Positions 1-34,200 of a stretch of 34,200 bases of DNA are shown here, piece after piece. The translations under genes and the position numbers were made by a program. Origin of the DNA: a virus (taxonomy: Duplodnaviria > Caudoviricetes). The stretch covers positions 1 to 34,200 of the IMG/VR virus record IMGVR_UViG_3300044676_001092; one strand, given 5' to 3'. The notes under the pieces are model-generated. The model was not told the DNA's origin. It was given only the letters and a program-made list of their open reading frames with translations, and searched no databases. Position 1 is the first letter of the stretch; each line of letters opens with the position of its first letter.

Positions 1-194
1 TCCTTAGATATAGAAACCTTTGTAGGCGGCTTGGGTTCCCGCAACCTTTTAGGTTTTGGTTCTTTTGTTTTCTCCTTAATTTGCTGCTTGCGAAAACCCT
101 CTTGCTCTCGTTTCATTTGCCACATGGAAGCTAGTTCTGTTTCTGTCGGGCGCCGTCCATAAAGTTTTGTGAAACTCTCCGTCAGATTAACCAT
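1..194 (-). CDS. Hypothetical basic protein, truncated by window start
   Basis: ATG at 194, 2 nt after the upstream stop; frame open to position 1 (MVNLTESFTKLYGRRPTETELASMWQMKREQEGF...). Not in the ORF track. Confidence 0.7.
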   Translation of the reverse strand, partial: MVNLTESFTKLYGRRPTETELASMWQMKREQEGFRKQQIKEKTKEPKPKRLREPKPPTKVSISK

Positions 195-196
195 GC

Positions 197-586
197 CTAT
201 CCTCTTTGCCAGGGCGCTGCCTGTTGCTGAGGTTGCTGCCACTGTTGCTGTTGTGGAGCTGGCTGTTGCTGCCATTGTTGCTGTGGTGGTTGCTGTTGCT
301 GCTGTGGCTGCATGTCCCGATCATTTGGAAACAAGTTCCAGGATCCGATCTTGGGCCAGTTGCGCGCATCATCTCCGCGCCGGGCTTTGATCTGCACGTT
401 TACTTTCAACTTGTGCTGCACCATCAGCTGGTGGATCTGCTCAATAGCCGCAAGAGCTTCCGGGTTATCCTTCATCTCCATTGGCTCGTTGATCCAGGCG
501 GATGCCGCCATGTCTACGTTCTGACCGTTATCCATATAGCCCTGGATTTGTAACCGGCTGTTTCCTAGTTGTGGTTTATTGCTCAT
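197..586 (-). CDS. Putative ssDNA-binding protein with Gln-rich low-complexity tail
   Basis: ATGA-type overlap with the annealase gene; small domain followed by a QQQW/PQQ tail ending PWQRG; sits where SSB usually lies in nuclease-annealase-SSB modules. Function is inference. Confidence 0.5.
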   Translation of the reverse strand: MSNKPQLGNSRLQIQGYMDNGQNVDMAASAWINEPMEMKDNPEALAAIEQIHQLMVQHKLKVNVQIKARRGDDARNWPKIGSWNLFPNDRDMQPQQQQQPPQQQWQQQPAPQQQQWQQPQQQAAPWQRG

Positions 587-1194
587 AGCATTGCCTTTCT
601 CTTGTTAAATTCACGTTCAAGTATTGCATAGAGATCCGGGCGTTCCTCACTCATGCGGTTCAATCCACTGTCGTAGTAGTCCTCCCATTGCTTTAGATGC
701 TCCAGGACAGTGATAGTCTTTAGCTCTTCAAGCCGCTCGTCAAGATAACTCTGCATACCATCATCTACCGCCAGGTGTTGTGGCATGGGTGATTGACGTT
801 GAGGTGGTGGTGGAGCTGGCTGCTCGTCATTGTGCGGAACATCTTCACCGGCATAGATATACAATCCAAGCCCATGCAGCGCGATTGCTTTCACCCAGCA
901 ACGCATCCGGGCGTCATTAATCTGCCGGGCGTTTGGGTTTTGTATGGCCTTGTTGCTGTGATCCATGACCGGGAGCCACATCATATGTGTCAGCTCTTCA
1001 ATGGTGACGCTGACGCGCACCTCTCTTGTGCCGTCTGGAAACACAACGTCCTCGAGGATCTCAAACGTTGCGCCAGGGTATTTGTCTTTGACCTGTTGCC
1101 AGGCCCATGACCAGGACAGATAACTAAACCGCCCTTTCTTTTCTATTTTGTTGCCGACATCGATGCCGGACAAAGCTTTCCATGCTGTGCTCAT
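583..1194 (-). CDS. sak: Sak-type (DUF1071, Rad52-like) single-strand annealing protein
   Basis: Motifs IEKKGRFSYLSWSWAW, MWLPVMDHSNKAI, INDARMRCWVKAIALHGLGLYIYAGED; start moved to ATG 1194, which overlaps the upstream TGA. Confidence 0.88.
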   Translation of the reverse strand: MSTAWKALSGIDVGNKIEKKGRFSYLSWSWAWQQVKDKYPGATFEILEDVVFPDGTREVRVSVTIEELTHMMWLPVMDHSNKAIQNPNARQINDARMRCWVKAIALHGLGLYIYAGEDVPHNDEQPAPPPPQRQSPMPQHLAVDDGMQSYLDERLEELKTITVLEHLKQWEDYYDSGLNRMSEERPDLYAILEREFNKRKAML

Positions 1195-2180
1195 TTTAAT
1201 ACTCCTGCTAATTTTTTCGCTCGGCGTAACACGTCCGGGTGTAGGTCGCGCCACACGAAGCTGTCTCCAAAGTGAGGATCACAAAGCTTTAATAATTGGT
1301 TTGTGTTTTCTGTGACCATCATTAGTTTTTCCCGGCGAACACACGCCGCGATAACATCTTGTAATGCATATTCTAGCTGCTCAATCGTTGCCTCAAACAC
1401 ACGATAGCCTAACCGGTTTGCATAAACAATGCGGGGGATCTTGCCGGTGATGTGCCAGTACCCGGCTATCTGCATCAGGTGCATCTGTTTAATATCTTTG
1501 GGCAAGCTGTTAGATCTCGGGCTGTCGGTATCGACACCAGTATCCCATTGCGTCTTAAGTTCAACTGCTCCCTCCTGGTAATCGCCAAAGCCCAGGTAAT
1601 CTAGCTCGCAGCCTGGCAGCTGACCGCGCAGCTCAGTCTGGCCCACGATCTGGTTAGCCCCCTGCATTGCTTCTTTCAGTCCGGCGTGTGCGTTCTCGCA
1701 GACCAGCTCAAACTCGGAGCGCCCGATTGTCTCATCCTTCTTCATTGCTTTACCGTCAGCTCCAAAGCGCGGCTTTTGTCTGCCCTCGATCTGAGCTTTT
1801 GTTTTTGCCTGGTCAATCCAGGATCCGGTTTGCAATGCGGTCAATGTGTTCAGCGCCTCTCGGTACGCCTCGTTGGGCATCGCTCCCTCGATGAGTATAA
1901 GGTCGCAATAGTATTCAACAGCCCGGCCTGATGCCATGTTAATGTTGTCCTGGAACTGTGCCTTGCCGCGATAATCTATGTAGTATCCGCCCTGCTCGAG
2001 CACTGCCTCGGCATCCGCCTTGACACCTTCTGCCTCATCCCTCAACACTTTCAATGCCTTGTTTCGCTCCGGTCTGATGACGCCCTTCTGAAAAAAAGTG
2101 TAGAAATCTGGGGTACTTGGCTGGGAATGATGGAAATATCCTTTGCTGTACGCCCACTTTTTAGAATTACTTATCGACAT
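1191..2180 (-). CDS. PD-(D/E)xK exonuclease-like protein
   Basis: LGFGD...VELKT and HLMQIAGY (QxxxY) motifs; adjacent to the annealase. Confidence 0.7.
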   Translation of the reverse strand: MSISNSKKWAYSKGYFHHSQPSTPDFYTFFQKGVIRPERNKALKVLRDEAEGVKADAEAVLEQGGYYIDYRGKAQFQDNINMASGRAVEYYCDLILIEGAMPNEAYREALNTLTALQTGSWIDQAKTKAQIEGRQKPRFGADGKAMKKDETIGRSEFELVCENAHAGLKEAMQGANQIVGQTELRGQLPGCELDYLGFGDYQEGAVELKTQWDTGVDTDSPRSNSLPKDIKQMHLMQIAGYWHITGKIPRIVYANRLGYRVFEATIEQLEYALQDVIAACVRREKLMMVTENTNQLLKLCDPHFGDSFVWRDLHPDVLRRAKKLAGVLK

Positions 2181-2196
2181 GCTTGCATCTTTCGTT

Positions 2197-2211
2197 TGAC
2201 AGATTATGTCA
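2197..2211. promoter_or_regulatory. Operator-like palindrome TGACA-N5-TGTCA, copy 1, overlapping a rightward TTGACA -35 box (2196-2201)
   Basis: TGACAgattaTGTCA in the divergent intergenic region; the same palindrome occurs at 5225 and 5966. Confidence 0.7.
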
Positions 2212-2212
2212 T

Positions 2213-2241
2213 TAAGTAGTAAATGAGAACAAACATTGCAA
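2213..2241 (-). promoter_or_regulatory. Putative leftward sigma70-type promoter of the recombination operon
   Basis: TTGCAA-N17-TACTTA on the minus strand, upstream of the ATG at 2180. Confidence 0.5.
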
Positions 2242-2252
2242 GGAGTTTTTTT

Positions 2253-2456
2253 ATGACACTGGAAGATTGGCGAAACAAGAAGGGCTTGTCCTACTCGCAG
2301 CTGGCTAAAAAGCTGGGGGCATCACATGCTACTGTGGTGCGGCGATGGTGCTTACCGACGGATCACAAAGACCGGATGATCCCGGCGCCGAAGTTTATGA
2401 CGATCATCCATCAGAGCACGATGGGTGAGGTAACAGCTAACGATTTTTACAGGTGA
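2253..2456 (+). CDS. Cro/CI-like HTH transcriptional regulator
   Basis: AGGAG at 2241-2245, ATG 2253; MTLEDWRNKKGLSYSQLAKKLGASHATVVRRW...GEVTANDFY is a typical phage Cro-like pattern. Confidence 0.85.
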   Translation: MTLEDWRNKKGLSYSQLAKKLGASHATVVRRWCLPTDHKDRMIPAPKFMTIIHQSTMGEVTANDFYR

Positions 2457-2459
2457 TCT

Positions 2460-2789
2460 ATGGGCGGGAAAGCGGCAAGAGATAAAGGCGCAGCCTACGA
2501 GCGGGAGATTGTAAACTGGCATCGGGAGCGCGGCGTCGAAGCTGAGCGGATCCCATTGTCCGGGGCAATGAAAGGAAACTATGCGAGTGACATAAAGCTA
2601 GGGCCACAGTTGGCTCTTACAGCTGAGTGCAAACGCAGAGCGAGAGCGTACCAGGATCTTTATGATGCGCTCGACCAGGACGATAGCGACATGCTGTTTG
2701 TTCGCAAAGATCGGGAGCGCACTCTGGTAGTGCTTCCCCTGGAAACATACGAGGCATTTCTACAATGGATAGGTTGGATAAAGGAGTAA
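2460..2789 (+). CDS. Holliday junction resolvase-like nuclease (Hjc-type)
   Basis: KGAAYEREIV, RIPLSGA, D...ECKRR motifs. Confidence 0.8.
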   Translation: MGGKAARDKGAAYEREIVNWHRERGVEAERIPLSGAMKGNYASDIKLGPQLALTAECKRRARAYQDLYDALDQDDSDMLFVRKDRERTLVVLPLETYEAFLQWIGWIKE

Positions 2790-2793
2790 AGCC

Positions 2794-3084
2794 ATGCCAT
2801 ACACAGAAGAAAAAATCGGTTATCAAAAGACTGACACAAGCGAGGCCGCTGCGCGCAGCAACTACAAAGGCAAAATGAATATTCGGGATCGAGTGCTGCA
2901 ACTTTTGCAGAAGGTTCCCCAGCCACTTACCTCGCATGAGTGCGCAGAATTGCTGGCAATTCCTGAAGTGTCCGTGCGTCCCAGGCTGACTGAGCTGAAA
3001 AACTCTGGCAAGATCGAGGACAGTGGGCAGCGTGGCTTAACGCCCTGGAACAAACAATGCATCAAGTGGAGATCGCTTCCATGA
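2794..3084 (+). CDS. Winged-helix DNA-binding protein
   Basis: AAGGAG RBS; LTSHECAELL...SVRPRLTELKNSGKIEDSG pattern. Confidence 0.7.
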   Translation: MPYTEEKIGYQKTDTSEAAARSNYKGKMNIRDRVLQLLQKVPQPLTSHECAELLAIPEVSVRPRLTELKNSGKIEDSGQRGLTPWNKQCIKWRSLP

Positions 3085-3320
3085 AGTTTAGCGGCTTAAT
3101 CATAGACAATGGCAAAGCTAACTTTGTGTTCTACGGCCCGGAAGGTCGGCGGTTCGAGGAACCAGCTGAGCAATGCCGGGAGTGTGGCGGCACAGGTGAG
3201 GTGCGCGGATCTAGCCCGGTGGTTGATTATGTGAACGGCGGTTATCTGGAGGAGGTGATCGTCAGCTGCGAGGACTGCGAGGGCTACGGCTACGTGGTGC
3301 AAGATGAAGAAGAAAACTAA
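3081..3320 (+). CDS. Small zinc-finger protein (CxxCxGxG repeats)
   Basis: CRECGGTG and CEDCEGYG; ATGA overlap at 3081. Confidence 0.7.
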   Translation: MKFSGLIIDNGKANFVFYGPEGRRFEEPAEQCRECGGTGEVRGSSPVVDYVNGGYLEEVIVSCEDCEGYGYVVQDEEEN

Positions 3321-3552
3321 ACGCAGCGGCTTTGAAAGCGCTGACCAGTTGAACAGCTGCGTCAGCTGCGAGCGGATCCATGACATAAAGCTGGGGGGCT
3401 GGGTTATCCTGGCCTCTGGCGAGCTGATCTGCGATCCTGTGGACAGGCACGATTGCTGGGAGAAGGTACATGACAAAAGACGAAACGATAATAATGCTAG
3501 ACGACCGGCTAACCAGGGCAAGGTTGGCACTGCGCGCCGTAGTTTATTCTGA
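3304..3552 (+). CDS. Hypothetical Cys-rich protein
   Basis: CVSC...C...C; overlaps the preceding gene in the same operon. Confidence 0.55.
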   Translation: MKKKTKRSGFESADQLNSCVSCERIHDIKLGGWVILASGELICDPVDRHDCWEKVHDKRRNDNNARRPANQGKVGTARRSLF

Positions 3553-3634
3553 CACCCTGGACAGGGCTCAAGAAGAGGCTTTCCAGGGCTTGAAAAATAG
3601 TGAGTTGACGGATGAGAAAAAAGCTGTACGCTAA
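3470..3634 (+). CDS. Hypothetical 54-aa protein
   Basis: GGAGAAGG upstream of ATG 3470; MTKDETIIMLDDRLTRARLALRAVVYSDTLDRAQEEAFQGLKNSELTDEKKAVR; below the ORF-track cutoff. Confidence 0.5.
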   Translation: MTKDETIIMLDDRLTRARLALRAVVYSDTLDRAQEEAFQGLKNSELTDEKKAVR

Positions 3635-4004
3635 CGCGAGCCCGCCAGGGCGAGATATAGCTAATAAAGAGCTCCTTAATGAGCTCCTTAAGGAGCCGTA
3701 TAATAACTCTATAGATAACTCTTTAAGAGCTACAAAGAGCTTAGCATCAAAGAGCATAGAGCAGCAGCAAGTTTTACAAACTATGTTACGGCGCATGGAT
3801 CCAGCTTACAAACGTGGCAAAGCTGAATCAATGGCGGATCCCCTGGCACACCGGATCAAGAAGGTGATGGGCTTGCTCCGGCAGAAGCTGAGCACCGATA
3901 ATTTCATCGAAGCAGCGAAGCACCTGGACAGCTTGTCTCCGCTCGATCAGATCCAGTTTTGCGAGAACATCGAAAAGCTGTACCGCACAGACGCGGAAGG
4001 ATAG
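3612..4004 (+). CDS. Hypothetical protein; start uncertain, 5' part overlaps a repeat tract
   Basis: C-terminal half is protein-like (MDPAYKRGKAES...); ends just before the terminator. Confidence 0.55.
   Translation: MRKKLYANASPPGRDIANKELLNELLKEPYNNSIDNSLRATKSLASKSIEQQQVLQTMLRRMDPAYKRGKAESMADPLAHRIKKVMGLLRQKLSTDNFIEAAKHLDSLSPLDQIQFCENIEKLYRTDAEG
3662..3765. repeat. AT-rich imperfect ~12-bp tandem repeats, possible replication origin
   Basis: GAGCTCCTTA x2, ATAACTCT x2, AAGAGC x4, and the perfect palindrome GCTCCTTAAGGAGC (3683-3696). Confidence 0.5.
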
Positions 4005-4024
4005 CGCCGGGTATGCGGAGACCT

Positions 4025-4054
4025 AAAAAGCAAAAAGCCCCACTGAGGGGGCTT
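4025..4054 (-). terminator. Rho-independent terminator between convergent operons
   Basis: Stem AAGCCCC/GGGGCTT (4035-4054) with A-runs on the left, giving a U-tract on the minus strand; may be bidirectional. Confidence 0.75.
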
Positions 4055-4075
4055 CTCTGAGGCTCTGAGGGCTAT

Positions 4076-4198
4076 TTATTGGTAGATTAAAACCAGGAAC
4101 AATCCCATGTAGAGCATGAGCATCAGGCAAATGGCGCCGATGATGTCGCCCAGGGTGATTGATTTAAGCACCTGGATAAAGTCTTGCCAGCTCTCCAT
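4076..4198 (-). CDS. Small membrane protein (40 aa)
   Basis: MESWQDFIQVLKSITLGDIIGAICLMLMLYMGLFLVLIYQ; starts 1 nt after the upstream stop; one hydrophobic helix. Confidence 0.65.
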   Translation of the reverse strand: MESWQDFIQVLKSITLGDIIGAICLMLMLYMGLFLVLIYQ

Positions 4199-4199
4199 G

Positions 4200-4526
4200 T
4201 CACTCTACCCGGTCGTGGATTGGCACAGCGCCATACCAGCGGTGTCCAGACATTTCACGGCAAGCCTCGCTGAACCGGCTATCACTGGTCGCTGCATAGT
4301 TACCGCCGAATGTGTGCCACTTGTCTGCTACAGCGTCAGGCACAATGCTCAGGGTGATGCCGCCGATGTCACGCGCTACAAGCTTTGCAGCTGGGATCTC
4401 ATCGGTTGGCTCCCAGGGGCCGTCAACGTTGGTAAGGCAAAGTTCTTTGCAGTAGCTGCTCGCTCCGCCGTTGGTGCAGTCGTAGGGGCTACGAGCGCTC
4501 CGATAAACTTCTACATGCATTCCCAT
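4200..4526 (-). CDS. Phage hypothetical protein
   Basis: AAAGGAG RBS before ATG 4526; YDCTNGG...GGNYAATSDSRF...AVPIHDRVE resembles a recurrent phage family. Confidence 0.8.
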   Translation of the reverse strand: MGMHVEVYRSARSPYDCTNGGASSYCKELCLTNVDGPWEPTDEIPAAKLVARDIGGITLSIVPDAVADKWHTFGGNYAATSDSRFSEACREMSGHRWYGAVPIHDRVE

Positions 4527-4554
4527 GTGGTCTCCTTTCTCTTGAACCAGCAAT

Positions 4555-4570
4555 GCGCCCCGAAGGGCGC
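4555..4570 (-). other. Intercistronic cUUCGg hairpin
   Basis: GCGCCC-TTCG-GGGCGC on the minus strand, with no U-tract after it. Confidence 0.6.
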
Positions 4571-4579
4571 TAAACAAGA

Positions 4580-4981
4580 TCAAGCCGCAGCCAATTCCTG
4601 GCACTGTGCGTGTTGGGCCAAGCGCTGCTTCTCGGCAGGGCCGTTCCAGGCAATGCCAGGCCAGAAGTAAAAGTTCACGTCGAAGTAATCTACCATGATC
4701 TCGCTGCCGTCAAAGTTGAAGCTGTCGCCGTAAGCTTTGATCTCCTTCATCATCACCTCGTGTTGCAAGGCAACAACGACATCGCCGAAATCGTCAACGG
4801 CGTAGAAGTAGTGATGCTCAGGGCATTCTACCATGTCGCAGTAGATCGCGTTGCCACGGTTCATGCGAACGCTGAACTTGTAGCCGGGATAGGTGGCTTT
4901 GATCCAGGCACGGACCTTTGCAGCGATCTGCTTGTTGGTTAAGTTCTCATCGTAGTTGTTGCCGTAGTGACGTTCATACAT
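4580..4981 (-). CDS. Hypothetical protein, LPD29-like (large polyvalent protein-associated domain)
   Basis: IAAKVRAWIKATYPGYKFSVR and FNFDGSEIMVDYFDVNFY motifs, recalled from that family; GAGGAGG RBS and TAATG coupling. Confidence 0.6.
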   Translation of the reverse strand: MYERHYGNNYDENLTNKQIAAKVRAWIKATYPGYKFSVRMNRGNAIYCDMVECPEHHYFYAVDDFGDVVVALQHEVMMKEIKAYGDSFNFDGSEIMVDYFDVNFYFWPGIAWNGPAEKQRLAQHAQCQELAAA

Positions 4982-5190
4982 TAGGCATCCTCCTCGTCAT
5001 GGTCTAAGTAAACATTCCAGGCACCGACAACATTGCCGTTGGCATCCCGCAAGTTGCCGTAGTCAGCGCCCAACCGTAACCGGTCAACTAACTGCTCCTG
5101 GAACATATGGGCTAAAGCTTCCAAAGGGTTGTCAACCATAGCGGCATTGCCGCCGGCGACCTCCATCCGAAACGCTACGTGGTCAATCAT
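4981..5190 (-). CDS. Hypothetical protein
   Basis: AAGGAG RBS, own promoter upstream; LRDANGNVVGAW motif. Confidence 0.75.
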   Translation of the reverse strand: MIDHVAFRMEVAGGNAAMVDNPLEALAHMFQEQLVDRLRLGADYGNLRDANGNVVGAWNVYLDHDEEDA

Positions 5191-5211
5191 CTAACTTCTC
5201 CTTCCACTACT

Positions 5212-5241
5212 GATATGGGGTCTGTGACAGAAACTGTCAAG
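5212..5241 (-). promoter_or_regulatory. Leftward promoter with operator copy 2 (5225-5239)
   Basis: cTTGACA-N17-CATATC; the palindrome TGACAGaaaCTGTCA overlaps the -35 box and spacer. Confidence 0.75.
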
Positions 5242-5260
5242 GGCAAGGCGAGAAAAAATA

Positions 5261-5518
5261 TCACGCCTCACAAATCGCTAAGCGGCCAGGGTTCTGCCAC
5301 TCAGCAAACAAGCCGTATTTCCCTAAGATCTTGTTGATCTTGTGGTTCACGCCGAAGTCGTCAAGCATAGTGCAGCCGCAGCCCATCATGTAGTAGTCAG
5401 CCCAGATCTCAGTGCTGTTGTTCTCGGCGCTGATGAAGAACTCATCTCCGCCGTGATCGATCACTGGTGCGCCGATCTTCTTAAGCGCGTTGTAAGCATT
5501 CCGGTAATTGCGTTTCAT
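5261..5518 (-). CDS. Hypothetical protein
   Basis: GAAGGAG RBS, TAATG coupling; FFISAE...WADYY...ILGKYGLFAEWQNPG. Confidence 0.8.
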   Translation of the reverse strand: MKRNYRNAYNALKKIGAPVIDHGGDEFFISAENNSTEIWADYYMMGCGCTMLDDFGVNHKINKILGKYGLFAEWQNPGRLAICEA

Positions 5519-5786
5519 TATTGTGCTCCTTCTATTGCGTAACCTTCTTCATCGACGTAACCCAACCGAACCTGGGCGTTTTCGACCTCAGTGTAAGCCA
5601 TGCCGCGAACTGCCCGGGTATCAGGATGAACCAACTCACGGTAAGCGTAGCACAAGCCTAACAACCGACCGAAACGTTCGTGACCGGTTGGGGTTGCCTC
5701 AATGCCTTGATGGATCATCTGGGCGTAACGCTCTGCGTAATGCTCTATTTGTTGACGTAATGCTGGTATCATTATTGTGCTCCTTC
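5515..5786. repeat. Perfect 18-bp direct repeat at 5515-5532 and 5769-5786 flanking one gene
   Basis: TCATTATTGTGCTCCTTC (minus strand GAAGGAGCACAATAATGA = RBS + stop + start). Confidence 0.9.
5518..5772 (-). CDS. Hypothetical protein (84 aa)
   Basis: Start moved to ATG 5772 (MIPALRQQ...), which follows GAAGGAG; ends EGAQ. Confidence 0.75.
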   Translation of the reverse strand: MIPALRQQIEHYAERYAQMIHQGIEATPTGHERFGRLLGLCYAYRELVHPDTRAVRGMAYTEVENAQVRLGYVDEEGYAIEGAQ

Positions 5787-5924
5787 CATGTTGTTTGCCC
5801 ACACAGCGTAAGCTGCATCCTGGCGTAACCGATTTTCACTGACAGCGAACCGCATCCGCTGCCGAGGCTGGCAAGCGAACCAGGCGTATCCCGCCAACAT
5901 CGCCGCTAAAAACACCATTGCCAT
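5772..5924 (-). CDS. Hypothetical 50-aa protein with hydrophobic N-terminus
   Basis: GGAGAAAGGA RBS; MAMVFLAAMLAGYAWFACQPRQRMRFAVSENRLRQDAAYAVWANNMEGAQ; first ORF after the promoter. Confidence 0.6.
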   Translation of the reverse strand: MAMVFLAAMLAGYAWFACQPRQRMRFAVSENRLRQDAAYAVWANNMEGAQ

Positions 5925-5952
5925 TTCGATTCCTTTCTCCGCATCCATGCCT

Positions 5953-5982
5953 TACTTAGTACGTGTGACAGATACTGTCAAG
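5953..5982 (-). promoter_or_regulatory. Leftward promoter with operator copy 3 (5966-5980)
   Basis: cTTGACA-N17-TAAGTA; palindrome TGACAGataCTGTCA; 18/19 nt identical to 5223-5241. Confidence 0.75.
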
Positions 5983-6000
5983 CCCTATCAGAGATATTTA

Positions 6001-6029
6001 TTGCAGCATGTGATTAAAACCGCTACATT
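6001..6029 (+). promoter_or_regulatory. Putative rightward promoter for terS / late genes
   Basis: TTGCAG-N17-TACATT, back-to-back with the leftward promoter. Confidence 0.55.
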
Positions 6030-6139
6030 TAGTGCAAGTCACCAGATGTGCTCTATACACTGCTTTCACGTCCCCCTGGTGGCTTTGCCTCAAACTGCTC
6101 GGCCTAAGGGCCGGGCTTCTTTGCAAAAGGATGCAACGC

Positions 6140-6574
6140 ATGAAAAGCCGGACAGTCTCAGTCGAAATCATGGAACAGATCTGCGACCGATTAGCCGGAG
6201 GCGAAACGCTCGTAGACATCACAAACGAAAAGAACATGCCAAGCTATCGCAGCGTCACACGCGCAGTCCAGGCAGACGAGATCATCTGGGAGATGTATCG
6301 CAAAGCCAGGATCCTCCAGGCAGAGTATTACGCAGACCATCTCAACGCCCTGGCAATGGCAGAGCTGCCAAAGGTCGAAGATCCGCGAATGTTAAACGCA
6401 GAGGTGCAACGGCGCCGGCTCGAGATCGAAACGCTCAAGTGGACAGCAGCGCGCAATCAGCCATTCGGGATCCGCGATAAGAAAGAGGATCAACCACAGG
6501 CGCAGACGTTCACGATCAGCTGGTCGGGTGGCGATACTGCCGTCAGTGGCGATGAAGAGGAGCTGGTGCATTGA
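6140..6574 (+). CDS. terS: Terminase small subunit (Sf6/P22-like)
   Basis: EIMEQICDRLAGGETL...MPSYRSV...VQRRRLEIETLKW pattern; upstream of terL; start 6140 (or 6131) preferred over the ORF-track start. Confidence 0.85.
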   Translation: MKSRTVSVEIMEQICDRLAGGETLVDITNEKNMPSYRSVTRAVQADEIIWEMYRKARILQAEYYADHLNALAMAELPKVEDPRMLNAEVQRRRLEIETLKWTAARNQPFGIRDKKEDQPQAQTFTISWSGGDTAVSGDEEELVH

Positions 6575-6729
6575 GGGGAAAGTGCGTGTCACGATACATC
6601 CTGAGTGACCGAGCTACGCGCGCGAGCCTCGATTTGCCCGGTGATATGCGCCGAGCGCATGGCAGATCCGGCGCTCAATCCATGCATTCAGCGCATGGCT
6701 GGCTAAGCTGTTGTTTTTGCACGATAAGA

Positions 6730-6757
6730 TTATCCGATAAGGTCTATTATGTTAAAT
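6730..6757 (+). other. dif-like XerC/XerD recombination site
   Basis: TTATCCGATAA-GGTCTA-TTATGTTAAAT: 11-6-11 layout; right arm identical to the E. coli dif XerD arm, left arm ends ATAA like XerC arms; non-coding. Confidence 0.75.
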
Positions 6758-6862
6758 TTCTGCGACCTGCCACCCCCACCCCCCGAAAATCCACGCGCCG
6801 ATCTTGTAGCCGTAATATACCTGCTAAGCAGTATCTGCCCCTCACACAGCCTGAGAGTCCCC

Positions 6863-7042
6863 ATGAACACCCAAAGCCTTGCCCTGCTTAATCACGTCAA
6901 TGAGCTGCGTAGGCTCGTCACGGAGGCTCCTAGCGCCTCTGAGCAGTACGAGAGCGCTGTATTGTTGATAGATGTGTATGAGCGCATGTTAATGGACGCA
7001 GGGGTGCTTTCGTTTAGTGAGGAAGAGGAGATCCGGCATTGA
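6863..7042 (+). CDS. Hypothetical 59-aa protein
   Basis: ATG 6863 (MNTQSLALLNHV...); its stop overlaps the terL start (TTGA). Confidence 0.65.
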   Translation: MNTQSLALLNHVNELRRLVTEAPSASEQYESAVLLIDVYERMLMDAGVLSFSEEEEIRH

Positions 7043-8316
7043 CGCATATAGAGATCCCATATGAGCCCCGGGAGTTGCAGCGCAAGTTGCACAACGAGAT
7101 GTCGGAGAAGCGTTGGGGCGTAGTTGTGTGTCACCGGCGTTTTGGCAAGACGGTGTGGGCTATCAATCATATTCTGCGTGATGCGTTAATGTGCCAGAAG
7201 CCTAACCCCAGGTTCGCGTATATGGCCCCCACGTATAGGCAAGCTAAGAATGTAGCCTGGGATTATATAAAACAGTTTGCGGGTGCTATACCGAATGTGA
7301 AGTTTCACGAGACTGAATTGCGGTGTGATCTGCCTACTGGCGCCAGGATCTCGTTGTTAGGCGCTGAGAACCCGGATAGCTTGCGCGGGATTTACCTGGA
7401 TGGCTGTGTGATGGATGAGGTCGCTGACATGCCGGAGAATGTGTTTCCGGAGGTATTGAGGCCGGCGCTTTCTGATCGTAAGGGCTGGTGCGTGTTCGTT
7501 GGCACCCCGAAGGGGCATGATGCTTTCTTTGAAAAGTACGAGGAAGCTACATCGAATAATGATTGGTTAGCGGCTGTTTACAAGGCGAGTGAGACCGGGA
7601 TCCTCGATGATGAGGAATTGGAAGCGGCTAAGGTTATGATGTCGGCGGATCAGTATGCCCAGGAATTTGAGTGCAGCTGGAACGCGAATGTGCCTGGTGC
7701 GGTTTATGGTAAGGAGATGGAAGCGGCTCAGTCGGAGGGGCGTATTTCCAATGTGCCGTATGACCCAAGTGTCCGGGTGGATACCTGGTGGGATCTCGGA
7801 GTTGGAGACAGTACTGCGATATTCTTTACGCAGACTGTGGGACGTGCTATACATGTGATAGATTATTACGAAGCCAGGGGCGAGGGCTTGCCGCACTATT
7901 GTAAGGTTCTTGCTTCTAAGAATTATTTGTACGGCGAGCACAATGCTCCGCACGACATTGAGGTTCGGGAGCTTGGTAGTGGTAAGAGTAGGAGAGAGGT
8001 CGCTTGGGATCTAGGTTTGAATTTCCGGGTTGTTCCCAAGTTACCTGTAGAGGATGGCATACATGCGGCTCAGATGTTGTTGCCGCGTGCGTGGTTTGAC
8101 AGAGAGAAGTGTAAGCATGGGATTGAATGTTTGCGGCAATATCACAGGGCGTATAACGAGCGCACTCGAAGCTTTAGGGCGTCGCCTGTGCATGATTGGT
8201 CGAGCCATGCAGCGGATGCTTTCAGATATTTGGCGGTTGGCTTGCGAGAGAGTGGGGGGCGTATGCAAAAGCCTCAACAGCAAGCGGTTATGGATTATGA
8301 CCCTTTTGCGGCGTAG
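7039..8316 (+). CDS. terL: Terminase large subunit
   Basis: Walker A HRRFGKT, Walker B GCVMDE, GTP coupling motif, nuclease WDLG and SHAADAFRY; GAGGAG RBS, TTG start. Confidence 0.96.
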   Translation: MTHIEIPYEPRELQRKLHNEMSEKRWGVVVCHRRFGKTVWAINHILRDALMCQKPNPRFAYMAPTYRQAKNVAWDYIKQFAGAIPNVKFHETELRCDLPTGARISLLGAENPDSLRGIYLDGCVMDEVADMPENVFPEVLRPALSDRKGWCVFVGTPKGHDAFFEKYEEATSNNDWLAAVYKASETGILDDEELEAAKVMMSADQYAQEFECSWNANVPGAVYGKEMEAAQSEGRISNVPYDPSVRVDTWWDLGVGDSTAIFFTQTVGRAIHVIDYYEARGEGLPHYCKVLASKNYLYGEHNAPHDIEVRELGSGKSRREVAWDLGLNFRVVPKLPVEDGIHAAQMLLPRAWFDREKCKHGIECLRQYHRAYNERTRSFRASPVHDWSSHAADAFRYLAVGLRESGGRMQKPQQQAVMDYDPFAA

Positions 8317-8326
8317 GAGATAGATC

Positions 8327-8866
8327 ATGGCAGAAGAAGAAAAAGTTAAATGGCGGCTTGGTCAGCAAAAGACGTTTGGCATTGAAGCGATTGACCGTCC
8401 TAACTTGCGAGAGATGCAAGAGTACATTACTGGCAAGGACATGCTAGAGTTTTATGATACGGCTTCTAAGGAAGAGATCCGGGCTGTAAATAAGCTTGCT
8501 TCTGATATTATTTACGGTGGTCGTGGCTCTCGGGTTTCTGCTTCTCAGTATGATGAACTTCTAAGCAGTAAAGATTACCAAACAAAAATGCGGAAAATGG
8601 GCACTCAGGTAATGGATCTCGCTAACACCAGTACGCGAGAAGCTAAGTTGCGGCTAAAGGCTATGGGCTTGCAGTCGCAAGTAGATTTGCCCGAAGGTGC
8701 TTTGCCTATGTCATTTAATCAAATGCCAAAGAGCGCAACGCCACCAAAGGAAACTAAGCCAAGCATTAGTGACTCTGAGGATGGGCCAGCGGATGAGGCT
8801 GGTACTGGTGGGCTTCTTGTTTCAAAAGCACCTTTGCGCAAAAAGCGCTCATTGCTAGGAGGGTAA
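8327..8866 (+). CDS. Hypothetical protein, probable small virion protein
   Basis: AGGAG RBS; between terL and portal; ends LRKKRSLLGG. Confidence 0.75.
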   Translation: MAEEEKVKWRLGQQKTFGIEAIDRPNLREMQEYITGKDMLEFYDTASKEEIRAVNKLASDIIYGGRGSRVSASQYDELLSSKDYQTKMRKMGTQVMDLANTSTREAKLRLKAMGLQSQVDLPEGALPMSFNQMPKSATPPKETKPSISDSEDGPADEAGTGGLLVSKAPLRKKRSLLGG

Positions 8867-8869
8867 GAT

Positions 8870-9481
8870 ATGGCATGGAAAGATAGTCCATTTAATCCAA
8901 AAAATTGGGGCGGCGGTAGTTCTAATAACAATTCTACACCTGGGACGCCTAGTGGCGTGAATAGTACATCGTCATCAACGAACAGCGGCGATAGTATTCA
9001 AGTAAGTCAGCCTTTAGGTGGTCGCGGTTCTGAAAGTTTACTAAGTAAGCCTAAAAACTCCGCGCTTGATGACTTGCAGATGGATTTGGGCTTAAAGCCA
9101 AAGAATGATGTTTATTATCGTGACTTAGCTGATCGCTCGGCGCGCTCACAGGATATGATGGAGCGAATGCAGAGTTCAAGCGATAATGACTCGAGCCCGG
9201 CCCCTAAAGAAGAAGTGAAGGAAGAAGCCCCGGTCGAGGAAGAGGTCAGCATTTATGATGCAGACATTGATCGTTTGACGCAAATGATTGACGATCTTTC
9301 CAAGCAGATCTCAAGTCAAAGCTTTGATAGGGGCTACGTTTCTGGGCCAGCAGAGCAAAAAGCTGTAGATATTGAGGAGAAGGGGCAAAAGGGCGGTACT
9401 GTACTAACGGCTCCTCGAGGCATTGTGGATGCTGAGGATATGGCAAGATTGCGCAAGAAGCGCTCTTTGTTAGCGGGGTAG
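8870..9481 (+). CDS. Hypothetical low-complexity protein, probable small virion protein
   Basis: GGAGG RBS; TVLTAPRG...LRKKRSLLAG C-terminus. Confidence 0.75.
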   Translation: MAWKDSPFNPKNWGGGSSNNNSTPGTPSGVNSTSSSTNSGDSIQVSQPLGGRGSESLLSKPKNSALDDLQMDLGLKPKNDVYYRDLADRSARSQDMMERMQSSSDNDSSPAPKEEVKEEAPVEEEVSIYDADIDRLTQMIDDLSKQISSQSFDRGYVSGPAEQKAVDIEEKGQKGGTVLTAPRGIVDAEDMARLRKKRSLLAG

Positions 9482-9483
9482 GT

Positions 9484-9687
9484 ATGATTAAAAGCATGAA
9501 GCGCCCACAAAACTTGGCTGGTATTATGGGGAAAGATGCATCTCAGCCAGCGCAGATGGGTATGCAAGAAACGGTTGACCCGATAGAGCGCATGAACCAG
9601 AAGATGGCAGGGCGCACACAAGGCGGCTCGACAAAGCCCTCTAAGAAGCGCAGAGTTAGCTTAATGAATAGTTATGGAATGAGATAA
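9484..9687 (+). CDS. Small basic protein
   Basis: Tightly packed; TAATG overlap with the portal start; ends KKRRVSLMNSYGMR. Confidence 0.7.
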   Translation: MIKSMKRPQNLAGIMGKDASQPAQMGMQETVDPIERMNQKMAGRTQGGSTKPSKKRRVSLMNSYGMR

Positions 9688-11291
9688 TGGCACAAATAAA
9701 TCCCCTGGTATCTCGGCTAAACACGCGCTATCAAACGCTCAAAACGCAGCGCTCTAATTGGGAGCAGCACTGGCAACAGCTTGCCGACTATATGCTGCCC
9801 AGGAAAGCTGACATTGTTAAGAAGCGCACCCAGGGGGATAAGCGTACAGATCTAATTTATGATGGTACGGCTATTCATGCTGTTGAATTGTTATCATCTT
9901 CTTTGCATGGAATGCTGACATCGCCAAGTACACCTTGGTTTTCTATGCGTTACCGTGACCCGGAGTTGCAGCAGAATGACGCGGCAAACGAGTGGCTCGA
10001 GACATGCATCGATCAAATGTACCAGGCGTTTCATAGATCTAACTTTCAGCAAGAGATCCATGAGCTGTATTATGACCTGGTTGTGTTCGGCACCGGTGCT
10101 CTTTACGTCGAAAGCGAAGAGGATGGCTTGCGATTTGCTTGCCGACACATTGCTGAGATCTGTATAAGTGAGGATCCGAGTGGTCGTGTTGATACGATTT
10201 ACCGGACGTTCAAGCTGTCAGCGCGCGCTATTGCCATGCAGTTTGGCGAGGAAAATGTACCGGCGCGGGTAACAAAAGATCTCAAAGACAATCCATACGC
10301 GGAGCATGAGCTTGTTCATGCGGTGTATCCTCGAGATGGAAAGCCCGGGAGCGTGGCGGAACGCAAGCCGATTGCATCGGTTTACTACTTGAAAGATGGT
10401 TTGCACCTACTAAGGGAAAGCGGATTTGATGAGTTCCCTTTCATGGTTCCCCGGTTTGTTAAAGACAGCGTTAGCCAGTACGGTAGATCCCCGGCGATGA
10501 CTGCCCTGCCGGATGTTAAAATGCTTAACAAGATGTCAGAGACAACGATTAAAGCAGCACAAAAGCAGATCGATCCGCCTCTTATGGCGCCTGACGATGG
10601 CTTTACGTTGCCAATTAGAACGACGCCAGGATCCTTGAACTTTTATCGTTCTGGGACAAGAGACCGGCTTGAGCCGTTACAAATTGCAGCAAACAATCCG
10701 CTCGGCCTAAACATGGAAGAGCAGAGGCGCAACGCAATCCGGCAAGCGTTCTATGTAGACCAGCTCTTGATCGGGCAAGGCCCGACGATGACGGCTACTG
10801 AGGTGTTGCAGAGGAATGAGGAAAAGATGCGCCTACTCGGGCCTGTGTTGGGCCGTCTACAGGCGGAGCTGCTCCAGCCCCTGATTTCCCGCTCCTTTGC
10901 ACTGCTCCTCCGGGCCGGTCTCCTCCCTGCGGCTCCGGAGGAGCTCCAAGGACAGGACATTGACATCGAGTATGTTTCTCCGTTGGCAAAAGCTCAGAAG
11001 CAAACTGATTTGCAATCTATGTTGCGCGGTTTTGAGATTATGATGCAGATGTCAGAAATTGCGCCGGTTATGGATTACCTGGACGATGACAAGTTGGTTC
11101 AGTACCTGGTCGAAGTAACTGGAATGCCGGCGCGTGTTATACGCAGCCAAACTGAGGTAGCTGTTATGCGTGAAGAGCGCGCGGCTGCGCAGCAAGAGCA
11201 AATGCAGATGCAGCAACAAATGCAGATGCTGCAAGCCGTTGGTGAAGCAGCGCCTGGCGTAGCTAAAGCACAAGAGGCTGGGTTATTATGA
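9687..11291 (+). CDS. Portal (head-to-tail connector) protein
   Basis: 534 aa; DLVVFGTG, YGRSPAMTALPD, MTATEV, EYVSPLAKAQ motifs of T7/BPP-1-type connectors. Confidence 0.95.
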   Translation: MAQINPLVSRLNTRYQTLKTQRSNWEQHWQQLADYMLPRKADIVKKRTQGDKRTDLIYDGTAIHAVELLSSSLHGMLTSPSTPWFSMRYRDPELQQNDAANEWLETCIDQMYQAFHRSNFQQEIHELYYDLVVFGTGALYVESEEDGLRFACRHIAEICISEDPSGRVDTIYRTFKLSARAIAMQFGEENVPARVTKDLKDNPYAEHELVHAVYPRDGKPGSVAERKPIASVYYLKDGLHLLRESGFDEFPFMVPRFVKDSVSQYGRSPAMTALPDVKMLNKMSETTIKAAQKQIDPPLMAPDDGFTLPIRTTPGSLNFYRSGTRDRLEPLQIAANNPLGLNMEEQRRNAIRQAFYVDQLLIGQGPTMTATEVLQRNEEKMRLLGPVLGRLQAELLQPLISRSFALLLRAGLLPAAPEELQGQDIDIEYVSPLAKAQKQTDLQSMLRGFEIMMQMSEIAPVMDYLDDDKLVQYLVEVTGMPARVIRSQTEVAVMREERAAAQQEQMQMQQQMQMLQAVGEAAPGVAKAQEAGLL

Positions 11292-11500
11292 TCGACAAGA
11301 TAAAAGAGCTTAAACTATCGTACCGCCGCACATTTAATACAGATGATGGCGAGGTAGTCTTGCGCGATCTAAAAAGCAGATTTGGTTATGAGACCACAAC
11401 TTTTTCCGGCGATCCTTATGAGAGTGCATTTAATGAAGGACAACGCGCAGCGGTGCTGTTGATCGTCCGGATGTTGTCCGAAGGGAAGGAAACACAATGA
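11288..11500 (+). CDS. Bbp19-like small protein
   Basis: YRRTFNTDDGEVVLRDL...AFNEGQR; conserved position after the portal. Confidence 0.8.
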   Translation: MIDKIKELKLSYRRTFNTDDGEVVLRDLKSRFGYETTTFSGDPYESAFNEGQRAAVLLIVRMLSEGKETQ

Positions 11501-12324
11501 GCGAAGAAGCAGCAGTTACAGAAGCCGCAGAACCGGTAGAAGCTCCAGTTGCAGCCGAGGCCCAGGTTGCAGAGCCAGCGCAAACGAGCTGGCTGGATAG
11601 CCTTGATGAAGAATATAGAAGCAACCCACTTATCAACAAGTGGCCTACGGTGAATGATCTTGCAAAAACGCACCTAAATGCGCAAAAGTTCTTAGGCGCT
11701 GAGAAGGTGGCGAAGCCTTCTAACAGTTGGTCAGACGACCAGTATGAAGAATTTTACAATACGATAGGTCGCCCGGAAAGCCCGGACATGTACGAGAACA
11801 CACTCGAGTCACGCTACAATGACGACGAGATCTCGGGATTGCGGCAAATGGCTTTTGAGATGGGCTTGCACCCGCGTCAGTTTGAGAAAATGGCTGGCTA
11901 TCTAGCAAACAACGCAGATCAAAGCGTCGATGCCAGAAACGAGCTGTTAGAGAAAAACGCTTACGAAGCGGAGCAAGTTCTCAGACAGGAATACGGTCAG
12001 GCTTTTGAGCAAAAGAAAGATCTTGCTCAAAGAACGGCAAAGCTTGTTCTCGGCGAAAACAATATGGATATTTTTGAAGCTGAGCTTTCTAATGGCTTGC
12101 TCGTTGGCGACCACCCGGCAATGGTCAAAATGTTTATAGATCTTGCTTCCCGAATGGGAGAGGACAACGTTGTTGGCGAGACCACAGAGTTAGTTATGAC
12201 GCCCCAGGAGGCACAGCGTCAGATAAATGAACACATGCGCCCTGGCACGGCGTACACGGTATCAGACCATCCAGAACATGCCGCAGCAGTTGCTGAGGTA
12301 AATCGTCTGTTTGGGTTTGTATAG
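11497..12324 (+). CDS. Capsid scaffolding protein
   Basis: Acidic and helical; GRPESPD.Y and HPEHAAAVAEVNRLF; between portal and capsid. Confidence 0.85.
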   Translation: MSEEAAVTEAAEPVEAPVAAEAQVAEPAQTSWLDSLDEEYRSNPLINKWPTVNDLAKTHLNAQKFLGAEKVAKPSNSWSDDQYEEFYNTIGRPESPDMYENTLESRYNDDEISGLRQMAFEMGLHPRQFEKMAGYLANNADQSVDARNELLEKNAYEAEQVLRQEYGQAFEQKKDLAQRTAKLVLGENNMDIFEAELSNGLLVGDHPAMVKMFIDLASRMGEDNVVGETTELVMTPQEAQRQINEHMRPGTAYTVSDHPEHAAAVAEVNRLFGFV

Positions 12325-12411
12325 TGGATAACCGAAAGGCCCACGACACAAGCTTGTGCGTCAAGCGGATTAGCTGCCCTAAGCAGTAGCACGGCCCCGA
12401 AAGGGATAACC
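12324..12411 (+). promoter_or_regulatory. Structured mRNA leader of the major capsid gene
   Basis: Four predicted hairpins, two with GAAA tetraloops and the same AUAA/C internal loop. Confidence 0.6.
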
Positions 12412-12454
12412 AAGCGCAGCAACTTGAACTGTAACAAATGTAGGAGATGACGGT

Positions 12455-13321
12455 ATGTCTACTCAAATTACTACAGCTTTTGTCAATCAGTTTTCTGCAA
12501 ATATCCAGATGCTATCACAGCAGATGGGTTCTCTGCTGCGTTCAGCGGTAGATGTAGAAAGCGTTAATGGCGAGAAAGCTTTCTTTGACCAAGTAGGATC
12601 AGCGGCTGCTGTTCTACGCACATCGCGTCATGCGGATACACCGTTGGTGGAAACACCACACTCACGCCGTATGGTAACAATGTCTGACTATGAGTATGCG
12701 GATCTGATCGACGATCAGGACAAAGTTCGCTTGCTTGCTGATCCGACATCAACATATAGCCGGGCAGCTGCTGCCGCTATGGGACGCGCAATGGATGATG
12801 TCATCATCTCAGCGGCTCTAGGTACAGCCTTCACTGGCAAGGATGGCTCAACATCAACAGCGTTTGACACATCAAACAACCAGATTGCAGCAGCTTCTGG
12901 CGGTTTGACACTAGCAAAGTTGATCGAAGCTAAGGAAATCTTGGACAGCGGAAACGTTGACCCAAGCATTCCGCGTCACATTGTTGTTTCTCCAAAGCAG
13001 ATCACTGATTTGTTGAACAACACAACAGTGACATCAAGCGACTACAACACTGTAAAAGCGCTTGCGATGGGTGAAATCAACAGCTTTGTTGGCTTTAACT
13101 TTATCGTATCTAACCGTTTGGGTGTTGATGGTTCTTCTGACCGCCGTGTGATTGCATTCGCTCAGGACGGCATCAAGTGTGCGATTGGTAAAGAGCCAGC
13201 AGCGCGCATTGATGAACGTGCCGACAAGTCTTATGCAACGCAAGTTTACTACTGTCAGTCAGTAGGTGCGACACGCATGGAAGAAGCCAAAGTCGTCGAA
13301 ATCCTTTGCCAAGAGTCATAA
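12455..13321 (+). CDS. Major capsid protein
   Basis: AGGAG RBS; FVNQFSANIQMLSQQMGSLLR, AAAAMGRAMDDVII, GATRMEEAKVV; synteny. Confidence 0.93.
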   Translation: MSTQITTAFVNQFSANIQMLSQQMGSLLRSAVDVESVNGEKAFFDQVGSAAAVLRTSRHADTPLVETPHSRRMVTMSDYEYADLIDDQDKVRLLADPTSTYSRAAAAAMGRAMDDVIISAALGTAFTGKDGSTSTAFDTSNNQIAAASGGLTLAKLIEAKEILDSGNVDPSIPRHIVVSPKQITDLLNNTTVTSSDYNTVKALAMGEINSFVGFNFIVSNRLGVDGSSDRRVIAFAQDGIKCAIGKEPAARIDERADKSYATQVYYCQSVGATRMEEAKVVEILCQES

Positions 13322-13333
13322 GGAGATTAAACA

Positions 13334-13795
13334 ATGGCTACTGTATATTCAGCACAACGCACAAACTCACGCGCAACTCCAGCCGTGATGAACAAAGCAA
13401 ATGAGCTTGGCGGTCGTATCCGCGTAGCTCATGGCACATACGAGGCATCTTCACTAGCGTCTGGTGACGTTATTGAGATGTTTGTCTTGCCTGATGGCGC
13501 ACGTTTGTTGACAGGTTCTTTGGCGCATGACGCGCTAAGCGCCTCAACAACATTGTCTGTAGGTTATGCGGCACACACAAATGCAGCGGGTACAGCGGTA
13601 TCTGCGGCAGCGGCGGCGTACAAAGCAGCAGCATCGTCTGCATCGGCAGCAAAAAATGACATCCTCGCAACTCTAGCTCTAGGCTCAGGCTCAGAGGTAG
13701 ACGCAAACGAAGATGGTATGCCTGTGACAGTCACAATGGGCGGTGCCGCTGGCACTGGAACCATTGAGCTGACTATCATGTATGTGGTAGACTAA
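13334..13795 (+). CDS. Putative capsid cement/decoration protein
   Basis: AAGGAG RBS; Ala/Gly/Thr-rich beta protein after the capsid gene and before a terminator. Confidence 0.7.
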   Translation: MATVYSAQRTNSRATPAVMNKANELGGRIRVAHGTYEASSLASGDVIEMFVLPDGARLLTGSLAHDALSASTTLSVGYAAHTNAAGTAVSAAAAAYKAAASSASAAKNDILATLALGSGSEVDANEDGMPVTVTMGGAAGTGTIELTIMYVVD

Positions 13796-13798
13796 TAT

Positions 13799-13827
13799 GA
13801 GCGGGGCGGGAAACCGCCCCCTCTTTT
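13799..13827 (+). terminator. Rho-independent terminator
   Basis: GGGGCGG-GAAA-CCGCCCC stem-loop followed by CTCTTTT. Confidence 0.85.
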
Positions 13828-13842
13828 ACATGGAGATAGTAA

Positions 13843-14448
13843 ATGACCAGTACCGTTGATATTGCGAATTACGCTTTGAATACTTTAGGTGCGAGTAATA
13901 TCTCCGCGCTTGACGAAAACAGCAAACCCGCGCGCATTGTTAATCAGCGCTTCAATAGTGTTCGCAATACTGTGTTTCGCGCTCATCCCTGGAACTGCCT
14001 TATTCGTAGGACAGAGCTTGCCCAGGAAGTAGATACCCCGGTGTTTGGTTATACATATCAATACCCATTGCCGACTAACCCATATTGTTTGCGCGTGTTA
14101 GAGTTTTCTAACGGCACACTTTCGTATCCCCAGGACAATATGTTTAACAATAGTGGTGGCCCGGTGTTTGTCATCGAGGGCCGTAAGCTTTTGACAGATG
14201 AAGGTACGGCAAAGATTAAATACGTTGCCGAGATAACAGATCCGCAAGAGTATGATGCAAATTTGATAGAAGCTCTCGCTGCACGATTGGCGATGGAGAT
14301 TTGTTATGCTATAACTGGATCAACGTCTATGATCCAAACGACTGCCGCGCTTTACGATGAGAAGCTTAAAGAAGCGAGATTTGTTGACGGGACAGAGGGC
14401 GCGCCTCAGAAGCTTGAGGCAAGCGAGTTTATTGAAGCGAGGTTCTAA
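13843..14448 (+). CDS. Tail tubular protein A (adaptor)
   Basis: VDIANYALNTLG, HPWNC, Y.YPLP...LRV motifs; synteny. Confidence 0.85.
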   Translation: MTSTVDIANYALNTLGASNISALDENSKPARIVNQRFNSVRNTVFRAHPWNCLIRRTELAQEVDTPVFGYTYQYPLPTNPYCLRVLEFSNGTLSYPQDNMFNNSGGPVFVIEGRKLLTDEGTAKIKYVAEITDPQEYDANLIEALAARLAMEICYAITGSTSMIQTTAALYDEKLKEARFVDGTEGAPQKLEASEFIEARF

Positions 14449-16452
14449 ATGGCTCGATCCGCTCCAGCACTTAGCACCTTCACCGCTGGTGAAATTTCTC
14501 CGCGCCTTGAGGGGCGCGTTTCTATAGAGAAGTACCGCGAGGGACTAGCTGACCTTACTAACATGATTGTGCAGCCTCACGGTGGCGTTACGCGCCGTCC
14601 TGGTACGGAATATCTTGGCGAAGTCAAAGACAGCTCTGTAAAGACGCGCCTTATACCGTTTGAGTTTAAAACTGCTGACACGTATATTCTTGAGTTTGGC
14701 AATCAAAATATGCGGGTTTTTCGTAATGGCCTCCAGGTTCTAAAGGGATCTGCCAAAGCGATTTCTGCCATCACTCAAGCAAACCCCGGCGTTTTAACAA
14801 CCGCTTCGCATGGATACAGCAACGGCGATGAAATCTATATTGATGACATTGTTGGTATGACTGAGTTGAATGGGCGCAACTATAAGGTTGCAAACGTGAC
14901 CAGCACGACATTTACGCTGCAAGATTTGTTTGGCAATGACATTGATACGACAAACCTGACAGCTTATACATCAGGCGGTGAAGCTGACGAGATCTATGAA
15001 ATATCTACGCCCTACGCATCGGCAGACATCTTTGATTTGCGTTTTGCCCAAAGCGCGGATGTTATGTACTTGGTTCATCCTAGCTATGATATTCGCACTC
15101 TTTCTCGCACCGATCACAATGCTTGGACGTTTAGCACTGCAACAATAACAGGCTCTCCATCTCCTGGCTTATCAGGTACTGACGACCGCCCTAGTGTGGT
15201 TACATTCTTTGAGCAACGTCTTGTTTTTGGCGCAACTAATAATAACCCGCAAAGTCTTTGGTTTTCTCAAAGCGCCGATTATCTCAATTTTACAACTGGC
15301 ACTGCCGCAGATGATGCGTTAATCTATACGATTGCATCGCAGAAAGTGAACGCTATTCGCTACTTGTCGCCTACAAGGGTTCTTACCATTGGAACGTCTG
15401 GCGGTGAATATGTCCTAACAACAACGAATGGTGGGCCTGTTACACCAACAGCAACAGTTATTCGTAAGTATAGCAACTATGGCTGCGTATCTAGCGAGCC
15501 TGTTCAGGTCGCAGATCTTACTTTGTTTGTGCAGCGTGGGGGCCGCAAGGTAAGAGAGTTTCAGTATGCTGGTGAAATCAATGTTGGGGCTTATGCTGCC
15601 GTTGACATAACGATTTTGTCAGAACATTTGACTGAGGGGGGCATTGCTGATTTTGCCTATCAGCAAGAGCCGGAAAGCATAGTTTGGGCGCTGCGCAATG
15701 ATGGCACTCTTCTTGGTTTAACGTATCGCCGGGAGGAGGAAGTTGTTGCCTGGCATAAACATGTAATCGGTGGCGAGTTTGACAGTGGGCAAGCTGTTGT
15801 TGAGAGTATTGCATCTTTGCCAACAGATAGCGGCGAGGATGAGCTGTATATGATTGTAAAGCGTACAATCAACGGGGCAACAAAGCGTTATGTAGAGCTT
15901 ATGAAGCCGTTTGATTTTGGCGATAATACGACAAGCGCGTTTTTTGTTGATAGCGGCCTTGCATATTCTGGATCTGCTGTTTCATCAGTTAAAGGTCTGT
16001 ACCACCTTGAAGGTGAAAGCGTTAGCGTCTTGGCAAATGGCGCTACGCACCCAGACGAAACTGTTAGCAGTGGCGGTATAGACTTTGACTTTAGCGTTAC
16101 ATCAGGCGCAATCGGGCTTGGCTACACAAGTCAAATGCAAACATTGCGGCTTGAAGCGGGTTCTTCTGATGGCACAAGTCAGGGTAAGCCTAAGCGTATC
16201 CATGACGTTACTGTACGCTTCCATGAAACTGTTGGTGCTGAGGTCGGCACTGATGCAAGTAACTTAGATCGCATATTCTTCCGGGACAGCTCTATGGCTA
16301 TGGATGAGGCGGTTCCATTGTTTACTGGCGACAAAGAGATCGAGTTCCCTGGTGGCTTTGATGATGACGCGCGTATCTTTGTGCGGCAGACGCAGCCTTT
16401 GCCCTTAACCGTTCTAGCGCTGTATCCGCGCTTGAATACATTTGACCTGTGA
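14449..16452 (+). CDS. Tail tubular protein B (nozzle) with E1-FCCH-like insertion
   Basis: FTAGEISPRL, GGVTRRPGT, AQSAD, FFEQRL, AWHKH motifs; insert ITQANPGVLTTASHGYSNGDEIYI..GMTELNG. Confidence 0.88.
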   Translation: MARSAPALSTFTAGEISPRLEGRVSIEKYREGLADLTNMIVQPHGGVTRRPGTEYLGEVKDSSVKTRLIPFEFKTADTYILEFGNQNMRVFRNGLQVLKGSAKAISAITQANPGVLTTASHGYSNGDEIYIDDIVGMTELNGRNYKVANVTSTTFTLQDLFGNDIDTTNLTAYTSGGEADEIYEISTPYASADIFDLRFAQSADVMYLVHPSYDIRTLSRTDHNAWTFSTATITGSPSPGLSGTDDRPSVVTFFEQRLVFGATNNNPQSLWFSQSADYLNFTTGTAADDALIYTIASQKVNAIRYLSPTRVLTIGTSGGEYVLTTTNGGPVTPTATVIRKYSNYGCVSSEPVQVADLTLFVQRGGRKVREFQYAGEINVGAYAAVDITILSEHLTEGGIADFAYQQEPESIVWALRNDGTLLGLTYRREEEVVAWHKHVIGGEFDSGQAVVESIASLPTDSGEDELYMIVKRTINGATKRYVELMKPFDFGDNTTSAFFVDSGLAYSGSAVSSVKGLYHLEGESVSVLANGATHPDETVSSGGIDFDFSVTSGAIGLGYTSQMQTLRLEAGSSDGTSQGKPKRIHDVTVRFHETVGAEVGTDASNLDRIFFRDSSMAMDEAVPLFTGDKEIEFPGGFDDDARIFVRQTQPLPLTVLALYPRLNTFDL

Positions 16453-16460
16453 GGTGACAA

Positions 16461-17075
16461 ATGATTGATAAGATATTTAAGGCAGTTTTTGGCCCAGAGG
16501 CTTTTTTGGTTAGCACTATGTTCGACATTTTTGGCGGTATCAGCCAAAAGAACGCCTCTAATAAAGCAGCGCAAAAAGCGCAAGAAATCGCAAACTTTAA
16601 CGCAGAAATCATATTACGTGATGTTGGTCTTTTAGACAAACAAGCTGACATTATAAACGCAAACGCCGTGCTCAGAGAGCGAATGGATCGCTACAACTTT
16701 GAGTTAATGCAAGGTGATGTGAAAGTTGGCTACGGCTACGGTGGCATTGATATTGCAGTCGGAACGCCAATTCGGGTGATGCGAGAGAACGCGCGAAACT
16801 TTGAGTTAGATATGCTTATCAATCAACGCAATGACACCATTGCATTGCAGCAGATAGAGGATGCAAAAGAGGATGCTGTACTGCAAGCTCAATTAGCTCA
16901 AATGGGCGGGGCCGCGCAAGCCTCTGCATTGCGCGCCCAAGGAACCCAGGCGCTTATAAACGCGGTCGGTTCAGCTGCAACAACAGCTTATAGACGTGGT
17001 GGATTTGATAGAACGCCAACACCTGTTTCTTCTAGCCTTACGGTTGGAGCGCGTCAGACAAGGATAAATGAATGA
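16461..17075 (+). CDS. Internal virion (ejection) protein, T7 gp14-like position
   Basis: GAGGTG RBS; Ala/Gln-rich helical, GIDIAVGTP motif; follows the nozzle gene. Confidence 0.7.
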   Translation: MIDKIFKAVFGPEAFLVSTMFDIFGGISQKNASNKAAQKAQEIANFNAEIILRDVGLLDKQADIINANAVLRERMDRYNFELMQGDVKVGYGYGGIDIAVGTPIRVMRENARNFELDMLINQRNDTIALQQIEDAKEDAVLQAQLAQMGGAAQASALRAQGTQALINAVGSAATTAYRRGGFDRTPTPVSSSLTVGARQTRINE

Positions 17076-19672
17076 AGATACCTTTATATACATCTCAGGC
17101 GCGTCCATCAGGTGAAGCCCCGGGGCGCTCATTCTCAGCGAGAATGCAAGCTGAGCCGTTTATCCGAGCCGAAATTGAAAAAGGGAATACCTTTGGCGCA
17201 GCGGCATCGCAGATCGCTGAGTTTGCAGATATGCGCTACAAAATGGCGCGGGAGGCGAAACTTAATGATGCATTGATTGCAGCTGATGAGCAGCTACGCG
17301 AGGAGACACGGTCTCTTGCTGACTCAAAAGACATCTATAATGTTCTTGATGGCGATGATCCGTACTGGAATAAAAACGTCGAAGGGATCCGAAACACCCT
17401 AAGATCGCAACTCGGCAAAGATCGTGAGTCTTTGCGGATATTTGATGAGCAGTTTAAAAAATCTGAAATCACGCAACGCTTCCGGTTGCGCGGGGTTGTG
17501 GACACAAAGATCGAGCAGCGTATCCAGGCGCAACGCAAGAGAAAGCTTGAAACGGCTGAGGACAACAGTGTCGCGGCTGCAACAATAGACGACATATTTC
17601 TTAATCTGTCAGACATTAAGATTGACGGCGCTCGTACAGCCCAGGTTTTGCGCGCCAATCCTGATGCACTTGATGGTCAACAAGCTGTTCTTCTTAAGAA
17701 TATTGCAAACCGCAGAATGCAAATTCTCCTTGATAACAGCGAGAACCCTATTGCAACGATGTCTATTCTCCGGACGGCAGCTTTGTCCGGCGACACAAGC
17801 GGCCTAACGGATCCTCGGTTGGGCGGCAAAGGTCTTGTTGAGGCTGAGCTTTTATCAATGATGCCGCTCGCTGATCGGATTAGCATACTGAGCGGCGGCG
17901 AAACATTAGCTAAATATGTTGATGGGCCTACGCTAGAAGAAGAGGCTATAAAAGAAAAAGCGGCTGCAAGTTTAGGAGCTGTTTCGAGCGAGGCGACAGA
18001 GGTTTTGTCTTTGCTTGAAAAGAACATCCCTGTTTCAGATGCGCAAATTGATGGTATAGAGGTTGCTTTAAATAAGCTCTCTTCAACATTGCCAGCGGAT
18101 CAAGTTCTGCCGGTGCAAGAGGTTCTTACTGACGCCAGAGACTTTAAGAAATTTAAGGATGAAATCTTGCAAGTCGGCGCGACACCGCGACGGATACAAG
18201 AAGTTATTACCGAAATAGAAAGCAAGCCGGATCTGGGATCGGAGGATGTTAAGTATCTTAACTATGCGAGTAAGTTGTTAAAGTCTACTGTTGATGCAAT
18301 CGAAAAAGATCCTATCGCCTGGGCGCAGAGCACCGGAAACATTGGCGGCCAACCGTTAGATCTATCTTTCTCAGATCCAGCTGAAACTGCGCAACAGTTC
18401 AAGGTGAGAGCGCTAGATGCTAACCGCGTTCATGCGCTAAGCGGGAGAGGCGCTGCTGGCGCAGAGTTCAGATTGTTAAGTGAAGCAGAAGAAAACGCGC
18501 TTGTTGAAAACTTTCAGAATGGGCCGCTTTCTCAAAAAATGTCTGTGCTTATGGGTTTGCAAGCTGCGTTTGATACGGGCACACCGAAATCGCAAGAATT
18601 GCTGCAAGACATGTACGTGACGATTGCAGACAAAGAGCCGCTTATGGCTCACGCTGGCGGGTTGATTGCTATGGGTCGCCAGGATGCAGCGCGCGAGATC
18701 TTGCAAGGGTTGGAGCAATTAAATTCTGGTGTGCAGATCCCTAAGAAAACAGTAAATGGGACTGATGTTGGCGCTGTTATATCGTCAAACTTGCAAGAAG
18801 CTTTGCGGTTTCAGCCGCAAGCAACAGGCGCAATAATCAAGGCAACAGAGGCGATTATTGCCAACCGGTTCTTGGGCGCTACTAAGGATGACCTGACGGA
18901 TGATGATGTCTTGGCAGCAATGCAAACGGCTGCGGGGCAGTATAACAAAAACGATGTTGCTTTTGGCGGATTACAGCTTGTTAATGATGCGATGACATTC
19001 ATGCCGAAAGACGCAAGTGTAGATCGCTTTGAGCAAGTCATGGATAACCTTACTCCAGAGATGATGGCGATTATGGGATATGAAGTAGACCCTAGACTGT
19101 GGGAGCAAGTTGCAGAGGGTAACTGGACATTCCAGGTTGCGGGTGAGGGTCAGTATAGAATTATGCAAGATGAAGGTGGGGTGAGCGCTGTGCCAACATT
19201 CTTGAACGGCTTTAATCTGGAAAGAGGTGGCGAAGCTGAGCCGGTGTTAATTGATTTCTATACAGCTGAAAAAGTGTTGATGGAGGTTCGCCGCAAAAAC
19301 ACAGATTTAGCCTTAACGCAGATACAGGGTGAAGCGTCCGGCTTTGGTCAATTTAGTGAAACCACGGCAAACTTAACGGCGCCAGAAATCGAAGCAGCGA
19401 CAGATGTATCGCCTGTTTTCATGGAGGGATTTGAAGAAACAAAAGGAATTTTCTCTGCTCAGTTGGCGGTTGCTCTCAAAGGCACAAAAAACGCAAAGCA
19501 AAAATCCAAAGCCATTTCTAAGTTAGTTCCTCCAGATAGGTTCAAAACATCAGTACAGCCATTGCTGAAGAGCGTCCCTGATGACGTAAGCAATGAGGAA
19601 TATGTCGAGTATGTTGACGCTGTATTAAATGGCTTTGGTAAATCATTCAAAGATTGGAAAGCATCGCAATGA
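17072..19672 (+). CDS. Internal virion (ejection) protein, 866 aa
   Basis: MKIPLY N-terminus, long helical protein, ATGA coupling at both ends; synteny. Confidence 0.7.
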   Translation: MKIPLYTSQARPSGEAPGRSFSARMQAEPFIRAEIEKGNTFGAAASQIAEFADMRYKMAREAKLNDALIAADEQLREETRSLADSKDIYNVLDGDDPYWNKNVEGIRNTLRSQLGKDRESLRIFDEQFKKSEITQRFRLRGVVDTKIEQRIQAQRKRKLETAEDNSVAAATIDDIFLNLSDIKIDGARTAQVLRANPDALDGQQAVLLKNIANRRMQILLDNSENPIATMSILRTAALSGDTSGLTDPRLGGKGLVEAELLSMMPLADRISILSGGETLAKYVDGPTLEEEAIKEKAAASLGAVSSEATEVLSLLEKNIPVSDAQIDGIEVALNKLSSTLPADQVLPVQEVLTDARDFKKFKDEILQVGATPRRIQEVITEIESKPDLGSEDVKYLNYASKLLKSTVDAIEKDPIAWAQSTGNIGGQPLDLSFSDPAETAQQFKVRALDANRVHALSGRGAAGAEFRLLSEAEENALVENFQNGPLSQKMSVLMGLQAAFDTGTPKSQELLQDMYVTIADKEPLMAHAGGLIAMGRQDAAREILQGLEQLNSGVQIPKKTVNGTDVGAVISSNLQEALRFQPQATGAIIKATEAIIANRFLGATKDDLTDDDVLAAMQTAAGQYNKNDVAFGGLQLVNDAMTFMPKDASVDRFEQVMDNLTPEMMAIMGYEVDPRLWEQVAEGNWTFQVAGEGQYRIMQDEGGVSAVPTFLNGFNLERGGEAEPVLIDFYTAEKVLMEVRRKNTDLALTQIQGEASGFGQFSETTANLTAPEIEAATDVSPVFMEGFEETKGIFSAQLAVALKGTKNAKQKSKAISKLVPPDRFKTSVQPLLKSVPDDVSNEEYVEYVDAVLNGFGKSFKDWKASQ

Positions 19673-22600
19673 GTTTTCTTAGACGACAAGCTGATCCGCT
19701 CGATGTAACGCCATATGAAGGGCGATCAGAAGCGTATTCAACTCCGACAGAAATATACAATTCTGCGGCTAAGTTTATGCAGTATAATCAGCAGTCGTAT
19801 GTTGAGAGAAACCAATACCGTGATGTATTTAAGCCTATCATTGAAGAAATAGCCGAGAAAACCGGGGAGCAATTCTGGAACCCGGCGGGTGCTCTTGGTG
19901 GCTCTGCTCAGGAAGGGACAGGTGTTAGTAATTATGAAGCCCAGGCAAGCGCAATCTTTACGCACATCCAGGAAAACCAGCAGCTCTTCCCGGATCTGGA
20001 AGGGATAAGCCTGGAGACAATTCGTGAGCAGGGTGCAGAGTTAGCGCGCCAGGCACAAGAGGAATACCAGGCAGTCAAGCGCCGGTCGCGTGATTACGGT
20101 TTTCTTTCAGCTGAGGGCCGCGCTGAGTTGGGCGCTGGCCTTATGAACTTTGTCGCTGACCCTGGCGGTCAAACTACGCTTCTTATACCTGGCGCACAGT
20201 TGCCAAAACTTGGCGCTAATTTCACGCAAGCTCTTACTAAGTTCGTTGCGGCAGAGTTTGCCCTGGGCGCTGGTTCTGAGCTGGTTATCCAGGCTGGCGT
20301 TAAGGATTGGTATGACAAGCAGGGCATGGAATATACCTATGAGGATTTCTGGGAGAACGTTCTTCTAGGTGGCGCGTTCAACGTTGGCGGATCTGCCGTC
20401 TTGCAAGGAACGCTACGAGGTGCCGGTCGTGGCGTTAGTATGACAAGCGACCAGGCAAAAGAGATGATTAATATTCTAAAGCGCGCTGGCACAAAGCCGA
20501 CGAAAGATGCTGATGTTGGCTTAAAAGTTTTAGACGACATGGAGGAAACGCTGAATGCTAATCCTCTCGGTGATCCTGTCAATTTAGATGACATCAAGGC
20601 TAGGATGTCAGCAAATATGAAAGAGTTTGATGAGTTAGCTCTTGTTGAACGCAAAGCTGTAGAAGAAGATCTTGATGCATTACAAGATGAGATGGAGCAG
20701 CTTCTTGATGATGGCCTGAGCAAAGAGGAAGTTGTTGCGCAAATTGGGCCGCGTCAAAAAGAATTAAAAGACAAACTCAAAAATATACAAGAACAGCTTG
20801 ATGCACTTGGGATAGAATATGGGCGCCTGGAAAAACTGCGTCAAAGTAAAGTTGCAGATCCAAGCGACATAGGCCCAGCGACAAACGAGCACATACAGCG
20901 CGTAGAAGCAGCGCAGACAGCGCTCGAGCTAGACGAGCCAGTGGTTACACCGGACACGCCTAACAGCCCTCCCCGGCCCCCAGAAACTATCTACGAGGTA
21001 GAAGAGAAATCAGGCATTCCAGAGCTGGACATCGACAACATCCAGGTCGATGCTGATACATTCCAGTTCAAAAGCGGCGGTGATAAGTTTGGTGTTACTG
21101 AAAAGCTGCAAGGCGTGACTGAGTGGAACCCATACTATGCCGGGACTGTTACAGTGTGGGAGCGCGCAGACGGTGTGCAGTTTATTGCTGACGGACACCA
21201 GCGCTTAGGGCTTGCGAAACGTATCAAGGCAATGGATCCCGACCAAGATGTTCGCTTGTACGGACACGTATTTCGTGAGGTAGACGGAGAAACAGCATCT
21301 AAGGTTCGCGTCCGGGCAGCAATGAACAACGTTGCCAACAATACAGCTGATGCCCTAGATATTGCCAAGATCCTCAAAGAAGCGCCCGAAATGGCAAATC
21401 AGCTGCCAAAGTATTCAGCTGCCGGGCGCCAGGGTAAAGACCTGGTAAACCTGGCAATCGAAAATTGGGGGTACGTTTATAACAAAATTATACCGGCAAA
21501 CTATGCTGCTATTGTTGCCAGGCTAATCCCGGAGGCTGACAAGGAGCTGCAAGAAGCCGCCCTTAAGATCCTGGCAAAAAGTGATCCGGCTAACGAGGTG
21601 CAAGCTGAGGCTATAGTTCGCCAGGTGCGCGATCTCGAGGCCGATACAGTTGTCCAGGAGAGCTTGTTCGGTGAAGAGATGTTCAAGGAAAGTTTAATCG
21701 TTGAACGCGCTGAGGTGCTTGATCGAGCGCTTAAACAACTGCGCCTGGACAAACGTTCATTTAAAAACCTGGTAGACCAGCAGAACCGGCTTGAGGCAGA
21801 GGGTAATAAACTTGTCGAAGCCGCAAACAAGAAAAGGGTTGATACAGATGGCAAAGCAATCGAATACATCAACATCCTCGCAAACAGGAAAGGCGAAGTC
21901 TCGGACGCGCTCTCAGACGCAGCAAGGGTCGCAAAAGACACCGGGCGCACTGTTGAAGCTGCAAGAGGATTTGCAGACTATGTCCGAGGACGAATTGAGA
22001 ACGGTGATTTCCGAAGCCTCGAAGATGGCGGCGTTGGAAGGTATGCTGATGATCCGCCGAAAGAACAACGCGTACAGAATAAGCCAGAGCAAGAACTCGC
22101 AGACTTCTCAGACGTAGCAAACGGTAAAGGCTTCCAGGAGCAGCTTGACGCAATCGAGGCGGAAGAGTTGCCGATGAGCGAAAAAGCTGAGCGTGAGATG
22201 ATTGAGAAAGGCGAGATCGCGCCTAACTACACGTATTATCTTGAGCTGACTGATGATGCTATCGAGATCCCTACGCAAAACATTATTCCCATCCGGGCGC
22301 GTAAAGACGGTATTGCCCGGGGACGAGAGCTGATGGCGGATGCTGCTAAAGGCGGTATGTCCAGGCGTGGGCCTCTATCGGTGCGTGATAACGGCGATGG
22401 CACTTATACGCTGCTAGATGGCAACAGTACCTACGCGATTGCATCTGAGGCGGGTATGCCTAAGCTTCCGGCGCGTGTGCTAACGATGGAAGGGTTCGCC
22501 AGGGAAGAGGCGCTGAAAGCGGCAAGCAAGATCCAGAAATCTGATGGAAAGCCAAAGCGCCGGCGCGTCAATGCAAACGACATGGGCCGGGATGAATTTA

Positions 22601-23745
22601 CGGAGTTCTTTAATACTCTGCGCATGAACCAGGGCTATGACGACCTGGACACAATGCTAAAAGACGGTGCTGTGGTTAATGAACTGCTTAACGACAGAAT
22701 GGAAGCTATCGCGTCTGACATGGGGCTAACGTACTATCGAGGCCCGGTTAAGGGTGCGGAGCGCGCTGCTGAGAAAGTACGTGATAAGTATATGGGTAAT
22801 GTCAGCATGTTAGCTGATGTTGCGCGTACCGGGGTGACAGTTAATGACCCGAAGGAGATTGACGAGATCCTAAAAAGACTTGCGCAGCCTGGCGGCTATC
22901 ATGTTGTCTATGAAGATTTCGGCATGACGGATCTAGGCTACTTTGATGCTAAAGCTTCTTTGATTGATGAAAACGGATTTATCAGTGAGATCCAGTTCTA
23001 TCCGCCTGGCATGTATAATGCTAAAATGAAGAAAGCAAAAGGCGGTCTTGGTGGGCATGAAGCTTACAAGATTACACGCGAAAAGTGGCGCCCGATTGCG
23101 CAACGATGGGAAGCTACGCAGTACCAGCTTAAGATTTATGGTGAAGCTATGGCGTCTTTGCCAGAAGCGTTTTCCGATTTGATCGGCAGACTGCCCAGGT
23201 CTGCGCCCATGACCTTTGCGGAAATGGTTGCTTCTGAGAAGTTGATCTCTGGAGATCTAACATCGCCTAGTATTTCGCCAGGCATTATGGGGCGCCAGGA
23301 CTTGCTGCCACGATCCCAACCATATGCTTCTGAGCTATCGTCTGACATCCCTGCCAGTATTAGCCCCTCAACTTTAAACCAACGCATTGGTGACACCTCC
23401 GGTCAAAGTATAGATGTTTCTGAGTCTGAACTCAAGTCTACTATGGCTTTGGACGGCGACCAAGTAGTAATTCCAGGTGCGGAGCAAATATCCCAGCGTG
23501 AGCTTGCTGAGCGCATTATGGAAAGCGCTAAGCGTGGTGGGTATGAACCTATGCCAGAGGGCGGTTTGTTTGATGAGGTTCGCACTAAAGATCTCTTTGA
23601 CGAGTTTGATGATGACATGAAATTTGCCTTTGAGGATGAGCTGCCAAGTGGCGAGCGGGTTTACGAAGAGCGCACAGTGAAAGAGCTGCGCGATGAATTT
23701 GACCAAGATCAATCGATGCTTGATCGACTAAGAGGGTGCGTCTGA
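19669..23745 (+). CDS. Large polyvalent internal virion protein with two ParB/Srx-like domains and a RelA/SpoT-like nucleotidyltransferase domain (1358 aa)
   Basis: ATG 19669 overlaps the upstream TGA; FIADGHQR (DGHQR at 21190-21204); YTLLDGNST (DGNST at 22417-22431); PVKGAERAAEK / LADVAR / GYFD / EIQF / GHEAY (22741-23067); lies between other ejection genes. Confidence 0.8.
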   Translation: MSFLRRQADPLDVTPYEGRSEAYSTPTEIYNSAAKFMQYNQQSYVERNQYRDVFKPIIEEIAEKTGEQFWNPAGALGGSAQEGTGVSNYEAQASAIFTHIQENQQLFPDLEGISLETIREQGAELARQAQEEYQAVKRRSRDYGFLSAEGRAELGAGLMNFVADPGGQTTLLIPGAQLPKLGANFTQALTKFVAAEFALGAGSELVIQAGVKDWYDKQGMEYTYEDFWENVLLGGAFNVGGSAVLQGTLRGAGRGVSMTSDQAKEMINILKRAGTKPTKDADVGLKVLDDMEETLNANPLGDPVNLDDIKARMSANMKEFDELALVERKAVEEDLDALQDEMEQLLDDGLSKEEVVAQIGPRQKELKDKLKNIQEQLDALGIEYGRLEKLRQSKVADPSDIGPATNEHIQRVEAAQTALELDEPVVTPDTPNSPPRPPETIYEVEEKSGIPELDIDNIQVDADTFQFKSGGDKFGVTEKLQGVTEWNPYYAGTVTVWERADGVQFIADGHQRLGLAKRIKAMDPDQDVRLYGHVFREVDGETASKVRVRAAMNNVANNTADALDIAKILKEAPEMANQLPKYSAAGRQGKDLVNLAIENWGYVYNKIIPANYAAIVARLIPEADKELQEAALKILAKSDPANEVQAEAIVRQVRDLEADTVVQESLFGEEMFKESLIVERAEVLDRALKQLRLDKRSFKNLVDQQNRLEAEGNKLVEAANKKRVDTDGKAIEYINILANRKGEVSDALSDAARVAKDTGRTVEAARGFADYVRGRIENGDFRSLEDGGVGRYADDPPKEQRVQNKPEQELADFSDVANGKGFQEQLDAIEAEELPMSEKAEREMIEKGEIAPNYTYYLELTDDAIEIPTQNIIPIRARKDGIARGRELMADAAKGGMSRRGPLSVRDNGDGTYTLLDGNSTYAIASEAGMPKLPARVLTMEGFAREEALKAASKIQKSDGKPKRRRVNANDMGRDEFTEFFNTLRMNQGYDDLDTMLKDGAVVNELLNDRMEAIASDMGLTYYRGPVKGAERAAEKVRDKYMGNVSMLADVARTGVTVNDPKEIDEILKRLAQPGGYHVVYEDFGMTDLGYFDAKASLIDENGFISEIQFYPPGMYNAKMKKAKGGLGGHEAYKITREKWRPIAQRWEATQYQLKIYGEAMASLPEAFSDLIGRLPRSAPMTFAEMVASEKLISGDLTSPSISPGIMGRQDLLPRSQPYASELSSDIPASISPSTLNQRIGDTSGQSIDVSESELKSTMALDGDQVVIPGAEQISQRELAERIMESAKRGGYEPMPEGGLFDEVRTKDLFDEFDDDMKFAFEDELPSGERVYEERTVKELRDEFDQDQSMLDRLRGCV
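23136..23387 (-). CDS. Nested antisense gene (83 aa), candidate immunity/antitoxin
   Basis: ATG at 23387 with GGAGGT 7 nt upstream and a sigma70-type promoter just beyond; MRWFKVEGLILAGMSDDSSEAYGWDRGSKSWRPIMPGEILGDVRSPEINFSEATISAKVMGADLGSLPIK... Confidence 0.72.
   Translation of the reverse strand: MRWFKVEGLILAGMSDDSSEAYGWDRGSKSWRPIMPGEILGDVRSPEINFSEATISAKVMGADLGSLPIKSENASGKDAIASP
23395..23435 (-). promoter_or_regulatory. Internal antisense promoter and RBS
   Basis: -35 TTGAGT (23435-23430), 17 nt, -10 TATACT (23412-23407), 6 nt, GGAGGT (23400-23395). Confidence 0.75.
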
Positions 23746-26312
23746 TGAGCCTACGTGAATGTATTATTAACGGCAGCAACGAAACGCGCGAAAATGGTAA
23801 GCCTAAGATCTCGCAGCGCCAGCGCGACGAGGCCGTAGAATATTTTGACGAGTATAAGAGGCAACTTATGCTCAAGCTTCCCGAGCCGGAAGCGGATAAG
23901 GAAGCCGGTAAACTGACGTTTTCAGCGCTAGAAAAACAAGCGCGTGACAGAAACCGTCGCAAGATTATGCAATTACGCGCGCAAAAGCAAGCCCTGTTAG
24001 ACATCAAGAACTTTCGCAACATTGGCGGCGATGAGGATTTACCTTTAGCTGCCCAGGCTCTGTTTGCAAAAGATGAACGCGCAAAGTTTGCCGATGTAGA
24101 AACGTTGCAAACAGTTTACTTGCGTAAGGCTACACGGAAGCTAGACAAAATGCTGGGATCTATGCGCCGAAATATTATAGGCCAGGTGCGCAAAAAAGCT
24201 GAGATGGAAAACGTAGTGCGCGAAATGCTCGGAACAGATACCGGGGATGCAGCTGCGCGCGAAATGGGTGAGGCGCTTGCTGCTACGTTTGAGGATCAAC
24301 GCCTGGCATTTAATCGCATGGGCGGATCTATCGGTAAGCTCGAGGGCGGATATTTCCCGGTGCGGCACGATATGATGGCGGTGCGTGGCGCAACTAAGGA
24401 TGAGTGGATCCAGTTTATGATGGGTACTGAGCGCGCCAATGGGCAAGCTGTTTCAGCGCCTACAAAAGATGCTCGTCCTGGTTTGATTGATATTGATAAC
24501 ATGATCGATAATCAGACCGGCTTGCCATTTACTCCGGAGCGCCTCGAGGTTGCCCTGGGCGATATGTACGAGGCAATCGTATCAAATAATGCTACAAGGG
24601 CAAAGGCTACAGGGTTTGGTGGGCAAGGCTCGTTAGCAACGACCAGGGCAGATCATCGCTTTATCAAGTGGAAGAATGCTGATGCGTTCTTAGAATACCA
24701 TGAGAGGTTTGGCGGTAGCGAATTGTTTGATGTGGCAATCGGACATATCCAAAGCATGTCCCGCGATCTTGCATTGCTAGAGCGCCTGGGGCCAAATCCA
24801 AACACAACAAAGCGTTACATTCAGCAGTATTTGCAGCAGCAAGCGGATCTTAGCCAGGACGTAAAGCTAAAAGATACGACTAACGGTGCTGTAGCAAAAA
24901 TTGATACGTTCTATGAATATAATACCGGTGCTAACCTGGCGCCAATCAGCTCCCGGTGGGGCAACCTTTTCGCCGGAATACGCGACATCTTGCAATCTTC
25001 TCAGTTGGGTTCTGCGTTCCTATCTGCATCCGGCGACCTGGCTACTCAAAACATTGCGCGCGCGTCTGCCGGGATCCCACAGATTGGGACATTAGCGCAG
25101 TATCTCAGAGGCATATCGCCGCTAGGTGCTACGGAGAAAGGTCAGCTGGCGGTTCGTCTTGGCTTAGTTGCAGATGGCTGGTCTCAGATGGCGTCAGCAC
25201 AAGCGCGGTTTGTTGGGGAAATGATTAGCCCGGAGGTTACGAGCCGGATCTCTGATTTCGTTATGCGCGCCTCGCTCCTATCAACCTGGACACAAGCCGG
25301 GCGCTGGTCGTTTGGACAAGAGTTCCTGGGCTTCCTGGCTGACAATGTTGGCAAAACGTTTGACGAGCTGCCGAGCAACTTGCGCCGTACAATGGAACAA
25401 TATCAGATTGGATCTGACAAGTGGGAGATCATGCGCGCGACTGAGCTGTATGAATACAACGGCGCTAAGTTCTTGCGCGCTGAGGATATAGCTAACAGAG
25501 CTGACGTGCCGCCTAGTTTAGCCCGGACGCTAGAGACAGATCTCATGCGGATGATTGAGACGGAAACAAACTTTGCTGTACCATCTAGCAGCTTGCGGGG
25601 TGCGGCAATGTTGCGCGGTAGTACTCGACCAGGCTCTTTTGGCGGCGAGCTGTTGAACAGCTTTGCTATGTATAAACAATTCCCGGTTACGCTGATGAAC
25701 ACGCATTTAATGCGCGGGGTAGCTAAGGAAACACGCCTGGGCAAAATGGTTTACCTTAGCCACCTTATGCTGGCAATGACTGCTATGGGTGCTCTGAGCT
25801 ATCAGTTGAAAGAGGTAGCTAAGGGCCGCAACCCTATGGAGATGTTCAATGAGGACGGCGAGCCTAACATGAAATTCTGGGGAAGAGCCGCGCTACAAGG
25901 TGGCGGTTTAGGTTTATACGGCGATTTCTTGTTTTCGGATCTAAATGTTTATGGTCGCGGCCTGGCAGATCAAACAGCTGGCCCGGTTGTTGGATTGATG
26001 ACAGATGTTCGAAACCTAACGTTAGGCAATGTTTCTCAGTATCTAGCCGGGGATGACGTAAACTTTGGCAAGGAAGCTGTGGGTATGGCGTCCAGGTATT
26101 TCCCTGGTAATAACATCTGGTACACCCGCCTAGCGTTTGAACGCCTGGTGCGAGACAACGCTTTGCGGTATGTAGACCCGAAAGCAGATGCCCGGTTCAG
26201 AAGATTGCAGCGCAAGTATGCGCGCGAATATGGGCAAGAGTATTGGTGGGCGCCTGGTAAATCTCAGCCGGGATCCAGGCCGGATCTCAGTACAATGATA
26301 GGAACGAGATGA
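23745..26312 (+). CDS. Internal virion (ejection) protein, T7 gp16-like position
   Basis: TGATG coupling at 23745; LERLGPNP, RPGSFGGEL..FAMYKQFP, AALQGGGLGLYGDFLF motifs. Confidence 0.8.
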   Translation: MSLRECIINGSNETRENGKPKISQRQRDEAVEYFDEYKRQLMLKLPEPEADKEAGKLTFSALEKQARDRNRRKIMQLRAQKQALLDIKNFRNIGGDEDLPLAAQALFAKDERAKFADVETLQTVYLRKATRKLDKMLGSMRRNIIGQVRKKAEMENVVREMLGTDTGDAAAREMGEALAATFEDQRLAFNRMGGSIGKLEGGYFPVRHDMMAVRGATKDEWIQFMMGTERANGQAVSAPTKDARPGLIDIDNMIDNQTGLPFTPERLEVALGDMYEAIVSNNATRAKATGFGGQGSLATTRADHRFIKWKNADAFLEYHERFGGSELFDVAIGHIQSMSRDLALLERLGPNPNTTKRYIQQYLQQQADLSQDVKLKDTTNGAVAKIDTFYEYNTGANLAPISSRWGNLFAGIRDILQSSQLGSAFLSASGDLATQNIARASAGIPQIGTLAQYLRGISPLGATEKGQLAVRLGLVADGWSQMASAQARFVGEMISPEVTSRISDFVMRASLLSTWTQAGRWSFGQEFLGFLADNVGKTFDELPSNLRRTMEQYQIGSDKWEIMRATELYEYNGAKFLRAEDIANRADVPPSLARTLETDLMRMIETETNFAVPSSSLRGAAMLRGSTRPGSFGGELLNSFAMYKQFPVTLMNTHLMRGVAKETRLGKMVYLSHLMLAMTAMGALSYQLKEVAKGRNPMEMFNEDGEPNMKFWGRAALQGGGLGLYGDFLFSDLNVYGRGLADQTAGPVVGLMTDVRNLTLGNVSQYLAGDDVNFGKEAVGMASRYFPGNNIWYTRLAFERLVRDNALRYVDPKADARFRRLQRKYAREYGQEYWWAPGKSQPGSRPDLSTMIGTR

Positions 26313-26366
26313 TGTCTAGGAACACAACTCAATATGTGGTATTTTTGTGCAAAGTAAGGAATTGCC

Positions 26367-29300
26367 ATGACAGTATCTAGTAGCACGAACAAAGTAAGCT
26401 ATAGCGGCAACGGAACGCTAACGACATTTGCGTACAGCTTTAAGATTTTCGATGAGGGTGATCTTACCGTTATCTTACGCGCAAGTGATGGCACCGAAAC
26501 CGTGCAGACAATTACAACGAACTACACGGTTACAGGCGCTGGCAGCGAAAGCGGCGGCAATGTTGAGTTTGTCACGGCCCCTACATCTAGCCAAACGGTT
26601 GTGATCTTGCGCGAGCTTGATCTAAACCAAGGGCTTGATCTTGTTCCTAACGATCCATTCCCGGCGCAGTCCCTAGAGGAAAGCTTGGACAAGCTGACCT
26701 TTATGGTGCAGCAGCATGAGGAAACTTTAGACAGAACGATCAAAGCGTCTAAGACAACAACGATCTCAACAGTAGAGTTTACCGACAGCTCAAGTGATCG
26801 AGCAAGCAAGATTATGGCGTTTGACACAAGCGGCGATCTTGACCTTACGCAAGAGATTGGGACATTCCAAGGCGATTGGGCCGCGTCTACAAACTATGGT
26901 CAGCGCGACATTGTTAAAGACACAAGCACCAATAACATCTTCATTGCAAATACTGCGCACACATCTAGTGGCGCACAGCCTTTAACGACAAACACCGACA
27001 GCGCAAAGTGGGATTTGTTGGTTGATGCAGCATCCGCGACGACATCCGCAACGAATGCGGCTGCATCAGAGACTGCGGCAGAGACTGCACAAACGGCTGC
27101 GGAGACTGCACAAACTGCCGCCGAAACTGCACAGGCGGCTGCGGAAACTGCGGAGACAAATGCTGAGACAGCGCAAACAGCAGCAGAAGCCGCACAAGCA
27201 TCAGCAGAGGCTGTCTACGATAACTTTGATGATCGCTACCTTGGTGCTAAGTCTAGCGATCCGACAGTGGACAACGATGGCGATGCGCTGATTGATGGTG
27301 CGCTATACTTTGACACAGCCAATAATGTGCTAAAATTTTACGATCTTGGCAATACTTTGTGGAAGCAAACAACGCCTACATCAGCGCAGCAAACAAACAT
27401 CGATGCTGCGGTTGCAGACGCAACCGATATAGGCACAGTTGCGACGAATATATCATCGGTCAACACAGTGGCTGGCATAGATGCGGCGGTGTCAACTGTT
27501 AGCGGGATCAACTCGGCAGTATCGACAGTTAGCGGCATCAGCACAGAGGTTTCGGCAGTTGCTGGGGATGCGACAGATATAGGCACAGTTGCAACCGATC
27601 TAGCTGGCAGCGATAATATCGGCACAGTGGCTGGCTCAATATCTAACGTAAATCTAGTTGCCGGCTCAATAACAAACGTCAACACGGTTGCGACAAATAT
27701 CACTGGCGTGAATAGCTTTGCGGAACGGTATCGTGTTGAAGCGACTAATCCTACAACAGATTTAGACGCTGGTGATCTTGCGTATGTAACGGGCGATACA
27801 GTTCTAAAGTATTACAATGGCACAAGCTGGCAGAGTATATCCCCCGGCATTGGCGCTGTATCTGATGACAGCAATCCATCTCTTGGTGGCGATCTTAACC
27901 TAGCAAGCAATGACATTACTGGCACAGGTAATGTTGATATTACTGGCACAGTGAGTGCTGATAATCTTGGTGAGCATACAATCACGGCTGTTGCGTCTGG
28001 TGCTTTAGCGAATGGTGATGTGGTTTCATTAAACAGCGATGGTACGGTTACGGCATCTGGTGATGTAGTAACATCTACATCCGTAGGTTCGCAGCAATCT
28101 ATAAGTGGGTATGGGTTGTATAATGACGCTTTTTGGCTTGATGACGATAGATTTGTTCTTGTTTATTCAAGTTCAACAAACCAAGAGTATGGTGCTGATA
28201 AAGCTGTAGTTGGCACAGTATCAGGTACATCCATAACTTTTGGAACACCAGCACAGATTACAACTAACACAGCATCAAGATATGCGAAAATGGTATCTAT
28301 TGGAAATAGTAAGTTTTTAGTGCATTGGACTGATACAACTAACACTAATAAAGTTATAGTTGGAACAGTATCAGGTACATCTATAACTTTTGGGACGGCT
28401 GTATCTCAGCCTACTAATATATATACTGTTGATATGGTTTACGACACCGATCAAGAAGCTGTTATTCTAAATGGACGTGACAGTGGAAACTCAGGTTATT
28501 TAACATCTATACCAATTACGATTTCTGGCACAACTCCAACAGTAGGGTCGGCTGTTGTTGCTCACACTGTTAATAGTTATGAGCGCAGAATTTTGTATGA
28601 TGCAAGCATACAAAAACACATTATTTATTATCAAAATGATAGCAGCCTTGACAGGCCATATGCTGTTGTCGGAACGTTGTCTGGTGGGACGCTTTCATAC
28701 GGAACGCCTGTACAAATTGGTACTAGAACAGCTATTGACGAAATTGTTGCCACTACAGTTTCAAGCGGTGTTTCCGTTGTTTCTATGACGGGTTCTAACA
28801 ACAGTACATATTACGCATATGTTGGTACAGTATCAGGAACGTCTATCAGCTTTGGAACAGAGCATGTAAATAATTTGGGATCGAACATGCAAACAAGAAG
28901 TTTGAATTATTCATCCGCAAATGACGAGTTAATGTTGGTTTGGGAGAATTATAGTTCTGATACAATTAATGTTAGATTTGGCACTATATCTGGAACCACT
29001 GTTACATTTACCTCAAGCACTGATTATGAAATTCTAACTTACGATGGCACTCGCGGTATTGAAATGGCAAATGGTTGGGCATTGCCTTTCAGAGAAAATA
29101 CTCACAAAATGATTATTCATATTGATGATAATACAAACACAGAAACAGATGTTTATATTTATCAGCTTGAATATACCGCAAACAACGCAGCCAATTATAT
29201 CGGCGTGGCAGACGCTGCATATTCAGATGGTGCAACGGCTACTATTCAAATCCTTGGCTCTATTGACGATGCGCAGACAGGTTTAACAACTGGGTCAACA

Positions 29301-29441
29301 TACTTTGTTGCAGATGATGGAAGCCTTAGCACAACAAACAATGGGCGTAAGATTGGCAGAGCGATCAGCACAACTGAGATTTTGATTGATACTGCTATGA
29401 GTGGGCCAGAAATGAACGCATACTTGGGAGGCTTGGTCTGA
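26367..29441 (+). CDS. Tail fibre / receptor-binding protein
   Basis: T7 gp17-like N-terminal adaptor (YSGNGTLTTFAYSFKIF...LEESLDKLT), AETAQTA heptads, xxTVAGI repeats, C-terminal VGTVSGTSITFGT repeats. Confidence 0.88.
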   Translation: MTVSSSTNKVSYSGNGTLTTFAYSFKIFDEGDLTVILRASDGTETVQTITTNYTVTGAGSESGGNVEFVTAPTSSQTVVILRELDLNQGLDLVPNDPFPAQSLEESLDKLTFMVQQHEETLDRTIKASKTTTISTVEFTDSSSDRASKIMAFDTSGDLDLTQEIGTFQGDWAASTNYGQRDIVKDTSTNNIFIANTAHTSSGAQPLTTNTDSAKWDLLVDAASATTSATNAAASETAAETAQTAAETAQTAAETAQAAAETAETNAETAQTAAEAAQASAEAVYDNFDDRYLGAKSSDPTVDNDGDALIDGALYFDTANNVLKFYDLGNTLWKQTTPTSAQQTNIDAAVADATDIGTVATNISSVNTVAGIDAAVSTVSGINSAVSTVSGISTEVSAVAGDATDIGTVATDLAGSDNIGTVAGSISNVNLVAGSITNVNTVATNITGVNSFAERYRVEATNPTTDLDAGDLAYVTGDTVLKYYNGTSWQSISPGIGAVSDDSNPSLGGDLNLASNDITGTGNVDITGTVSADNLGEHTITAVASGALANGDVVSLNSDGTVTASGDVVTSTSVGSQQSISGYGLYNDAFWLDDDRFVLVYSSSTNQEYGADKAVVGTVSGTSITFGTPAQITTNTASRYAKMVSIGNSKFLVHWTDTTNTNKVIVGTVSGTSITFGTAVSQPTNIYTVDMVYDTDQEAVILNGRDSGNSGYLTSIPITISGTTPTVGSAVVAHTVNSYERRILYDASIQKHIIYYQNDSSLDRPYAVVGTLSGGTLSYGTPVQIGTRTAIDEIVATTVSSGVSVVSMTGSNNSTYYAYVGTVSGTSISFGTEHVNNLGSNMQTRSLNYSSANDELMLVWENYSSDTINVRFGTISGTTVTFTSSTDYEILTYDGTRGIEMANGWALPFRENTHKMIIHIDDNTNTETDVYIYQLEYTANNAANYIGVADAAYSDGATATIQILGSIDDAQTGLTTGSTYFVADDGSLSTTNNGRKIGRAISTTEILIDTAMSGPEMNAYLGGLV
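27058..27200 (+). repeat. Coding 21-bp imperfect tandem repeat (AETAQTA)
   Basis: About six heptads in the fibre stalk; boundaries approximate. Confidence 0.8.
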
Positions 29442-29692
29442 TGAAAACGATTGTAGAAAACAGCACTAATCTATCAAAGTTTATCTTTGAAGATGATGCC
29501 GATGTCACGATTGGTGAGACTTATACAGTTACGCCAAACTTCAATGTCTTTAACATGGACACAAGCAACTCAACAATGCACTTAAATGTTACGCCGCCTG
29601 ATGATTGGATTGGCAACAAATACACATTTGATGGAACGACTTGGACGCTCAACCCTGATTGGACAGAGCCAGAAGCAGAGGACGGTCAGTAA
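29441..29692 (+). CDS. Small tail-fibre-associated protein
   Basis: TGATG coupling; VTPPDDWIGNKYTFDGTTWTLNPDW. Confidence 0.7.
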   Translation: MKTIVENSTNLSKFIFEDDADVTIGETYTVTPNFNVFNMDTSNSTMHLNVTPPDDWIGNKYTFDGTTWTLNPDWTEPEAEDGQ

Positions 29693-30378
29693 TGGTTAAT
29701 ATCACAGATAAAGTAAGCGACAACGAAGATAGCATTGGCACAAACATACCGTCATCATTGGGTACGGCTGGTCAGGTTCTTACTGTAAACTCAGGCGCAA
29801 CGGCTGGCGAGTGGGCTGATGCAGGGGGCGGTGCTTATGTATTGCAATCAACCACAGCAATCACTGTAGCTGCCACAACCTCTGTGGATTTTACGTTTGC
29901 AACTGGTTCAAACATTCTAGCGCACCGTTTTGTGCTAAACCGTATAAGCGGAACGGCAGACGGCTATGAATATATAATTCAATTTAGAGATCAAGCAACG
30001 TCAACTTTTCTCACGGGTGTAAGCGATTATAAGTATCATTTGCTATGGCAAAGATCAAGCAGCTCAACAGCAACAGGAAACGCAGACGCTGCCCATGACG
30101 GCATTAGATTTTGTATCAATGCTGGTATTGATACATATGAAAAAAGCTTAAATGGGTATGTTGATGTATTTAATCCTTACGATACTATTTATCAAACTTG
30201 TCAATTTCAAACGAGCGCCGTAAGCAACACTGGCGATGCGCAACAGTTTTATGGTGGCGGCATCTTAAGTAGAAACTCGGCAGCTGGCGCGGCTGTAGAT
30301 CAAATAAGATTTAAGCCAGAAGGTTCTGGGACTTTTGCAAATACTGGCTCAATAACATACTACACATTGGAGAACTAG
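29692..30378 (+). CDS. Second fibre / distal receptor-binding module
   Basis: TAATG start at 29692; GTAGQVLTVNSGATAGEWAD fibre motif followed by a beta-rich domain. Confidence 0.7.
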   Translation: MVNITDKVSDNEDSIGTNIPSSLGTAGQVLTVNSGATAGEWADAGGGAYVLQSTTAITVAATTSVDFTFATGSNILAHRFVLNRISGTADGYEYIIQFRDQATSTFLTGVSDYKYHLLWQRSSSSTATGNADAAHDGIRFCINAGIDTYEKSLNGYVDVFNPYDTIYQTCQFQTSAVSNTGDAQQFYGGGILSRNSAAGAAVDQIRFKPEGSGTFANTGSITYYTLEN

Positions 30379-30379
30379 G

Positions 30380-30676
30380 ATGCCTACTTATAAATATGTA
30401 GATGGTCAGGTTGTTGAGCTAACAGAGGCAGAGCTTACTGATCGGGCTTCTGAGCAAGCAGCATATGAAGCGCAGCGTCCTACTAAACTTGCTGAGCAAC
30501 ATCGCGCCACACGCAATGAGCTTTTAGCCAACAGCGATTGGACACAGATGAATGACAGTCCTCTAAGCAATGAGGTCAAGACAGCGTGGGCAACCTATCG
30601 CCAAGAGTTGCGCGCGATCACGGATTTAGATGCGTGGCCTAACTTAGAAGATGCCGATTGGCCTGTAGCACCGTAA
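30380..30676 (+). CDS. Tail fibre assembly chaperone
   Basis: RNELLANSDWTQ..D.PL...WATYRQELRAIT...WP motif. Confidence 0.85.
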   Translation: MPTYKYVDGQVVELTEAELTDRASEQAAYEAQRPTKLAEQHRATRNELLANSDWTQMNDSPLSNEVKTAWATYRQELRAITDLDAWPNLEDADWPVAP

Positions 30677-30686
30677 GAGGAACGAG

Positions 30687-30881
30687 ATGGACAAACGTAC
30701 TGTTGCATCCGCGCATGAGCGCATTGACGGACTGGAAAAGGAGGTGGTCGAAATCAAGACCGAAATGAAAATCCAGTTCAAGGATTTGTTTAATCGCGTC
30801 AAGCGCATGGAAAGCATTATGATTGCTGCCACTGGTTCGATCATTGGCTTGCTAGTCGCGGTGCTTATGAAGATGGGCTGA
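30687..30881 (+). CDS. Small coiled-coil protein with C-terminal TM helix
   Basis: GAGG RBS; amphipathic N-terminus then IMIAATGSIIGLLVAVLM. Confidence 0.7.
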   Translation: MDKRTVASAHERIDGLEKEVVEIKTEMKIQFKDLFNRVKRMESIMIAATGSIIGLLVAVLMKMG

Positions 30882-30885
30882 TGAC

Positions 30886-31251
30886 ATGGATAACCTCAAA
30901 TTACCTGTCACAGTAATTGGGGTCGTCATTTTGCAGATTGGCGGCTTTATCTGGTGGACAGCCCAGCAAGCCGCAACAATCGCAGACTTAGAAGAAACAG
31001 TTTCTCAGCTTGGGTCGCGCATGGCGATTGAGGACAATGTAAATCTGCGCCGTGATGTGTCCGAAAACAGCGATGACATAGATGAGCTTTGGGATGAGGC
31101 TGATGATCTATGGCACAGCGTCGATGGAATGATGATGAGCATTGGCGCAATCAACAGCATTAAACAACGCATCGCTGTGATTGAGAACGACATGAAGTAT
31201 ATTCACCGTGACCATGATGGCATGTTGGACATGAAGGGCGGGATGAAGTGA
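30886..31251 (+). CDS. Membrane-anchored coiled-coil protein
   Basis: N-terminal TM segment followed by an acidic coiled coil; tightly packed in the operon. Confidence 0.7.
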   Translation: MDNLKLPVTVIGVVILQIGGFIWWTAQQAATIADLEETVSQLGSRMAIEDNVNLRRDVSENSDDIDELWDEADDLWHSVDGMMMSIGAINSIKQRIAVIENDMKYIHRDHDGMLDMKGGMK

Positions 31252-31252
31252 C

Positions 31253-31720
31253 ATGGCTATACTTGAGAGCATTGCCGCTGCGAACGCCGCTTATTCGGTT
31301 ATCAAGACTGCTCTTGGAAATGGCAAGGAAACTGCGGGGCTTATCGGCGCTGTCGGTAAGTTCCTTTCTGCGGAAGAAGATGTAAAAGAAGCTGTCCAGA
31401 AAAAGAAGAGCAGCCCGATTACGGCAATCACTGGCAGCTCGGAAGGTGATTGGGAAGAGTTCCAGCATTTAGAAAACCTACGTCAAAAACGCGCCGAGCT
31501 AGAAAGCTACTGCCGACTGTATGCACCGCCCGGCACTTGGGATCGCTGGCAGCAGTGGCAGATGGAAGCCCGCAAGCAGCGGCAGGCAGCCAAGAAGGCT
31601 GCACAGTTAGCACATGAAAAGAAGATGGAGCAAATCCAGATTGCGGCTGGCGTACTTCTGGGAATCACTGGTGTTGTTCTGGCGATCTATTACTTGGGGG
31701 TCTACCTTGAAAAGTGGTAA
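31253..31720 (+). CDS. Hypothetical protein with C-terminal TM helix
   Basis: AAANAAYSVIK...GTWDRW pattern, hydrophobic C-terminus. Confidence 0.75.
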   Translation: MAILESIAAANAAYSVIKTALGNGKETAGLIGAVGKFLSAEEDVKEAVQKKKSSPITAITGSSEGDWEEFQHLENLRQKRAELESYCRLYAPPGTWDRWQQWQMEARKQRQAAKKAAQLAHEKKMEQIQIAAGVLLGITGVVLAIYYLGVYLEKW

Positions 31721-31845
31721 AGTACACAGTTTTGGACAAAAACGGAAAAGTGGTTATAATCACGTCAAACAAAAGGATAGCGGAGCATTACCGTGAACAC
31801 AGAAAGCTACGATCTAAATCAAAACGGCACGATAGATCCCGATGA
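31714..31845 (+). CDS. Possible 43-aa protein
   Basis: GTG start; KYTVLDKNGKVVIITSNKRIAEHY fills the gap between neighbours; no clear RBS. Confidence 0.35.
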   Translation: MVKYTVLDKNGKVVIITSNKRIAEHYREHRKLRSKSKRHDRSR

Positions 31846-32098
31846 GCGTGAGATCATGCTTGAAGATCGCCGCCGTAAAATGGAGGACGAGGATCACAAG
31901 CGTGATGCGCAACTCAAGATGACTTGGTTTGCTCTGTCTGGGATGCTTGGTTATCCATTCCTTATTCTCATTGCATCATACCTGGGATTGTCCCAAGCTG
32001 CTGATCTTTTGGCAGACATAGCAGCTGTGTATGTTGTCGCGGTATCTGGTGTAACCGCTGCATACTTTGGTTTCTCTAGCATGGGGGCTAAGAAATGA
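31793..32098 (+). CDS. Two-TM membrane protein with EF-hand-like loop (holin/antiholin-like)
   Basis: DLNQNGTIDPDE then two hydrophobic helices; GGAG RBS, GTG start. Confidence 0.65.
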   Translation: MNTESYDLNQNGTIDPDEREIMLEDRRRKMEDEDHKRDAQLKMTWFALSGMLGYPFLILIASYLGLSQAADLLADIAAVYVVAVSGVTAAYFGFSSMGAKK

Positions 32099-32451
32099 TC
32101 GGACAAATCTTATCAAGCGTGGGTGGCCTGGCTACTGCGTATCTCGAAAGCAAGACAGCGGTAAAGCTGACTGAAGCTGAGATTAAAAAGAAGCAGCTGA
32201 CAGGTGAGATCGATTGGGATCTCGAAGCGATACGCGCTACGCAAGCGTCATGGCGCGACGAGTGGATCACGCTACTTTTTTCTATACCAATGATCCTAGC
32301 ATTCTGTGGGGATTGGGGGAGGCAGATTGTAGACGATGGCTTTGCCGCACTCGCCAATATGCCAGACTGGTATCAGGTTTCGTTGGGAGCCGTGGTGGCA
32401 TCATCACTAGGCATCCGAGCGGTGTCTAAGTTTTTTGGAGTTAAGAAATGA
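32095..32451 (+). CDS. Holin (3TM-type)
   Basis: SWRDEW, LANMPDWYQ..LGAVVASSLGIR; directly before the endolysin. Confidence 0.75.
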   Translation: MIGQILSSVGGLATAYLESKTAVKLTEAEIKKKQLTGEIDWDLEAIRATQASWRDEWITLLFSIPMILAFCGDWGRQIVDDGFAALANMPDWYQVSLGAVVASSLGIRAVSKFFGVKK

Positions 32452-32906
32452 GCGAGTTCAAACTAAGCCGCCGCAGCCTAGACAGGCTGGAAGGTGTAGA
32501 CGAGCGCATGGTTGCTGTCGTCAAGCATGCAATCAATGCAACTAAAACAGACTTTGGCGTGATCCAAGGGCTGCGCACATTAGAGCAACAGAAAGAATTG
32601 GTTGCTAAGGGTGCATCTCAAACCATGAAGTCAAAGCACTTGGACGGTCTAGCTGTTGACCTGATGGCCTACATTAACGGACGCGGATCGTGGGAGTTGA
32701 ACCTCTATGACGATCTGGCTGACGCTATGAAAGAGGGCGCAAACATGGTAGGATGTAAAGTACGCTGGGGTGCAGCGTGGCACATAGATAACATCGGCGA
32801 TTGGGACGGCACTGCCGAGGATGCGATGAATGCATACATAGACCTACGCCGATCACAAGGTCGTCGTCCGTTTATCGACGGCCCTCACTTTGAACTGATG
32901 GTGTAA
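32448..32906 (+). CDS. Endolysin, M15 L-Ala-D-Glu peptidase type
   Basis: LSRRSLDRLEGV, GLRT..QQ, SKHLDGLAVD, WG, DGPHFEL zinc-peptidase motifs. Confidence 0.9.
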   Translation: MSEFKLSRRSLDRLEGVDERMVAVVKHAINATKTDFGVIQGLRTLEQQKELVAKGASQTMKSKHLDGLAVDLMAYINGRGSWELNLYDDLADAMKEGANMVGCKVRWGAAWHIDNIGDWDGTAEDAMNAYIDLRRSQGRRPFIDGPHFELMV

Positions 32907-32909
32907 GAC

Positions 32910-33083
32910 ATGGCTAAAAAAGGATTGTACTATAATATCAACCAAAAGCGTAAGCGTATCGCTGCGGGATCTGGTGAGCGCATGAGGAAGCCTGGTGAGA
33001 AGGGCGCTCCAAGCGCAAAGGATTTTACTGAAAGCGCAAAGACTGCAAAGAAACCTAAGCGCAAATCAATGATGAGTTCGTGA
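32910..33083 (+). CDS. Small basic phage protein (57 aa)
   Basis: MAKKGLYYNINQKRKRIAAGSGERMRKPGEKGAPSAKDFTESAKTAKKPKRKSMMSS; fills the gap exactly; resembles a common marine phage family. Confidence 0.8.
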   Translation: MAKKGLYYNINQKRKRIAAGSGERMRKPGEKGAPSAKDFTESAKTAKKPKRKSMMSS

Positions 33084-33084
33084 C

Positions 33085-33393
33085 ATGGCTAAGTCAGCAG
33101 CATGGCAGCGCAAGGAAGGTAAGAACCCTAGCGGTGGCCTAAATGAAAAAGGCCGTAAATCTTACGAGCGCCAAAACCCTGGATCAGATCTCAAAGCCCC
33201 GGTGAAGAAGGGCAACAACCCACGCCGGGCATCTTTCCTGGCGCGCATGGGAAACATGAAGGGGCCAGAGCGTGATGAGAAGGGCAGACCGACCAGGCTG
33301 CTAAAATCATTGCAAGCCTGGGGCGCTTCATCCAAAGCTGACGCAAAGAAGAAAGCCAAACGGATCTCAATGATGAATAAGAAGAAAGCCTGA
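33085..33393 (+). CDS. Basic phage protein (DUF6321-like)
   Basis: AWQRKEGKNPSGGLNEKGR...RRASFLARM motif. Confidence 0.75.
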   Translation: MAKSAAWQRKEGKNPSGGLNEKGRKSYERQNPGSDLKAPVKKGNNPRRASFLARMGNMKGPERDEKGRPTRLLKSLQAWGASSKADAKKKAKRISMMNKKKA

Positions 33394-34112
33394 TGGGATA
33401 CTTTCACGAAGATATAGACAGCCCTCATGCGCTGCTAGAGATTGCGGCTGATCGCAATGCGGAGCTGGCTCCCCAGAACATCTTTGGCTATGCCCCTGCC
33501 CTGGGCGATACATTCCAAACTTGCTGGAACGGCACAGGCACATATGCTTTCCCTGGTAGCGCGGTGCAGATGAGTGTTGTATCAACGAGCGCGTCTGACA
33601 CAATGGCTATTCTTATCTCCGGGCTTGATGCAGATTACCAAAGCTTGACTGAGATCATTCTGGTCAACGGCACAACGCCGAACACAACGGTCAATGCTTT
33701 CTTTCGCATAAACAGCGCGACGATATTGTCTGGCAGTAACGTGGGCGACATATCGATCAGCAATGCAAGCGTGGTCTATGGGTTTATTGGCGCGGGGATT
33801 GGCACAACACAAGCGTGTTTGTACACAGTACCAGCCGAGCATTCACTGTATATCTTTCGCATATCTCTGACATCAGGGACGGTGAACCCTAACAAATACA
33901 TCACGTATCGTAACCGTGTGGATAGCAGCACCGGGCGCATACTGCGCGTGGCGACATCTACATTTCAGTCTGACATGCAGACATTTGATCGGCAGATCCC
34001 TTTCCGAGTAACGCCTAAGTCTGACTTTCAGTTTGAGGCCAAGTCATCCTCTGGCACAAACGAGCTGTCGATTTTTGTTGAAGCACTACTGATGAAAGAC
34101 AAGTATGCCTAA
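33393..34112 (+). CDS. Hypothetical beta-rich protein, possibly structural
   Basis: TGATG coupling; VVSTSASDT...GLDADY...FFRIN...YTVPA pattern. Confidence 0.7.
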   Translation: MGYFHEDIDSPHALLEIAADRNAELAPQNIFGYAPALGDTFQTCWNGTGTYAFPGSAVQMSVVSTSASDTMAILISGLDADYQSLTEIILVNGTTPNTTVNAFFRINSATILSGSNVGDISISNASVVYGFIGAGIGTTQACLYTVPAEHSLYIFRISLTSGTVNPNKYITYRNRVDSSTGRILRVATSTFQSDMQTFDRQIPFRVTPKSDFQFEAKSSSGTNELSIFVEALLMKDKYA

Positions 34113-34164
34113 TAAAAAGAAAAAGCCTAAGTCCATGATGGGCGGTGGCAAGTACGGAAAATAA
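34105..34164 (+). CDS. Possible 19-aa basic peptide
   Basis: MPNKKKKPKSMMGGGKYGK; overlaps the upstream stop and carries the shared K-rich SMM motif. Confidence 0.5.
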   Translation: MPNKKKKPKSMMGGGKYGK

Positions 34165-34200
34165 TTACTCAGGTCGTAGCATAGGCTTGATCGATGCAGA
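34165..34200 (-). CDS. 3' end of a leftward gene entering from beyond the window
   Basis: ...SASIKPMLRPE-stop on the minus strand, abutting the convergent TAA; only 12 codons visible. Confidence 0.4.
   Translation of the reverse strand, partial: SASIKPMLRPE

Follow-up and report, generated by a model that had tools for sequence, protein, structure and literature searches.

A putative immunity gene nested in antisense behind a Tas1-like synthetase domain within a phage ejection-block protein

Introduction

Pore-forming colicins feature a toxin gene and a protein immunity gene on opposite strands, the immunity gene having its own promoter. To our knowledge, well-supported and fully nested antiparallel protein-coding overlaps have rarely been documented in prokaryotes and their viruses. 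Tas1 is a (p)ppApp-synthesising effector of Pseudomonas aeruginosa, and the Tas1 (Apk1)-Tis1 complex of strain PA14 is available as PDB 6OX6. According to the available text of PMC12691689, Apk2-IapK pairs of phages as well as exported synthetases are already known. Based on the part of PMC12226406 that deals with sequence signatures, GxN at the syn3 site marks (p)ppApp synthetases whereas SxH marks (p)ppGpp enzymes. Furthermore, phage polyvalent proteins with RelA/SpoT and DdrB-like ParB domains have been described and proposed to be delivered together with the DNA (Iyer et al. 2017, PMC5512222, in its accessible portion). A viral overlap in which one frame folds while the other forms a disordered, domain-joining linker is represented by the spacer of the hepatitis B polymerase, as outlined in the available part of PMC8227390.

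The locus presented here is assembled from familiar parts, and its gene layout is unusual and well supported. A Tas1-like domain is situated mid-way in a protein that is likely ejected from the virion, and the 83-codon gene nested behind it likely encodes the cognate immunity protein. A literature search, covering mostly open-access texts without supplements, turned up no earlier description of an immunity gene nested in antisense.

Results

The window, i.e. the whole stretch of DNA analysed, is a 34.2-kb virus record with a completeness of 98% from a marine phage. It possesses a podovirus-like gene set comprising terminase, head-tail connector, capsid, tail nozzle, and internal virion genes (Pfam, PHROG). 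A Sak-like annealing protein, a weakly Cas-associated-like protein of 329 aa, a small Cro-like regulator, and a RusA resolvase are encoded at window positions 586-2789. Relatives occur in a Marinicaulis MAG contig and, as a prophage-like locus, in a Rhodospirillales chromosome; these occurrences point to alphaproteobacterial hosts and show that some relatives integrate. The carrier gene and its main regions are as follows.

19669..23745, plus strand: multidomain protein of the polyvalent type (1358 aa), encoded among the internal-virion/ejection genes, containing the synthetase domain and reading through the nested gene
21013..21984, plus strand: conserved middle region, aa 449-772 (PHROG hits 10691 and 21), used as a synthetase-independent orthologue probe
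22630..23199, plus strand: Tas1/Apk-like RelA-SpoT nucleotide pyrophosphokinase domain, aa ~988-1177 (sequence, profile, model, Foldseek)

The 1358-aa product is a multidomain conflict protein encoded between internal virion and structural genes, with neighbours matching internal virion protein phrog_418 and virion structural protein phrog_684, and its toxin slot is swappable among orthologues. Since its gene stands among internal-virion genes, the protein is probably ejected from the virion into the host. We take the middle region at aa 449-772 (21013..21984) to be ddrB/ParB-like; the Pfam ddrB-ParB family was matched in one relative only, L096. Just before the synthetase, a second stretch (window 22276-22501, plus strand), presumably ParB-like, is common to the relatives P0014 and L111, is absent from the relative P0013, and has no library match. 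The carrier does not belong to the MuF proteins, and neither a PAAR nor a MuF domain was matched in it by Pfam and PHROG. It extends for about 180 aa beyond the synthetase domain, so the toxin domain is not C-terminal.

The first-pass annotation of the window had placed a RelA/SpoT-like domain in front of an antisense reading frame, and this assignment is borne out and sharpened. Tas1 is matched by the window domain at a phmmer E of 1.3e-6 and by a profile of 22 relatives at E 9.7e-16 over 169 positions. The model of the domain (pLDDT ~95) likewise retrieves Tas1 as Foldseek rank 1 (E 1.6e-7). The catalytic residues are K1028, K1036, D1050, R1053, Y1091, E1107, H1130, and Y1133; the corresponding lysines of syn1, Asp and Arg of syn2, Tyr of syn3, Glu of syn4, and the His and Tyr further on show no variation among the aligned sequences (22/22) and also align to Tas1 in the profile alignment. 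Pfam RelA_SpoT misses the window protein and matches stand-alone relatives. Judged by homology, the domain is a Tas1-like alarmone synthetase with intact catalytic residues, and it is predicted to be a bacteria-poisoning enzyme. The syn3 site reads DxK in 22/22 sequences, and the GxN signature of Apk, the (p)ppApp synthetase, is absent.

Behind the domain, the following elements are superimposed on the carrier frame.

23136..23387, minus strand: nested antisense gene, 83 aa, candidate immunity protein (ORF, conservation, selection, predicted fold)
23395..23400, minus strand: Shine-Dalgarno (SD) sequence GGAGGT, 7 nt before the ATG (sequence; kept in relatives)
23407..23435, minus strand: sigma-70-like promoter TTGAGT-N17-TATACT (sequence; enriched in relatives)
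23248..23508, plus strand: predicted disordered Ser/Pro-rich linker (model residues 217-303 with pLDDT < 50; composition), encoded by the plus strand across the greater part of the nested gene and promoter

On the minus strand, TTGAGT (23435-23430), a 17-nt spacer, TATACT (23412-23407), 6 nt, GGAGGT (23400-23395), and 7 nt lead to an ATG at 23387, and the 83-codon ORF ends with its stop at 23136, wholly within the open frame 19669-23745. Every element of the order TTGAGT-N17-TATACT-N6-GGAGGT-N7-ATG was found where the first-pass annotation had read it, and its hand count of the plus-strand residues was exact, i.e. 15 Ser, 9 Pro, and 1 Lys in the 84 aa of the sense reading (aa 1157-1240). As for the composition, which had been read as inverted, Ser and Pro sum to 24 in the overlap against a maximum of 15 in any upstream segment of equal length; a composition log-likelihood by frame does not separate the frames (7/27 vs 3/27). 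A terminator had also been suggested (hairpin plus U4, 23104-23081); this candidate was dropped, as it is absent from the terminator scan and its folding does not exceed that of shuffled sequences (z -0.42 in the window, +0.70 in one relative). One metatranscriptome run (0.05 share) yielded four contigs, none spanning the overlap, and has no bearing either way.

An ORF of this kind might be only a shadow of the sense frame, with its signals arising by chance. The register is stop-poor, as the original caveat on chance ORFs had warned, and other SD-led antisense ORFs occur in the long genes of the window. Moreover, the window promoter alone stands at chance level, with 9 such sites in 7 kb against 6.4 +/- 2.7 in shuffles. 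The relatives speak against a shadow. The domain alignment provided 50 loci, some of them duplicates, with a domain identity of mostly only 31-39%; two of the 50 end right after the domain. An SD-led antisense ORF of 66-87 codons lies behind the domain in all 48 loci with DNA there (duplicates included), being fully nested and in the same register in 46/48, which represent 28 distinct proteins including that of the window. With an identical search rule at the domain end and at control anchors upstream in the same genes, an SD of at least 5 matching bases was found in 15/16 lineages against 1/173 anchors. A sigma-70-like match of at least 9/12 is present in 17/27 nested lineages against 7/846 control windows, the spacer being 17 nt in 16 of these 17, and the boxes are kept while the spacer varies. 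A strong match is lacking in the other 10 of the 27. The expectation that homologues would keep the ORF, its ribosome-binding site, and its promoter is therefore sustained for the first two and for the promoter only in part; the promoter claim itself stands by recurrence above chance across relatives and not by the match in a single genome.

A second scan added 57 loci, giving 107 in all, of which 3 are too short to judge. The family profile matches behind the domain in 100/104 examined loci, the profiles having been partly built from these loci. The four misses (L095 and L107-L109) belong to two lineages, with records 25% and 46% complete; in L095:3257-4657 and L107-L109, the synthetase ends proteins of 451-486 aa, and no antisense family gene is seen in the available sequence. 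On sequence evidence, the antisense gene is near-obligately linked to the synthetase.

The small protein itself belongs to no Pfam or PHROG family, gave no tblastn match in annotated phage genomes, and reached a best value of 0.79, i.e. chance level, in the ESM Atlas. A search with the family profile across 401 genomes of the class of G001 retrieved the seed genome only. Its only two close database relatives, P0003 and P0004, stand on contigs of 1111 and 500 bases, which would fit gene callers missing the small gene when the long frame is intact. The family also occurs as stand-alone proteins and at the C-termini of unrelated proteins. Such fusions to unrelated proteins of 150-280 aa are P0042, P0044, P0047, P0048, P0050, P0061, and P0079. 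In P0042, the domain is 94% identical to a nested phage copy, and the N-terminal part matched no viral contig; the cluster of P0044 contains a Roseinatronobacter ekhonensis protein. The fused copies are possibly captured orphan antidotes.

Selection was assessed with 12 disjoint pairs aligned as DNA, which is frame-neutral, and third positions were classed by their degeneracy in each frame, since third positions coincide in this register and plain dN/dS is unable to separate the frames. At overlap sites that are 4-fold in both frames, third-position transversions number 49/139. At sites that are 2-fold in the antisense codon alone, they drop to 10/118 (p 2e-7), and at sites that are 2-fold in the sense codon alone, to 15/112 (p 7e-5), so purifying selection acts on both frames of the overlap. 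In the synthetase domain, used as a control, the counts are 46/173 for sites free in both frames, 34/149 for the antisense-only class (p 0.44), and 15/242 for the sense-only class. Additionally, the antisense frame has the more conservative amino-acid replacements in 10/12 pairs within the overlap and in 0/12 within the synthetase domain. Taken together, the overlap is dual-coding, with the antisense product being the more conservative one. The purifying selection anticipated for the minus frame is thus present, and the minus product, which had been thought to look like a real protein, is under selection at the amino-acid level and has a confident predicted fold. The antisense ORF is almost certainly a real dual-coding gene. 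The reading as a shadow, to which the SD and promoter counts, the clean negative control, and relatives with the core of the small gene outside any long sense ORF are all opposed, is largely refuted and retains a very slight probability.

The same data bear on the idea that the minus-strand transcript mainly serves as an antisense RNA silencing the toxic gene, the peptide being secondary or having an unrelated job. A promoter firing into the toxin gene must give complementary RNA, a terminator is unsupported, and convergent transcription is the classic type I layout. However, the antisense product is selected at the amino-acid level, its SD and start codon are retained among relatives, and the family recurs at the C-termini of unrelated proteins and as stand-alone proteins, so this idea is improbable.

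The preferred reading, a protein inhibitor of the synthetase, also draws on predicted structures. The model of the 83-aa protein reaches pLDDT 92-96 over residues 1-70 and features four strands, a helix, a short strand, and a helix. On the sense side, the first ~37 overlapped residues form helices in the model, opposite the loose tail of the small protein, and the pLDDT then falls below 50. The sense strand had been proposed to be read through as a linker; this agrees with the disorder predicted for most of it but not with the helical start. Owing to these helices and to the constraint on the sense frame, the linker is not purely passive.

Co-folding of the 83-aa protein with the domain, an early suggestion for this locus, scored 0.59 against 0.00 for the best control, a value rated weak, given with no interface, and lying in a zone (up to 0.60) that is more often wrong than right unless the pairing is likely beforehand. 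The mark was reached by 116/157 solved and 2/215 mismatched pairs, with 18 solved pairs and both mismatches at or below 0.60. The runs share at least 72% of contacts, with a partner pLDDT of at least 86; the score may also reflect the solved Tas1-Tis1 complex. No sequence match to Tis1 was found in PDB searches with the small protein and two profiles, and Foldseek with the 83-aa model found nothing. VIA-align places Tis1 at rank 6 of 48,161 (Z 3.2, rmsd 3.2, 56 aligned), tied with unrelated folds. By analogy, the small protein likely works like Tis1/IapK, the likeness consisting of the same size, the same place, and the weak co-fold. Its binding to the domain is weakly predicted by the models, and we infer its immunity role.

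Stand-alone synthetases of 214-216 aa with a same-strand gene of 63-64 aa were seen in two bacterial genomes (L120:1495-2339 and L121:1492-2320), behind a gene resembling, by eye, a nucleotide-sugar dehydrogenase. The pair is a candidate toxin-antitoxin operon. Its small genes align end-to-end but weakly with the small-protein family (P 22%, E 9.5e-4) and have no PDB match.

The history of the nesting can be read from distant relatives, whose group is matched by the nested family in a profile comparison (P 94.9%, E 4.5e-8). In five distant lineages (L052/53, L098, L100, L102, and L103-105), the two genes stand tail-to-tail with an overlap of only 27-91 nt, the synthetase ends its protein, and no long sense ORF covers the core of the small gene; the nesting register is already seen in four of the five, and two of the synthetase-bearing proteins are portal proteins. 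The portal proteins with a C-terminal Tas1-like synthetase are L053:1346-4429, which also has a histidine-phosphatase domain, and L102:2306-4555. In three of the tail-to-tail versions, the small gene is the second of two same-strand genes forming a unit; the first, found at L053:4612-4803 (minus strand) and at matching places in L100 and L102, encodes 63-106 aa, and its product is HTH-like by eye and has no Pfam match in L053. In other distant loci, the small gene is fully nested, including in proteins with LPD23, ART-PolyVal or ddrB-ParB domains, one of them exceeding 2,800 aa; synthetase and small gene are thus found together in carriers from portal proteins up to that size. The small gene had been described as overprinted, and the order is likely the reverse: it is probably the older frame and the sense linker the newcomer, because relatives of the small gene occur as nearly free convergent genes. 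Layout labels cluster in a tree of 36 domains, which is unrooted, does not separate one nesting origin from several, and has L053 labelled "apart" despite its 27-nt overlap with the synthetase gene.

Probing with the ParB-like region alone gave 6 loci, of which 2 were already known and 4 were new. One of the new orthologue loci carries the synthetase with the nested gene, two carry a zeta toxin, and one carries neither. The zeta toxin (Pfam PF06414) of L115:2361-5756 and L116:2541-5870 occupies the synthetase slot, which is thus a swappable effector slot. No SD-led antisense ORF lies behind the zeta-toxin versions, and the locus with neither toxin also lacks the nested gene, so the small gene travels with the synthetase and not with the carrier.

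A partner of the synthetase need not serve self-protection, and the small protein might instead sense a trigger, as the antitoxin or regulator of a module that the phage carries for abortive infection or against competitors. A part played by toxic alarmone synthetases in antiphage defence is described in PMC11782079 and PMC12691689. The prophage-like relative in the Rhodospirillales chromosome and the regulator-like (HTH-like by eye) gene upstream on the same strand in some convergent versions would also suit such a module. However, the carriers of the synthetase are portal and ejection-block proteins, in the manner of delivered effectors; expression of a late structural gene in a lysogen would be unlikely; and no integrase was detected among the window proteins scanned. 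This alternative is unlikely, although less so than a regulatory RNA.

Discussion

The reading as an immunity gene suggests a mechanism in which a host sigma-70 promoter would make the inhibitor independently of the late operon. A highly active synthetase made late in infection would drain the ATP of the phage-producing cell, and the inhibitor could hold the enzyme inactive there during synthesis of the large protein. Injection would be followed by a short period of uninhibited enzyme activity, ending once the small gene is expressed from the incoming genome; the product of this gene could then quench the few injected enzyme copies. In lysogens of temperate relatives, the promoter-driven inhibitor could also block kin phages. 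As for the origin, a convergent toxin/immunity cassette with a C-terminal synthetase may have lost its toxin stop or been inserted mid-gene. The carrier protein would then have run through the immunity gene, turning it into a linker, which the wobble-on-wobble register, having few reverse stops, could permit.

A wider proposal, for which we see the case as evenly balanced, is that tailed phages possess a toxin and reverse-written immunity cassette insertable in the middle of any virion protein. Its gene, ribosome-binding site, and promoter would double as an in-frame linker, gene callers would miss the nested gene, and near-identical copies of the inhibitor domain in fusions with other proteins may be captured antidotes against injected enzymes. 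In such a cassette, toxin domains could be stacked in polyvalent ejection proteins with their antidotes kept.

What the locus adds is a family kept across lineages, a selection signal backed by a negative control, and a series of living intermediates that leads from tail-to-tail neighbours to complete nesting. A possible answer emerges to how polyvalent proteins carry mid-chain toxic domains without a visible immunity gene, and the opposite strand behind further internal toxin domains is predicted to be the place to look for such genes. The small, directly testable candidate pair is also a route to the role of virion-borne alarmone synthetases during infection.

Compared to known systems, the arrangement combines several likenesses with clear differences. 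In pore-forming colicins, the two genes are adjacent, whereas the window gene is nested within a continuing toxin-bearing frame. Unlike the hepatitis B spacer, the window overlap is antiparallel, occurs in a tailed phage, and joins a predicted enzyme to its likely inhibitor. Like the polyvalent proteins in the accessible part of PMC5512222, relatives of the window protein carry LPD23, ART-PolyVal, and ddrB-ParB; in that source, as far as available, no immunity partner is mentioned for the RelA/SpoT domain, and the word "opposite" is absent from its main text. The Apk2-IapK(-Aph1) MuF toxins of temperate phages, as presented in the available texts of PMC10083569 and PMC12226406, share with the window a phage head-associated carrier, a Tas1-like synthetase, and a small adjoining cognate gene. 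In contrast to them, the window protein has no MuF domain, its toxin is not C-terminal, its candidate immunity gene does not follow in the same operon, and Aph1 hydrolase has no match among the window proteins scanned. The DxK of the window domain departs from both signatures given in PMC12226406, GxN for (p)ppApp synthetases and SxH for (p)ppGpp enzymes. The closest solved relative of the domain by both sequence and fold is Tas1 (Apk1) of the Tas1-Tis1 pair, in which a partner gene of about 70 aa likewise stands directly behind the synthetase; the likeness of the window partner to the Tis1 fold is weak. In Tas1, the toxin forms the C-terminal part of a PAAR T6SS carrier, whereas the window domain is internal in a phage protein and reads DxK, not GxN, at syn3. 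As with Tis1 and IapK, a small gene stands directly behind the synthetase, but in the window it is written on the opposite strand, nested, and preceded by a promoter-like site of its own.
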